The notes: a model not told the origin generated them from the sequence alone. DNA of 56,538 bases from Candidatus Niyogibacteria bacterium RIFCSPLOWO2_12_FULL_41_13 (GCA_001821615.1 MHMS01000006.1:1-56538); one strand, 5' to 3'. Counted from the stretch's first letter, positions 1-56,538 are shown. Numbers and translations: made by a program.

Positions 1-1043
1 ATGTGCCCGAGCTTCAGTCCCAAAGCGGCTAAAATCAAACTGAATTCGGAAATTTGAGCGACGGTGACTCCGGTTAAAAAACTCGTTCTTTTCCTAAATC
101 CCATAATTCCCATAATTATGAGAACAATGAGCGGGTTGCCCAGAAGAACGAAAATTGAGAAAAGCAAAATCGGAATCGCAACATTACTGAAGTTTGAGAA
201 TACAAATGAAGCGCCTAAAATCACGAAGAAAATCAAAATGAAAAAATCTCGGAGTGTTTTTATTCTGGCGGCAATTTGAAAATTTTCCGAAGAATTAGCC
301 AAGGCCAAGCCGGCCAAAAGCCCGCCGATTTCAATTGAAAATCCTATTTTATTCATAAGGACGGAAATCGCAAAGAGCCAAGCCAAACTCAAAAGAAACA
401 AGAGTTCCGAGGAAACCGCGATTTTGTCAAGAATTAAGGGAATAATTTTGCGGCCAAGCCAAAGCATTGCGGCGAACAAAAATACGCCCAGAATAACGGT
501 TAAAATAGCTTTTTTAATTAAAAAATCGCTTTCGGAGTCGGAGCCCGCCAGAAAAATCAAGAGAAAAATCGCCACAAAATCTTGAATCAGCATTGTTCCC
601 ACGCTTATTCTGCCGTATAAACTATGCAAATCTTTTTTGTCGGAAAGAAGTTTGACAACGATAATCGTGCTTGAAAAAGTAAGAGCGATGGCGATGTAAG
701 CTGATTGAAGGTTGTTAAAATTCAAAGCAAGGGCGATGAAATATCCGATTGCGAAAGTGAAAATAACTTGGCCGAGTCCGACAATAAGCGCTGTTTTGCC
801 GACCAGCCGCAAAGACGAATAATTTATCTCCAGCCCCACCAGAAACAAAAGAAACATTATGCCCAAGTCGGAAAAAATTCTGAAAGTTTCTTTGTCGGCG
901 AGATTGAAAAATCCGAAGTATCCGATAAGCGCGCCGGTGGCGAGATAAGCCAGAATGACGGGCTGTTTTAAAAGTTTTGCGGCAACGCCGAAAATCGCGG
1001 AAAATAAAATTACAATCGCGAGTTCAAAAAGTCCGTCCGTCAT
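1..1043 (-). CDS. cation:proton antiporter (CPA2, Kef/NapA-like), 3' end cut by window edge
   Basis: Manual minus-strand translation from ATG at 1043 is open to the window edge: MTDGLFELAIVILFSAIFGVAAKLLKQPVILAYLATGALIGY...VAQISEFSLILAALG. Multi-TM, typical Na/K:H exchanger motifs. Absent from the ORF track because it has no stop in the window. Confidence 0.8.
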   Translation of the reverse strand, partial: MTDGLFELAIVILFSAIFGVAAKLLKQPVILAYLATGALIGYFGFFNLADKETFRIFSDLGIMFLLFLVGLEINYSSLRLVGKTALIVGLGQVIFTFAIGYFIALALNFNNLQSAYIAIALTFSSTIIVVKLLSDKKDLHSLYGRISVGTMLIQDFVAIFLLIFLAGSDSESDFLIKKAILTVILGVFLFAAMLWLGRKIIPLILDKIAVSSELLFLLSLAWLFAISVLMNKIGFSIEIGGLLAGLALANSSENFQIAARIKTLRDFFILIFFVILGASFVFSNFSNVAIPILLFSIFVLLGNPLIVLIIMGIMGFRKRTSFLTGVTVAQISEFSLILAALGLKLGH

Positions 1044-1044
1044 T

Positions 1045-1827
1045 TTATTTTATTTCATACCGTAAAGTTACGGTTGCGATGATTTCTTGGGAGCCCGGCT
1101 CAATCGTTGGCGAGGGCAAAGATGACGCGGCTTCTCCGCCAAAACCGCTTTTTGCGTAAAACGGCGAAGGGGCGTATCCTCCCTCCTCAATTGAGAGCAA
1201 TCTCCCTATTTTAAATCCGCCGGCTTTGGCGATTGAGGCCGCTTTTTCTTTTGCTTTTTTAATGGCTTGCTCCCGCGCCTGGTTTTGAAGAACTTCGGGC
1301 TCATCAACGCCGAAAGAAAGCTCTGAAACTGAATTTGCTCCGTTTTCAACCGCGCCGGACAGAATAACGCCTATTTTTTCAAAATTTCTGATTTTAACCG
1401 AAACGGTCTGGGAGATTGTATAGCCGACAATTTCCGGCGGCGGACATATTTCCGGTCTGCCGCCACCGAGAGGAATCGGGCAATTGAAATATTGGTATTT
1501 GGGATTCAGGTTATAATTTTGAGTTTTGATGTCTTTTGTTTCAACTCCTTGTGATTTTATGAATTCAATTATTTTGTTCGTTTTTTCCGTATTCTCTCTC
1601 TGCGGCTTAGCGATGTCTTTTCCTCCTTCGGTGATCACGCTAAAAGTAAATTCCGCAATATCGGGAATGGCCGTTATTTTTCCTTGTCCGTTTGCTGAAA
1701 AACTGCGGAAGGTTGACGGTTCAATTGATTTTGAATAAGTGCCGACATAGCTTATCGCCGCGTAAGCAAGCGCGAAAACTCCGATGATAATCGCGATTCC
1801 AAAATAATTTTTTATTTTTTCGTTCAT
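1045..1827 (-). CDS. SIMPL/DUF541-domain secreted protein
   Basis: 260-aa ORF with an N-terminal TM/signal. The C-terminal half (GYTISQTVSVKIRNFEKIG...QAREQAIKKAKEKA) resembles the SIMPL/26-kDa periplasmic protein family. Confidence 0.6.
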   Translation of the reverse strand: MNEKIKNYFGIAIIIGVFALAYAAISYVGTYSKSIEPSTFRSFSANGQGKITAIPDIAEFTFSVITEGGKDIAKPQRENTEKTNKIIEFIKSQGVETKDIKTQNYNLNPKYQYFNCPIPLGGGRPEICPPPEIVGYTISQTVSVKIRNFEKIGVILSGAVENGANSVSELSFGVDEPEVLQNQAREQAIKKAKEKAASIAKAGGFKIGRLLSIEEGGYAPSPFYAKSGFGGEAASSLPSPTIEPGSQEIIATVTLRYEIK

Positions 1828-1841
1828 ATTAATTAATATGT

Positions 1842-2717
1842 TTAAATTTTTTTATTTTTTAAATATCGTTTGAATTCGCCTTTGACCTCTTTGTGTTTCA
1901 AACCATAATCAACAATTGTTTTTAAAAACCCAATTTTTGAACCGCAGTCGTACATTGTTCCTTCATATTCCAAACCGTATATTGGTTTGGTTTTTAACAG
2001 CTTTTTAAACGCGTCGGTCAAATAAAGCTCTTGTTTTTTTAAATATTTCGGAAGTTTTTTTAATTTTTCCAAAATTTGGAAGATTTCCGGAGTAATTATA
2101 TATCTGCCGGCGAGCGCCAGATTTGAAGGCGCTTTTTCAGGCTCGGGTTTTTCCGCCATTCCGTCAATTTTGTATAATCTTTTTTCTATTTCTTTTCCTC
2201 TTATCACGCCGTATTTATGAACCTCCCTCTTTGGAACTTTTTTCAGGGCGACAACCGGCGCGTTATATTTTTCGTAAATATCAACTAATTGTTTAATAAC
2301 CGGTTTTTCGGAATCCGCTATCATATCGCCGAACAAAACAGCGCATGGTTCGTTATCAATCAAATGAGCGGCGTAAAGCAAAGCATCGCCGTTTCCTCTC
2401 GGCTCTTTTTGCCTGACATAAGAAAAATTCGCCATATCGGAAATTCTTTTAATTTCGTCGTATAGATTTTTTTTGCCGTTTTTAAGAAGAGCGCTTTCAA
2501 GTTCAAACGAATAATCAAAATGGTTTTCTATAGCGTGTTTGCCCCGGCCGGTGACAAAAATTATATCTTTAATGCCGGAAGCGACTGCTTCTTCTACAAT
2601 GAATTGGATAACCGGCTTATCAACAATCGGAAGCATTTCTTTCGGCTGGGCTTTTGTCGCCGGCAAAAATCTCGTGCCGAAACCCGCGACAGTGATAATC
2701 GCCTTTTTAATTTTCAT
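1842..2717 (-). CDS. galU: UTP-glucose-1-phosphate uridylyltransferase
   Basis: 291 aa. N-terminal AGFGTRFLPATKAQPKEMLPIVDKP nucleotidyltransferase motif typical of GalU. Confidence 0.9.
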   Translation of the reverse strand: MKIKKAIITVAGFGTRFLPATKAQPKEMLPIVDKPVIQFIVEEAVASGIKDIIFVTGRGKHAIENHFDYSFELESALLKNGKKNLYDEIKRISDMANFSYVRQKEPRGNGDALLYAAHLIDNEPCAVLFGDMIADSEKPVIKQLVDIYEKYNAPVVALKKVPKREVHKYGVIRGKEIEKRLYKIDGMAEKPEPEKAPSNLALAGRYIITPEIFQILEKLKKLPKYLKKQELYLTDAFKKLLKTKPIYGLEYEGTMYDCGSKIGFLKTIVDYGLKHKEVKGEFKRYLKNKKI

Positions 2718-2718
2718 A

Positions 2719-2857
2719 CCCAGTAAGACAATATCAAAATCCGCCTGCGTTCATCCGCAGTAGGACTTGTTAATGAATAATAGCTTAAATAGGGCTGGCT
2801 GTTCATTATGTTTATATAGAGATGGCGGGGATGAACTTTTGATATTGTCTTACTGGG
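2719..2857 (-). mobile_element. 139-bp TIR element, divergent-core member of the CCCAGTAAGAC family
   Basis: Perfect 21-bp TIRs CCCAGTAAGACAATATCAAAA (2719-2739) and its reverse complement (2837-2857). CATA lies on both outer flanks (2715-2718, 2858-2861). The core is unrelated to the 142-bp copies. Confidence 0.8.
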
Positions 2858-2867
2858 CATATTTTTG

Positions 2868-2875
2868 ATTATACA
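2868..2875 (-). promoter_or_regulatory. extended -10 promoter (TGTATAAT) upstream of the element/galU
   Basis: Minus strand reads TGTATAAT-caaaaat-ATG, with 7 nt between the -10 and the first ATG (2858-2860). Confidence 0.5.
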
Positions 2876-2894
2876 ATTTTTAAAATAAAAGAAA

Positions 2895-2916
2895 AAGCCC
2901 ATTAATTAAAGGGCTT
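2895..2916 (-). terminator. hairpin terminator (T-run on minus strand)
   Basis: AAGCCC-attaattaaa-GGGCTT stem-loop. The minus strand continues TTTTCTTTTATTTT. Confidence 0.5.
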
Positions 2917-3078
2917 GTTTTAATGAGAAGCGCCGCAACTTATGGAGGCGCTCATAACACAGAAAGGAGGAAAACTGTTATGAGCTTTGGAGGAAGCTGC
3001 GGCGCTACATAATACAGAACAATCTTCTAAAGATTAGTTTAAAAAATGCGCCGCGGAAAGTCAACCTCGTCCCCTCCC

Positions 3079-4356
3079 CTAGCGCGCCGCCAAAAAATCT
3101 CTTATTGCCTGAATTTTTTCTTGAACAACCGGATCATCATCGGCGTATCCCTGAATTTCTCCATTATCCCGCAAAATCATATAAGTGAAGGTCTCGGCGA
3201 TGTCTTCCATGGTTTCAGATGTAAAAATTATTTTCTCTATTTCAAATTCTACGACATCCTCAAAAAATTCGGCGTTTCTTTTAGCCATTTTAACGACGAA
3301 TTTTTTGTCATCATTATTGTCCGAATAAACATTCTTATAAAATTCAATTACGGTTTCTTTGTCCATTGTTTTCAGATATTCGGAATACACGCGCCCCCTT
3401 ATAGGATAAAAACTGACGTATCCTTCCGGCCTTTCTCTATTTGTTACGCCGTCCATCGCGAGCGGCGGCAATTGTTTGTTTAATTTACGGAATATTTTTT
3501 CAAGAACATCGGCTTTTTTAATTTCATTTTCGTGCAACAGATGAGCTATCTCATGAATTATTATTCCCTTGTTTGGATTTTCAATTTTAGAATATACAAA
3601 ATCAACAACATCCTTTCTGCCAAAAACAATCTCATTGAATTGAAAATCTCTTTTTTGCGATCTCATTCTTTCGCTTGATTCATTTATAATGAGGTCGTAA
3701 TAATTGGTGTCTTTTTTATTTCTTTCATTGGCTGAGGTGGAAAGCTTTATTATTATATCAGCATTGCTTCTTCCGGCCTGTTTTTCTTGATCGATATAAT
3801 TTTCCAAATCAGATGGCGACTGATAATAATTGGGAACAGCGCTCATCCCGTCATAAAATCCCCTCGGTAGTTTTAAAAACATCAGATTTAATTCTTCAAC
3901 CTTATTCGGCGCGACATTCCTAACCGACTTCAGTGCCTCTTCAATATCCTTCAACTCTTCCAACATATATTTATCTATCGGACCTAAAACATCAACATTG
4001 TATTTTTCTTTTAAAAATTGCTTTTGCTCCATTTGAGGCTTTAATTCTTCAAAACCCTGTTCTAATTCGCGATAAATCTCCGGGCCGTGTTCAAGGTCTC
4101 CTCTTTCGGCAAAAGCCCGCTCACCAACCGGAATTGAAAGAACGGCAGCCATGGCCATAACCCTTAATGATTCGCGGATTTTTTCCTTGGATAATAATTT
4201 GGGAAAATGTAAAATATCGCCAATTGTTTCTTTGACGTAGCTGAAAAAGATTTCTTCCGTTCTGGCAATCGCTTCCATTTTCTTTTCAGGCGGAGTTTCT
4301 CTTTCTTCCGTTTCTTTTTCCTGAAAAATGTTTATTTCCGGCTTAAATCTTTCCAT
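3079..4356 (-). CDS. hypothetical protein with HExxH zinc-metallopeptidase motif
   Basis: 425-aa ORF containing GIIIHEIAHLLHE. No other recognisable family signature. Confidence 0.5.
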   Translation of the reverse strand: MERFKPEINIFQEKETEERETPPEKKMEAIARTEEIFFSYVKETIGDILHFPKLLSKEKIRESLRVMAMAAVLSIPVGERAFAERGDLEHGPEIYRELEQGFEELKPQMEQKQFLKEKYNVDVLGPIDKYMLEELKDIEEALKSVRNVAPNKVEELNLMFLKLPRGFYDGMSAVPNYYQSPSDLENYIDQEKQAGRSNADIIIKLSTSANERNKKDTNYYDLIINESSERMRSQKRDFQFNEIVFGRKDVVDFVYSKIENPNKGIIIHEIAHLLHENEIKKADVLEKIFRKLNKQLPPLAMDGVTNRERPEGYVSFYPIRGRVYSEYLKTMDKETVIEFYKNVYSDNNDDKKFVVKMAKRNAEFFEDVVEFEIEKIIFTSETMEDIAETFTYMILRDNGEIQGYADDDPVVQEKIQAIRDFLAAR

Positions 4357-4607
4357 GGAGTTTTAAAAATTTTTCTTTCTTCGCCTAAAACTTTCAAAAA
4401 ATATTCCGGATTTTTAGTCAAAACCGCCCTTTCTTTTTCAATTAAAATTTTTGTCGCTCGGGATAAATCTTCGGGATAATTGTTTTTTAAAAAAATAAAC
4501 GCCTGAAAATATTCATCCGAAAGCTTATTCAGATTTCTTAGCCAAAAATCTTTGCCTTCTTTATCAAGAGGCAAATTAGCGACCAGATTGTCAAATTTTT
4601 TCCGCAT
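4332..4607 (-). CDS. hypothetical protein
   Basis: 91-aa ORF, co-oriented with and overlapping the downstream ORF by 25 nt. Confidence 0.4.
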   Translation of the reverse strand: MRKKFDNLVANLPLDKEGKDFWLRNLNKLSDEYFQAFIFLKNNYPEDLSRATKILIEKERAVLTKNPEYFLKVLGEERKIFKTPWKDLSRK

Positions 4608-4691
4608 ATTGATGTCAAATGTTATTTGTTATTCGTTTAATCATTTCCTCAACCTCTTTATTTGCGGTTATTCTATAAAATTTTGGCGCCA

Positions 4692-4719
4692 TTGACAAGC
4701 GTCTTAAAAAATATATAAT
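4692..4719 (+). promoter_or_regulatory. sigma70-type promoter
   Basis: TTGACA (4692-4697), 16-nt spacer, TATAAT (4714-4719). Lies about 95 nt upstream of the zinc-ribbon ORF. Confidence 0.55.
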
Positions 4720-4814
4720 ACGGCGTATAGTGGATTCGAGGATAAAATTAGCTGTCATAGCGTTGTTTTGCCTCGGGTTTTTAAAAGGTCGTAAAGTTAA
4801 TAAAACGAGGTAAA

Positions 4815-4997
4815 ATGGCGTATCAGGATAATAACGGCGGCTTTCAGCGGCAAATGTACGACGGAAAATGGAAATGTTCAAAGTGCGGAACGGAAATAAC
4901 TCAACTTCCGTTCCAACCTTCTCCAGACCGTCTTGACCAGTTAAAATGCCGAGATTGCTACCGCGATTCGCGACCTTCTTTCAACAGAGGCCGCTAA
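4815..4997 (+). CDS. small CxxC...CxxC zinc-ribbon protein
   Basis: 60 aa with CSKC...LPFQPSPDR...CRDCY, resembling the CxxC-x17-CxxC domain family. GAGG RBS upstream and a terminator downstream. Confidence 0.65.
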   Translation: MAYQDNNGGFQRQMYDGKWKCSKCGTEITQLPFQPSPDRLDQLKCRDCYRDSRPSFNRGR

Positions 4998-5008
4998 ATT
5001 AAAATAAA

Positions 5009-5037
5009 ACGCCCCGATTTTCGGGGCGTTTTATTTT
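5009..5037. terminator. bidirectional rho-independent terminator
   Basis: ACGCCCCGA-ttt-TCGGGGCGT with A-run and T-run flanks, between convergent genes. Confidence 0.8.
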
Positions 5038-5042
5038 ATTCA

Positions 5043-5107
5043 CCCCGTTAGAAGTCCGATGCGCTCCCGCATTAATAGTCGCCTTGGGCGACTTACTTCT
5101 AACGGGG
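5043..5107 (-). mobile_element. 65-bp miniature TIR element (CCCCGTTAGA family)
   Basis: 13-bp perfect TIR CCCCGTTAGAAGT (5043-5055) / ACTTCTAACGGGG (5095-5107). Flanks are TTCA (5039-5042) and TTCG (5108-5111). Confidence 0.7.
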
Positions 5108-5560
5108 TTCGTACTTTATTTCTATCTTGTCGTTGTCTCGCATAATATAGTTTTCAAATTCGCCGCTTTCTTTGCCGTTAATAAACATTTTTACTTTTCC
5201 AGTTTCGCCGTTGCAAAATTCAAAAATGCAGTTTGAATCAAATCTTTTTTTCCAAATTTTAAAAAATTGGCTAAGTTTAATATCGTTTTCTCTCACCGCG
5301 CGGCTGAATTCCATATGAATTATATTGTCGGCTTCATGAGTATGAAGGGGCAGATGAATCGCGCCAATACCGACATTTGCCGGAATTTCCTGTTTTTCGC
5401 CTTTGATATAAATTGAAAGCTCTGAATGCCAGTGAATTCCATTTTTGGAAATAAGTTTGTTATTCTCGCCATTGCTCGTTTTGCTCGCGGCGGAATACCA
5501 AATAAAAAAACCGGCAATCGCCGCCAAAATAATCGCAACTAAAATCGCCTTTTTACTCAT
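5099..5560 (-). CDS. membrane-anchored His-rich hypothetical protein
   Basis: 153 aa, N-terminal TM, HWHSELS...HTHEADNIIHME motifs. The last two codons and the TAG stop lie inside the element TIR. Confidence 0.55.
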   Translation of the reverse strand: MSKKAILVAIILAAIAGFFIWYSAASKTSNGENNKLISKNGIHWHSELSIYIKGEKQEIPANVGIGAIHLPLHTHEADNIIHMEFSRAVRENDIKLSQFFKIWKKRFDSNCIFEFCNGETGKVKMFINGKESGEFENYIMRDNDKIEIKYEPR

Positions 5561-5630
5561 ATACTAATTATACATTAAGTTTTATATAATATACAACAAA
5601 AAAACGAGTTAGGGCGTAATTCAGATAATT

Positions 5631-7100
5631 ATGGATTTAAAAAGACTTCAAAATAAAGTTAAAAAAATAACCAAAAAGTTAAATTTAGCAAATTCTCCGG
5701 AATTATGCGGTCTAGATTTCTCCAGTGAAGCTGGAGAAATATCCAAAGAAATTTTAGAATTAACAGACTATGGCCGAAGGGAGCATGTTTATAACCCTGA
5801 TTTAGCAAGAGAACTGGGAGACGCTTTTTATTCTTTGATTACACTGGCAAATATTTATGATATTAACTTAGAAGAACAATTATTAAGCAGTTTAAAAAAA
5901 TACGAAAAAAGAGAACAAAAAAGGAAAGATTTAACGCAATGCAAAGTAAAATTAGAGCCGATCGTATTGGCAAAAAATTTTTTATGTTTAAATAGTGTGG
6001 TTGGATGCAGAAATAATTGTGTTTATTGTTATAAACACGGATGGGATTTTGAAAATAAATTCAAACCGGCAAAAATTTTTGGGGTTTCAACAATTCTAAA
6101 GAACATCAAAAAATATAAATATTTTCACTCAAGTATCCCCCTGGCAATTCATAATAGCGCGACAGACCCATTTCAAGAAGGTGTTACTAAAACGACCTTT
6201 GAAATTTTAGACGGATTGGAAAAAATGAAAATAAATAATATTGTGGGATTAATTACGAAAGAGTATTTATCGGAGGAGATTATAAAACGATTGGAGAATT
6301 ATAAAAATATTCGTCTTGTTATTTTTATAACTTTTTCTTTGCTTCCTGAAAAATTTGAAAAAGTAATTAATGATAGAAGAATAGAATCAATGAAGAATCT
6401 TTCAAAATCAAAATTAAAGAAAGTTCTTTACTATAGACCTGTCATTTCGGGAATAAACGACTCAGAAAATATTGTCCAGAAAATAGTTGGTCTCGGGGAA
6501 AAATATTTCAATTGTATCGTTCGTTCATCTTTGAAAGTTGATATTAATACAATAGAATACATGGCGAAAAGAGGAATTTTTATTGATTCTAATTATGACA
6601 TTGGTTTGAATATCCATGATTCTTTAAAGCAAATGCCTTCTGAAACCAGAAAAAGAGTAGATAAAGTTTTAGTCAGATCAAAAATCCCATATTTCAAAAA
6701 AACTTCATGCGCAATAAGCTATTTATTTAACGAACCTGATTATAATTCTCAATGGGTAAGAAAAGAAATTTATTGCTCAGGGAATTGCCCGAAAGAGCAA
6801 CAAAAAATATGTTTGCGGCAATCATTAAAACAGCCAGATTCTCATGAAATAGAAAGGATTTTGCAACACTTAAAATTAAATGCCAAATATAAAATTTTCA
6901 AAGACAGAATAACAATAGAATCCAAGAATGTTTTTTATTCAGATATTAAATTTTTAAGAATTGTCTTAAGGTTTCCCGTTTTGATTCTTATTGATCAAGA
7001 AGAACTAACCGCAGAGGAATATGACAGAAAATATGTAAATGCTGACAGAAATGAAATAAGAAAGTTGATAAAAAAGAAAGGTATTTCTAATTATTCCTAA
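5631..7100 (+). CDS. MazG-like nucleotide pyrophosphohydrolase domain fused to radical SAM (SplB/COG1533-like) domain
   Basis: The N-terminal ~100 aa (EAGEISKEILE...ELGDAFYSLITLANIYDINLEE...KKYEKR) look MazG-like. This is followed by GCRNNCVYCY, a CxxxCxxC radical SAM cluster motif, and a TIM-like body. Confidence 0.65.
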   Translation: MDLKRLQNKVKKITKKLNLANSPELCGLDFSSEAGEISKEILELTDYGRREHVYNPDLARELGDAFYSLITLANIYDINLEEQLLSSLKKYEKREQKRKDLTQCKVKLEPIVLAKNFLCLNSVVGCRNNCVYCYKHGWDFENKFKPAKIFGVSTILKNIKKYKYFHSSIPLAIHNSATDPFQEGVTKTTFEILDGLEKMKINNIVGLITKEYLSEEIIKRLENYKNIRLVIFITFSLLPEKFEKVINDRRIESMKNLSKSKLKKVLYYRPVISGINDSENIVQKIVGLGEKYFNCIVRSSLKVDINTIEYMAKRGIFIDSNYDIGLNIHDSLKQMPSETRKRVDKVLVRSKIPYFKKTSCAISYLFNEPDYNSQWVRKEIYCSGNCPKEQQKICLRQSLKQPDSHEIERILQHLKLNAKYKIFKDRITIESKNVFYSDIKFLRIVLRFPVLILIDQEELTAEEYDRKYVNADRNEIRKLIKKKGISNYS

Positions 7101-7152
7101 GAATTTTAAATTATTCTAACAACAGCAAGCGTGATAAAAATACCTTTTTTAT

Positions 7153-9429
7153 TCATAATTTTTTCAATCTTAATGAATTTAACACAACGGAAACAGAGCT
7201 GAAAGCCATAGCGGCGCCGGCTAAAATTGGATTGAGCAAAATTCCGAAAAACGGATAAAGAGCGCCGGCCGCCACAGGAATCAAGACGATATTATAAACA
7301 TAAGCCCAGAAAAGATTTTGTTTTATATTGGTTAAAGTTCGTCGGCTTAATTTTATCGCCTCATAAATAGTGAGAGGGTCGCCGGAAATCAAAGTGATGT
7401 CGCCCGACTCTATGGCGATATCCGTGCCGGTGCCGATGGCGATACCCACATCCGCTTGAGCCAAGGCGGGCGCGTCGTTAATCCCGTCGCCAACCATCGC
7501 CGTTTTTTTGCCTTGCCGTTGAAGCTCTTTTATTTTTTCGGTTTTTTGCGCGGGAAGAACTCTTGCCATAATATTCGTAATACCGAGTTTTTTTCCAACC
7601 GCTTCTGCTGTTCTTTCGTTGTCTCCGGTAATCATCCAAACATCAAGACCCAATTTTTTCAATAATTTTACCGCCTCTACCGCTGTTTCTTTTATCTCGT
7701 CAGCCACGGCGATTATTCCGAGTGTCTTGCTCTCTTGAGCCAAAAAAAGCAGGGTTTTTCCTTCCGTTTCCAGAGAAAGAACTTGTTTTTCTGTTTCAGA
7801 AGAAATTTCCGCTCCTATTTCTTTAAGCATAGCCCGATTACCCAAAAATAATTTTTGGTATAGTTCGTTGATTTTGAGCTCTCCTTCAATTCCTTTTCCG
7901 GGATGAGCCAGAAAATTTTTAACTTCGTATAAATCGGCGTTTTCCGCTTTTTTAACCACTGCTTTTGCGATTGGGTGTTCGGAAAGTTTTTCCATACTCG
8001 CGGAAATCTTCAAAATTTCTTTTTCCGAAAATGTTTTTGTCAAAGATATGATGTCGGTTATCGCCGGCTCTCCCTTGGTAAGCGTTCCGGTTTTATCAAG
8101 AACGATTGTGTCAATTTTGCCGGCAAGTTCCAGCGCTTCGGCGTCGCGGATAATGATGCCGCGCTGCGCTCCTTTTCCCGTGCCGACCATAATCGCGGTG
8201 GGCGTGGCAAGCCCCAAAGCGCAGGGGCAAGCGATGACCAAGACCGCGACCGCGTTGATTAGCGCGAAGCTTAATGAAGGCGACGGTCCCCAAATAATTC
8301 CGCTTACAAAACTTAAAATCGCAACGAGCAGGACAATCGGCACAAACCAGCCGGTTATTCTGTCGGTAAATTGCTGAATCGGCGCTTTTGAAGATTGGGC
8401 CTCTTCAACAAGTTTTATAATTTGAGCTAAAAAGGTTTCTTTGCCGACTTTATTCGCTCTGAATTTAAAAGCGCCGGTTTTGTTGATTGTGGCTCCTATT
8501 ACTTCATTGCCAGCTTTTTTATCAACCGGCATTGGTTCGCCCGTCACCATTGATTCGTCAATCGCCGACTCTCCTTCAATAATAATGCCGTCTACGGGAA
8601 TTTTTTCTCCCGGTTTTACAATGACGATGTCGCCTTTTTGAACTTCTTCAATCGGTATTTCCATTTCATGTTTTCCTTCATGAAGGATTCTAGCTTTTTT
8701 CGCCTGAAGTTTTAAAAGTTTTTTAATCGCTTCCGAAGCCGCTCCTTTTGCCTTGGCTTCAAGATATTTTCCAAGAATGACTAGGGTTGTGACAATCGCC
8801 GATACGTCAAAATAAACCTTAAGATTACCGGTCGCAAATCGTAAATCGCCAATCGTTGAAAAAACAACAAAGGCGCTGAAAAAGAACGCCGCGCCGGTGC
8901 CCATCGCGACCAAGGTGTCCATATTGGCGGTGAAGTTTTTGAGCCCGTACCAAGCCCCCCGCCAAAATTGCCAGCCAACCAAAAATTCAATCGGAATTGT
9001 GATTAAAAAAAGAATAAAAAGCCGAAATAAATCCGGCATTAATTTTCCGATGGATTGAAAATAGTCGGGAAGACTTAATAAAACGACAAAGACAGAAAGA
9101 ACCGCACCTAAAATAAATTTCTTGCGAAGCGATTTTATTTCCGCCTCTTTTAGCATTCGGTGATGGTCATGCTCTTCGGTAGTCGGCCCGCGAGCTTCAT
9201 GGCCTTTATGTTTTTCGTCCGCGTCCGTAATCAATTGATAACCGGTTTTTGCCACTGCTTCTTTTAAAGTTTCGGGCGTTGCCGGATTTTCGTATTCAAC
9301 TGAAGCTTTTTCGGTCGCAAAATTGACTTCAGCGTTCTTAACTCCCGTAGCTTTTTTCAAAGCTCTTTCAACGGTCAAAGCGCATGAAGCGCAGTGCATG
9401 CCTGCAATTATAAATTGTTCTTTTTTCAC
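7153..9429 (-). CDS. copA: copper-translocating P-type ATPase
   Basis: 758 aa. N-terminal HMA domain [11 protein letters not shown] motif ([11 protein letters not shown]), [15 protein letters not shown]. Confidence 0.93.
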
Positions 9430-9432
9430 TAT

Positions 9433-9816
9433 TTATTTACTTAGCCATTCTTTAAATGATTTTGGCCAGCCGAGAATCAATAATAACGCCAAGGGCGCGC
9501 CCCAGTTTGCCCATCGTTCTACGAAATCCCAGATTGGTTCGCCGACAATCGGACGCAAAAGCGCTGTCCAAAATCCCCAAAACGCCGCCCAGAGAAGAAC
9601 GAGGCGAATTGGTCTTAACAAAACAATCAAAGCAACGATTAAATCCATTGCTCCAATTAAAAACAAAAGCGTTCCCGCTGTTTCCGCTCCCGCGCCTGTT
9701 AATTGCGAAATCCATCCAATCCACGCTTTTTTTCCCTGCAAAGCAAAAACGCCGTGCCCGATAAACTCTCCGGCAACCGCGATTCTCAAAACCCACTCAA
9801 TAAATTTGCCATTCAT
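9433..9816 (-). CDS. small integral membrane protein
   Basis: 127 aa with 3-4 predicted TM helices, 3 nt downstream of copA. Confidence 0.45.
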   Translation of the reverse strand: MNGKFIEWVLRIAVAGEFIGHGVFALQGKKAWIGWISQLTGAGAETAGTLLFLIGAMDLIVALIVLLRPIRLVLLWAAFWGFWTALLRPIVGEPIWDFVERWANWGAPLALLLILGWPKSFKEWLSK

Positions 9817-9871
9817 GTTTTATTTTTTTTAATTTAATTTATTCGACCTTTTATTATTCTATCAAATTTTA

Positions 9872-10747
9872 TCACGCGCCGCATCCTCCCCCGCCTTTTA
9901 ACTCCCGCGGTTCGGTTTCTTTAAGAATTCTTTGATAACCGGAAGCGCTGGAATAATTTTGTCCCAAAATTTCTTTTGGATTGACTTCGCTCCATTTGAT
10001 TCCTCTTTTTTCAAAATAATCGGCGATTGCGAGATATGTATCCGGAAACCAATATGAATTTACAATTAAGGCGTATTTGTACATTTCTTCTTCGGATAAC
10101 CCTTGAGAAGCCATCAGTTCCAGCAAACCGAGCATAGCCATTCCGTGATTGCAGTCGGGAAAATAAGTTGAATTGCCGCAACAGGGACGATAAATATTTT
10201 TGCTTGTTCGCTCAATTAATTCCTGCTGTTCTTTTGTCAGAATTATCAGCGGATGGCGGCTGTAATGAGCCATTGTTTCTCCCTTGGCAAGCGTCCAGCC
10301 GCCGGTTGAAGCGAAATTTTGAGCGCCGCCATAGCGGGAATCGTTCATCGGTCCCTGTTCCAAAATTTGATTTTTATTTCCAAGCCCGAGCGCCCACAAA
10401 AGATTAAGAATAACGCCGGAATTTTCTTTGGTTATTTTTAAATTTCCATTGTTTGAATCGTAAAGAAGTTTTTTAATGTCTTCGGGAAGTCCTCCGCGAC
10501 TCGCGTAAAGCGATTCAAATTTTTCCGCGTCTATCGCGCCCACGCTCGCCATTTTTACGCCAATGTCGCCCCAACGAACAGGCAAAACTATTTCTTCTGG
10601 GATTATATTTTCTTCAGAAATTATATTTTTTATCTCGGACGCGTTCTTTTTTTCATCTTTGGCTAACCATGCGCCCGCAAGAATAATGGCCGCAATCACT
10701 ATGCTTGCCGGCAAAGCGTAATTTTTATTTTCAATTTCGTTTTCCAT
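9872..10747 (-). CDS. membrane-anchored Cys-motif protein (CCGNSTYFPDCNHG)
   Basis: 291 aa, N-terminal TM, conserved-looking CCGxS...DCNHG block. Overlaps the upstream CcdA-like gene. Confidence 0.5.
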   Translation of the reverse strand: MENEIENKNYALPASIVIAAIILAGAWLAKDEKKNASEIKNIISEENIIPEEIVLPVRWGDIGVKMASVGAIDAEKFESLYASRGGLPEDIKKLLYDSNNGNLKITKENSGVILNLLWALGLGNKNQILEQGPMNDSRYGGAQNFASTGGWTLAKGETMAHYSRHPLIILTKEQQELIERTSKNIYRPCCGNSTYFPDCNHGMAMLGLLELMASQGLSEEEMYKYALIVNSYWFPDTYLAIADYFEKRGIKWSEVNPKEILGQNYSSASGYQRILKETEPRELKGGGGCGA

Positions 10748-11594
10748 AAATTTTGTACGCCAAGTAAAAAAAGAATCCTGCGATTAAAATACCCCACAAA
10801 AGATCGGGAATGCTCGCGGTTAATTTTAGCAAATTTTGAGTTTCTTGGTTCAGCGTTTCACCTATTTTCGCTTGAAATAAAGGCGACCAGTAAGTATTCC
10901 CGGAAAACGCCATAATCAAAAGAATAATCCCCACAGTCAGAAACACGAAAGCGGCGAATAAATTTGTTGAATGAACAAATAAAGTTTTTACGCCTATTTT
11001 GAACTCAAATATCTTTCCTTTAATGAATCTTGAATTTTCAATCTGAAACTTGTCGTAGAAATAGCCGGCAATAAACAGAGGAAAGGTCATTCCAAACACA
11101 TAGGCAAAAATCACGATGAGCGCTTTAGAGAACGCTCCCGAAAGGACAGCAAGGGTCATGGCGCCGGCAAGCACGGGAGCGCAACAAGAAGTGGCCGCTC
11201 CCGAGAAAACCCCGAGAAGAAAAACTGATTTTGAATCAGAGGCGTCTATTTTTAACGCCGTTCTTCCGGCCATTGGAATAATGGAAAAGCTCTTGCCTAA
11301 AATTGACATTGCAGCAAGGAAAATCATAAACATTCCGCCGAATATATACAGTTCTTGGTGAAAACTTTGGAATACTTTTGCAAGCCACGCCGCTCCCAGG
11401 CCGATAGGAATAAGGATTGCCGATATGCCGGCAAAAAAGACAAATGTCATTTTTAAAATGCCGGCTTTTTTCTTAAATACCGAAGCCATATAAGCCGGCA
11501 GAAGAATGGTGATGCAACAAGGCGCGAAAAGAGCGACCATACCGGCAAAGAATGAAGCGATTATTGAAGCTGAAAATATAATATTTGCGTCCAT
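10731..11594 (-). CDS. CcdA/DsbD-family thiol:disulfide transmembrane protein
   Basis: 287 aa, polytopic, with paired Cys motifs in TM helices (FAPCCITILLP, SCCAPVLAGA). Confidence 0.6.
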   Translation of the reverse strand: MDANIIFSASIIASFFAGMVALFAPCCITILLPAYMASVFKKKAGILKMTFVFFAGISAILIPIGLGAAWLAKVFQSFHQELYIFGGMFMIFLAAMSILGKSFSIIPMAGRTALKIDASDSKSVFLLGVFSGAATSCCAPVLAGAMTLAVLSGAFSKALIVIFAYVFGMTFPLFIAGYFYDKFQIENSRFIKGKIFEFKIGVKTLFVHSTNLFAAFVFLTVGIILLIMAFSGNTYWSPLFQAKIGETLNQETQNLLKLTASIPDLLWGILIAGFFFYLAYKIYGKRN

Positions 11595-11611
11595 ATTATT
11601 TTTTTGTTTTG

Positions 11612-12151
11612 TTATTTTGTCACCATCGCGCTGATTTCCAATTCAATTTTCGGCGTTTTTTCTGAATTAGTTTCAATATAAATGGTTCTTTTTGCCAATC
11701 CCACTCCCGAAGGCCCATGAGCCGCAGGGTCAAATTCCGCTTTTACTTCCACTGACTCGTTTGGCTTTATTTCTATATTTGCGATTGGCGAACCGCCGCC
11801 ATGCCCGGGCATTCCGAATGGTCCGTATTTTTTTCCGGAAGCGTCAATAATCAAAGCGCTTGTGCACATGCAGGAGGTGTAGATTTTTTTGATTGAAACC
11901 GCGCTTTCGCTTTCATTTTTAATTTTAAACGCGTGAGAAACATTTCCCTTACTCATTGAGATTGTTCCGAAATCAAAATTTTTTTCTTCCGCGATAAGAA
12001 TTCCGTTCGCGTCGGGAATTTTTTCAGCCCTTTGGCTATCTTGCGGATTAAGATTGGCAAATAAAATAATCGCGCCAACCGCAAGAACGGCTATAATTCC
12101 GATAATAATGTTTTTTGATTGATTCACCCCGTTAGAAATTTGTGCGTTCAT
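11612..12151 (-). CDS. DUF1573-like secreted protein
   Basis: FDFGTISMSKGNVSHAFKIKNESE...IKKIYTSCMCTSA matches the DUF1573 pattern. The current ATG (12149-12151) lies inside a mobile element. The track start at 12181 reads through element sequence. Confidence 0.65.
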   Translation of the reverse strand: MNAQISNGVNQSKNIIIGIIAVLAVGAIILFANLNPQDSQRAEKIPDANGILIAEEKNFDFGTISMSKGNVSHAFKIKNESESAVSIKKIYTSCMCTSALIIDASGKKYGPFGMPGHGGGSPIANIEIKPNESVEVKAEFDPAAHGPSGVGLAKRTIYIETNSEKTPKIELEISAMVTK

Positions 12152-12210
12152 AGTTAAATTGATTATTATGATGCGCCCCATTAGATAAATTGATTAAATT
12201 TCTAACGGGG
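12127..12210 (-). mobile_element. 84-bp miniature TIR element (CCCCGTTAGA family)
   Basis: 15-bp perfect TIR CCCCGTTAGAAATTT (12127-12141) / AAATTTCTAACGGGG (12196-12210). 4-bp direct flank repeat TTCA (12123-12126, 12211-12214). Confidence 0.8.
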
Positions 12211-12240
12211 TTCATGGAATTTTAATATTGAATGAAATAA

Positions 12241-12265
12241 ACAAAAAATCCCCCAAAAGGGATTT
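12241..12265 (-). terminator. rho-independent terminator
   Basis: AAATCCC-ccaaaa-GGGATTT. The minus strand is followed by TTTTTTG. Confidence 0.65.
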
Positions 12266-12295
12266 CAAAGGCGCTTTTATATAAGTTTCGTCCGA

Positions 12296-12670
12296 CTAAA
12301 ACGATTTTACAAAAAACGCCGGGGAAAAATAATTAGGGCTGTTTTCCAGAAGCGAGAGCCAGCGAATCGTTTTGTTTTCAAAAGAAGCGAATGATGATTC
12401 AAAAATGTTTTTTGAAAATTTTAAATCCGGCAAAGGCAAATTCGCCCCTAAAATTAAAAAAGCGGCAAACAATAGGAAAATTGCCAAAATCGCCAGAGAG
12501 AAATTTTTATAAGCGCCGATGCAATCCGTTCCTTTTGTTTTGGCGGCAAGGCAATTATCCAATTTTTGCCCGTCGTCGTGATTCATCGCCAAAAAACCGA
12601 AAACTGCCGCTCCGAGAACGGTTAAAATCAAAAAAGCCGTTAATATAAGCTTCATAATCTTTATATTCAA
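12296..12670 (-). CDS. hypothetical membrane protein
   Basis: 124 aa with two hydrophobic segments. Confidence 0.4.
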   Translation of the reverse strand: MNIKIMKLILTAFLILTVLGAAVFGFLAMNHDDGQKLDNCLAAKTKGTDCIGAYKNFSLAILAIFLLFAAFLILGANLPLPDLKFSKNIFESSFASFENKTIRWLSLLENSPNYFSPAFFVKSF

Positions 12671-12676
12671 AGTATA

Positions 12677-14083
12677 TTAAACTTTTTCAACCAACGCAAG
12701 ATTGGTGGCGCCGCTTTTGCCGAAAGGAATGCCGGCGCTGATAACGAAAGATTCGCCTTTTTTGAGTTTTAAAACGGGATTATCGCGGGCGATTTTTTTC
12801 GCTTCTTCAACTATTTGATAAAAATTTTTATGAACTTTTCCGAAAAGCGGATAAACTCCCCAAGTAAAATTCAATTTGCCTATTGTTTTTCGTTCGGGAG
12901 AAATCGCGATAATCGGCTGATGGGGCCGGCGCCTCGCGATTTTCCTTGCCGTAAATCCGCTTTTAGTAAAAACTAAAATGAGCTTGGCGCCGACTTTTTC
13001 CGCAAGATGCGTTACTGAATCGCTTACCGCGTCGGCGATTTCGTTTTCTTCGGAAAATTCCCTGAAAGAAACTTTTTGGTCCGCCTCTTCTATGATTTCA
13101 GACATCATTTTGACGACTTCTTCGGGATATTTACCGGTGGCTGTTTCGCCCGAAAGCATCACCGCGTCCGTGCCGTCAAGAATGGCGTTCGCGACATCGG
13201 TTACTTCCGCTCTTGTCGGCATAAGATTATTTGTCATTGATTCAAGCATTTGAGTGGCGGTGATGACGGGTTTCGCGTATTTTAAAGAAAGAGCGATAAG
13301 ACTTTTTTGGATATGAGGAAGTTCTGCCAACGGCACGGAAAGTCCCAAATCCCCTCTCGCTATCATTACGCCGTCGGCTGTTTTTATTATTTCTTCGGCG
13401 TTTTTTACCGAAGAATCGGTTTCTATTTTCGCTATCACGAGAGGCCGGTTTTTCGCCGGCAAAAGTTTTTTAACGGCTTCAATGTCTTTTTTGCCCATCA
13501 CGAACGAGACGGCAATGGCGTCAATCCCCGCTTCCGCCATTTTTGAAATATCGTTTTTGTCTTTCGCGCTTAATGTGAAATTGGCCAGATTTATTGTGTT
13601 TGCCGAAAAACCCATTCCTGAAATCAAATTGCCGCCCTTGATGACTTCGGCGATCGCGCCGTCTTTTATTTTCCGCCTCACTTTTAATTTAAGAGCGCCG
13701 TCTCCGAGATAAATATCCGCCCCCAAGGGAATGTTTTCTAAAATCTTCGGAAAATTAACGGAGAATTCTTTTCCCGAGCCCATAATTTGACGGCTGGAAA
13801 TTCTAACGCTTTCTCCGTTTTTGATCTTGGAATCCGGCGCGATTTTGCCTATTCGTATTTTTATGCCGGCAAGGTCGGCTAAAACGGCAAGCGGCCGGCC
13901 GAGCGTTTTTGAAGCGCGTTTTATGTTTATAAGCCTGCTTTTTATTTCTTCGTCGGTTGCGTGAGAAAGATTTATCCGAAAAACATCAACTCCCGATTTC
14001 GCCAGTTTTAAAATCATTTTTCCGCTTTCACTCGCCGGACCCAAGGTGGCGACAATTTTCACTTTTTTGAAAAAATTTGTCAT
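12677..14083 (-). CDS. pyk: pyruvate kinase
   Basis: 468 aa with KIVATLGPAS, MIARGDLG and C-terminal domain signatures. Confidence 0.92.
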   Translation of the reverse strand: MTNFFKKVKIVATLGPASESGKMILKLAKSGVDVFRINLSHATDEEIKSRLINIKRASKTLGRPLAVLADLAGIKIRIGKIAPDSKIKNGESVRISSRQIMGSGKEFSVNFPKILENIPLGADIYLGDGALKLKVRRKIKDGAIAEVIKGGNLISGMGFSANTINLANFTLSAKDKNDISKMAEAGIDAIAVSFVMGKKDIEAVKKLLPAKNRPLVIAKIETDSSVKNAEEIIKTADGVMIARGDLGLSVPLAELPHIQKSLIALSLKYAKPVITATQMLESMTNNLMPTRAEVTDVANAILDGTDAVMLSGETATGKYPEEVVKMMSEIIEEADQKVSFREFSEENEIADAVSDSVTHLAEKVGAKLILVFTKSGFTARKIARRRPHQPIIAISPERKTIGKLNFTWGVYPLFGKVHKNFYQIVEEAKKIARDNPVLKLKKGESFVISAGIPFGKSGATNLALVEKV

Positions 14084-14754
14084 ATATTTTCATTTCCCCA
14101 GGAGCAGTATTGGCATTCAGAATGACTTTTTGGCGCCGGGCCTTGTAAAGTTTTAATCCCCTCTTCAAAAAGTTTTTTCGCCCTTTCGTCGCTCGTTCCC
14201 ATTTTCTTGACGGCGATTTGAAATTGGATTACGCCGTTCGCGATGACCTCCTCCGGTTTGTAATAAACAAGATAGGCGATTTTTTTTGTTTTATAGCCGT
14301 TTGATTCCAGTAAAAAATTGTAAATATCAAGCTGATGCTGGTAATACCTTTCGGAATTAAAATGAAAATTATTACTGCCGGTGGTTTTAAAATCAATGGG
14401 AATGTAATATTCTCCGTCAAACAAGCAATCGTCAATCCCGCCAACCAACATAAAATTATACTCCGGGTGTTTGTAAATCAAAGCGGGATTGAGCGCGTTT
14501 CGCCATTTGTTGAGCAATTCCTGGTTTTTGAAAAGTTCGCCTTCAATTTTGCCGTTAAGTTCCGGAGGAATTTTATTCATTTCCCGGAATTTATCAAAAT
14601 ATTTTTTCAAAATCGCGTCAAAATTATTTTGAAGAGCGAAAGTTTGCTTCGGCCGGTGAATTCCTTTTTCTTTATAAAGCCAAAAACACTTGGGGCATTC
14701 CAGGTAAAGCGAAAGAGACGAAGGCGAAAGCTGGATTAATCTTTCTTGTCGCAT
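14080..14754 (-). CDS. PD-(D/E)XK (Cas4/RecB-like) nuclease family protein
   Basis: 224 aa. N-terminal LSPSSLSLYLECPKCFW, C-terminal ECQYCSW Cys cluster, central D...IDFK motif. ATGA overlap with pyk. Confidence 0.6.
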   Translation of the reverse strand: MRQERLIQLSPSSLSLYLECPKCFWLYKEKGIHRPKQTFALQNNFDAILKKYFDKFREMNKIPPELNGKIEGELFKNQELLNKWRNALNPALIYKHPEYNFMLVGGIDDCLFDGEYYIPIDFKTTGSNNFHFNSERYYQHQLDIYNFLLESNGYKTKKIAYLVYYKPEEVIANGVIQFQIAVKKMGTSDERAKKLFEEGIKTLQGPAPKSHSECQYCSWGNENI

Positions 14755-14769
14755 AAAAATAGGATAATT

Positions 14770-15105
14770 TTAATTTTTGCCGGCCTCGCCGGTTTTTAAT
14801 AATTTTATTCCAATCCCGGAAATCTGCGCTCCTCCGTAGATTAAAACAAAAACCATCATTGACCAAATTGCCAGATTTAGCGATTTTGGCAAGCTATCCG
14901 CCGGTAAAATTTCCCGCAATTGCCCGCTCAACATGCTTTCAATCGCCGAAGATTCGCCTTTTTTCGTTTTCGTTTCAATTTTAATAATTTCCGGCGCCGA
15001 CTTTCTCCCGGTAAAAACATTATAGGAGGAATACAAGCTCCAGCCGATAATCATAAGCCCCGCCGCCAGCAATATCCAGCCAAAAATAATTTTAGGAGAT
15101 TCCAT
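14770..15105 (-). CDS. hypothetical membrane protein
   Basis: 111 aa with two TM segments. Confidence 0.4.
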   Translation of the reverse strand: MESPKIIFGWILLAAGLMIIGWSLYSSYNVFTGRKSAPEIIKIETKTKKGESSAIESMLSGQLREILPADSLPKSLNLAIWSMMVFVLIYGGAQISGIGIKLLKTGEAGKN

Positions 15106-15250
15106 ATTTTTCGCATTATAACAACTGCGGCAATTTTTAGCAAAATTTTTTTAAAAAGCTTGACAAATTTAATCATAAAAGCAATTCTAAATTAGAATTC
15201 TTTCAGCGAGAAGTTATAAGAATCCCGAAATGAAAGGAGGTAATAACGCA

Positions 15251-15454
15251 ATGAAAAAGCCATGGATAATACTTGTTGCGGTAATTTTTTGCTTTTTTAT
15301 TATCGGCTCAATCACGATTTATTCCGACCTGACATCGGCAAAAGAGACAAGTAAGGCGGCTATTGAAGAAATATGCAGTTGTTGTAGCAAGGGCGGTATT
15401 TGTGACTGTCCGCCCGACGCGCAGTGTCGTTTTACGTGTCCCAAGTGTTCTTAG
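15251..15454 (+). CDS. small membrane-anchored Cys-rich peptide
   Basis: AAAGGAGG RBS 10 nt upstream of the ATG at 15251. 67 aa with an N-terminal TM. The last 27 aa hold 9 Cys (CSCCSKGGICDCPPDAQCRFTCPKCS). Confidence 0.6.
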   Translation: MKKPWIILVAVIFCFFIIGSITIYSDLTSAKETSKAAIEEICSCCSKGGICDCPPDAQCRFTCPKCS

Positions 15455-15478
15455 TAGTATTAATATTTATTTTTTTCA

Positions 15479-15508
15479 CCCCCGGATTTCACTACCGGGG
15501 CTTTTTTT
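15479..15508 (+). terminator. rho-independent terminator
   Basis: CCCCGG-atttcacta-CCGGGG followed by CTTTTTTT. Confidence 0.8.
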
Positions 15509-15523
15509 ATAGCGAATTACTGG

Positions 15524-15556
15524 TAAAAAAATACCTCTGTCACGCGACAGAGGTAT
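15524..15556 (-). terminator. rho-independent terminator
   Basis: ATACCTCTGTC-acgc-GACAGAGGTAT, with TTTTTTT on the minus strand. Confidence 0.8.
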
Positions 15557-16332
15557 TACTTACTTGATTCATGAAGATTGAACATCGCGAGCGCTTTGCA
15601 AAGATACTCCTTAACCACATTAAGATCCAAATGGTCTTCGTCAATGCTCAAAAAAGGGTATTTTTTAATAAGCGGCGCAATGAGGTCAAGTGTTTCCGGA
15701 TCAAGGCCGCCGGCCAAACCAATGCCTATTCCCGGCATTTCTTCTTGAATTTTCTCAATAAACGGCTCTAAGAAGTTTGCATCCAGCAATTTGCCGTAGC
15801 CGCCGCTTAAATCAAGAAGAACATAGTCCGCAAGACCGAGATATTCCTCCTTTATCTTAGACGCGATTTTCTCCGGAGAAGAATTTTCTCCAAAAGCCTT
15901 GCTGCCGACTTGAAGGATTAGTTGGATTTGTTTGTACATCCCCAAGTAAAGCATTCTAAATCGCTCTAACGATCTCGGGTCTGGCCAAGCAATATTCAAC
16001 TGAATACCGTCAAGATTGCCTCCGCCAACCTCAATCAATTTTTCTAATTGACTAAGCAATGTTTCATTTTCATTATGGCTGTAATGAAAATGTATGACAT
16101 TCATGGCAAGAGGATGTTCAATGAAGATTTTTCCGATTTCTTCTACGAGCGGATATCTATTCGGAAATTTGTTTTTTTCTCCCCTAAGCGTTTTTGAGCT
16201 TACCAGAACGCCAAACATTATTTTTCTTATAATTGGTTCGTCGGGAGAACAAGATTCGTTGATGAAAGACAAAATTTCAACAATTTCCTCCGGACGCATA
16301 AAACCGGTAATTCCGATATAAGGCAATGGCAT
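15556..16332 (-). CDS. TIM-barrel protein, phosphoribosylanthranilate isomerase (TrpF)-like
   Basis: 258 aa. YIGITGF start and LLDLSGGYGK...GLAGGLDPETL resemble TrpF C-terminal motifs. No other trp genes are nearby. Confidence 0.45.
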   Translation of the reverse strand: MPLPYIGITGFMRPEEIVEILSFINESCSPDEPIIRKIMFGVLVSSKTLRGEKNKFPNRYPLVEEIGKIFIEHPLAMNVIHFHYSHNENETLLSQLEKLIEVGGGNLDGIQLNIAWPDPRSLERFRMLYLGMYKQIQLILQVGSKAFGENSSPEKIASKIKEEYLGLADYVLLDLSGGYGKLLDANFLEPFIEKIQEEMPGIGIGLAGGLDPETLDLIAPLIKKYPFLSIDEDHLDLNVVKEYLCKALAMFNLHESSK

Positions 16333-16420
16333 TTCAATCTCCTCCTTTTCTCTTTTGTGAAACGAGCTGTTTTAAAACTAAATTAGTATAAGAAAAAAAT
16401 AAAATAATTTCAATAAAAAC

Positions 16421-16448
16421 GAAAAATCCCCGATTAAGGGGATTTTTC
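16421..16448. terminator. bidirectional hairpin terminator
   Basis: AAAAATCCCC-gattaa-GGGGATTTTT. Confidence 0.7.
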
Positions 16449-16470
16449 AGTTGTGAGAAACTGGAGAATC

Positions 16471-16830
16471 TTAGTAGCGATTTCTGCGTCCGCCGCCACC
16501 TCCTCCGAATCCACCACCACCTCCTCCGAATCCGCCGCCGCGACCGCCCCGGTCAAATCCGCCTTGCCTTGGGGGGCGAGCTTCCATCGGGCGAGCTTCG
16601 TTCACGGTGATAGTTCTTCCGTCAAGCTCCTTGCCGTTAAACATTTCAATCGCTTTCTGGGCTTCTTCGTCGGACGACATCTCCACAAAACCGAAACCCT
16701 TAGACCTTCCCGACATCTTGTCAATAATGATAACCGCCGATTCAATCGTTCCGGCTTGAGAAAAAGTTTCTCTTAAACCGTCTTCAGTGGTGTCATAAGA
16801 CAATCCACCGACATATAACTTTTTTGCCAT
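16471..16830 (-). CDS. RRM-type RNA-binding protein with Gly/Arg-rich tail
   Basis: KLYVGGLSY (RNP-2) and KGFGFVEM (RNP-1), with a C-terminal GGGFGGGGGG tail. Confidence 0.88.
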   Translation of the reverse strand: MAKKLYVGGLSYDTTEDGLRETFSQAGTIESAVIIIDKMSGRSKGFGFVEMSSDEEAQKAIEMFNGKELDGRTITVNEARPMEARPPRQGGFDRGGRGGGFGGGGGGFGGGGGGRRNRY

Positions 16831-16983
16831 CTTTTTACTTTGATAATTACTATGAAGTAAGTCGACCTCTTTTACTTTATATCCCGAGTTCGCATAAGTT
16901 ATATGGACTGAAGGGCAAAAAGAAACTGCTTACTATGCTATTTATGTTATTTTATTATTTAGAAAAAGTCAATATGCGATTAT

Positions 16984-17574
16984 TTAATCTTCTGCCGCGA
17001 CTTTTTCCATTATTACCGGACTTAACGGCTTGTCTTGGGAGTCCGTTTTTACATTTCCTATTTTATCAACAATATCCTGGCCTTTTACAACCTTTCCGAA
17101 AATAGTGTAATTATGGGGCAAGGGGTAATTTTCAAGCATTATGAAAAACTGACTGCCGTTTGTGTTTGGGCCGGCGTTTGCCATAACCACCGTTCCTTTT
17201 GTATAGCCGGCTTTGTACGATTCGGTCTGGGAATTTAGTTCGTCTTCAAATTGATATCCCGGGCCGCCGGCGCCGTTGCCGTTCGGGTCTCCGCCTTGAA
17301 TCATAAATCCCTTAATGACGCGATGAAAAGTCAAACCGTCGTAAAATCCCTTATTCGCCAGAGCGATAAAATTCGCGGCTGTTTTAGGCGCGTCAGAATC
17401 ATAAGTTTCAAACTGGATTTCGCCGAAATTGGTTTTAATGGAGATTAAATGTTTCATATTTTGATTTTGATTATTTGACGGCGTTGGTTTTGCCGATTTA
17501 TTATTCCAAAAAACATAAGCGCTGAAAACAATTAAAACCGCCAACGCGACAAAAACGATATTTTTTCCTTTCAT
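16984..17574 (-). CDS. ppiB: cyclophilin-type peptidyl-prolyl cis-trans isomerase with N-terminal anchor
   Basis: FHRVIKGFMIQGGDP...GPNTNGSQFFI motifs. Confidence 0.88.
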   Translation of the reverse strand: MKGKNIVFVALAVLIVFSAYVFWNNKSAKPTPSNNQNQNMKHLISIKTNFGEIQFETYDSDAPKTAANFIALANKGFYDGLTFHRVIKGFMIQGGDPNGNGAGGPGYQFEDELNSQTESYKAGYTKGTVVMANAGPNTNGSQFFIMLENYPLPHNYTIFGKVVKGQDIVDKIGNVKTDSQDKPLSPVIMEKVAAED

Positions 17575-17580
17575 TAATGT

Positions 17581-17589
17581 ATTATATCA
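17581..17589 (-). promoter_or_regulatory. extended -10 promoter, leaderless-type
   Basis: Minus strand reads TGATATAAT-acatta-ATG, with 6 nt between the -10 and the ppiB ATG. Confidence 0.5.
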
Positions 17590-17704
17590 TAATTTCAAAA
17601 ATTTTTTGTTTGGCGCGAAATCCCGAAATAAGACGAACGCGCGACGGCGCGTTTCGCGTTCGGTTTTGCTTTGACAAAAATTTTCATAATTAGATTGTAT
17701 CAGT

Positions 17705-17737
17705 AAAATAAAAAGTCCCCAAAATAAACAGGGACTA
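17705..17737 (-). terminator. rho-independent terminator
   Basis: AGTCCC-...-GGGACT, followed on the minus strand by TTTTATTTT. Confidence 0.65.
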
Positions 17738-17756
17738 TATTTCAAGAGATTTTTTA

Positions 17757-18200
17757 TCAAGATGTTAGAAATTTTAGAATTTCAGGAATGTTTTCCGCCT
17801 CTTTTCTCCATGCAACTTTCCATCCTTTTCTCACCATGATAAACGGCTTTGTCCAAAGATTGAAATCCGTTCTTATTTCAAACCACAGGATTTCGTTAAC
17901 TATTTCAATCAACTTGCTTAATTCAGCCAATTGATCCGTAATATCACCTAATTTTTCTTCATCCCGAAAAGATTCAGAAAGTTCTTGAAAGGCAAAATTA
18001 ACTTGATTTTGTTTTAAAATCTCCTTTCCCTCTTCTATCAATTCTGCTCTCAAAATCCAGAGTTTTTTGTGCTTTTTATCCAATTTGCCGACAACATTGT
18101 CCTCGTTTTCAACTTTGTCTTGCGGCCCTTTGATTCCATTAAGCTTTATCTTTTTCATTTCTTTCTCAATTTTTTTAAAAAGCGAAATTTGATTACTCAC
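17757..18200 (-). CDS. hypothetical protein
   Basis: 147 aa. GTG start preceded by an AAGGAGA RBS. Confidence 0.45.
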   Translation of the reverse strand: MSNQISLFKKIEKEMKKIKLNGIKGPQDKVENEDNVVGKLDKKHKKLWILRAELIEEGKEILKQNQVNFAFQELSESFRDEEKLGDITDQLAELSKLIEIVNEILWFEIRTDFNLWTKPFIMVRKGWKVAWRKEAENIPEILKFLTS

Positions 18201-18304
18201 GATTCTCTCCTTTTTGAAAAAGCCGAACTAAAAATCTACCTTCAGAAAGATAAAACAATTTCCAAAAAATGTCAAAAAAACCCGAAGTTCGCGCCGCGAA
18301 TAAT

Positions 18305-19066
18305 TTATACGGCCAACCAGCCGCCGTCCACATAAAATGTGGCGCCGGTAACATAACTTGATTCTTCCGAAGCTAAAAAAACTACCATACTAGAAACTTC
18401 TTCGGGTCTGCCGATTCTTTTTAGCGGGACGCGCTGGAGCATTGCGTCCATCGCTTGTTTTGGAATTTGCGCCGCTTGCACCATAGGCGTATCAATCGCG
18501 CCCGGCGCTATAACATTCACATTAATTCCGAGAGGAGCCCACTCAATCGCGAGAGTTTCCGACATGCCTATAATTCCGCCCTTTGACGCGGTGTAGTGCG
18601 CTCCGCCGGTGATTCCCACGCCAACTTGCCCGGAAGCAACCGATGAAATATTGATAATCCTCCCCCATTTGTTTTTTGCCATTTCTTTCGCGGCTCGTTG
18701 CGCGCAAAGAAATTGTCCTTTCAGATTAATATCAATCATTTTATCCCACTCTTCTTCGGTAAGTTCCAGCGCCGGTTTTGAAAAATAAATTCCCGCGTTA
18801 TTCACTAAAACATCCAGACGGCCAAACTGTTTTATAACTTCGTCAAAAACCTGATTCACTTCAGCTTTGTTTGAAACATCCATCTTGAAACAGGCCGCTT
18901 CCCCGCCTTTTGATTTTATTTCTTCAACAACCGGCGCGCATTCGTTCGCGTCAATGTCCGTCACAACAACTTTCGCGCCTTGGCTCGCCAAAGCCAATGC
19001 GTGAGTTCTTCCCATTCCTCGCCTGCCGCCAGTAATCAAAGCTATCTTATTTTTGAGTTCAAACAT
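18305..19066 (-). CDS. SDR-family oxidoreductase (FabG-like)
   Basis: TGGRRGMG Rossmann motif, NNAG, YTASK catalytic motif. Confidence 0.88.
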   Translation of the reverse strand: MFELKNKIALITGGRRGMGRTHALALASQGAKVVVTDIDANECAPVVEEIKSKGGEAACFKMDVSNKAEVNQVFDEVIKQFGRLDVLVNNAGIYFSKPALELTEEEWDKMIDINLKGQFLCAQRAAKEMAKNKWGRIINISSVASGQVGVGITGGAHYTASKGGIIGMSETLAIEWAPLGINVNVIAPGAIDTPMVQAAQIPKQAMDAMLQRVPLKRIGRPEEVSSMVVFLASEESSYVTGATFYVDGGWLAV

Positions 19067-19129
19067 ATTTTTATTATATCGCTTTTACGCGTTTTAAAAA
19101 AGTTTATTTATCCCCATATTTAGAAAAGC

Positions 19130-19584
19130 CGCTAGAGGCGGATCCGCCTTCGGCGGAAAAGCTTTGGCGAACAAATCGGCTGACAAGAATCCGACTTCTT
19201 CGGAAAACCTATCCCGTAGACAGACCTCGCTCTTTCCGCAGAAATGGCGGGGTTCTTCGGGGTCGGAAGTTCGTATCTAGTTTATTGGCTCCGAACGCTG
19301 AACGAAATCCGAACCTTTTTCCGCGAAAATCCTGACACTGATTTCTAACGCTCCGCCCCGCCGCCGCTCGCTAACGCTCGCCAGCCAGCAAAAAAGTTTT
19401 CTTCGCTTTTCCTGATTTGCGCGCGCCGGATTTTTTCTTCTGCAAAGGAAAAGAATGTTTTGCTTGGCTCTGCCCCTAACGAAGCAGGCGGCGGGGCTGG
19501 CCTCTTTTGTACTTGCTCGGACGGCTCGGCATTTCCTCCCCCCAACCCCCTCCTGCCGAGCCGTCCTTGCGTGGGCTGGCGGGA
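19130..19584. repeat. GC-rich mosaic repeat region R1
   Basis: Contains the 16-mer AGTTCGTATCTAGTTT (19268-19283). Also contains an inverted copy of a hairpin module with a 12-bp stem, GACGGCTCGGCA (19520-19531) / TGCCGAGCCGTC (19554-19565). Confidence 0.7.
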
Positions 19585-20874
19585 TTATTGAATTTTAACA
19601 GTTCCTTTCACTGGACGTCTAGTAATATCAGGTGAAACTCCGGCTTTTAATGCGGTTATAACGCCAGCGGCTTCCAGGTAATTATCCACGAAAAATACTT
19701 TATCATTTTTGAATGGAAGTTTTCGTAAGTCATTCTGCATCAGATTTTTATTTCCCCTTACAACAATCAGCGGAATATTGTTTTCTAAACATGCAAGCGT
19801 AGGCAAGCCAATACAACCATCGGGAATAACAACACAAGATACGTCCTCAAGGGTTATGCCATGATTTGACCCAACAATTCGAGGTGAACGGAACAACCCT
19901 TTTAGTACGCTATGCAAGTAGGTTGTGGAAGCAGATTCCGGTGCTTTTCTGGGGTCGACAACGCCTAACTCCAATTCCATAATTTCGCTTGAAGTCATCA
20001 TCGGAGAGTGAGCGCAGGGAATCTTGTATATTTCCGCAATACTATGAGTTAGCATCGCTTCTATGCCACCCCACGGGTTTATCATTTCGTCGGTTGAGAA
20101 ATACTTTTTGTGGTAGTCATCAGGCACTTTTATAAAAGTTGATAAACCGATAGCATCATAATTGTCTTTGAATTTCTCAATTACCGAAAAAAGATTTTCT
20201 AAACCACTTACTTCACCAATAGCTCGTCCAGATTGCGCATACTTTGAGATGCTTGTTATCAGATTCTCCATTTCATATACGTCGCAATCCATACCTAAGG
20301 TAATCCTGGCCGCCGATACCGCATTTATTATTTCTTCGTTGAAGAAACTTTCTGGGTGTTTATCCATCAGCATTAACACCCGGTTTGATCTGACCTTCTG
20401 CAACCCTATCTGACCAAGCAGTAACTTTGATAAAACGCTCCCTTCAACATACTGTGTGTTGTCTAGCATTTCGTTGATGTCCGCCGCATTAACTACATTT
20501 GGATGCGTTATGAGAATGTCGCTTGCCGCACCGATAAGCCGGGCAACTGAATTTCCATCGCCACAATGGCCTCCAATTTCTGCCCCGATACCCGTCGGGA
20601 TGAGAAGGACTGTGGTAAATTTATTGGTGTTTTCGTATTCCCGCTTCCTAAAATCAAAAACATTTCCTGCTAACGCAGTATATTTTTCCCCGGAAACGAT
20701 TGCGTCAATTTCACAATAATATCCTTGCTCATCAGATTTTGGGACGACAAATCTTACTATCCGATGAGGAATCTCTTTAGACAGAGTAGTCGCGTAATAA
20801 TGTTTCAAACTGGACAAATTTACTAAATCCAGTTTTTCTTTTGGGATGAATTGCTCAAAAGTTATTATTTTCAT
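19585..20874 (-). CDS. conserved uncharacterised protein (PTGIGAEIGGHCGDGN motif; possibly DUF3326-like)
   Basis: 429-aa ORF. LLIPTGIGAEIGGHCGDGNSVARLIGAASDILITHPNVVNAAD is reminiscent, from memory only, of DUF3326 proteins. ATGA overlap with the upstream gene. Confidence 0.5.
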   Translation of the reverse strand: MKIITFEQFIPKEKLDLVNLSSLKHYYATTLSKEIPHRIVRFVVPKSDEQGYYCEIDAIVSGEKYTALAGNVFDFRKREYENTNKFTTVLLIPTGIGAEIGGHCGDGNSVARLIGAASDILITHPNVVNAADINEMLDNTQYVEGSVLSKLLLGQIGLQKVRSNRVLMLMDKHPESFFNEEIINAVSAARITLGMDCDVYEMENLITSISKYAQSGRAIGEVSGLENLFSVIEKFKDNYDAIGLSTFIKVPDDYHKKYFSTDEMINPWGGIEAMLTHSIAEIYKIPCAHSPMMTSSEIMELELGVVDPRKAPESASTTYLHSVLKGLFRSPRIVGSNHGITLEDVSCVVIPDGCIGLPTLACLENNIPLIVVRGNKNLMQNDLRKLPFKNDKVFFVDNYLEAAGVITALKAGVSPDITRRPVKGTVKIQ

Positions 20875-21266
20875 TTTCTATTGACTACTATTTTGCTTGC
20901 TATCCTACCCTCGAAGAATTTACGAGAAAATTCTGCTGCTTCGTTGGCGTTAAAATCCTTACAGGAAAATATATTCAGGTAGACACTTTTCAAAATATCT
21001 AGTGTATGAATAGTGATGTTGCTTGTCATAATGAATTGTACCGCAGACGTGCCTTTAAGATGGGGCTCTGTCTGGCGTTCTTTAACTGGAAGACTATAAT
21101 CGTCCCACCAGTACAATTCCGCGCGTTGCATATCAATCAAGTTGCATAGTTTGATAAAGAATTTTTTAATAGTTCTTCTTTTGAATTTTTGCTGATTACA
21201 CTCATGCAAATCTAAAATAAGCTCTTTGCCGTAATACTTTTCCATCTTTGATGAGGGGGTTTTCAT
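20871..21266 (-). CDS. S-adenosylmethionine decarboxylase (SpeH/SpeD pyruvoyl fold)-like protein
   Basis: 131 aa. YGKELILDLHEC... and IMTSNITIHT...NIFSCKDF align to the SpeD pattern G.H...D...C / ISESHLTIHTWPE...DLFTCG. The processing ES is replaced by TS. Confidence 0.55.
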   Translation of the reverse strand: MKTPSSKMEKYYGKELILDLHECNQQKFKRRTIKKFFIKLCNLIDMQRAELYWWDDYSLPVKERQTEPHLKGTSAVQFIMTSNITIHTLDILKSVYLNIFSCKDFNANEAAEFSRKFFEGRIASKIVVNRK

Positions 21267-21272
21267 AACGAT

Positions 21273-21770
21273 TTATTTACAATCGATGTTCTTTTCGTAT
21301 ACAAGCGCATCACCCAAAAATATAAGATTCGGCCACCACTTTTCACCTTTCCCATCAACATCATTGATATAACTTCTCAATTCCTCATTTGAGAATGCTT
21401 TTTGGATGTAATAAGCAAAATTCACCCTGAATGTCTCGCAATCTATCAACTTTCTCTTGTATAGATTTCCGAGCGTTTCGAACGTCCCTAAATATCTATC
21501 AATTTCTCCCACACTAAACGGCCCTTCGGGCTGAAAAACTTTTTTAGTTTTATCTTCCGTATCGAGAGCATCCGAGATATTCAAATAAGGGCTATCGTCA
21601 AGATATTCACCAAATTTTAATGCAATGTCTGCAGATGTTCTTGATCGATAATCTCCGACCTGAATAAACGCGAAAACAACGCCAACAATAATCGCGATAT
21701 TCGCTATTTGTTGCAGAGAATGTTTCAAAATTTTGAAAGCATCCCTACGTTTTTCTTCCAATGTATTCAT
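21273..21770 (-). CDS. single-TM hypothetical protein (DUF4760-like?)
   Basis: 165 aa with an N-terminal TM (IANIAIIVGVVFAFIQV) and a soluble C-terminal domain. The family assignment is tentative. Confidence 0.4.
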   Translation of the reverse strand: MNTLEEKRRDAFKILKHSLQQIANIAIIVGVVFAFIQVGDYRSRTSADIALKFGEYLDDSPYLNISDALDTEDKTKKVFQPEGPFSVGEIDRYLGTFETLGNLYKRKLIDCETFRVNFAYYIQKAFSNEELRSYINDVDGKGEKWWPNLIFLGDALVYEKNIDCK

Positions 21771-21779
21771 AATAGTAAT

Positions 21780-22619
21780 TTACAATTTTCCCTCCTCTAG
21801 CTTTTCTGGAGGCGGCTCAATTCCGAGAAATTCCCGATAGATTCGATTTTTATATTCCGTCCCGATTTCATTTACCGCCTCTATAAATGCTTTGTATGTT
21901 CCAAGTCCACCAATCTTTTCCCAAAATTCGTCTCCGATTAAAACCACTTCGTCATTTTTCATATCAAACCACCGAGCTGAGAAAGCCCATGAGTAATTTT
22001 CCCGTTTTCCAAAAGGATTATATGGAAGCGCATAAAAAGCATCATCAACTTGTAGTGGCTCCATACAATAGAGTTTGAGCATTTTCTCTTTACTTACTTT
22101 CGTTTGATCGCTATTCGGCAATGGTGCTTTCAACTCAAAAGCATATTTCTTTTTATTTTTCCTATCCTCTGCATATACATCAGAAATAACCGTAACAGGA
22201 ATAAATTTTGTATTCTTACCTTCTAAAATGTATTCCAGTTCTTTGTCCCAATCTGGCTTAATCCGTTTCTTGTCCTTTACTCCATGTTCGAGATTATTCA
22301 GCACTTCTTGAATCCTGCGCAACCTTTCCGCATTTACTTTGCCTGTTATCGTGCGTCCCTTTTCTCCATATCCAAGACCCTTGTTTGCCGCCACTATTGC
22401 GAGTTTTTCCCAAACGCCGCCAAATGGTGTAACAAAGCGACGCTCAAAATGAGAGCCCTTAAATATCTCATCTGGCACTAAAGCGGCGTAAAGCGGCTTC
22501 TTGGCTCTATGCTCTTCTTTCATAAAAGGTTCTTCAACCAAAACTTTATTCATGACCCTATCCATCATCATTTTGATGACAGATTGGATTGCTTTTTTCA
22601 TTTCTTGTTTCTCGGTCAT
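21780..22619 (-). CDS. type II restriction endonuclease (TdeIII-like, PD-(D/E)XK)
   Basis: ORF adjacent to the methyltransferase. D...FELK catalytic-like motif (ISDVYAED...YAFELKAP). The ATG at 22617-22619 forms an ATGA overlap with the MTase stop. The track start at 22631 is a TTG. Confidence 0.6.
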   Translation of the reverse strand: MTEKQEMKKAIQSVIKMMMDRVMNKVLVEEPFMKEEHRAKKPLYAALVPDEIFKGSHFERRFVTPFGGVWEKLAIVAANKGLGYGEKGRTITGKVNAERLRRIQEVLNNLEHGVKDKKRIKPDWDKELEYILEGKNTKFIPVTVISDVYAEDRKNKKKYAFELKAPLPNSDQTKVSKEKMLKLYCMEPLQVDDAFYALPYNPFGKRENYSWAFSARWFDMKNDEVVLIGDEFWEKIGGLGTYKAFIEAVNEIGTEYKNRIYREFLGIEPPPEKLEEGKL

Positions 22620-23809
22620 ATTTTTTGCCAAATTAAAATACTTTCATAAAATGCACCTTCACGTCGTCCGGTTCGGCGGTTCACATGACGCTCAACCCTG
22701 CCAATTTCCTTAAAACCAGCGACTTCGGGCTTGTATAGCTTGTATTTATCATTTACCACAATGAGCGCGAGCGCATTTTTCGCCATATAATCTCGCGTGT
22801 GTAGCAAAACATCGTTTATCCCCTTGATGTAATCGCTCTTTGCTTGCTGTGATTGTCCATTCTTTGCTGGACCAATTTCTCGTATCTCATTGTTCTTTAG
22901 CCCCAATAATTCATAGGCATATTTATGCTGTTCGTGGTAATCAATTAACCCAATGTATGGGGGGGAGGTAAAAACCATATCAATACCTTTCGGCAATTCA
23001 ACTTCGCGAGAATCCCCGTGATTTACCACAACTTTAGCTTTTGTTTTTATCTTTGAAAATTCCTTTATGCGATCTAATGTATCAATCGTGTAACGCGATA
23101 AGAATTTATATGCTTCCTCCACCGGCTGACATGTTCGTTGGTGCTTATAACATTGATACGGTTTTGTCTGCGGCTCTTTAGGAAAATCCAAATCGTAATG
23201 CGTAACGAGCCGAGCCGAACGCGCCGAACGAGATAATATAGTTTTTAGTAAATCTTGATAAGTATAATCCTTAATGAGTCGCGAATAACATAAAAGTTCT
23301 TTTTGCGTGTTTGGCGCAAACCATTTTTGTATATATTCATTTTTTGTCGAGAAAAGCCTATTCACTTTTTCATCTTTCGAAAATTTGCTTTTGTAGGTAT
23401 CAAGACGCTTCAAAGTACCGTAAATTTCTTTTTCAAGAAGCGGAATGTCATAATCGGCAGTTTTGACTTTTGAAAGTAAGGCATTAAAAGCAGAAATGTC
23501 CGTGCCGACTGAATCTATACCGAGAGCGTTTGCCTCAACCAAAGTTGTTCCGCTTCCCGCGAACGGATCATAAACAAGGGTTGGTTTATATTTCCGCAAA
23601 AATATCTCTACAAGTTGCGGAATAAATTTGCCGAGGTAGGGATGTAAGCGGTGAACGTGTTTTGTCCGTTGATATTCCGGCAAATCGCGCTCGCGCCAAT
23701 TCAAATTCAAAGCGTCAAGCGGCGTTTCCGGTTTTACACTTGCAAAATCGGTCAGTGGTTGCTGTTTATATTGCCGAGCTATTTTTTGTGCGATTGTATT
23801 GTCGTACAT
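22616..23809 (-). CDS. DNA methyltransferase (N6-A or N4-C, SPPY type)
   Basis: Motif I VYDPFAGSGTT and motif IV FTSPPY about 190 aa later. The start is uncertain: ATG at 23809, 7 nt after the wHTH stop, with the ORF open to 23881. Confidence 0.85.
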   Translation of the reverse strand: MYDNTIAQKIARQYKQQPLTDFASVKPETPLDALNLNWRERDLPEYQRTKHVHRLHPYLGKFIPQLVEIFLRKYKPTLVYDPFAGSGTTLVEANALGIDSVGTDISAFNALLSKVKTADYDIPLLEKEIYGTLKRLDTYKSKFSKDEKVNRLFSTKNEYIQKWFAPNTQKELLCYSRLIKDYTYQDLLKTILSRSARSARLVTHYDLDFPKEPQTKPYQCYKHQRTCQPVEEAYKFLSRYTIDTLDRIKEFSKIKTKAKVVVNHGDSREVELPKGIDMVFTSPPYIGLIDYHEQHKYAYELLGLKNNEIREIGPAKNGQSQQAKSDYIKGINDVLLHTRDYMAKNALALIVVNDKYKLYKPEVAGFKEIGRVERHVNRRTGRREGAFYESILIWQKI

Positions 23810-23816
23810 GGATTTA

Positions 23817-24113
23817 TTACTTGGTAAGTTCATTGAGTGCCTGCTCGACACCTTCGAGATTGACCATTGAGTAGTAGGCACGACGACCAGCGCGGGAAGT
23901 GCCTTCTTTTCTCAAAATGCCGAAGCTGACGAGCAAGCGTAGATTTGAAAACCTAAGCCCTTTTTTCTGCACACGCTTAAATACCCACGTCCCGGCAAAA
24001 TCGCCCTTAATCTCTTTCGAGAGATTCAAGCACTCTTGCACTATGGGTAGCCAGTCTGGTCGTTCAACGGCAAGCCGCTTGACGGCCTTGTATCCAGAAA
24101 TTTCCTCGGTCAT
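23817..24113 (-). CDS. small winged-helix DNA-binding protein (putative controller of the operon)
   Basis: 98 aa from the ATG at 24113 (MTEEISGYKAVKRLAVERPDW...). The longer track ORF to 24287 runs into the GC-rich repeat and is discounted. Confidence 0.55.
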   Translation of the reverse strand: MTEEISGYKAVKRLAVERPDWLPIVQECLNLSKEIKGDFAGTWVFKRVQKKGLRFSNLRLLVSFGILRKEGTSRAGRRAYYSMVNLEGVEQALNELTK

Positions 24114-24119
24114 GCTATA

Positions 24120-24149
24120 ATCATAATGTATCAATGTGATACAAGTCAA
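24120..24149 (-). promoter_or_regulatory. promoter with embedded palindromic operator
   Basis: Minus strand reads TTGACT-tgtatcacattgatacat-TATGAT-tatagc-ATG. The 17-bp palindrome TGTATCA-nnn-TGATACA (24127-24143) fills the spacer. Confidence 0.55.
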
Positions 24150-24155
24150 TAAACC

Positions 24156-24520
24156 GCCCCGCAAAAAATCCGCCAGCCCACGCGAAGACGGCTCGGCAGG
24201 AGGGGGTTTGGGGGACGCCCCGAAGCAGAACAAGTTCGCTACGGGGTAAAAATGCCGAGCCGTCCGAGCGAACCCTCTTATCTTCAAAATCCGAGTTCGT
24301 ATCTAGTTTTGTGACTCTGTATTCTTAAGATAGTTCGAACGCATTTCGCCGCCTGCGGCGGCGAGGAAGTCCCGCCCGCAAGTGCGGCTCTGCCGCGCCG
24401 ACCTGTCCGCCGAAGTTTTAACGAAGGCGGATGACAATTTTCCGCCTACGTTTTCCGAGCTACGGCGGACAAGCAAGTTTTTCTTTGGCGGCAAATTCTT
24501 TGTTCTTTCAAATTCAAAAA
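24156..24520. repeat. GC-rich mosaic repeat region R2
   Basis: Direct-orientation hairpin module (stem 24187-24198 / 24253-24264), the 16-mer AGTTCGTATCTAGTTT (24294-24309), and a module shared with 30350-30472. Confidence 0.7.
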
Positions 24521-24521
24521 T

Positions 24522-24558
24522 AAAAAAGGGCCGAGGAGTGAAACTCCAAGGCCTCGGT
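24522..24558 (-). terminator. rho-independent terminator of the GC-rich gene
   Basis: Minus strand reads CCGAGGCCTTGGAGTTTCACTCCTCGGCCC followed by TTTTTTATTTTT. Confidence 0.7.
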
Positions 24559-24563
24559 GCGGA

Positions 24564-25196
24564 TCATGCTTCCTTCGGAATCAGCGAGAACGCGAGTTCC
24601 TCGACTTCAACCATCTGAGCGAGGTTGAGAGCTTGGTTGTAGAGCGACTTGCGGTGTTCCGCAAAGCCCTTGATGACCTTACCAAGCTCTTTCCACATCC
24701 GCTGGGGTTTCTCCTTGGTCTTTGTAGCGATAGCGGGTAGGTCGGTCTCGACAATCTCGACAGTTCTTGCTCTCTCGTAGCCGCGATCCTTGTAACCATT
24801 CTCACCCACGAAACCGATGGTCACGAGAACCCACAGGCCGGAACGCGTGAGTCCCCATACTCGCATTGTTCCGTCTGGACAGTTCACACCGCCAGGAGGT
24901 GGACGATGACCGCTGTTGGGGATTCGCTCCACGGCTGACCACGGCTGTATCCGGAAGATTCCCTGCGTCTTGAGCGAGAACCGCTCGTCTCCGATGGTGG
25001 TTGCGATGTCCAACCGAAGCATGTGTGTGAAGCTGGTTTCACTCCGCATGCATTCGAGCGTGCCGAGTTCGGGAAGCGTGAATGAATCAAGGTGCGGTTT
25101 GATGAGCTCGCGACGGGCCTCGATTAGGCCAAACCACTCCTCATCGATGAGCTGATTCTTACGAACGAACACTTCTAATCCTTTGGTTGAGGGCAT
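24564..25196 (-). CDS. hypothetical protein, compositionally foreign (GC-rich)
   Basis: 211 aa from the ATG at 25196, preceded by GGAGGAGGG. GC content is visibly far above the surroundings. It has its own terminator. No recognisable domain. Confidence 0.6.
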   Translation of the reverse strand: MPSTKGLEVFVRKNQLIDEEWFGLIEARRELIKPHLDSFTLPELGTLECMRSETSFTHMLRLDIATTIGDERFSLKTQGIFRIQPWSAVERIPNSGHRPPPGGVNCPDGTMRVWGLTRSGLWVLVTIGFVGENGYKDRGYERARTVEIVETDLPAIATKTKEKPQRMWKELGKVIKGFAEHRKSLYNQALNLAQMVEVEELAFSLIPKEA

Positions 25197-25458
25197 ACCC
25201 TCCTCCTTTCTGGTTTTGAGAGGCGTACCTCTCGCCAAAAGTATCTTCGCACACGTCTAGTTATTAGTCAATCAAAAACAGAAATTTTTTCAAGTTTCCG
25301 TTTCCAAAATCATTATGCAAAATTTTTCTTTTCCCAAAATGGAAAACCGCCAATTCAAATTTTCGCCCAGAAAACCTTACGATTTGGTCGCCGAGTCCGC
25401 CAAAAGGGCGGATAAACTCCGCGAGGCGACTTCCAAAACCTTGCAATTTTCTAACTGA

Positions 25459-25757
25459 CTCCGCGGGTAGGATTCGAACCTACGACCAAGTGCTTACAAC
25501 TTTCTCATTATTACTAACGAGGTTGGACTATATCTTTACCATACCAAATTTTTAATTCGGATTAGGTATCTCGGTATCTAGTCTCTACGGCGCCCGAGCA
25601 CATAAAGCATTATGTGCTCGGTTCCCACGGTATTACCGAGCACATAACAAGTTTATGTGCTCGGCTTCACCGTTATCCCAAGATGTTCATTCCAAAGTTT
25701 CCTTTGGAAGCTGCAAGTTTTTTACAGGCACCTGCGCTACCGCTGCGCTACCGCGGA
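25459..25757 (-). tRNA. tRNA-Asn(GUU) interrupted by a group I intron in the anticodon loop
   Basis: 5' exon 25724-25757 (TCCGCGGTAGCGCAGCGGTAGCGCAGGTGCCTGT) and 3' exon 25459-25496 (TAAGCACTTGGTCGTAGGTTCGAATCCTACCCGCGGAG). The spliced product is a cloverleaf with U1-A72, G73 and anticodon loop CUGUUAA. Confidence 0.8.
25497..25723 (-). ncRNA. group I (IC3-like) intron, 227 nt, no ORF
   Basis: The 5' exon ends in U, paired as U.G in P1 (CUGU/GCAG). The intron ends in G. The core GUAGAGACUAGA is identical to the Azoarcus/Anabaena tRNA intron core as recalled from memory. There is a P9-like hairpin CUCGUUA-GUAA-UAAUGAG. Confidence 0.75.
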
Positions 25758-25863
25758 ATATTTTCCTATATTCAACTTAAATCAAATTTAATTTTTGGTC
25801 AAGTTTTTAAATTGACTTTTGAATTTTGACTTGTAATTTTGCCTTTTGCCTTTTGATTTTTTA

Positions 25864-27093
25864 TCAATATCCTTCAAGGCGATACGCCAGCTTGTGCTTT
25901 TTTATTTTTTCCAGCGCCTTCATTTCAATTTGCCGGATTCTTTCACGGGTTACGCCGAATTCTTTGCCGACTTCTTCCAAAGTGTAAGACACGCCGTCTT
26001 CCAAACCGAATCTCATCGCCAAAATTTTCTGCTCTCGGGGCGCGAGCTCGGAAATGATTTCTTTTATCTGGTCGCGCAAAAATTTGAGGCTTGTCGCTTG
26101 TTCGGGAGAAAGAGTTTTCTCGTCGGGCACGAATTCCCGAATCGTCACTTCTTCTTTTTCTTCCGGTTCTCCCACGGGCGTTTCCAAAGAAATAGTGTCT
26201 TGCGAAATTTTCTGCAGATGGCGGACTTTTTCAACCGGCAAATTCATTTCAGCCGCGATTTCCTGAATAAACGGGTCGCGGCCGAGTTCTTGCGTCAATC
26301 TCCTGACCGCTTGCTGGTATTTGCTTAAAATTTCAACAATATGAACCGGTAGCCGTATGATTTTTCCCTGGTCGGCCAACGCTCTGGTGATTGCCTGGCG
26401 TATCCACCAGGTGGCATAGGTTGAAAATTTAAAACCCCTTCTCCAGTCAAATTTTTCAACCGCCCGGAAAAGCCCCAGATTTCCTTCTTGAATCAAATCA
26501 AGCATAGTCAGATTGGAACTGCGTCCGAGATAACGTTTGGCGATTGAAACTACGAGTCGCAGATTCGCCAAAATCAGCTTGTTTTTCGCTTCTTCATCTC
26601 CTTGTTCAATCCTTTTTGATAAATCTTTTTCTTCCTGAAAAGTAAGAAGTTTAATTTTGCCGATTTCCCGCAAGTAGGATTGAATGGAATCCATGGAGAG
26701 ATGCTCCATAACATGTTCGGGTTCGGCGCTCGCGCCTGATTTTTTCTTTTCTTTTTCAAGTTCAAAGGGGCTTTTTTCTTCTATAATTTCAATATTAGAG
26801 CCCCTTATTTTTTCAAATGTTTCTTCCAAAAATAAAATATCTTCTTCAATGTTCGGAAAGTAAGTTAAAATTTCGCCGTGGGTCACAAATCCCTTTGCCC
26901 TGCCCTTTTTTATAAGCTCTTTCAATTTTTCTTCTTTTTTGCCGGCTTTCAGCGTTTTTTCGGCGACTGTTTCCAACTTGACCTTTTTTGGCCTTCCTCT
27001 TTTTTTGCCCGCCTGCCGGTAGGCATTGCCCGCCTGAATTTTTTTTGAAATTTTGGCGGATGCGGATGATTTTTTCGGTCTTCCTCTTTTCAT
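25864..27093 (-). CDS. rpoD: RNA polymerase sigma-70 factor with AT-hook-like N-terminus
   Basis: Regions 2-4 are conserved ([48 protein letters not shown]). Confidence 0.93.
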
Positions 27094-27094
27094 A

Positions 27095-27236
27095 CCCAGT
27101 AAGACTAAATCGAATATTTCTTGCTAAATCCGCAAGCGGATATTCGACTATTATTATACTTAATTTTAATTTTGTAATAAAACATGTTTATACCACGCAA
27201 GAAACTAGATTTAGCATTCGATTTTGTCTTACTGGG
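27095..27236 (-). mobile_element. 142-bp TIR element, CCCAGTAAGAC family (copy A)
   Basis: TIRs are 21 bp with one mismatch. CATA on both flanks (27091-27094, 27237-27240). Nearly identical to copies at 29014 and 47347. Confidence 0.85.
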
Positions 27237-27251
27237 CATATTTTTTAATCG

Positions 27252-29000
27252 CTAAACATTAAGTTCTTTGCTTAATTTATGAAACTCGTCAAGGCATTTT
27301 TTGATATTTTCGCCGTCTCCGGCTATTTCGCATTCGCGTATTTTTTGGCTCAACGACAAAAGTTCGTCCTTTAAATATTCCCGCTTCAATTCCATCGCCA
27401 GTTTATTCAACTCTTCCTCGGGCTTGTCCAGATTGCTGTAATAAAGTTCGGCTTCCAGGGCTAATTTATTAAGATAGTGCTCCGAAGCGATTTCAGTCCC
27501 GCTATTCAACGCTTTTTCAAGTATGAATTTTCTTGCCGGAGAAAAATAATTTTGCCAATCTTTATTAAAAAAAGCGGCAAGTTCTTTTTTCCAAAGTAAA
27601 ATTCCGATTAATTTTTCTTCAAGCAAATCGCGGCGGGAAACGGAAGACGGCTTGCGGCTATTTTCGGTTTCAACGCTTTCCGCGCTATCGCTATTCCCTC
27701 TTTTTAATTTTTTTGAATATTTGGCGAGACTTTGCCAAACCGCTTCTTCTTTTAAACTCAAAAAAACAGCCACTTCTTTGAGCCAATGCGCTTGTTCAAT
27801 ATTGCTTGCGATATTCGCGATGTAAGGAATAATGACTCTTTCGGTTTCTTTCGCGAGTTCTCTTTTTTCTTTAACTTTTTCGCTTAAAAAATCCAGATAA
27901 TATCTTATAATCGGTTTCGCCCGCTTGATGGCGAGAAGCCAAGTTTCGGGATTTTCTTTTATTATATCAGCCGGGTCGTCTTTGTCAATCGGGAGAATCT
28001 TGACATCAAAATTATTTTTTAGAGCCAAGTCCACTCCCCTTTTAGTTGCCGCGATTCCTCCGGCGTCCGGGTCAAGAGCAATGTATAAATTGGGCGAGAG
28101 CCGTTTTAATTTAGCTAATTGGTCTTCGGTCAAAGCCGTCCCCGAAACCGCGACTGTGTTTAAAAATCCCGCCTGGTGCGACATAATGACATCCATCTGC
28201 CCTTCAACCAAAACGCAAAAATTGTTTTTTCTGATTTCGTTTTTTGCGAAATTCAAGCCGTAAAGCGCTTTTGATTTATCGTACAAAAGAGTGTTCGGGG
28301 TATTGATGTATTTTGCCGGTTTTTCTTCCTCTTTTAAATCCTTTCTCAAATCTTTTTCAAAAATTCGTCCGGAAAAACCGATTGTTTCGCCAAGCTGATT
28401 GAAAATTGGAAACATTATTCTGGCGCGGAACCGGTCGTAATAAGAAACGCTTCCCGCTTCTTCTTTTTTCACGACGAGCCCCGAATTTTCAATTTCTTCT
28501 TTTGAAAATCCGCCCTGCGAAAGAAATTCATAAATTTCGTCCCAGTTCGGCATAGCGTACCCTATCTCAAAAGTTTCAATTGTTTTGTCTTTCAATCCCC
28601 GCTCTTTCAGATACTCTTTGACATCCGAGCGCCGTTTAAAATTTTCTTTGTAGAATTCTTTGGCTTTGTTGAGAATTTCCGAAAGCCGGGTTTTTTGAGC
28701 GGCCAATTTTTCATCAACTTTCTGAAGCTTCACGCCGGTCATTTTCGCCAAAATTCTAAGCGATTCCGGAAACTCAACTTTTTCCATTTCCATCACGAAT
28801 CGGAAATGGTCGCCTCCGCGAGAACATCCGAAACAATGCCAAATCTGGCGTCCCGGCGAAACATAAAACGACGGAGTTTTTTCTTTGTGGAACGGACAGA
28901 CGGATTTGAAATTCACTCCGGCTTTGTCCAGTTTGATGTAAGACTGGATTAAATCAATAATATCCAGTTTTTCTTTGATTTGTTCAATTGGAGAGAGCAT
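27252..29000 (-). CDS. dnaG: DNA primase
   Basis: Zinc-finger CPFHKEKTPSF...HCFGCSRGGD and a TOPRIM region. Confidence 0.92.
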   Translation of the reverse strand: MLSPIEQIKEKLDIIDLIQSYIKLDKAGVNFKSVCPFHKEKTPSFYVSPGRQIWHCFGCSRGGDHFRFVMEMEKVEFPESLRILAKMTGVKLQKVDEKLAAQKTRLSEILNKAKEFYKENFKRRSDVKEYLKERGLKDKTIETFEIGYAMPNWDEIYEFLSQGGFSKEEIENSGLVVKKEEAGSVSYYDRFRARIMFPIFNQLGETIGFSGRIFEKDLRKDLKEEEKPAKYINTPNTLLYDKSKALYGLNFAKNEIRKNNFCVLVEGQMDVIMSHQAGFLNTVAVSGTALTEDQLAKLKRLSPNLYIALDPDAGGIAATKRGVDLALKNNFDVKILPIDKDDPADIIKENPETWLLAIKRAKPIIRYYLDFLSEKVKEKRELAKETERVIIPYIANIASNIEQAHWLKEVAVFLSLKEEAVWQSLAKYSKKLKRGNSDSAESVETENSRKPSSVSRRDLLEEKLIGILLWKKELAAFFNKDWQNYFSPARKFILEKALNSGTEIASEHYLNKLALEAELYYSNLDKPEEELNKLAMELKREYLKDELLSLSQKIRECEIAGDGENIKKCLDEFHKLSKELNV

Positions 29001-29013
29001 TTTTTATTATATA

Positions 29014-29155
29014 CCCAGTAAGACTAAATCGAATATTTCTTGCTAAATCCGCAAGCGGATATTCGACTATTATTATACTTAATTTTAATTTTGTAATAAA
29101 ACATGTTTATACCACGCAAGAAACTGGATTTAGCATTCGATTTTGTCTTACTGGG
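29014..29155 (-). mobile_element. 142-bp TIR element, CCCAGTAAGAC family (copy B)
   Basis: Nearly identical to copy A (at least one substitution, 27206 a vs 29125 g). Flanks are TATA (29010-29013) and CATA (29156-29159). Confidence 0.85.
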
Positions 29156-29166
29156 CATATTAAATT

Positions 29167-29817
29167 TTAAACCTTTTTTCCGCGTTTTTCCCGCCATTCT
29201 TTTATTTTTTTATGGTGTCCCGACAAAAGGATTTTTGGAACGGCGTATTTTTTATTTTTCCATTTTATAATTTCCGGCCTTGTATAGACCGGATATGAAC
29301 CTTTGATTTCTTCGAGCGAGCCGTATTTGCCCAAAACTCCGGGAATATGGCGAACCAAAGCGTCAATAAAAACCATTGCGGGAAGCTCGCCTCCGGTTAA
29401 AACGTAATCCCCTGTTGAAACTTCCTCCGCTTTTAAAATTTTCTTGACTCTTTCGTCAATTCCTTCGTAGCGTCCGCAAATCAAAATAAAATTATCGTAT
29501 TTTTCGGCGAAATTTCTTGCCATTTTTTGATTAAATGTTTTTCCTCTCGGCGAAAAAATAATAATTTTTGAATTTGCGTTTTGCGATTTGCGCTTTGCTT
29601 TGTCCGCCGCTTTAACTATCGGTTCAACTTGCATCACCATCCCTGGCTCTCCTCCATAAGGCCGAGTGTCAACCTTGCGGCGCTTGTCGCTTGTAAAGTC
29701 GCGGGGATTATAAAATTTTACTTTGAGAAATTTATTTTTGGCCCGGCTCAAAATTGAACTGTTTAAATAAGAATCAAATGATTCCGGAAAAATCGTGATG
29801 ATATGAAAATTTTTCAT
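29167..29817 (-). CDS. trmD: tRNA (guanine37-N1)-methyltransferase
   Basis: MKNFHIITIFPESF start and GGELPAMVFIDA...LLSGHH motifs. The track ORF is extended upstream to 29856. Confidence 0.9.
   Translation of the reverse strand: MKNFHIITIFPESFDSYLNSSILSRAKNKFLKVKFYNPRDFTSDKRRKVDTRPYGGEPGMVMQVEPIVKAADKAKRKSQNANSKIIIFSPRGKTFNQKMARNFAEKYDNFILICGRYEGIDERVKKILKAEEVSTGDYVLTGGELPAMVFIDALVRHIPGVLGKYGSLEEIKGSYPVYTRPEIIKWKNKKYAVPKILLSGHHKKIKEWREKRGKKV
29573..29600. repeat. 4 x heptamer tandem repeat (TTTGCNN) inside trmD
   Basis: tttgcgt tttgcga tttgcgc tttgctt. Confidence 0.7.
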
Positions 29818-29889
29818 ATATAAAAACCAAAAACCACGCGTTTTTTTAAGCGGCATGGTTTTTGTTTTAAAACTACTTTTCAGAATTTC

Positions 29890-30186
29890 TTAGAGCTCTA
29901 ATCCTTCGGTTGATTCTTTTGGAGCCCTCATTCCGCCGGCTGGCTCTTCAATCTTGAGATTGATTCTGGCTTTGTTCTTTAAACCGACAATCCTCAATAA
30001 GTTTCTAATGGCTTTGGCGGTGTTTCCCTCCCGGCCGATAATTTTTCCCATATCGGCTGGATTGACTTTCAGCGAGAGTAAAACTCCCATTTCATCAACC
30101 TGCCTCGCAACCTTAACCTCGTCGGGATAATCAACTAAATTTTTAACCAGATATTCAAGAAATTCTTGGTCTTTGAATTCTGCCAT
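29890..30186 (-). CDS. KH-domain RNA-binding protein (YlqC/UPF0109 family)
   Basis: IIGREGNTAKAIRNLLR KH motif, in the usual neighbourhood of trmD. Confidence 0.85.
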   Translation of the reverse strand: MAEFKDQEFLEYLVKNLVDYPDEVKVARQVDEMGVLLSLKVNPADMGKIIGREGNTAKAIRNLLRIVGLKNKARINLKIEEPAGGMRAPKESTEGLEL

Positions 30187-30324
30187 AATTGGTTTTTCAA
30201 AAATACGATTTTCTGATTTTTCGACCTCCGTAGCTGTTTATTTCGGTCCGGGCCAGATTTTCTATGATTTTCTGACAACCAGAACCATGCTACTTTTCAC
30301 CTATATTATATCTGTTTCTAAAAA

Positions 30325-30472
30325 TAAATCAAATCTTGCCCGTCCTCGCCTTGAAGCGGAAGCGAAAAGGACGATTTTCCGCCGTTGCCCTTCGGGCTAT
30401 GGCGAACAAGCAAGTTTTCTTTGCTTTGCCCTACGGAGCCTTGGCGAAGTATGGGGCGGCAAATTCTTTATT
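30325..30472. repeat. GC-rich mosaic repeat region R3
   Basis: Shares ATTTTCCGCC, GGCG(A/G)ACAAGCAAGTTTT(T)CTTTG and GCGGCAAATTCTTT with 24436-24505. Confidence 0.65.
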
Positions 30473-31043
30473 AAATTTCCTCCCAAATAAAATAAGTACT
30501 TTTGTCAGGTTGCTCTTCCACATATCCATTTTGTTTAAATTGTTTTTGGTTCAATATTGCTTCAAATTTATGACGGATATATTGAGATTGTAAACCAGGA
30601 TAGCTTGGTGATGTAAGTAATTGTTCATCGGTGCCAGTTTCTGTCAGAATAATTTCACCCACTATACCTAATTCTTCCTGTATTCCGCGAATCATAGCAT
30701 CATTGGGATTTTCATCCGGTTTCATTTTTTCAGAAACTGCTTGACCTAAATCTCTGCGTCTTTCGCGTCCGTCTTTGAACACCTGTCTATCCTCTTTCAA
30801 GCGGTATTTTTTTCCTTCTGGAGAAACATAAAATACATCAGCACCACCAACCACGACTTTCCTTAAAAGTTCTCCTTCTTTACCCTTTATCAAGATAGTT
30901 TCGCCACTTTCAATCTCTTTTTGGAGATGTGCTAATGTTTTTGCTTGTCCGGTGCCCCATACAGAAGTATCAATTCCAGCGCCCTCAAGCTGTTGTTTTA
31001 ATACATTGGGGGCAATTTCATTTGTTTTTTCAAAATTTTCCAT
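30471..31043 (-). CDS. Nudix-like hydrolase (variant box)
   Basis: 190 aa from the ATG at 31043. E-x7-RGIQEELGI resembles the Nudix box, with RG in place of RE. Confidence 0.5.
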   Translation of the reverse strand: MENFEKTNEIAPNVLKQQLEGAGIDTSVWGTGQAKTLAHLQKEIESGETILIKGKEGELLRKVVVGGADVFYVSPEGKKYRLKEDRQVFKDGRERRRDLGQAVSEKMKPDENPNDAMIRGIQEELGIVGEIILTETGTDEQLLTSPSYPGLQSQYIRHKFEAILNQKQFKQNGYVEEQPDKSTYFIWEEI

Positions 31044-31060
31044 AAAAGTTCCCTTAAAAA

Positions 31061-31168
31061 TCAACTTAACAAATCCTCTATTGAAACGCCAAGAGCTTTA
31101 GCGATCTTCGCCATAGTTTGGACGCTTGGCTTGTTGGTTACTATTTTTTTTACAAATGTAATTAAATT
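31061..31168 (-). pseudogene. decayed XRE-type HTH gene fragment (direct repeat copy 1)
   Basis: Minus strand encodes ...IVTNKPSVQTMAKIAKALGVSIEDLLS*, the C-terminal end of a Cro/C1-type HTH. There is no intact N-terminal helix or start. Repeated at 32527-32620. Confidence 0.6.
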
Positions 31169-31368
31169 AGGCGAAGCGAAGGCGGTGCCTTTTGGTTAAA
31201 ATCCGAACTTTTTTTGACGAAAATCCGGACGTTGAATTCTGAAATCCGAACGCTCGGGCGGGTAAAAAGGAAGGGGGTTGGGGGGGGGAAGGAATTTTTG
31301 CCCCCCCTCGCTTTTCCACCGCCGCTGAATTTCGTGCCAGCGAAGCTGGCGCGCCGCCATAAATAAAT
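31169..31368. repeat. GC-rich mosaic repeat region R4
   Basis: Contains GGAAGGGGGTTGGGGGGGGGAAGG, similar to G-tracts at 24199-24214 and 19532-19553 (rc), and AAATCCGAAC motifs. Confidence 0.55.
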
Positions 31369-32457
31369 TTATTTTTCTGATTCTTCAATTTTTACGCCCA
31401 AGTTCATTTTTCTAAAAACTACACTTGGCACAACGGTTAAAGCATAATCTAACCTGTTATCTTTGGATTCTGCGATAATTATTCCCTTTACTTTCTGGCT
31501 ATTTTTACATAAATTCTCATTTACCCAACCCATGTACCGAAGAATTTGACCTAATGTTTGATCTGTAGAATTTCTTTTCAACTCGATGACTACCAAGTCT
31601 TTGTTTTTATCAACTGTCAAAAAATCAATTATACCAACCTCTTGTGTATCGAACTGGCCATGCTTTTCATTTTGCCTTTCAAGATCATAATAACTCAACT
31701 CTCCGCCAAAGAGCTGTGTAAAGTTTCTATGAATAAGACTTTGGTAATGCTGAACTTCCAAGGCTTCGATCTGTGGCGTAATCTCGGTGCGTTCAACTTC
31801 AATAGTATCTGTTTCAAAAATATCAAATAACTTATACAAAAGATGCCCAAAATCATCATTTGACAAATTGGGTGCATATTTATTTTTTGTATCTAATAAC
31901 AAATAATTATTTCTAAGATAAAGTTCCACCCCGGAAGTTTCGGGCATATAATCTTCATATAATTTTGCAAGAAAGGCATCCTGATGGCCAAAAATGTTAA
32001 TAAAAATCCCCGGGAAGTAAATCGAAAGTGCTTTACCAACCAATGCCCGTCTAACGCCCTTAATATCTTTTGAATCTTTTATAATCTCTTGCGAAAATTG
32101 AGTTAATTCACCTGTCGGTGTATAAAATTGTTCAATTGAATTATTGGCGGAAATAATTTTTATTAAATATTTCTTGATTTTATCAAAATCTTGTTCGTAT
32201 CCAAATTTATAAACGCTACCACCACCGATACTACCCAAAAACTTAGAGCCCCATTCCAATTCATAACTAAAATTTCCTTGCATTATGCCCCGCCCCTGAA
32301 AATAGTGGTCTTTATCTAACCTTGCGATTTTTTCTTTAGAAAATTCGCTTAAAAAATAATTCCTTTTGCTTTCAATCTCTTTCTTGTCTTCATCCGATAA
32401 GTGAAACTTATCAGCGTTTTCGATAATTAAACCCTTTGCGTTTTCTTTTAGTATCAT
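31369..32457 (-). CDS. NucS/DUF91-like PD-(D/E)XK nuclease domain protein with novel N-terminal domain
   Basis: The C-terminal VGIIDFLTVDKNKDLVVIELKRNSTDQTLGQILRYMGWV...KGIIIAESKD is the NucS-type nuclease signature. The N-terminal ~240 aa are unassigned. Confidence 0.6.
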   Translation of the reverse strand: MILKENAKGLIIENADKFHLSDEDKKEIESKRNYFLSEFSKEKIARLDKDHYFQGRGIMQGNFSYELEWGSKFLGSIGGGSVYKFGYEQDFDKIKKYLIKIISANNSIEQFYTPTGELTQFSQEIIKDSKDIKGVRRALVGKALSIYFPGIFINIFGHQDAFLAKLYEDYMPETSGVELYLRNNYLLLDTKNKYAPNLSNDDFGHLLYKLFDIFETDTIEVERTEITPQIEALEVQHYQSLIHRNFTQLFGGELSYYDLERQNEKHGQFDTQEVGIIDFLTVDKNKDLVVIELKRNSTDQTLGQILRYMGWVNENLCKNSQKVKGIIIAESKDNRLDYALTVVPSVVFRKMNLGVKIEESEK

Positions 32458-32526
32458 GATAGTTTTATTTAAATTATTTTAATAATATTTAATCCCCTTT
32501 TCCACAATGATTATTTAATTAAATCA

Positions 32527-32620
32527 TCAACTTGAACCTCTAATGTTTTGGCGATTTTTCGCCATAGTTTGAACGCTTGGCTTGTTGGCTACTATCATTT
32601 TTTACAAATGTAATTAAATT
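32527..32620 (-). pseudogene. decayed XRE-type HTH gene fragment (direct repeat copy 2, frameshifted)
   Basis: Same block as 31061-31168, with a ~13-nt deletion and a frameshift (MIVANKPSVQTMAKNRQNIRGSS*). Confidence 0.6.
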
Positions 32621-32789
32621 AAATGTTTATTAATAAACGCTCTGCCAAAACCTGATTTCAAATATTTTTCAAATTTAAAAGCTCTTAGCGAAGCTCGCCT
32701 TCGCGAAGCTTCTTGACGGACTGCATCACGCCGAAGCCGAGCCGATTCCCGCCTTTGTTTTGCGGAGCAAAACTTCGGCGAGGCGAAGG

Positions 32790-32876
32790 CGGAAGGGGTG
32801 GGATTTGAACCCACGAAAGGATTTCTCCTTTACGGCTTTTCCAAAGCCGCGCACTAGACCGCTATGCGACCCTTCC
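32790..32876 (-). tRNA. tRNA-Ser(GGA)
   Basis: GGAAGGG acceptor, 3-bp D stem, anticodon loop UUGGAAA, long variable arm, GTGGG-TTCAAAT-CCCAC T arm, discriminator G. Confidence 0.88.
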
Positions 32877-33533
32877 TTTAAAATATTCTTTTGTTTCTTT
32901 GGTTGGATTTTCAGAAATCTCTTTCACCCCTTCATTAAAACCGAAATTTTCTTTTATATAGCGTAATTCCTGAACCGTCGGCTGACGATTAATAATATTA
33001 TTTGGGTTTGCGTTGGGAGGCAAAATGTCAACCGATTCGCCTTTTTCGTTTACTCTTGTAATTCTTATCCACTTCTTCGGTTTTATCAAGCCCTTGTAAA
33101 AATCAATTATTTCTCCGCCGGCAAAGATATAATTTGTAAATTCCTTGAAAAAATCTTTATTGCTTTTTACTCTATTTTCGTAAAGTTTCCAATTAAATAT
33201 TTTATTCACCAAATATCCGGAAAAATATTCTTTTGTTTCGCGTTTTTTATTTAGATATTCTTTTTCTCCTATTTCGCCATCTGCCGCCGGTAGGACGGTC
33301 TTACTCTTCCATAATTTAAACTTTTCTTCATCCAATGTCCCTGTTTTATATTCTTCGTATATTAAAAAATCATCGCGAGTTAATAAATCGAGATTGAGTC
33401 TTTCTTCTCTTAAATGGGGGTCATTTGTTTTCTCTGCCAATTGCCTGATTTCATTTTTAAATCCCTCTATATTATCCAAATGTTTTTCCAAATGCTCCGG
33501 CAATTTTCCGAATTTTTCCAATCCTTCCGTCAT
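32862..33533 (-). CDS. hypothetical protein
   Basis: 224 aa from the ATG at 33533 (ATGA overlap with the htpX stop). The last 15 nt overlap the 5' end of tRNA-Ser. Confidence 0.45.
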   Translation of the reverse strand: MTEGLEKFGKLPEHLEKHLDNIEGFKNEIRQLAEKTNDPHLREERLNLDLLTRDDFLIYEEYKTGTLDEEKFKLWKSKTVLPAADGEIGEKEYLNKKRETKEYFSGYLVNKIFNWKLYENRVKSNKDFFKEFTNYIFAGGEIIDFYKGLIKPKKWIRITRVNEKGESVDILPPNANPNNIINRQPTVQELRYIKENFGFNEGVKEISENPTKETKEYFKGRVA

Positions 33534-34426
33534 ATTTTCATTCCTCTTAAAATCGCTATTCGCTCTTCTATCGGCGGATGAGTCATAAATAATTTTGCCA
33601 GAAAAGAACGCTTTTTTCCATAAGGGTCGGCAAGCCAAAGATGGGCCGTGGAATTATTGGCAACAGCCATTGGTTTTGAATATTGGGAAATTTTTTCCAA
33701 AGCGCTTGCCAAGCCGTCGGGATAACGGGTAAGCAAGGCGCCTGAAGCGTCAGCCAAAAACTCGCGCCGGCGCGAAATCGCAAGCTGAATCAAGGCGGCG
33801 GCAATCGGAGCAAGAATCGCCAAAATAACGCCAATTGCGATAAAAATCGCTTGGCCTCCGCCTTTTCTTTCGCTTCCGCGAGACATTCCTCCCCAGAACA
33901 TTGACCTTAAAAACATATCGGAAAGTATGGCGATAAAACCGACCAAAACCACAGCCATGGTTGAAACCAGCATATCGCGGTTTCCGACATGAGAAAGTTC
34001 GTGGGCAACAACGCCTTCTATTTCAGAACGGTCAAGCCGCTCAACTAAGCCGCGCGTCACCGCCACAACCGCGCGTTCCGGATTGCGGCCGGTGGCAAAA
34101 GCGTTGGGCATTTCTTCGTCCACGATATAAACTCTCGGCATAGGAAGGCCGGCGGCAATCGTCAAATTCTCCACGATATTATAAAGCTCGCGATAATTTT
34201 CCCGGCTCACCGGTTTTGCCCGCGTCATTGCCAAAACTATTTTATCCGAATACCAGTAGCTGATAAAACTTGTTGCGATTGAAAACAAAACGGCAATAAT
34301 CAAAATCGCCGAGCTGTTATAAATCTGGCCGAATGTCCAGCCAACGCCGATTATAAAAATCAGAAAAGCCGCGAATAAAACCCAAGTTTTGCGGATATTT
34401 TTATCCTTTTCCGAATATAAATTCAT
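33530..34426 (-). CDS. htpX: M48-family zinc protease HtpX
   Basis: HELSHVGNRD zinc motif, 4 TM segments, C-terminal THPPIEERI. Confidence 0.9.
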   Translation of the reverse strand: MNLYSEKDKNIRKTWVLFAAFLIFIIGVGWTFGQIYNSSAILIIAVLFSIATSFISYWYSDKIVLAMTRAKPVSRENYRELYNIVENLTIAAGLPMPRVYIVDEEMPNAFATGRNPERAVVAVTRGLVERLDRSEIEGVVAHELSHVGNRDMLVSTMAVVLVGFIAILSDMFLRSMFWGGMSRGSERKGGGQAIFIAIGVILAILAPIAAALIQLAISRRREFLADASGALLTRYPDGLASALEKISQYSKPMAVANNSTAHLWLADPYGKKRSFLAKLFMTHPPIEERIAILRGMKI

Positions 34427-34504
34427 ATTATTCGGCTATTTTAGCAAAAATTTTGTTTTAAATAAAGAAGGAAAAAATGTTTTTAAAATAAAAAGGCGCT
34501 CTCC

Positions 34505-35029
34505 TTAAATAGAAAACGCCACTTCTTTTCCAAACTCAACAAGAACAAGCCTATTGAGATGAAAGGGATGCTCTCTTTGCGAAAATATTTCAGCAAAGTT
34601 TTTGGCATCGTTTTCTTGATTAAAATAAAGAGGGGTGAAACTACCCACAAAACTGCAAAAGCCAATATTAACCCCGTCATACTCAACCATCCAATTTGCT
34701 CTTCTCATAGAGGAGAGAACGCCCAATCCTTTCAAAATAAAAAGCATGTCATTTGCCTGAGGAATATGATTTTCATTTCCCCTCCTTGCGCCCTCATACA
34801 GAAGATAAAGATGTTCCCAATCTACACTAATAATCCGCCCTGTTTGATCTTGCTTTATTAACTCTTCATCAAGCAAAATCTGTAATCTTTTTTCAAAGTC
34901 ATTAATTGCGCAAGCTTTGCAGACAAGAGCATCCTTAAAGACAGAACACCTTCTGCCATTGGGTATGGTGGAAAAATGAATTCTCTGAGCTGGTCTTGAT
35001 TCTTTGCCGCAATAACGACAGGTAAACAT
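34505..35029 (-). CDS. hypothetical protein with N-terminal CxxC...CxxC zinc ribbon
   Basis: 174 aa with CRYCGK...CKAC. Confidence 0.45.
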   Translation of the reverse strand: MFTCRYCGKESRPAQRIHFSTIPNGRRCSVFKDALVCKACAINDFEKRLQILLDEELIKQDQTGRIISVDWEHLYLLYEGARRGNENHIPQANDMLFILKGLGVLSSMRRANWMVEYDGVNIGFCSFVGSFTPLYFNQENDAKNFAEIFSQREHPFHLNRLVLVEFGKEVAFSI

Positions 35030-35132
35030 TTTTCAGCCTCCTTTCAAACAGTCAAACAGTTGTGTAAATTAACTAAATTCTATAAAAGAGATTATACAAA
35101 TATTAATATTAAGTCAATACTTTTAAAAAGAG

Positions 35133-36476
35133 TCAAATTTCAAAAACATCGCCGTATTTTGGAATAACGACTTCGCGGCCGAGATTGTCGCGGATTAACT
35201 GGGCCAAAAAGAAACTGGCTCTGGGCTCGGAGTGGATTAAAAAAACTTTTTCAAGATTGTCTTTTGCCTGTTCAATGAATTCAAAAAGTTCGTTGTAATC
35301 GGCGTGGGCGGAAAAACCGGAGATGCTTTCAATTCTCGCCCTTACATCAATAATTTTTCCGTGAATAACGATTTTTTTTATCCCCTCTTTTAATCTCCTG
35401 CCAAGCGAGCCGACGGCTTGATAACTTACGATAAGCAAGGTTGAATTCGGGTCGGACAAATAGCGTTCTTCATGAAATAATATTCTTCCGCCTTCGGACA
35501 TTCCCGAGCCGGCAAGAATGATTTTCGGAGAAGGAACATCGTTGATTTTCTTGGATTCTTCAACGCTCGGAGTCAATGTAAGCCCCGAGAAATTAAAAAT
35601 ATCGTCAATTTTCATCTGGGACTTGACATCAAGATTAAAATAGCGGCTATGCTGTTTATAAACATCAAGCGCTTTAATGGCCAGAGGAGAATCAATAAAA
35701 GCGGGAAAACGGGGCACTCTTCCCCGCTCTATTAAATTATTTATTTCAAAAAGAAGCTCCTGGGTTCGCTCCAAAGAAAAAGCGGGAATCATCAGGACTC
35801 CTTTTTTGTTCATTGTGTCTTCTATGACTCTCTCTAATTTTATTTTTCTTTCCGACACGCCCTCGTGAAGAGAGTCGCCGTAAAGACTGTCGGCGATTAA
35901 AAAATTCGCGTCTTGAATCTTCTCGGGCGGTTTTAAAAGGTCGGATGATTTGTTTCCGAGGTCTCCCGTAAAAACTACTTTCTTTCCTCCGTGGAGAACT
36001 TCCACCATTGCCGAACCCAAAATATGGCCGGCTTCCAAAAATCTAAACTCAAAATCGGGGAAGGCGATTTTTTCGCCGTATTCGGCGCTTTTCCAGAGAG
36101 TAAGCGCCTTTTTCACATCCTCCATTTTATAAAGCGGGGCTATTTTTTGTTCTTCCGCTTCCCTTTTCATCAAAGATTGGCTGTCTTCCAGCATTATTTT
36201 TGACAAATCCCGCGTTGGCTCTGTTGAGTAAATTTTTCCCTGAAAGCCGTCTTTAACGAGTTTTGGAATTCTGCCGATGTGGTCAATATGAGAATGGGTG
36301 ACGAAAACCGCTTCTATTTCTTTTGGATTAAAAGGAAACGGGTCGTGATTTTGCCTTTCGCAAAGCCGGGCGCATTGCCATAATCCGCAATCAATCAGAA
36401 ATTTCGCCTGTTTATTCTCCAATAAGAAACACGAGCCGGTTACTTCCTGGCTCGCGCCATAAAAATGGATTTTCAT
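35133..36476 (-). CDS. MBL-fold beta-CASP RNA-metabolising hydrolase
   Basis: THSHIDHIGRIP motif and the C-terminal beta-CASP/RMMBL pattern (SGFSAHAD). Confidence 0.85.
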   Translation of the reverse strand: MKIHFYGASQEVTGSCFLLENKQAKFLIDCGLWQCARLCERQNHDPFPFNPKEIEAVFVTHSHIDHIGRIPKLVKDGFQGKIYSTEPTRDLSKIMLEDSQSLMKREAEEQKIAPLYKMEDVKKALTLWKSAEYGEKIAFPDFEFRFLEAGHILGSAMVEVLHGGKKVVFTGDLGNKSSDLLKPPEKIQDANFLIADSLYGDSLHEGVSERKIKLERVIEDTMNKKGVLMIPAFSLERTQELLFEINNLIERGRVPRFPAFIDSPLAIKALDVYKQHSRYFNLDVKSQMKIDDIFNFSGLTLTPSVEESKKINDVPSPKIILAGSGMSEGGRILFHEERYLSDPNSTLLIVSYQAVGSLGRRLKEGIKKIVIHGKIIDVRARIESISGFSAHADYNELFEFIEQAKDNLEKVFLIHSEPRASFFLAQLIRDNLGREVVIPKYGDVFEI

Positions 36477-36501
36477 TATAAAAATTTAACAAGAATATTT
36501 T

Positions 36502-37587
36502 TTATACCTTTTTCGCTCTTCTTAAAAAGGCCGGCACTGATTCCCAATCATCGTCTGACTTTCCGGTTCTTGGCTGGATTTTCGGTTTATCTCCGCCCAA
36601 ATCAAGCGGCAGATTGAAAGTGTCCTGTTTTTGCGGAAACTTGGCGGCTATGACCGTTATTTTAATTTCCTCTTTTTTTAAATTCGGGTCGTGAAGCGCG
36701 CCAAAAATAATTTTCGCCTGGCGGTCAACCGATTCGGTGATTATTCTTGCGGCTTCTTGAATTTCCCACATTGTCAAATCAGGACCTCCCGCAACCGCGA
36801 AAAGCACTCCTTGCGCGCCGTGTATTGACAAATCAAGCAAAGGAGAATTAACGGCAAGCTGAGCGGCCGATTCGGCTCTTTTTTCTCCTTGAGCGACTCC
36901 GATTCCCATCAAAGCCGTTCCCGCGTCTTTCAAAACCGTTTTGACATCGGCGAAATCAATGTTAATAATGCCCGGAATGGTGATTATGTCGGAAATTCCC
37001 TGCACGGCTTGACGTAAAACTTCGTCGCAAACAACGAAAGCGCTGAGAAAAGTCGTGTCTTTCGCCACGATTGAAAGCAACTTTTCATTGGGAACGACGA
37101 TAACCGCGTCCACTTCTTCTTTTAATCTCGCGAGTCCTTCTTCTGCCAATCTCATTCTTTCCTGGCCTTCAAAATGAAACGGCCTTGTGACAACGCCGAT
37201 GGTTAAAGCCCCAATTTTGTTTTTTGCGATATTTGCCACCACCGGCGCCGCGCCCGTGCAAGTTCCTCCACCCATTCCGCCGGCGATAAAAATCATATCC
37301 GCGCCCTTGAGCGATTCTTCTATTTCTCCGGAATTTTCTTCAGCCGAAGCGCGGCCGATTTCCGGATTCATTCCGGCGCCAAGCCCCTTGGTCAGTTGTT
37401 TTCCGATTTGAACTTTTTTTGGCGCGAAACTGTGATGAAGGTCTTGAGCGTCGGTGTTTATGCCGATAAATTCAACTCCTTTGACTTTGGAGTGAATCAT
37501 ATGGTCAACGGCATTGCAACCCGAGCCGCCCACGCCAACCACTTTTATTTTTCCCGATATTTCAAAATCCGGTTTAATGTGAGCCAT
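36502..37587 (-). CDS. ftsZ: cell division protein FtsZ
   Basis: GGGTCTGAAPV tubulin signature and NTDAQ motif. Confidence 0.95.
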   Translation of the reverse strand: MAHIKPDFEISGKIKVVGVGGSGCNAVDHMIHSKVKGVEFIGINTDAQDLHHSFAPKKVQIGKQLTKGLGAGMNPEIGRASAEENSGEIEESLKGADMIFIAGGMGGGTCTGAAPVVANIAKNKIGALTIGVVTRPFHFEGQERMRLAEEGLARLKEEVDAVIVVPNEKLLSIVAKDTTFLSAFVVCDEVLRQAVQGISDIITIPGIINIDFADVKTVLKDAGTALMGIGVAQGEKRAESAAQLAVNSPLLDLSIHGAQGVLFAVAGGPDLTMWEIQEAARIITESVDRQAKIIFGALHDPNLKKEEIKITVIAAKFPQKQDTFNLPLDLGGDKPKIQPRTGKSDDDWESVPAFLRRAKKV

Positions 37588-37589
37588 AC

Positions 37590-37676
37590 TTAATAAAAAT
37601 TTCTAATTTCTAATATCTAATTTCTAAATAATCCAAAATTCAAAATCCCAAATCCTAAACTTTTCAATTCTAAACC
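37590..37676. repeat. 7-nt periodic AT-rich array upstream of ftsZ
   Basis: tttctaa tttctaa tatctaa tttctaa ataatcc aaaattc aaaatcc caaatcc. Partly duplicated at 39132-39181. Confidence 0.6.
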
Positions 37677-37696
37677 TTAATTAAAGAATAATCAAA

Positions 37697-38008
37697 TTAT
37701 TTCCTGTTTATTATTTTTGATTCAAGGAGAGCCACTCTTTTTGTTAAAATTTCAAATTCTTCAAAATCAACTTTTTTTCGCAAAGAGTTTTTAATTATTT
37801 CCATATTCATTTTTATCATCACTATGTCTTCGGTATTTTTTGCCACCATTTCGCGAAGGATAACGAGTTGTTCCTGAATTCCGCCGACAGATTCCGCCAA
37901 TAATTTCATATCAGACCTCAAATCCTCGGCCACTATGTCAAAATGCCGCCGAGTTTCCTCGCTCTGCTTTTTAATAAACGATTTCAATTTTTCCTCATTG
38001 ATTTCCAT
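37697..38008 (-). CDS. small coiled-coil hypothetical protein (inserted ORF)
   Basis: 103 aa. The ORF is bounded within 1 nt by 19-bp direct repeats (37677-37695, 38008-38026). Confidence 0.55.
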   Translation of the reverse strand: MEINEEKLKSFIKKQSEETRRHFDIVAEDLRSDMKLLAESVGGIQEQLVILREMVAKNTEDIVMIKMNMEIIKNSLRKKVDFEEFEILTKRVALLESKIINRK

Positions 38009-38047
38009 TAATCAAAGAATAAACAATGGTTTAAAAATAGTCAAAAC

Positions 38048-38076
38048 TTGACAAAATTTTGGGAATTTGCTATTCT
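38048..38076 (+). promoter_or_regulatory. sigma70-type promoter (cassette copy 1)
   Basis: TTGACA-17 nt-TATTCT, within a ~120-bp block duplicated at 39182-39303. Confidence 0.55.
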
Positions 38077-38131
38077 TTTTGCAGGATTTATTCTTTATTT
38101 TTAAGGTCTTTAACTAAAAGGAAGGTGGAAA

Positions 38132-38341
38132 ATGGAAATTTTTCTTATAGTAGGATTCTTTGGTGTTATGAGTTTTTTATGCGCCGCTATGGTCGGGGCT
38201 TCTTATCAACGCGGGTTCCCAATGGATAAAATGGGATTGATGCTGTGTCTAACCCTTTTCCTGATAATTAATGGACTCATGTTGATTGCGTTTGCAGAGT
38301 ACAGAAGGACATTAGGCGAGACGAAGGTGTTTGGGCAATAG
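38132..38341 (+). CDS. small two-TM membrane protein
   Basis: 69 aa with a GGAAGGTGG RBS. Confidence 0.5.
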   Translation: MEIFLIVGFFGVMSFLCAAMVGASYQRGFPMDKMGLMLCLTLFLIINGLMLIAFAEYRRTLGETKVFGQ

Positions 38342-38352
38342 AAGGAAATAAA

Positions 38353-38538
38353 ATGTATTGGGTGGTTTCCCAAACGAAAGTGGATCTTCCTGGAGAGGAA
38401 GAAACCAGTATAATAGCATTGATACACGCGGATAAAAGTAATAAAGTCATGGTCTTCAGGGTCCCCCAAGAATTGCCCCCTTTCTTTATAAAGGTACAGA
38501 TAGAAGGAGGGAAAATAGAATATCTCCCCTATCCTTAG
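38353..38538 (+). CDS. small hypothetical protein
   Basis: 61 aa with an AAGGAA RBS, 11 nt after the upstream stop. Confidence 0.4.
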   Translation: MYWVVSQTKVDLPGEEETSIIALIHADKSNKVMVFRVPQELPPFFIKVQIEGGKIEYLPYP

Positions 38539-38640
38539 CCAAGCTCCTAAATTTAAAGCCACACTCCCCTATATACATAGGCGAGTGTGGCTCTTTAATT
38601 TTATAGATAAAACTTGTGTTATAATTTATGTATGATATTT

Positions 38641-38907
38641 TTATTCTTTATATATTTTATCTCGGCGGCCAATATGGTGAATTGTAATTAATTTCTTTAA
38701 TATTTCTATTTCGTATATTATTCTCCAATCGCCAACTCGCAATTTAAAAAATCCTTTCCATTCGCCGCCAAGCGGAATTGGAATAATTTTATCAAAATTT
38801 TCCTTAAACCATTTTAATTTTTCCAAAATGCGCTGGCGAATTTGTTCGTCTAACTTGTCTAAATCTGCTTCGGCTTCCGAAGTAATGATAAACTTCCAGT
38901 CCGCCAT
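38641..38907 (-). CDS. RelE/ParE-family type II toxin
   Basis: 88 aa. ...LDKLDEQIRQRILEKL...FKLRVGDWRIIYEI...ITIHHIGRRDKIY is a typical RelE/ParE pattern. Confidence 0.8.
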   Translation of the reverse strand: MADWKFIITSEAEADLDKLDEQIRQRILEKLKWFKENFDKIIPIPLGGEWKGFFKLRVGDWRIIYEIEILKKLITIHHIGRRDKIYKE

Positions 38908-38912
38908 AAATT

Positions 38913-39122
38913 TTACAACTGGTATTTTGCAAAAATTTTTTCCAAGCTTCTATATCTGCCGATTTTTTTTGAATGAACTGATTTTTTAATTCTTTTTATC
39001 GCGTCTTTGCCTAAAACAAGACCGGCGTCGGGATCGCTCAGCAACTCTCGCATTGCCTCCGCAATTTGCCGGCGAATAATTGTATTTATGCGTCCTTCTC
39101 AATTTTTTATTAGAGTAGCCAT
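38913..39122 (-). pseudogene. putative antitoxin with in-frame TGA at codon 8
   Basis: ATG GCT ACT CTA ATA AAA AAT TGA GAA GGA... continues in frame for 61 more codons to a TAA 5 nt before the toxin ATG. Confidence 0.5.
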
Positions 39123-39221
39123 ATCCAAATAATGTCTAATTTCTAAATAATCCAAAATCCCGAACTTTTAAATTCTAAACCTTAATCAAAGAATAAACAA
39201 TGGTTTAAAAATAGTCAAAAC

Positions 39222-39250
39222 TTGACAGAATTTTGAGAATTTGCTATCCT
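39222..39250 (+). promoter_or_regulatory. sigma70-type promoter (cassette copy 2)
   Basis: TTGACA-17 nt-TATCCT. Paralogue of 38048-38076. Confidence 0.55.
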
Positions 39251-39309
39251 TTTTGCAGGATTTGTTATATTTTCTGGTCTTTAACTAAGAAACTAAGAGG
39301 AGGTTGGGA

Positions 39310-39579
39310 ATGAGATTGGGAAGAATACTTTCTGCTCTTTGTTTTATCTTGTGCGCTGTTCTTGGGGCTTACTGTTGTGTAGACATCATAATCGCGACGA
39401 ATGAGCCCTGGAATGAAGAACTTAGAGCTAATAGGGCGTTCTTAGCAGTCATGTACTTCATAATATCATGTATGATGTATATTATTTATTTATCTATGGA
39501 TACTGATGATTACTTGAAAAAAAGTGTACTAGGTAATTTCCCAAATCGAAAAAAGGCCACGTCCTGCACATGCAGATAA
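39310..39579 (+). CDS. small Cys-rich two-TM membrane protein
   Basis: 89 aa from the ATG at 39310. AAGAGGAGG RBS 6 nt upstream. Confidence 0.5.
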   Translation: MRLGRILSALCFILCAVLGAYCCVDIIIATNEPWNEELRANRAFLAVMYFIISCMMYIIYLSMDTDDYLKKSVLGNFPNRKKATSCTCR

Positions 39580-39612
39580 GCGTGGCTCTTTTAATTTTAT
39601 AGATAAAACTTG

Positions 39613-39621
39613 TGTTATAAT
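39613..39621 (+). promoter_or_regulatory. extended -10 promoter, leaderless-type, for recG
   Basis: TGTTATAAT-ttatgt-ATG, with 6 nt to the recG ATG at 39628. An identical block is duplicated at 38619-38636. Confidence 0.55.
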
Positions 39622-39627
39622 TTATGT

Positions 39628-41808
39628 ATGTTTCTCCAAGAACCTCTTGAAAAATATCTTTATCTGAACAAAAAACAAAAATTCGTTCTTCAAAAAGCCG
39701 GATTTAATAAAGTTGAGGATTTGCTCCGCCATTTTCCGAACGACTATAAAAAATTCGTTTCGCTGAAAAAAATACGGGAATTGAAACCGGATGAAGAAGC
39801 GAGAATAGGGGCGAAAATTTTATCAAGCAAACTCAAGAGAAGCTGGAAAAAAAGAATTCCGGTTGTTGAATTTTTGGTTCAGGATGAAAGCGGAATTCTG
39901 CGGATTACTTGGTTCAATCAGCCGTATTTGGCAAAAACATTAAAACAAGGAGAATTTTATTATTTCACCGGAAAAATTTATCGCGACAAATCCGGTTCAT
40001 TGATGATAAATCCCGTCTGGGCGCTTTCCGCCGATAGGCAAGAAAAAGAAATTGAGGAAATTTCCAACGAAGAAAAATTTTATCCGGTTTATCCTGAAAT
40101 TTACGGATTATCCAGCCGATGGATTGCCGAAAAAATCAAAAAACTGCTCTTGGAAATCAAAGATATTGATTTGCCCGAAATTTTGCCGAAATTCATCCTT
40201 CAAAAATATCATCTTCCGGATTTTAAAACCAGCGTTTTCGCGGCTCATCAGCCGAAAAATCCGAAACATTTTGAAGCCGTCAAAAAACGCTTTTCTTTTG
40301 AAGAAATTTTTTTATTGCAATTGTCGCGGCTTAAAGAAAAAATCTCCCGCAAAAAACTTCCGGCCTTTGAAATGAAAATCAGCCGGAAAGAAATAAATTC
40401 ATTCATTAAGTTTTTTGATTTTGAACTGACAAACGCTCAAAAAAAAGCCGTTAAAACGCTCTTGGACGACCTAAAAAAACCGGAATCAATGACAAGATTG
40501 CTTGAAGGAGATGTTGGCTCCGGAAAAACGGCGGTTGCGATTATTATTTCTTACGCCGCGCTAAAATCCGGTTATCAAATCGCTTATATGGCGCCGACCG
40601 AAGTTTTGGCCCGCCAAATTTACGAAGAATTTATAAAATTTTTAAAACCCTTCCGCGCCAAAATCGGACTCCTTACTTCTTCTCAAAGCCGAAAATATCC
40701 GTCAAAAGCTTTTCCAAACAAAGATACGCAAATTTCAAAAAATCAGCTGTTGAAATGGGTTTTAGGCGGCGAAATTCCCGTTTTAATAGGAACTCACAGT
40801 TTAACCTATGAAAAAGTGAAATTTAACAAGCTTGGGCTTGTCATTATAGACGAACAGCACCGTTTCGGAATCAAACAAAGAGGGCTTTTAGCAAAAAAAA
40901 CTTCAAAAGAATTGCCCTCCATTCCCCATCTTCTTTCAATGACCGCCACGCCGATTCCAAGAACATTGGCGCTTACCATTTACGGCGACCTTGATTTGAC
41001 ATTGCTTGATGAAATGCCCCCAGGCAGAAAAAAAATCAAAACCATAATCGTGCCGCCGGAACAGAGAGAAAGAGCCTATGAGATGATGAGAGAAGAAATA
41101 AAAAACGGAAGGCAAGCGTATGTGGTCTGTCCGAGAATAGAACAAAAATCGCAAATCGCAAAGCGCAAAGCGCAAAGCGCAAAATTTGAAGAAAAACTTC
41201 ATCAAGAACCGGAGGAAGAAATAAAAGCGGTAAAGAGCGAATATAAAAGATTGAGCGAGAAAATTTTTCCGGAATTAAAACTTGGGATTTTACACGGCCG
41301 GCTTTTGCCAAAAGAAAAAGAAGAAGTCATAAAAAAATTTAAAAAAGGCGAAATTCAGATTTTAACAAGCACTTCGGTTATTGAAGTGGGCATAAATATC
41401 CCGAATGCCACAATGATTTTAATAGAAGGCGCGGAAAGATTCGGTTTAGCGCAATTACACCAATTAAGAGGCCGGGTCTTGAGAAGCGTCTATCAGCCGT
41501 ATTGCTTTATTTTCACCGAACATTCATCGCAAAAAATACTGGCTCGCTTAAACGCCTTGACTAAATCGCAAAACGGATTTGAACTCGCGGAATACGATTT
41601 AAAATTCCGCGGTCCCGGGGAACTGACCGGCGCAAAACAATGGGGAATTTCTGATATCGGAATGCTCGGCCTTAAAAACCTCAAAATGGTTGAAGCGGCG
41701 AGAACCGAAGCCGAAGAACTCCTGCGAGAAGATTTTGAACTCAAAAATTATCCGTTGTTAAAGGAAACAATTTCAAAATTATCGCGTTCCCCCGTCCATT
41801 TAGAATAA
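39628..41808 (+). CDS. recG: ATP-dependent DNA helicase RecG
   Basis: Wedge/OB N-terminus, GDVGSGKT Walker A, DEQHRFG, and helicase C motifs. The start is taken at MFLQEPLEKY. Confidence 0.9.
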   Translation: MFLQEPLEKYLYLNKKQKFVLQKAGFNKVEDLLRHFPNDYKKFVSLKKIRELKPDEEARIGAKILSSKLKRSWKKRIPVVEFLVQDESGILRITWFNQPYLAKTLKQGEFYYFTGKIYRDKSGSLMINPVWALSADRQEKEIEEISNEEKFYPVYPEIYGLSSRWIAEKIKKLLLEIKDIDLPEILPKFILQKYHLPDFKTSVFAAHQPKNPKHFEAVKKRFSFEEIFLLQLSRLKEKISRKKLPAFEMKISRKEINSFIKFFDFELTNAQKKAVKTLLDDLKKPESMTRLLEGDVGSGKTAVAIIISYAALKSGYQIAYMAPTEVLARQIYEEFIKFLKPFRAKIGLLTSSQSRKYPSKAFPNKDTQISKNQLLKWVLGGEIPVLIGTHSLTYEKVKFNKLGLVIIDEQHRFGIKQRGLLAKKTSKELPSIPHLLSMTATPIPRTLALTIYGDLDLTLLDEMPPGRKKIKTIIVPPEQRERAYEMMREEIKNGRQAYVVCPRIEQKSQIAKRKAQSAKFEEKLHQEPEEEIKAVKSEYKRLSEKIFPELKLGILHGRLLPKEKEEVIKKFKKGEIQILTSTSVIEVGINIPNATMILIEGAERFGLAQLHQLRGRVLRSVYQPYCFIFTEHSSQKILARLNALTKSQNGFELAEYDLKFRGPGELTGAKQWGISDIGMLGLKNLKMVEAARTEAEELLREDFELKNYPLLKETISKLSRSPVHLE
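41149..41183. repeat. 5 x heptamer tandem repeat (NCGCAAA) inside recG
   Basis: tcgcaaa tcgcaaa gcgcaaa gcgcaaa gcgcaaa. Confidence 0.8.
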
Positions 41809-41830
41809 AAAAGAGCCTGCGCGGCTCTTT
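41808..41830. terminator. bidirectional hairpin terminator
   Basis: AAAGAGCC-tgcgc-GGCTCTTT between convergent genes. Confidence 0.65.
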
Positions 41831-41839
41831 AAAAAAATA

Positions 41840-42061
41840 TTACTCACCATTCTCGTCGTATCTTCGCGGATAACCACGATCACGAATGACACTTACCACA
41901 TCGTAAGCTGTGTTCTTATTCATCAAATCACCTAAAAACTTCTCAATATCCTCTTTTTTTAATCCGGCAATCAATTTTAATGTTTCCACAAATTTAATTG
42001 CCAATTCATCAGGAATAATATGATTTTTCCTCTCTTCATCTATCCAATGTATTTTTGGCAT
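41840..42061 (-). CDS. hypothetical protein
   Basis: 73-aa ORF with a GGAGG RBS. Confidence 0.45.
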   Translation of the reverse strand: MPKIHWIDEERKNHIIPDELAIKFVETLKLIAGLKKEDIEKFLGDLMNKNTAYDVVSVIRDRGYPRRYDENGE

Positions 42062-42111
42062 TTTTCAGCCTCCTTTAAAAAAGACCAATAAATTATCCTA
42101 AATAAAATATA

Positions 42112-50349: not shown

Positions 50350-51261
50350 TTAATTTTGATTTGATCTTAACAACTCAAGCCCTTTATCAATAATTTTCCT
50401 GACATCGTCATAAATTTTAAGCTCGCCCAATTCTTCTTCCTTAAACCATTTTGCGTCATCAAGCCCGCCGCTCGCGTGCAAAGCAAGTTCTTTATCGGAT
50501 GTTTCCGCCAAAAAATAAGTTACCTGCCGCCTGACAAGTCCCCTTTCCGGATCCGACGCAAAATACTCGTTCTCGCCTATTTTTTCTTTGAGTTCAAAAT
50601 TTTTAATGCCGAGTTCTTCTTTAAGCCCCCTTGCGGCTCCTTCTTCAACTTTTTCCCCTTCTTCAAGATGCCTTTTTGAGAGCGTCCAGTAGCCGAAAAC
50701 ATCGTGAACAAGGGCTAAAAATAATCCTTTCTCATGATTGCGGTAAACAACGCCTCCGCCCAATTTTTCAATCGGCAATTTTGACAAATCTGAAATATCT
50801 TTCAATTTTTCTCTTGTTTTCTTCTCGTCGTATTTGCCGGGCTCCCCCATTTCGCGATAAACCGTTCCCAAAACGCCGTTGACGAATTTTCCGGAAGAAT
50901 CGGAGCCGAAATTTTTCGCGAGTTCTATCGCCTCGTTAATCGCCACTTTCGGCGGAGTTTCCCCGCGGTCGGCGAAAAGCAGTTCGTAAAGTCCCAACCG
51001 CAAAACAGTTCTGTCAATTCTCGCAATCTGTTCAATCGGCCATTCCGGCGCCGTTTTTTCAATAATTTTGTCAAGAATGTCTTTTTTTTCCACGACTCCT
51101 TCAACCAAATTTTTTGTCAGATTTTGATTGTCCAAATCCGCCCCGAATTCTTTTAAGTTCAATTCAAGGAATTGATTCGCCTTTTTTTGGTCATAATCGT
51201 AAAAATCCCACTCAAAGAGGGTTTGCATCGCGATTGACCTGGCTAAGTGGCGACTACCCAT
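50350..51261 (-). CDS. nusB: NusB antitermination factor fused to a C-terminal Nudix domain
   Basis: The N-terminal 140 aa are NusB-like (ARSIAMQTLFEWDF...AINEAIELAKNFG...FVNGVLG). The C-terminal domain has GEKVEEGAARGLKEELGI, a Nudix box. Confidence 0.8.
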   Translation of the reverse strand: MGSRHLARSIAMQTLFEWDFYDYDQKKANQFLELNLKEFGADLDNQNLTKNLVEGVVEKKDILDKIIEKTAPEWPIEQIARIDRTVLRLGLYELLFADRGETPPKVAINEAIELAKNFGSDSSGKFVNGVLGTVYREMGEPGKYDEKKTREKLKDISDLSKLPIEKLGGGVVYRNHEKGLFLALVHDVFGYWTLSKRHLEEGEKVEEGAARGLKEELGIKNFELKEKIGENEYFASDPERGLVRRQVTYFLAETSDKELALHASGGLDDAKWFKEEELGELKIYDDVRKIIDKGLELLRSNQN

Positions 51262-51532
51262 GTTTAGAAAGTTTTTCGGCGCTAAGCGGTTCTTCTTTTT
51301 TTGACTCCTGGTCTTTTAATTCTTTTTCTTTCATTTTCTTTTGTTTTTTGTCCAGTTTCGCCAAAACATCAATAATTTGCCTGCCTTTATATTCGCCGCA
51401 ATTTTTGCATATCGCGTGGGAAAGCTTCGGCGCTTTGCACTTTGGGCAAGAAGCCGGATTCAACGGCTTAAGAGCGTGATGACTCCTCCTCATTCTTGTT
51501 TTTGAGCGGGTATGCCGCATTCGCACAACCAT
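51254..51532 (-). CDS. rpmF: 50S ribosomal protein L32 with Lys/Glu-rich C-terminal extension
   Basis: RHTRSKTRMRRSHHAL...CPKCKAPKLSHAICKNCG. Confidence 0.88.
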   Translation of the reverse strand: MVVRMRHTRSKTRMRRSHHALKPLNPASCPKCKAPKLSHAICKNCGEYKGRQIIDVLAKLDKKQKKMKEKELKDQESKKEEPLSAEKLSKHG

Positions 51533-51699
51533 AATTCTTAAATTTACCCGAAATTCAAAAAACTTGCAAGATTAACCCCGTTCCGTCTTCGGTGGGGAGA
51601 TTGTTACTTGCTTTTATTGAAAAAAAGCGCAAGAATATAAACAGATAGGCGTTGTTTTGATAGCCCCTTAAAACCATTAAAACCATTGAAGGAGAAAAA

Positions 51700-52254
51700 A
51701 TGTCTAAAAACAAAGGCAAGTTTTTAAAGGTGGCGACGAAGCGTGACGAAAAAGAAGCTCTCCAAATCGCTAACACCCTTAAAGAAGAATTTTGTTTAAC
51801 GTATGATGAGAAAAAAAATCTCCCAAAAACGTTTGGAGAAAAGTCTAAAATGCCAGAACTTTTTGTCGTAGCGGGAGAGCTCGGACCGGATTGTATGGTC
51901 ACTAATATGGCGTTGGCGACATTGTGTCCAAAAGAAAAAAAGAAAATTATTATAACCCAACTGCCTCAAGGGTCGGGAATACCTATAGAAATCAGAAATG
52001 GCTGGATTGGAGTTGTTATCAGTGGAACTCGCGGACCATTTTCTACCGGCACAAAATCGATAGTCAACGGAGAACTGAAGGCGACAAAATTTACCGAAGG
52101 TTACGCCGTTGATACTCTTGTGGCGCTAAAATCATTAAAAAGGGTCAATTCCCGATCTTGGAAGTGGTTTCGCTCGAGAAAACTTCCAAAACATTTATTT
52201 TTCAATAAAGAATGTTGTAAGGTCGTCTCTAAACCAAAGGGCAAGCTTCTTTAG
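51700..52254 (+). CDS. hypothetical protein
   Basis: 184 aa, GAAGGAG RBS, with its own terminator. Confidence 0.5.
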   Translation: MSKNKGKFLKVATKRDEKEALQIANTLKEEFCLTYDEKKNLPKTFGEKSKMPELFVVAGELGPDCMVTNMALATLCPKEKKKIIITQLPQGSGIPIEIRNGWIGVVISGTRGPFSTGTKSIVNGELKATKFTEGYAVDTLVALKSLKRVNSRSWKWFRSRKLPKHLFFNKECCKVVSKPKGKLL

Positions 52255-52271
52255 CTTCGCCCTCTTTTTTT
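52239..52271 (+). terminator. rho-independent terminator
   Basis: GGGCAAGCT-tcttt-AGCTTcGCCC followed by TCTTTTTTT. Confidence 0.75.
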
Positions 52272-52317
52272 GACTTGGAAACTATAAACTATGGAGGTAA
52301 ACTATGGAGGTTGAACC

Positions 52318-52740
52318 TCAATAGTGATTTAACCCAAATAATTTTTCGGCTTTTTTGAGAATTTCTTTTGAATTTTTAAAGGTTAATTTCAAAACAGCTT
52401 CTTCGTATGGCAACCACTGGTAATCTTTATGCTCAAAAGAAATTTTGACATCTCTTGTTTTTGTCTCGGCAAGAAAAAAAGTTATGAATTTCAGCCGCAA
52501 TTCCCCTTCCCATTTGTAAAAAACTTTGATTGTTTCTTTAAATCCGTCAACGAATTTCAAATCATCAATACCCGCTTCTTCTTTTGTTTCTCTCGCGGCC
52601 GCGTCAATCGCCTTTTCTCCTTTTTCAATATTTCCTTTTGGAAAATCCAATTGTCCGTTTTCTTTTTCCAAAAGAAGATAAAATCTTTTGTTGTTTTCTT
52701 TCCTGAAAACGACCGCTCCCGCCGACTTTTCTATTGTCAT
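52318..52740 (-). CDS. Nudix hydrolase
   Basis: GNIEKGEKAIDAAARETKEEAGI is a canonical Nudix box. Confidence 0.85.
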   Translation of the reverse strand: MTIEKSAGAVVFRKENNKRFYLLLEKENGQLDFPKGNIEKGEKAIDAAARETKEEAGIDDLKFVDGFKETIKVFYKWEGELRLKFITFFLAETKTRDVKISFEHKDYQWLPYEEAVLKLTFKNSKEILKKAEKLFGLNHY

Positions 52741-55529
52741 AAATATTTTCCAGTATAGCTTATTTTTGATTTCGCGATTGTTTCCGGCGGGCCCTCTGCG
52801 ATAATCTTTCCGCCACGCTCTCCTCCTTCCGGCCCCAAATCAATCAGCCAATCGCAGTTTTTTAAAACATCGGGATTATGTTCAATGACGATAACCGTGT
52901 TTCCTTTTTTAACCAATCCTTTCAAAACGTTCAAAAGTTTTTTTATGTCTTCAAAATGGAGTCCAGTGGTGGGTTCGTCCAAAATATAAAGGGTTCTGCC
53001 GGTTTCTTTTTTCGCTAATTCTTTGGCGAGTTTCACTCTTTGCGCTTCGCCGCCAGAGAGCGTGGTCGCGCTTTGCCCCAATTTCACATAGCCCAATCCA
53101 ACCTCAATCAAAGTTGACAAAATTCTTTTAACCGGAGGAATGTTTTTAAAAAATAAAAAGGTTTTTTCAACGGGCATATCTAAAATTTCGGCGATGTTTT
53201 TATTTTTGTATAAAATTGAAAGGGCTTCCTGATTGTATCTCGTTCCCTTGCATTCTTCGCATTCAACATAAATATCCGGCAAAAAATACATTTCAATTTT
53301 TTTCACTCCTTGGCCTTCGCATTCTTCGCATCTCCCGCCTTTAACATTGAAACTAAATCTGCCCGGCGTGTAGCCCCTTGAGCGCGCCTCAACGGTCTTG
53401 GCGAATAAATCGCGGATGTGGCTGAAAACTCCCGCGTAAGTAGCCGGATTTGACCTCGGAGTCCTGCCGATTGGCGACTGGTCAATTACCGCTATCTTGT
53501 CAATGCTATGGATTCCTTCTATTGTTTTATGCTTTCCCGGTTCTTCCCTTGAGCCGTAAAAATGCTTTGCCAGGCTTTTTGCCAAGATATCGTTGACTAA
53601 TGTTGATTTTCCCGAGCCGGATACGCCGGAAACTCCGATTAAAAAAGCGAGAGGAAACTTAGCGTCAATATTTTTCAAATTGCGCGCTTCCGCTCCTCTT
53701 ACAATCAAAAAAGATTTAGGCGCGATTTTTTGCTTTTCAAACTCTATCTTTTCCTTTTCAGAAAGATACCGGCCGGTCAAAGTTTTCGCTTTTAAAATTT
53801 CTTTGTAAGGCCCGGCAAAAACAACCCGGCCTCCTTTTTCTCCCGCGCCCGGCCCCAAATCAACGATCCAGTCCGCGTTTTCCATCGTGAATTTATCGTG
53901 TTCAACCACAATGATGGTATTTCCCAAGTCGCGAAGCTCTTTTAATGTTTTAATCAGCCGCAAATGGTCTCTCGGGTGAAGCCCGATTGACGGCTCGTCC
54001 AAAACATAAAGAACGCCGGAAAGGCCGGAACCGATTTGAGTCGCCAGCCGCACCCTCTGGCTTTCTCCGCCCGAAAGAGTCGTTGATTCTCGGCCTAATG
54101 ACAAATAATTAAGTCCGACTTCCAATAAAAAACCGAGCCGCTTTGAAATTTCATTCAATAAGGGCGAAAACGCGGGATAATCCTGTTTTTTGATTCCGCT
54201 TATAAAATCCAGAGCTTTGTCCACGCTTAAATCGGAAACTTCGGCGATATTTTTTCCATTGATTTTCACCGAGAGCGCTTCTCTGCGCAATCGCAATCCT
54301 CCGCAAATTTTACAAACCTCTTCTTTCATATATCGCTCCAATTCGGCCCTTGTCCATTCGGATTCTGTTTCAAAATAACGCCGTTCCAAATTGTTAACCA
54401 CTCCTTCAAATTCGCTTTTTTCATCGCCGTATAAAACAATGTCTAAAATTTTTTGAGGAAGATTTTTGAGCGGCTCGTTAAGAGAAAACCCGTGTTTTTG
54501 AGCCAAGTCTTCCAAAAGCCACCAATACCAATTTTGTCTGCCCCCGCGGCGCGATGAGCCCGCCCACGGGAAAATCGCCCCTTCCGCCAAACTCAATTCT
54601 TTGTTCGGCATAATCAAATCCGGGTCGGGTTTCAGTTTTTTGCCCAATCCGTGGCAATTCTGGCAAGCGCCGAAAGGGCTGTTAAAAGAAAATAATCTCG
54701 GTTCAATGGCTGGAAACGAAATCTCGCAAATCGGGCAGGCAAAATTCTCCGAAAATAAAATTTCTTCGGTTTTTCCGTTTTTCCCATGCCTATCGGCAGA
54801 CAAGTCTTTAAGAATAATTATAACTCCTTTCGCCAAACCAAGGGCTTGCTCCAGAGAATCGCGAATCCGTTCCCGTTCAACCTCTTCGTCCAAAATCAAC
54901 CGGTCTATGACTGCTTCAATTGAATGTTTTTTGTGCTTATCAAGTTTTTGTTCAAGCGATTCTTCCGTTCTTAAAACATTTTTGTCAATCCTTACTCTTA
55001 AATATCCTCGTTCTTTGATATTTTCCAAAATTTTCCGATGCTCCCCCTTTTGTCCGGTTGCCACCGGAGCAAGAATATAAATCACGCTTCCTTTCTCAAA
55101 CTTTAAAATCTGCCGGAGCATTTCGTCAATCGTCTGTTTTTTTAATATCCGGCCGCAGTTTGGACAGAAGGCCGTTCCCATTCTGGCGAATAAAATCCTT
55201 AAATAATCGTGAATTTCGGTGATTGTGCCCACGGTTGACCTGGGATTTTTGGCGATTGACCTCTCGGTGATGGAAATCGCCGGCGAAAGGCCGGTGATTT
55301 TTTCAACATCGGGTTTTTCTTTCACGCCCAAAAACTGGCGGGCGTAGCTTGAAAGCGACTCAACGAATCTTCGCTCCGATTCGGCGTAAATCGTGTCAAA
55401 AGCAAGCGAAGATTTTCCCGAACCCGAAAGCCCGGTGATAACCACGAATTTATTTTTCGGAATTTTAAGAGAAATATTTTTGAGATTATGAACCTTTGCT
55501 CCCCTTATCTCAATAAAATTGTTTTTCAT
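52737..55529 (-). CDS. uvrA: excinuclease ABC subunit A
   Basis: 930 aa with two ABC modules ([18 protein letters not shown]), zinc-finger Cys clusters and LSGGE signatures. Confidence 0.95.
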
Positions 55530-55539
55530 AAATCAGGAG

Positions 55540-55547
55540 ATTATACA
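55540..55547 (-). promoter_or_regulatory. extended -10 promoter close to the uvrA ATG
   Basis: Minus strand reads TGTATAAT-ctcctgattt-ATG, 10 nt. Confidence 0.45.
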
Positions 55548-55649
55548 CCAATCCGGAGGAAATTGAAATAGAACCAGTGGTAATAAAGCCGCTTGTTCTA
55601 AAAATTATAACCCGTTGCGCTATTGTGCGCGCTGTATAAATTTTACTTA

Positions 55650-55679
55650 AACAATAGTTCGCGATCGCGAACTATTGTT
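55650..55679. promoter_or_regulatory. 30-bp perfect palindrome upstream of uvrA
   Basis: AACAATAGTTCGCGA|TCGCGAACTATTGTT. Confidence 0.5.
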
Positions 55680-55745
55680 ATAGATGAGGGTATAATTTAG
55701 ACGTAAACAACGCTCGGAAATCTTACAAATTTGAGTATCTTAAAT

Positions 55746-55773
55746 TTGACAATTTATTTTTTATGAGTATAAT
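55746..55773 (+). promoter_or_regulatory. consensus sigma70 promoter
   Basis: TTGACA-16 nt-TATAAT. Confidence 0.6.
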
Positions 55774-55835
55774 TAAACAGGATTGGTAAAATTTAGAACT
55801 TTTAACCAGGAGTTTTAACCGAAAGGAAGGTGAAT

Positions 55836-55931
55836 ATGATTAAAAAACTATTAAGATGGATATGCGATCTAGCCGGAAAACAGGGACGGGCTTCGGGAAG
55901 TCGTAAGAATAAATTTATAAAACCACGATAA
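55836..55931 (+). CDS. 31-aa basic peptide
   Basis: GAAAGGAAGGTG RBS. MIKKLLRWICDLAGKQGRASGSRKNKFIKPR. Promoter upstream and a weak hairpin plus T-run downstream (55955-55985). Confidence 0.4.
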   Translation: MIKKLLRWICDLAGKQGRASGSRKNKFIKPR

Positions 55932-55987
55932 AACTGGAGGTGTTAAGCCTTGATAGAGACTGTAATTAAATCTCTTTTTTATTATTT

Positions 55988-56404
55988 TTACAACCCTTCG
56001 CAGTTTCCAGCCGGTTTATATCCCGCTTTTTCCGCCTCTTCTTTGGAAGAAAAATAAATTTTATTTTCTTCTTTTATTCTTTTCGCTCCTGAACACCAAG
56101 TATAGTGGTAAAGATTGCTGTTTTTGCTCCCGACTAAGATTCTATTCTGTTCTTTATTTTCTGTAATTTGCGATTTGCTATTTGCTATTTGCGCTTTGCT
56201 ATCCGCGCTTTGCGATTTATCGGCGATTTTTTCTTCTCCAACCTCTTCAAACCAAATCGGATATTTTTGCTCTTCCAAAACCGACATCCTTCCCAATCCA
56301 AAAGCGATAAAAGCCATTAAAATAAAACTCGCGCTTATAAATAACTCTTTTTTATTGTCGTCAATGAATTTCTTGACTTTCTTTATTTTCTCAATTAAAC
56401 TCAT
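55988..56404 (-). CDS. membrane-anchored protein with C-terminal Cys-pair domain
   Basis: 138 aa with an N-terminal TM. C-terminal NLYHYTWCSGAKRI...FSSKEEAEKAGYKPAGNC. Confidence 0.5.
   Translation of the reverse strand: MSLIEKIKKVKKFIDDNKKELFISASFILMAFIAFGLGRMSVLEEQKYPIWFEEVGEEKIADKSQSADSKAQIANSKSQITENKEQNRILVGSKNSNLYHYTWCSGAKRIKEENKIYFSSKEEAEKAGYKPAGNCEGL
56167..56215. repeat. 7 x heptamer tandem repeat (TTTGCNN) inside a CDS
   Basis: tttgcga tttgcta tttgcta tttgcgc tttgcta tccgcgc tttgcga. Confidence 0.8.
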
Positions 56405-56455
56405 GAAATAACTTTACTTTAAACTTTTCACTTTTAACTTTCAACTTGTAATATG

Positions 56456-56538
56456 CCCAGTAAGACAAAATCGAATGCTAAATCTAGTTTCTTGCGTGGT
56501 ATAAACATGTTTTATTACAAAATTAAAATTAAATATAA
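56456..56538 (+). mobile_element. CCCAGTAAGAC-family element (copy D), opposite orientation, cut by window end
   Basis: The plus strand reads TATG|CCCAGTAAGACAAAATCGAATGCTAAATCTAG..., the reverse complement of copies A-C. Confidence 0.8.

Follow-up and report, generated by a model that had tools for sequence, protein, structure and literature searches.

A 298-bp GIY-YIG element related to start-codon-docked 142-bp repeats: a possible minimal bacterial transposon of a type not yet described

Introduction

In Candidatus Niyogibacteria bacterium RIFCSPLOWO2_12_FULL_41_13 the primase gene dnaG lies, within the trmD-dnaG-rpoD gene string, between two almost identical elements of 142 bp. What are these elements, how do they come to stand at the start codons of essential genes (rpoD, dnaG, rpsP) or no more than 11 nt away, and what moves them? 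Five enzyme chemistries are known among bacterial IS (DDE, DEDD, HUH, serine and tyrosine), and the candidate enzyme described below would belong to none of them: a 298-bp element whose only gene encodes a GIY-YIG nuclease suggests a bacterial transposon of minimal size and of a type not yet described. The window is the whole stretch of DNA that was analysed, 56,538 nucleotides in length. The gene names of the first-pass annotation agree with the Pfam matches obtained for trmD (tRNA_m1G_MT), rpoD (Sigma70 regions 1.1-4) and dnaG (Toprim/DnaG).

Copies of the 142-bp element inside the window

The members of the family found in the window, and the genes that they adjoin, are the following:

2719..2857, minus strand: member D, a diverged family member of 139 bp with TIR CCCAGTAAGACAATATCAAAA
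25864..27093, minus strand: rpoD, host gene, whose ATG (27093-27091) belongs to the target duplication of copy A
27091-27094 and 27237-27240: the two TATG duplicates of copy A, read on the gene strand
27095..27236, minus strand: MITE copy A, 142 bp with 21-bp TIRs, in the interval between the dnaG stop and the rpoD ATG
27105..27239, minus strand: ORF of copy A, 44 codons, starting at the upstream duplicate ATG and ending in a TAG 11 nt before the rpoD ATG
27252..29000, minus strand: dnaG, flanked by copies A and B, its product being 100% identical to DnaG of Candidatus Niyogibacteria RIFCSPLOWO2_12_FULL_41_13
29014..29155, minus strand: MITE copy B, 142 bp, in the trmD/dnaG interval, with gene-strand flanks TATG (5') and TATA (3')
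47325..47342, minus strand: solo 5'-TIR remnant of 18 nt with TATG on each side, between copy C and the rpsP ATG
47347..47488, minus strand: MITE copy C, 142 bp, downstream of the SMC-like gene 47481..49748
56456..56538, plus strand: MITE copy E, cut by the window end, with 5' flank TATG

The near-identity from which the annotation had started is confirmed, copy A matching B at 141/142, C at 137/142 and E at 82/83 positions. So are its 21-bp TIRs with one mismatch, the 21-nt pattern being found 10 times in the window against 0.01 expected from shuffles. Flanks read on the plus strand are CATA/CATA at A, C and D and TATA/CATA at B, as had been reported for A and B, which on the gene strand gives TATG...TATG. 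Copy A directly adjoins the rpoD ATG, also as described, and the 3' end of copy B lies 11 nt before the dnaG ATG (29000). The 5' TIR of copy C now supplies the stop codon of the SMC-like gene (the TAA of CCCAGTAAGAC), and the TATG downstream of the 18-nt remnant holds the start codon of rpsP (S16) at 47323. Member D adjoins the ATG of an NTP-transferase (GalU-like) gene, 1842..2717, and the TGA of its 47-codon ORF overlaps that ATG (ATGA). Copy E is oriented away from the divergent gene 55988..56404.

The 44-codon frame of copy A, noted in the annotation with its TAG 11 nt before the rpoD ATG, gave no Pfam match, and its peptide, used as a census probe, retrieved four clusters only, because gene callers rarely call the ORF. 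As to structure, the RNA has a predicted fold of -51.1 kcal/mol (z = -8.1), in which TIR pairing dominates. A possible outward promoter within the MITE has only 9 of 12 consensus matches and is not clearly conserved in D-type elements. Member D, the 18-nt remnant, a sister family and a GIY-YIG element at 44078-44357 (see below) are absent from the first list of features.

Evidence for mobility

Copies A and B are best read as members of a mobile MITE family, as had been proposed. The dnaG-rpoD junction is empty in four relatives (L143-L146), whose DnaG proteins are 91, 87, 85 and 67% identical, and all four junctions retain a single TATG at the rpoD start; the MITE reading is upheld because relatives at this distance (67-91% DnaG identity) show an empty junction that keeps one TATG. 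The annotation had held that conservation of the copies at orthologous positions would speak for a regulatory RNA; the comparison was run and the relatives' junctions proved empty, which favours a mobile element. Moreover, in L103 a sister MITE of 140 bp is nested inside a family copy, and removal of the insert and of one CTAA restores a canonical 142-bp copy, so that filled and empty states form an exact pair with a 4-bp duplication. L110 and L121 form a further presence/absence pair, with a junction that is not a clean TSD.

The family shows the following features of MITEs: lengths of 136-143 bp, 21-bp TIRs with one mismatch, a TSD of fixed length (4 bp), and dispersed, polymorphic copies (33 distinct sites, the empty junctions L143-L146 and the L110/L121 pair), located before more than 20 unrelated host genes. 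TATG stands on both sides at 25/33 sites, and matching duplications other than TATG (TAAT, CAGA) also occur. The possibility that the element carries its own ATG and makes no real TSD is ruled out by the matching TAAT, CAGA and CTAA duplications together with the nested copy. No population polymorphism of copies A and B was found among the examined contigs with identical DnaG, 23/23 of which carry both. At some loci one flank is common and the other different, which may reflect assembly chimeras at the repeat.

Insertion at start codons

The catalogue comprises 33 distinct sites from aquifer metagenomes, the host genes being named by eye from N-terminal translations. The 3' flank is TATG at 28/33 sites, and 23/33 adjoin the ATG of an ORF with 45 codons or more, each of the 23 being co-oriented with the gene; both the TATG preference and the orientation bias suspected from the window are thereby borne out. 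Host genes include rpoD, ftsZ, gyrB, serS, pth, ddl, mreB, rpmH, rpmE and rplJ. About 10% of the TATG sites in the window are gene starts, and at least 24 of 30 at gene starts would be expected by chance with p ~ 4e-19. Insertion is accompanied by a 4-bp target duplication, mostly TATG, and in the surviving copies the ATG of the TATG is the host start codon, with the element co-oriented with the gene. Insertion at TATG, as claimed from the sequence, stands as a preference and fails as a rule, since TAAT, CAGA and CTAA are duplicated too. The start-codon bias could result from purifying selection in a gene-dense genome instead of from targeting.

In 27 of the first 33 copies catalogued the frame runs on to a stop that either overlaps the next ATG or lies 9-11 nt upstream of it, a set that includes 139-bp and 142-bp variants and the in-frame nested insert. 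L108 and L132 have no upstream ATG, while L129 (rpmE) and L100:3550 have early stops; coupling cannot be obligatory, because all four sit at gene starts regardless. Selection for an open MITE frame is no more than suggested, the test being weak (2.7 stops expected against 0 observed) and one reverse-strand frame being open too. In the predicted RNA fold the host AUG is locked into the TIR hairpin. A TATAAT-like box stands a few nucleotides before the ATG of several genes, and most of the listed starts lack a Shine-Dalgarno motif.

A 298-bp element encoding a GIY-YIG nuclease

A search for a longer, ORF-bearing copy with the same TIRs, as the annotation had suggested, led to 298-bp elements at L120:4451-4748 and L147:688-985, which share 22/22 nt with the MITE at each end. 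That such elements reside in the same genome as the MITEs of the window is suggested only by the common metagenome series and a matching GC of 40%. Both encode a 96-aa GIY-YIG nuclease in a frame that is opened by the flanking ATG and closed by a stop that precedes the host ATG by 11 nt, though translation might instead begin at an in-frame GTG/ATG at codon 9. The protein has PF01541 (GIY-YIG, E = 6.8e-16) as its sole domain, and the catalytic Tyr, Tyr, Arg and Glu (among them Y14, Y25 and E71) do not vary across 40 homologues, the His being nearly invariant. The AF2 model (pLDDT 86) finds its closest PDB folds in UPF0213 (1ZG2) and Slx1. Matches at E <= 1e-3 amount to 5661 clusters (50% identity).

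The MITE interior (~98 bp) is unrelated to the nuclease gene and only the 22-nt ends are common, which rules out the MITE as a deletion derivative of that gene. When 241 million metagenome records were scanned with 20 nt of the TIR, every element retrieved measured 136-298 bp and none was longer. Among GTDB representative genomes a 17-nt TIR pattern gave 91 single hits in unrelated taxa, roughly the chance level, and the Patescibacteria hits (L024, L025) were not elements on inspection. No transposase was found within 10 kb either side of dnaG. The earlier statement that the window encodes no transposase holds for classical transposases and fails to take in the apparently intact GIY-YIG nuclease ORF at 44078-44357.

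Sister elements and generality of the layout

That ORF belongs to one of three sister elements in the window, the TIR of the sister family being (C)CCCGTTAGA:

5043..5107, minus strand: sister mini-element of 65 bp with a 13-bp TIR, placed where ORF 5099..5560 has its stop codon and terminator
12127..12210, minus strand: sister mini-element of 84 bp with a 15-bp TIR CCCCGTTAGAAATTT and TSD TGAA
44078..44357, minus strand: sister GIY-YIG element whose 13-bp TIRs, TCCCGTTAGAGAT, are perfect, the flanks being (A)TGAG/(A)TGAG

The element at 12127..12210 sits in the ATGAA start of a DUF1573 gene, where its terminal G and the TSD recreate a GTG start. In the GIY-YIG element the ORF 44075..44362 encodes a 95-aa GIY-YIG protein, its ATG overlapping the scpB stop and its TGA overlapping the ATG of a downstream S11 carboxypeptidase gene. 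The same layout, i.e. a flanking TATG (TGAG in the window copy), a TIR, an in-frame GIY-YIG ORF and a stop near the host ATG, is found in L136, L142, L148, L160 and L163, besides L120 and L147, with the stop ranging from a 4-nt overlap to 21 nt before the host ATG. Ends are complete in 8/9 sampled CPR GIY-YIG loci, L162 having no recognisable 3' TIR. In these 8/9 loci, which represent different subfamilies, the TIRs are the first and last nuclease codons and co-diverge with the protein; the N-termini MPS, MPR and MPG are the translated TIR end ATG|CCCNGT.

Proposed mechanism and alternative explanations

On this basis it is likely that copies A and B are non-autonomous MITEs, satellites of the exceptionally small 298-bp element whose only gene is the 96-residue single-domain GIY-YIG nuclease. 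We infer that the nuclease mobilises the family, that the start codon used by the element ORF is that of the host, and that translational coupling lets ribosomes re-initiate on the host gene. The upstream duplicate ATG would keep the native initiation context of the host gene after insertion, many genes here appearing leaderless or coupled to the preceding gene, and would open the element frame, which codes for the nuclease in the 298-bp form and is a filler ORF of 44 codons in the MITE. In copy A that ORF would relay translation to rpoD. The frame would stop inside or just after the 3' TIR, from a 4-nt overlap to 21 nt before the downstream ATG; since it ends at the 3' TIR, terminating ribosomes would melt the TIR hairpin that buries the host AUG and then re-initiate on the host gene. 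Insertion at essential genes would in this manner be made tolerable, and the nuclease could be expressed with no promoter or ribosome-binding site of its own.

The enzyme probably recognises the TIR fold-back or cruciform and would cut at the base of that structure: its fold is nearest to UPF0213 and to Slx1, a nuclease of branched DNA, and SsnA, which is similar in size, cuts ssDNA beside a hairpin repeat. We know of no GIY-YIG enzyme that carries out strand transfer. A broader proposal, to which we give slightly less than an even chance, is that the CCCNGT-ended elements form a new prokaryotic transposon class, in which the transposase is a single-domain GIY-YIG nuclease of ~96 aa, the ORF starts from the duplicated host start codon, ribosomes are handed on to the host gene in return for insertion into essential genes, and the 142-bp copies are satellites. 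No autonomous DNA transposon smaller than this one of 298 bp would then be known.

It is unlikely that these are ordinary MITEs moved in trans by an unseen DDE-type transposase encoded elsewhere in the genome or the community, the GIY-YIG gene being a passenger or selfish gene in a MITE shell. TIRs and a short TSD do typify DDE elements, the MITE resembles the GIY-YIG element in its 22-nt ends only, MITEs can carry passengers (such as the nested insert of L103), and the portion of the genome examined is 56.5 kb. However, the 241 million metagenome records yielded no family element above 298 bp, no transposase lies within 10 kb of dnaG on either side, and TIRs that form the terminal nuclease codons and co-diverge with them (8/9 loci) are unexpected for a passenger.

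A non-transposing or domesticated Ssn-like system, in which a host ssDNA nuclease recognises the repeats and modulates recombination or DNA uptake while the repeats spread by recombination, is decidedly improbable. It would fit the size (94 vs 96 aa) and the single domain shared with SsnA, active-site residues that fall at SsnA Y6/Y17/E64 (Glu within one residue) once 8 TIR-encoded residues are subtracted, the flanking of Ssn genes by their own repeats (PMC11893778), and the fixation of A and B in 23/23 examined contigs with identical DnaG. Against it, 4-bp duplications at unrelated sites, the nested insertion and the empty sites are signatures of insertion, and NTS units are self-contained oriented hairpins, whereas each end here is half of a TIR pair.

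There is very little probability in a free-standing homing endonuclease cassette, by which empty alleles would be cut and copied by homologous repair and the MITEs would be decayed cassettes. GIY-YIG is a classic homing-endonuclease fold, insertions lie at conserved housekeeping genes, and the best NCBIfam match of the nuclease is a group I intron endonuclease model (TIGR01453), at a score of 24 that is far below the cutoff of 56. Yet homing concerns one cognate site and leaves no TSD, and the TSD evidence, at more than 30 unrelated sites with 4-bp duplications, largely refutes this reading; furthermore, no DNA-binding domain exists beyond the 96-aa core, and the MITE interiors are not decayed nuclease genes. 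Finally, a conserved cis-regulatory structured RNA of the trmD-dnaG-rpoD operon, hardly credible despite the very stable fold (z = -8.1) and the fixed polarity upstream of genes, is refuted by insertion polymorphism, the orthologous junctions being empty in relatives, the element having TSDs and a nested copy and standing before more than 20 unrelated genes, the Rfam search giving no match at the elements, and TIR pairing alone explaining the stability.

Significance

If the preferred reading, a TIR/TSD element carrying a GIY-YIG nuclease as its only gene, is true, it would add a sixth class to the IS enzymes. It would also provide a function for thousands of small Patescibacteria genes annotated as 'GIY-YIG nuclease family' or, wrongly, as 'excinuclease ABC subunit C'. 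Docking at start codons suggests a way for selfish DNA to survive in genomes that are tiny and densely packed with genes, by borrowing initiation signals and passing on ribosomes with no gene disruption. In practice, the element repeats break metagenome assemblies and create spurious small ORFs, and gene ends are altered, the upstream stop lying sometimes within the TIR. Matched pairs of nuclease and TIR could be a source of compact nucleases specific for a sequence or a structure, as has been proposed for the Ssn enzymes.

Comparison with known systems

The closest precedent is that of the Ssn nucleases and their NTS/SRM repeats (SsnA of Neisseria meningitidis; Chenal et al. 2025, PMC11893778). 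Both systems have a single-domain GIY-YIG protein of ~94-96 aa, a gene with its cognate repeat on each side, and a repeat present in many dispersed genomic copies; compared by residue positions, Y14/Y25/E71 become Y6/Y17/E63 after subtraction of the 8 TIR-encoded residues, the Glu of SsnA being E64. They differ in that NTS/SRM are self-folding, oriented hairpins of 20-50 nt, whereas here there are two halves of a 21-bp TIR, not individually palindromic, whose ends are part of the first and last nuclease codons. The Ssn paper reports no TSD, start-codon docking or miniature 140-bp derivatives, and does not mention Patescibacteria (PMC11893778). The literature searched for a GIY-YIG TIR transposon or MITE, or for a start-codon-targeting MITE, gave nothing beyond that paper.

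Among known MITEs, the Correia/NEMIS, RUP and RPE families have 100-150 bp, TIRs, a short TSD and many copies, are co-transcribed and may contain open frames, and the Rickettsia palindromic elements (RPE) insert in-frame in genes (PMC10969869). Those MITEs are tied to DDE transposases (e.g. IS630-like, with a TA TSD) or are partnerless, in contrast to the family described here; its 4-bp duplications include CAGA, which contains no TA, and are not those of IS630/Tc1-mariner MITEs. The literature searched describes no MITE that docks at start codons with a relay ORF, and none that is paired with a GIY-YIG gene. The IS200/IS605 elements, with REP/RAYT and PATE, offer another likeness, combining a very small nuclease-type enzyme with short structured repeats, probably acting on an ssDNA fold-back and inserting beside a specific tetranucleotide. 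They have, however, an HUH/Y1 enzyme, subterminal hairpins and no target duplication; the true 21-bp TIRs and 4-bp TSDs found here set the family apart from PATE/REP-type repeats, which have neither.

Selfish GIY-YIG genes located between or before essential genes are also known as I-TevI and the Seg proteins of T4. These homing enzymes differ in their long DNA-binding domains, one cognate site and lack of TSD and TIR, whereas the present nuclease is a 96-aa core associated with more than 30 sites with TSDs. In sequence and fold the nuclease is matched best by Slx1 and the UPF0213 proteins (BH0048, EF2693), the latter being the nearest solved structures by both sequence and fold (1ZG2, E = 4e-6 by sequence; Slx1, TM ~0.6). 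UPF0213 proteins have no assigned function and no described mobile context, and Slx1 is a repair enzyme dependent on its partner Slx4 and on a RING domain. The substrates that Slx1 cleaves are branched and stem-loop DNA, and such an activity would be suited to cleavage of a TIR cruciform at its base.

Elements in the window

The near-identical 142-bp elements of this Patescibacteria/CPR genome, which originates from the Rifle aquifer, are very probably MITEs, and they lie in the window together with more distant relatives (loci on other contigs bear L-numbers). The DnaG of the window is 100% identical to that of Candidatus Niyogibacteria bacterium RIFCSPLOWO2_12_FULL_41_13.

Genes and elements of the window
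2719-2857: MITE member D, diverged, 139 bp; adjoins the ATG of an NTP-transferase gene
5043-5107: sister-family mini-element, ends (C)CCCGTTAGA
12127-12210: sister-family mini-element, ends (C)CCCGTTAGA
25864-27093, minus: rpoD, last of the row trmD, dnaG, rpoD
27095-27236: MITE copy A, 142 bp; fills the dnaG/rpoD gap
27252-29000, minus: dnaG, middle of the row
29014-29155: MITE copy B, 142 bp; fills the trmD/dnaG gap
29167-29856, minus: trmD, first in the row
44078-44357: sister-family element with gene; GIY-YIG nuclease ORF
47325-47342: solo-TIR remnant, 18 nt, between copy C and the rpsP ATG
47347-47488: MITE copy C, 137/142 positions as in A
56456 to window end, plus: MITE copy E, truncated; 82/83 positions as in A

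The structural description given by the first-pass annotation was borne out; member D, the solo-TIR remnant, the mini-elements of the sister family and the element with a gene are additions to it. A and B, claimed to be almost identical, differ at a single position of their 142 bp, and the similarity extends to C (137/142) and the truncated E (82/83). The window contains 10 matches to the 21-nt ends, CCCAGTAAGAC(T/A)AAATCGAAT, as compared with 0.01 expected, and the flanks on the gene strand read TATG...TATG (TATG...TATA for copy B). As had also been stated, copy A directly adjoins the rpoD ATG, and a 44-codon frame that opens at the upstream TATG traverses it and closes with a TAG 11 nt 5' of that ATG. 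Furthermore, a pattern scan found six CCCNGT-type TIR pairs in the window as against 0.04 in shuffles.

Mobility of the family

Searching metagenome contigs for a degenerate 20-nt TIR brought up 44 loci, which de-duplication reduced to 33 distinct insertion sites of this MITE family; the GTDB representative genomes scanned for the TIR gave chance-level matches only. All the data come from metagenome assemblies.

The proposal of a MITE-like mobile family is upheld by four kinds of evidence, the first of which also decides against a cis-regulatory RNA, the alternative named in the first-pass annotation, which would be conserved at orthologous positions. In four relatives (L143-L146, with DnaG 91, 87, 85 and 67% identical), the dnaG-rpoD junction is uninterrupted, with one TATG each at the rpoD start; in two of them, this TATG and the dnaG stop overlap (ATGA). 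This absence of the insertion, together with the lack of any Rfam match to the MITE copies, led to the rejection of the regulatory RNA. All 23 contigs read with DnaG identical to that of the window have both A and B, which are fixed in this population and recent at genus scale.

Secondly, a 286-bp locus (L103:3174-3459) is a canonical MITE split by a nested 140-bp sister MITE (TIR CCCCGTCAGACAAAATG, 20/22). Removal of the insert and of one CTAA restores a 142-bp copy identical to A at 136/142 positions, so that the nested insertion is an exact 4-bp duplication. Moreover, since two copies have matching flanks other than TATG on both sides (TAAT in L115, CAGA in L131), what flanks the elements is a true TSD and does not belong to them. 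Finally, one site is filled in L110 (103-241), reading TA[element]CAT, whereas L121 (13419-13667) is empty with GG between near-identical flanks; the junction is not clean, and either an excision footprint or divergence between strains could account for it. The site is flanked by a terminator on one side and a leaderless-looking efp promoter on the other, and the L110 element is reversed there. In some sets of loci (L098/L101/L121, L105/L121 and L101/L127/L133), one flank of a 139-bp copy is common and the opposite flank different, which may reflect either copies that have recombined or chimeric assembly at a repeat as long as a read.

Target site and orientation

TATG is found at the 3' flank in 28/33 distinct sites and on both sides in 25/33. 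When the bias in target and orientation was checked statistically, as had been suggested, 23 of the 33 sites proved to adjoin the ATG of an ORF 45 or more codons long, the asymmetric element ends being co-oriented with the gene in every case (23/23). Since only about 10% of the window's 326 TATG sites are gene starts, the enrichment is far above chance (p ~ 4e-19); it may be due to targeting, or to the survival of harmless insertions only. About half of the first-ATG starts in the window are preceded by T, which offers many TATG targets. The hosts confirmed by Pfam are rpoD, rpsP and the NTP-transferase gene, while ftsZ, gyrB, serS, pth, ddl, mreB, rpmH, rpmE, rplJ and the genes for ribosomal proteins L25 and S6 were read from N-terminal translations. 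On the other side of the element, the upstream gene now stops at a TAA within the 5' TIR in five catalogued copies (window C, L096, L120, L132 and L134), and likewise in L136, of a different subfamily.

A GIY-YIG-bearing partner

No classical transposase was found within 10 kb on either side of dnaG. The search for a longer, ORF-bearing copy with the same TIRs led to two 298-bp elements (L120:4451-4748 and L147:688-985), whose 22 nt at either end are exactly those of the MITE; the metagenome-contig TIR scan found none longer than 298 bp. Their 96-codon ORF, with its frame set by the flanking ATG, ends at the same TAG 11 nt 5' of the next gene's ATG and encodes a GIY-YIG catalytic domain (PF01541, E = 6.8e-16); this is the candidate master element. 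An internally deleted copy is located at rpmH (L102:8853-9084). An intact 298-bp copy may reside in the same genome as the MITEs, to which the same metagenome series and the 40% GC point.

Homologues of the nuclease are small (85-134 aa), mostly unnamed or annotated as "GIY-YIG nuclease family protein" or "excinuclease ABC subunit C", and occur in Niyogi-, Nealson-, Portnoy-, Levyi- and Roizmanbacteria and other Patescibacteria. An exhaustive search gave 5661 clusters at 50% identity with E <= 1e-3 and 788 with E <= 1e-10; the MP(S/R/G) N-terminus typical of this clade is found only in a subset. In 40 homologues the catalytic Tyr14, Tyr25, Arg35 and Glu71 are invariant, and His39 nearly so. 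The AF2 model, which is confident (pLDDT 86), has a disordered, TIR-encoded N-terminal tail; among solved structures, it is nearest in fold to UPF0213 BH0048 and the nuclease domain of Slx1.

Nine GIY-YIG loci of different subfamilies were sampled, and eight share a common design (L120, L147, L136, L142, L148, L160/L161, L163 and window 44078-44357), the ninth, L162, having no recognisable 3' TIR. In this design, an ATG-containing 4-bp repeat brackets the element; it is TATG except in the window copy, where it is (A)TGAG. The TIRs measure 13-22 bp and start with CCCNGT or CCTAGT, or, in the window copy, with TCCCGT, which has one C less. The nuclease is in frame with the upstream ATG, and its stop lies anywhere from 21 nt 5' of the host ATG to an overlap of 4 nt (ATGA). 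At 44078-44357, the nuclease overlaps scpB, ATG on stop codon, and also the next gene, a carboxypeptidase, TGA on ATG. TIR divergence parallels that of the nuclease proteins. Translation of the nuclease may also start internally, since codon 9 is an in-frame GTG or ATG. The GIY-YIG element is rather likely to be the partner of the MITE family.

Another small GIY-YIG gene, 48% identical (L104:6349-6579, minus), has in front of it no TIR but a GC-rich hairpin, GTGAGGGG-TGATTA-GCCCCTCAC, a layout nearer to the Ssn/NTS hairpins.

Proposed mechanism

According to the proposed relay, the upstream duplicate ATG would retain the native initiation context of the host gene, and ribosomes starting there would read the element frame and stop within the 3' TIR. 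The predicted fold of the MITE RNA pairs the TIRs in a long helix burying the host AUG (about -51 kcal/mol, z = -8.1); the terminating ribosome would open this helix and re-initiate on the host gene. The frame is open to a stop 9-11 nt 5' of, or overlapping, the next ATG in 27 of the 33 first catalogued copies, including the 139-bp and 142-bp variants, between which there are over 20 substitutions besides a 3-nt indel, the D-type with an ATGA overlap and the in-frame nested insert. Against the relay, L108 and L132 have no upstream ATG, and L129 and L100:3550 have early stops; the stop-avoidance test of the MITE frame was weak, one reverse frame being open too. The chances that such a relay operates are about even.

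As to initiation in the window, TATAAT-like boxes lie about 6-10 nt 5' of the ATG in several genes (e.g. upstream of 5560, 17574, 19066 and 39628), and Shine-Dalgarno motifs are missing from most listed starts, strong GGAGG sites being in the minority, which suggests widespread leaderless mRNAs. Other genes overlap the one before them. Both situations bear on the native initiation context that the upstream ATG would retain.

As regards movement, the best lead is that the nuclease resembles Slx1 and SsnA, a 94-aa enzyme that attaches to single-stranded DNA at a hairpin and cleaves a few nt 5' of it (PMC11893778); the nuclease may cleave the TIR fold-back at the base. The combined explanation, of MITE, GIY-YIG partner and relay, is considered quite likely.

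Other features of the window

Directly 3' of rpoD, a group I intron (RF00028, 59.9 bits; 25504-25733, minus) splits the anticodon loop of a tRNA gene spanning 25478-25765 (minus), for which ARAGORN made no call. Two hairpins within the intron, CCGAGCACATAA-N-TTATGTGCTCGG at 25596-25619 and 25638-25662, resemble the 15-bp TIR AGCACATAATTTATG flanking a third kind of small GIY-YIG gene (L142:1190-1417). Inverted repeats of 54 nt, 89% complementary (19537-19590/24162-24215), enclose a 4.6-kb block with a HinfI-like restriction-modification pair, an AdoMet decarboxylase gene and DUF3326. The strain contig L156 differs 3' of rpoD, so that the block may belong to an island that varies or moves. A 92-nt direct repeat, 92% identical (38008-38099/39182-39273; also 37644-37695/39149-39200), carries promoter-like TTGACA and TATTCT boxes 5' of small genes near a ParE-toxin region. 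Tandem heptads ATTTGCG/ATTTGCT with the complement AAAGCGC occur at three places (56159-56214, 41137-41185 and 29572-29599).

Comparison with known systems

Membership of several known classes was rejected: IS630-type elements, because the TSD is of 4 bp, including CAGA, and not TA; IS200/IS605-type elements, because true TIRs and 4-bp TSDs are present; homing endonucleases, because the protein is a 96-aa core only and more than 30 sites have TSDs; and riboregulators, on the empty orthologous sites and the lack of an Rfam match. No description of a GIY-YIG transposon was found in the literature searched.

The Correia, RUP and RPE families of MITEs are alike in size and in TIR/TSD logic, but have neither a GIY-YIG partner nor start-codon docking. 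The closest precedent is the Ssn/NTS system of SsnA-type nucleases and their cognate hairpin repeats, whose authors noted that NTS-ssnA-NTS resembles an insertion sequence; however, its repeats are hairpins, and no TIRs, TSDs, start-codon docking or Patescibacteria were reported for it (PMC11893778). Beyond the MITE identity, the analysis adds a candidate master element and the design around start codons.

What the first reader, a model, noticed from the sequence alone, without database searches (positions are those of the whole stretch)
37677..38026. Insertion consisting of essentially one ORF, flanked by 19-bp direct repeats, with the uninterrupted site present as a paralogue in the same window
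Seen in the sequence:
- TTAATTAAAGAATAATCAA (37677-37695) and TTAATCAAAGAATAAACAA (38008-38026) match at 17/19 positions. They bracket 312 nt that correspond, within 1 nt, to the 103-codon ORF 37697..38008.
- At 39150-39230 the same flanking sequences (...ATTCTAAACC|TTAATCAAAGAATAAACAA|TGGTTTAAAAATAG...) are contiguous, with a single copy of the 19-mer.
- The insert has no TIR, promoter or terminator of its own. It sits in the ftsZ upstream region in the same orientation as ftsZ.

Inference: a gene-sized insertion occurred with a long target duplication. This is unlike classical IS behaviour. It may be a site-specific or recombination-templated event.
Basis: seen in the sequence. Interest (0 to 1): 0.6.

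Follow-up and report, generated by a model that had tools for sequence, protein, structure and literature searches.

The report
One-gene insertion duplicating ftsZ promoter
A small accessory gene with no mobility gene of its own was inserted in front of the cell-division gene ftsZ of a tiny groundwater bacterium, copying 19 bases of the promoter region, and its relatives in other such bacteria are unusually often bracketed by duplicated target DNA too, a known but unexplained way for bacteria to gain genes.

Summary
TTAATTAAAGAATAATCAA (37677-37695) and TTAATCAAAGAATAAACAA (38008-38026) match at 17/19 positions and bracket exactly 312 nt, the 103-codon minus-strand ORF shifted by 1 nt. At 39182-39200 a single 19-mer sits between the same two flanks. 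In the 562-kb genome the 19-mer occurs only at these three places.

The cargo belongs to a sporadic family of coiled-coil proteins of unknown function (conserved MEINEKKLK start; 49 of 401 genomes of the class). It is under purifying selection (pN/pS 0.13).

The 19-mer holds the -10 box of a resident minus-strand promoter. That box now lies 7 nt before the ORF's ATG, so the mRNA is probably leaderless. The 19-mer also holds the -35 box of a second promoter, which the other copy keeps in front of ftsZ.

Family members elsewhere are flanked by unrelated direct repeats of 22-150 nt in 8 of 31 loci, against 1.5-4% of control genes. The same genome has other repeat-flanked one-gene inserts.

Best reading: "insertion with long target duplication" (Nobusato 2000; Furuta 2010), without a recombinase and probably after DNA uptake (ComEC present, Ku absent). 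It is a new member of a known, mechanistically unexplained kind. No orthologous empty site was found, and no read data were available.

The parts
37677..37695 (.). DR1, the left copy of the 19-bp duplication (TTAATTAAAGAATAATCAA). On the minus strand it supplies the -35 box TTGATT of promoter P2 in front of ftsZ.
   Evidence: The promoter scan gives TTGATT-17-TAGAAT at 37695->37667.
37697..38008 (-). ORF103, a 103-aa coiled-coil protein of the MEINEKKLK family. It is the only cargo of the insert (insert proper 37696-38007).
   Evidence: conserved N-terminus fixes the ATG at 38008; two long helices, pLDDT 88.6; pN/pS 0.13 against the sister lineage.
38008..38026 (.). DR2, the right copy of the 19-bp duplication (TTAATCAAAGAATAAACAA). 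On the minus strand it contains the -10 box TATTCT of promoter P1, and its last base is the A of the ORF103 ATG.
38016..38044 (-). Promoter-like site P1 (TTGACT-17-TATTCT), 7 nt upstream of the ORF103 ATG. The -35 box lies outside the duplication and the -10 box inside it.
   Evidence: The same site is present in the uninterrupted copy at 39218->39190.
37667..37695 (-). Promoter-like site P2 (TTGATT-17-TAGAAT) facing ftsZ.
39182..39200 (.). Single 19-mer at the uninterrupted paralogous site, the 'empty site' inside block B.
   Evidence: It is also uninterrupted in the sister lineage.
36502..37587 (-). ftsZ, the gene downstream of the insert on the same strand.
   Evidence: Pfam Tubulin and FtsZ_C on the identical protein.
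37595..38634 (.). Block A, a copy of the ftsZ-recG intergenic module: left IGR, divergent promoters, 5'UTR frame, ORF69 plus ORF61, terminator, and a recG-type promoter with ATG. It carries the ORF103 insert.
38641..39122 (-). ParE toxin (38641-38907) and antitoxin (38913-39122) operon lying between blocks A and B. This is a second, larger insert bracketed by duplicated target.
   Evidence: (ParE_toxin, 2.5e-9).
39128..39630 (.). Block B, the second copy of the module. It lacks ORF103, carries a different small membrane ORF (39310-39579), and ends at the recG ATG.

Best explanation
ORF103 is a horizontally acquired accessory gene. It entered the divergent promoter region upstream of ftsZ as an almost exactly ORF-sized DNA piece (ATG to 1 nt past the stop), and 19 bp of the target were duplicated in the process. 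This is the event type called 'insertion with long target duplication'.

Shown:
- The two 19-mers, the exact ORF-sized insert, and the uninterrupted paralogous site.
- The 19-mer is unique to this locus in the genome.
- The insert carries no transposase, integrase, TIR, tRNA or hairpin.
- The gene family is sporadic, sits in unrelated contexts, and is repeatedly flanked by unrelated duplications of neighbouring promoter, terminator or gene-end sequence.

Inferred:
- The event was not site-specific. It was an illegitimate insertion into staggered breaks, or a template switch during repair or replication, of DNA taken up from outside. ComEC is present and Ku is absent.
- The insert survived because the family is typically expressed from a -10 box only 6-9 nt before the ATG, that is, as a leaderless mRNA. 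Landing 7 nt after the resident -10 box (TTGACT-17-TATTCT) gives immediate expression. The duplicated copy keeps a -35 box (TTGATT-17-TAGAAT) for ftsZ, which is probably also reached by read-through, since no terminator intervenes.
- Selection for intact neighbours therefore enriches insertions that duplicate regulatory signals.

The event is old. It predates the split from a sister lineage (ORF103 pS 0.185) and is fixed in the species.
For: - Geometry and statistics of the repeats.
- The empty-site paralogue at 39182-39200 has both flanks contiguous. It is also uninterrupted in the sister lineage.
- The cargo is single-copy in the genome.
- Homologues occur in 9 of 61 and 49 of 401 genomes of the class. 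They lie in unrelated neighbourhoods and never next to ftsZ.
- The conserved MEINEKKLK start fixes the ATG at the junction.
- Several members have a promoter -10 box 6-9 nt before the ATG. The same spacing occurs here.
- Flanking direct repeats occur in family loci:
  - L194: 39+ nt, the promoter plus first codons of the next gene.
  - L196: 22 nt, the 3' end and stop of the upstream gene.
  - L012: 139 nt, the 5' part of the next gene.
  - L214: 37 nt, a terminator hairpin unique to that locus.
  - L242: 28 nt, overlapping the stop codon.
  - L013 and L202: present but ambiguous.
  - Sources.
- Enrichment: 8/31 vs 10/661 (p = 2e-7). The conservative count is 6/31, with p = 3e-5, 2e-3 and 3e-3 against three different controls.
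- The same genome holds other one-gene inserts with 30-55-nt duplications, and the ParE operon lies between duplicated blocks.
- ComEC is present and Ku is absent. The only two tyrosine-recombinase hits are on other contigs.
- No Rfam family or tRNA lies in or beside these inserts.
- This kind of event is documented for R-M genes, mostly in naturally competent species (PMC2853133).
Against: - No orthologous empty site was found. The nearest ftsZ relatives are only 62-67% identical and have different neighbourhoods. All same-species contigs and the sister lineage carry the insert. The direction of the event (insertion in A versus loss from B) therefore rests on the paralogous copy and on the family pattern.
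- 19 bp is below the 30-bp threshold used in the literature to define long target duplications.
- At most 1-2 nt of microhomology is visible at the junctions, so the repair or template-switch step has no direct support.
- The promoters are consensus matches only. No transcript data were available.
- Two of the repeat-flanked family loci may be chance placements between dispersed repeats. L202's repeat has a third copy. For L013, a 1-mismatch match to a 4-nt-loop form of the hairpin motif lies on another contig of G039, but that pattern (4-nt loop; L013's loop is 3 nt) did not re-find L013's own copies, so its copy number is untested.
- Three quarters of family loci show no flanking repeat.
Confidence: 0.68

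Rival explanations
1. The timing is reversed. ORF103 with its two 19-mers was already present when the intergenic module was duplicated, and block B later lost the gene by recombination or slippage between the 19-bp repeats, leaving one copy. The 19-mers would still originate from an older insertion.
For: The single 19-mer of block B is identical to DR2 (0/19) although the adjoining flanks differ by 8-12%. Deletion between short direct repeats is a common process (general knowledge). Block B lacks the gene in the sister lineage too, so the loss would be old.
Against: This needs one more event than insertion after the duplication. It does not explain where the repeats came from. 0/19 and 2/19 differences are both compatible with the roughly 10% flank divergence. 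Other family members show insertion-type duplications of neighbouring gene ends.
Confidence: 0.15
2. The 19-mers are attL/attR of a degenerate site-specific element (CIME-like or cassette-like). The element would have integrated as a circle by a tyrosine recombinase acting in trans.
For: Direct repeats flanking a gene-only insert are also what site-specific integration leaves. The genome encodes at least one Xer-like tyrosine recombinase. The cargo is a promoterless ORF, as in integron cassettes.
Against: The 19-mer occurs nowhere else in the genome. It has no dyad symmetry and no attC-like structure, since the ORF fills the whole insert. No tRNA is present. Repeats around other family members are unrelated in sequence and range from 22 to 150 nt. 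No recombinase gene lies near any of the loci inspected.
Confidence: 0.08
3. No insertion happened. The two 19-mers resemble each other because both are promoter sequence (convergence or local duplication of a regulatory element), and ORF103 is an old resident of the ftsZ leader, for example a Zap-like division factor.
For: The 19-mer overlaps a -10 box and a -35 box. The protein is a coiled coil placed directly before ftsZ and probably co-transcribed with it.
Against: 17 of 19 identical positions, including non-consensus ones, abut the ORF to the base on both sides. The uninterrupted copy exists. Homologues are never next to ftsZ in 160 ftsZ loci of related bacteria. Homologues are patchy, in about 12% of genomes.
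Confidence: 0.04

Closest known systems
Insertion with long target duplication of restriction-modification genes (Nobusato et al. 2000, Gene; Furuta, Abe & Kobayashi 2010, NAR, PMC2853133)
   Same: A gene unit without a transposase, integrase or TIR is flanked by direct repeats that correspond to one copy at the uninterrupted site. The repeat is unique in the genome. Repeat length and sequence vary between events. The hosts have DNA-uptake machinery. The mechanism is unknown.
   Different: The cargo is a 103-aa coiled-coil gene of unknown function, not an R-M system. The duplication is 19 bp, below their 30-bp screen (relatives here have 22-150 nt). The insert is ORF-only and uses a resident promoter. 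The host is a Patescibacteria genome. The empty site is a paralogue, not an orthologue.
CIMEs / microCIMEs (cis-mobilizable elements: integrative elements that kept attL/attR but lost their integrase). From memory and earlier notes of this scan; not checked in the literature here.
   Same: A small cargo without a recombinase lies between direct repeats next to a conserved gene.
   Different: CIME repeats are att sites of a defined integrase family at fixed targets (3' ends of rpsI, fda, rpmG, or tRNAs). Here the repeats differ from locus to locus, and no cognate integrase or conserved core is seen.
IS1634-family insertion sequences with long, variable target duplications (from memory; cited in PMC2853133 as the Mycoplasma transposon)
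   Same: The target duplications are variable and unusually long.
   Different: IS1634 elements carry a transposase and terminal inverted repeats. This insert has neither.
Phage morons and integron gene cassettes
   Same: A single accessory gene is slotted between resident genes. As in an integron cassette, the ORF has no promoter and is read from a resident one.
   Different: Morons bring their own promoter and terminator and sit in prophages. The family is absent from phage collections. Integron cassettes end in an attC hairpin and sit next to intI, and neither is present.
GIY-YIG mini-elements and MITEs that dock on start codons in this same genome (earlier notes e1-3316392, e1-3316383)
   Same: Same genome; small inserts placed at gene starts.
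   Different: Those elements have TIRs, a nuclease gene and a short fixed target. The ORF103 insert has no TIR, no nuclease and a 19-bp duplication.

Membership tests
Insertion with long target duplication (Nobusato 2000; Furuta 2010) | The direct repeats flanking the insert align to a single copy at an uninterrupted site, with both flanks contiguous. | tested here: met
   39182-39200 with flanks D2 and D1. This holds in the sister lineage too. The site is a paralogue, not an orthologous empty site.
Insertion with long target duplication (Nobusato 2000; Furuta 2010) | No mobility gene or other mobile-element structure lies inside the insert. | tested here: met
   The insert is one 103-aa ORF with no Pfam, PHROG or PADLOC family. 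It has no TIR and no tRNA or Rfam hit.
Insertion with long target duplication (Nobusato 2000; Furuta 2010) | The repeat is unique in the genome, not a dispersed repeat. | tested here: met
   Only three copies at up to 2 mismatches in 562 kb, all at this locus.
Insertion with long target duplication (Nobusato 2000; Furuta 2010) | The target duplication is longer than 30 bp (operational threshold of PMC2853133). | tested here: not met
   19 bp here. Relatives have 22, 28, 37, 39+ and 139 nt.
Insertion with long target duplication (Nobusato 2000; Furuta 2010) | Presence/absence polymorphism between closely related genomes. | tested here: not met
   All same-species contigs and the sister lineage carry the insert. 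No closer relatives are available. The read-level test was not possible.
Classical IS / transposon / MITE | Terminal inverted repeats, a transposase (for autonomous elements), and a short target duplication of fixed length. | tested here: not met
   No inverted repeat at the insert ends. No transposase domain. Duplication lengths vary from 19 to 150 nt across the family.
Integron gene cassette | An attC recombination site at the 3' end of the cassette and an adjacent intI/attI. | tested here: not met
   Only 1 nt lies between the stop codon and DR1. The only tyrosine-recombinase hits are on contigs C18 and C13.
Site-specific integrative element / CIME | A conserved att core shared by the elements of the family, typically at a tRNA or a fixed gene 3' end, with a cognate integrase. 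| tested here: not met
   The repeats of eight family loci are unrelated in sequence. No tRNA is present. No integrase is nearby.
Zap-type FtsZ-associated coiled-coil proteins | Conserved genetic linkage or sequence homology to ZapA/ZapB-type families. | tested here: not met
   No Pfam hit above threshold. No homologue lies within 5 kb of ftsZ in 160 related loci.

The most novel reading that the evidence does not exclude
Patescibacteria, and perhaps other ultra-small competent cells, may have a general route of gene gain that needs no recombinase. Incoming DNA, down to a bare leaderless ORF, would be stitched into intergenic signals with duplication of 20-150+ bp of the target, so that promoters, terminators and gene ends of the tightly packed neighbours are preserved. 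On this reading the MEINEKKLK coiled-coil family is a frequent passenger, or possibly an active promoter, of this route. The ParE operon between blocks A and B, and the swapping cargo inside the conserved promoter/terminator frames of this locus, would be products of the same process.
Probability: 0.3. Interest if true: 0.75.

Novelty: new member of a known kind. Interest (0 to 1): 0.5.

Why it matters
Insertion with long target duplication has been known since 2000, almost only for restriction-modification genes, and its mechanism is still unknown. This locus shows the same footprint for a different cargo in a 0.56-Mb Patescibacteria genome.

It adds two points. First, a whole small-gene family carries such footprints far more often than control genes, which gives a defined set of events for working out junction rules. 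Second, what gets duplicated is regulatory sequence (a promoter here; promoters, terminators and gene ends elsewhere). That explains how a genome with almost no spare DNA can accept a gene in front of an essential gene such as ftsZ without harm.

It also corrects the annotation. Gene callers start this ORF at an internal TTG (96 aa), whereas the family-conserved start is the ATG at the junction.

Tried and rejected
- Orthologous empty site: ftsZ-anchored scans of genome contigs and metagenome contigs gave only 51-67% identical relatives. None had ORF103, recG or the intergenic module nearby.
- Empty site for the L012 insert in its family: a joined-flank search found none, only a paralogue of the target gene.
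- Function of ORF103: Pfam, PHROGs, PADLOC and PDB sequence searches gave only generic coiled-coil noise. AlphaFold gives two long helices, so no fold search was run.
- Phage origin: no relatives in IMG/VR or in GenBank phages.
- Common-motif explanation for the 19-mer: rejected.
- The left part of the intergenic region does contain a genome-wide 7-nt periodic leader motif, but this does not include the 19-mer.
- ORF69 and ORF89 as diverged duplicates: no protein or DNA similarity, so simple duplication and divergence of blocks A and B is rejected.
- RNA families or tRNAs as integration targets: none found.
- My pattern for the L013 hairpin used a 4-nt loop where the real loop is 3 nt. It therefore missed the locus's own copies and matched only a different site on another contig of G039, at 1 mismatch. 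L013 is left as ambiguous.

Full report
**1. Observation**

The sequence and the repeat search show TTAATTAAAGAATAATCAA at 37677-37695 and TTAATCAAAGAATAAACAA at 38008-38026, identical at 17 of 19 positions.
- The 312 nt between them (37696-38007) coincide, shifted by one base, with the minus-strand ORF 37697..38008 (103 codons plus stop).
- A third copy, identical to the second, lies at 39182-39200. There the sequence to its left matches the left flank of the first copy (37644-37695 vs 39149-39200, 88%). The sequence to its right matches the right flank of the second copy (38008-38099 vs 39182-39273, 92%). This is an uninterrupted paralogous site.
- With up to 3 mismatches the window holds 4 matches against 0.12 expected.
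- In the whole 562-kb assembly (26 contigs, 95.7% complete) only these three copies exist at up to 2 mismatches.
- ftsZ (36502-37587) lies on the minus strand, like the ORF.

**2. The surroundings**

The 19-mer is part of a larger duplication.
- Block A (about 37595-38634) and block B (about 39128-39630) share several segments:
  - the left intergenic part;
  - a divergent promoter region plus 5'UTR (99/107 identical);
  - a 30-nt island;
  - a terminator plus a 41-nt stretch that is 100% identical and ends in the recG ATG.
- Between the blocks lies a minus-strand ParE toxin/antitoxin operon. It starts 5-7 nt from the edge of block B and ends 6 nt from the edge of block A.
- The small ORFs inside the two blocks (ORF69 plus ORF61 against ORF89) show no protein or DNA similarity (z = 0.9). 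The blocks are therefore conserved regulatory frames holding unrelated cargo.

**3. What the 19-mer is**

On the minus strand the scan finds two promoter-like sites.
- TTGACT-17-TATTCT lies at 38044->38016 and again at 39218->39190. Its -10 box is inside the 19-mer, and in block A it ends 7 nt before the ORF103 ATG.
- TTGATT-17-TAGAAT lies at 37695->37667. Its -35 box is inside the other copy of the 19-mer and faces ftsZ.
- No terminator-like hairpin separates ORF103 from ftsZ.
- The duplication therefore leaves a -10 box at leaderless distance in front of the incoming ORF and a -35 box in front of ftsZ.
- These are consensus matches only.

**4. The cargo**

- ORF103 is single-copy in the genome.
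- It matches no Pfam, PHROG, PADLOC or PDB family beyond coiled-coil noise.
- It is predicted as two long helices (pLDDT 88.6).
- It has 33 relatives in the protein collection. It occurs in 9 of 61 and 49 of 401 genomes of the same class. At least one copy sits in a non-Patescibacteria context, next to a TonB-dependent receptor gene.
- Neighbourhoods are unrelated to each other, and none is near ftsZ. None of 160 ftsZ loci of related bacteria has a homologue within 5 kb.
- No relatives were found in viral collections.
- The family alignment has a strongly conserved N-terminus, MEINEKKLK. This fixes the start at the ATG whose A is the last base of the 19-mer. The 96-aa versions called from an internal TTG in public assemblies are mis-calls.
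- In several relatives a good -10 box lies 6-9 nt before the ATG, so leaderless expression looks like a family trait.

**5. Age and fixation**

- Four same-species contigs are 99.97% identical to the window over 3.3 kb. They differ only at 39101, where the window has a TGA in antitoxin codon 8.
- ORF103 is seen on about as many contigs as its neighbours, so no empty allele is visible in the population.
- Short contigs of a sister lineage (ORF103 94% identical in protein; 17/312 nt differences; pS 0.185; pN/pS 0.13) carry the same insert with identical DR1 and DR2, the same toxin operon and both blocks.
- The gene is therefore functional, and the insertion predates that split.
- In the sister lineage both cargo slots hold something else:
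  - Block A holds a 27-aa hydrophobic ORF plus an ORF61 remnant.
  - Block B holds a 156-aa pentapeptide-repeat gene with a different recG leader.
  - The 108-nt ftsZ leader is 100% identical between the lineages.

**6.

For each family locus I scored the best ungapped direct repeat between the 200 nt before the start codon and the 200 nt after the stop codon.

Strong repeats were found in these loci:

| Locus | Repeat | What is duplicated |
|---|---|---|
| L194 | 39 nt, continuing into the first ~10 codons | Promoter and start of the next gene; gives the family ORF a chimeric N-terminus |
| L196 | 22 nt | Last codons and stop of the upstream gene, ahead of its terminator |
| L012 | 139 nt | Ribosome-binding site and first ~45 codons of the next gene; leaves a truncated upstream copy |
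| L214 | 37 nt | The rpsJ terminator hairpin; only these two copies in that genome |
| L242 | 28 nt | Repeat overlapping the stop codon |
| L013 | about 50 nt | Hairpin plus -10 box |
| L202 | 150 nt, 98.7% identical | Not identified |

- L202's repeat has a third copy 2.7 kb away. For L013, a 1-mismatch match to a 4-nt-loop form of the hairpin motif lies on another contig of G039, but that pattern had the wrong loop length and did not re-find L013's own copies, so L013's copy number is untested. I count both as ambiguous.
- Including the window, 8 of 31 loci (conservatively 6 of 31) reach the score of the window's repeat.
- The controls are much lower:
  - 10 of 661 genes in ftsZ-anchored loci of related bacteria.
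  - 3 of 114 neighbouring genes in the same family loci.
  - 25 of 635 genes in the window's own genome, which includes MITE- and REP-flanked genes.
- Fisher tests give p = 2e-7 for all eight. For the conservative count they give p = 3e-5, 3e-3 and 2e-3 against those three controls.
- The repeats are unrelated in sequence, differ in length, and consist of whatever lay at the target. The downstream repeat usually starts 1-24 nt after the stop codon.
- No tRNA or Rfam family is involved.

**7. Is this special to the family?**

Probably not entirely. The window's own genome has other one-gene inserts with the same footprint:
- An MNT-HEPN gene at C23:11330-12172 between two copies of the last 55 nt of the convergent neighbour.
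- An ArsR-like gene at C2:4336-4608 (30 nt).
- A 76-aa gene at C5:5720-5950 (47 nt).
- The ParE operon between blocks A and B.

Earlier notes of this scan report the same pattern for other cargo in other Patescibacteria and in a DPANN archaeon. I treat those notes as leads, not as evidence.

The genome encodes ComEC but no Ku. Its only two tyrosine-recombinase hits are on other contigs.

**8. Mechanism**

- Shown: an ORF-sized insert, a 19-bp duplication of unique target sequence, no mobility functions, and a family-wide excess of variable target duplications.
- Inferred: a non-site-specific event in which taken-up DNA was joined into staggered breaks, or copied in by template switching during repair or replication. 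This was followed by selection for inserts that are expressed and leave neighbours intact.
- Junction microhomology is at most 1-2 nt, so the molecular step remains open.
- One of the two changes in DR1 turns TTGTTT into TTGATT, a better -35 box. This may be a later adjustment, which is speculation.

**9. Comparison with known systems**

- The closest description is 'insertion with long target duplication', reported for R-M genes in Helicobacter and later in several mostly competent bacteria (PMC2853133). That work also found significantly more flanking repeats than for average genes and left the mechanism unexplained.
- This case meets the structural criteria: a single copy at the uninterrupted site, no mobile-element features, and a unique repeat.
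- It misses the 30-bp operational threshold, and it lacks an orthologous empty site.
- It is not an IS or MITE, an integron cassette, a CIME-type element or a moron. The defining features of each were tested and not met (see the membership table).

**10. Verdict**

It is a new member of a known but poorly understood kind. The useful additions are the family-level enrichment and the promoter-capture logic for a leaderless ORF in front of ftsZ. Confidence in the main reading is about 0.68. The main uncertainty is the order of events (insertion into A against loss from B) and the unknown enzymology.

Noticed in passing
window 39099-39101 (minus strand codon 8 of the antitoxin, 38913-39122): The window has TGA where four other same-species contigs (L021-L024) have GGA. 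This is the only difference in 3.3 kb. The antitoxin of the ParE pair is therefore truncated, or must restart at the ATG at 39053, in this assembly.
   Followed up: partly
window 38009-38634 and 39182-39630; L224 1-377; L227 1-860: Conserved promoter/5'UTR and terminator frames (85-93% identical) hold unrelated small ORFs: ORF69 plus ORF61 against ORF89. In a sister lineage the same frames hold a 27-aa hydrophobic ORF and a 156-aa pentapeptide-repeat gene. Cargo turns over much faster than the frames, ORF103 or the toxin operon.
   Followed up: partly
window 37590-37640 and 39128-39160; G000 C14:35489-35516, C14:6892-6918, C14:21019-21044, C22:15814-15839 and others: Arrays of a 7-nt unit (TTAGAAA/TTAGGAA) lie directly upstream of the start codons of many genes: ftsZ, and L27-like, MreB-like and topoisomerase I-like genes. 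This looks like a genome-wide leader motif with no obvious Shine-Dalgarno character.
   Followed up: partly
G000 C9:5100-5930: The ribosomal protein L5 gene (C9:5247-5771) is flanked on both sides by a ~122-nt element that contains these 7-nt arrays. Related copies lie on C4 near 26750-26880.
   Followed up: no
G000 C8:3023-3718, C14:34336-35031, C25:2522-3196: Three 224-231-aa genes with IS200/RAYT-like Y1 motifs (HYH) are each flanked by direct copies of their own 21-nt hairpin sequence, as in REP/RAYT pairs.
   Followed up: no
G000 C23:11228-12233, C2:4257-4642, C5:5563-6013: Three other one-gene inserts in the same genome lie between direct repeats. An MNT-HEPN gene has 55-nt repeats that duplicate the 3' end of the convergent dehydrogenase-like gene. 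An ArsR-like HTH gene has 30-nt repeats. A 76-aa gene has 47-nt repeats.
   Followed up: partly
L194 1471-1889: A family member and the next gene share the promoter and the first ~10 codons (MAEETKKEF). The inserted ORF has therefore acquired the N-terminus of its target instead of the family's MEINEKKLK.
   Followed up: partly
window 37588-37695 vs L224: The 108-nt ftsZ leader, including DR1, is 100% identical between the window and the sister lineage. The adjacent ORF103 has 18.5% synonymous divergence. This points to strong constraint or recent exchange of the ftsZ leader.
   Followed up: no
window 37988-38008: Public gene calls start ORF103 at an internal TTG (96 aa) behind a GAGGA. The family-conserved start is the ATG at 38008 (103 aa).
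   Followed up: yes
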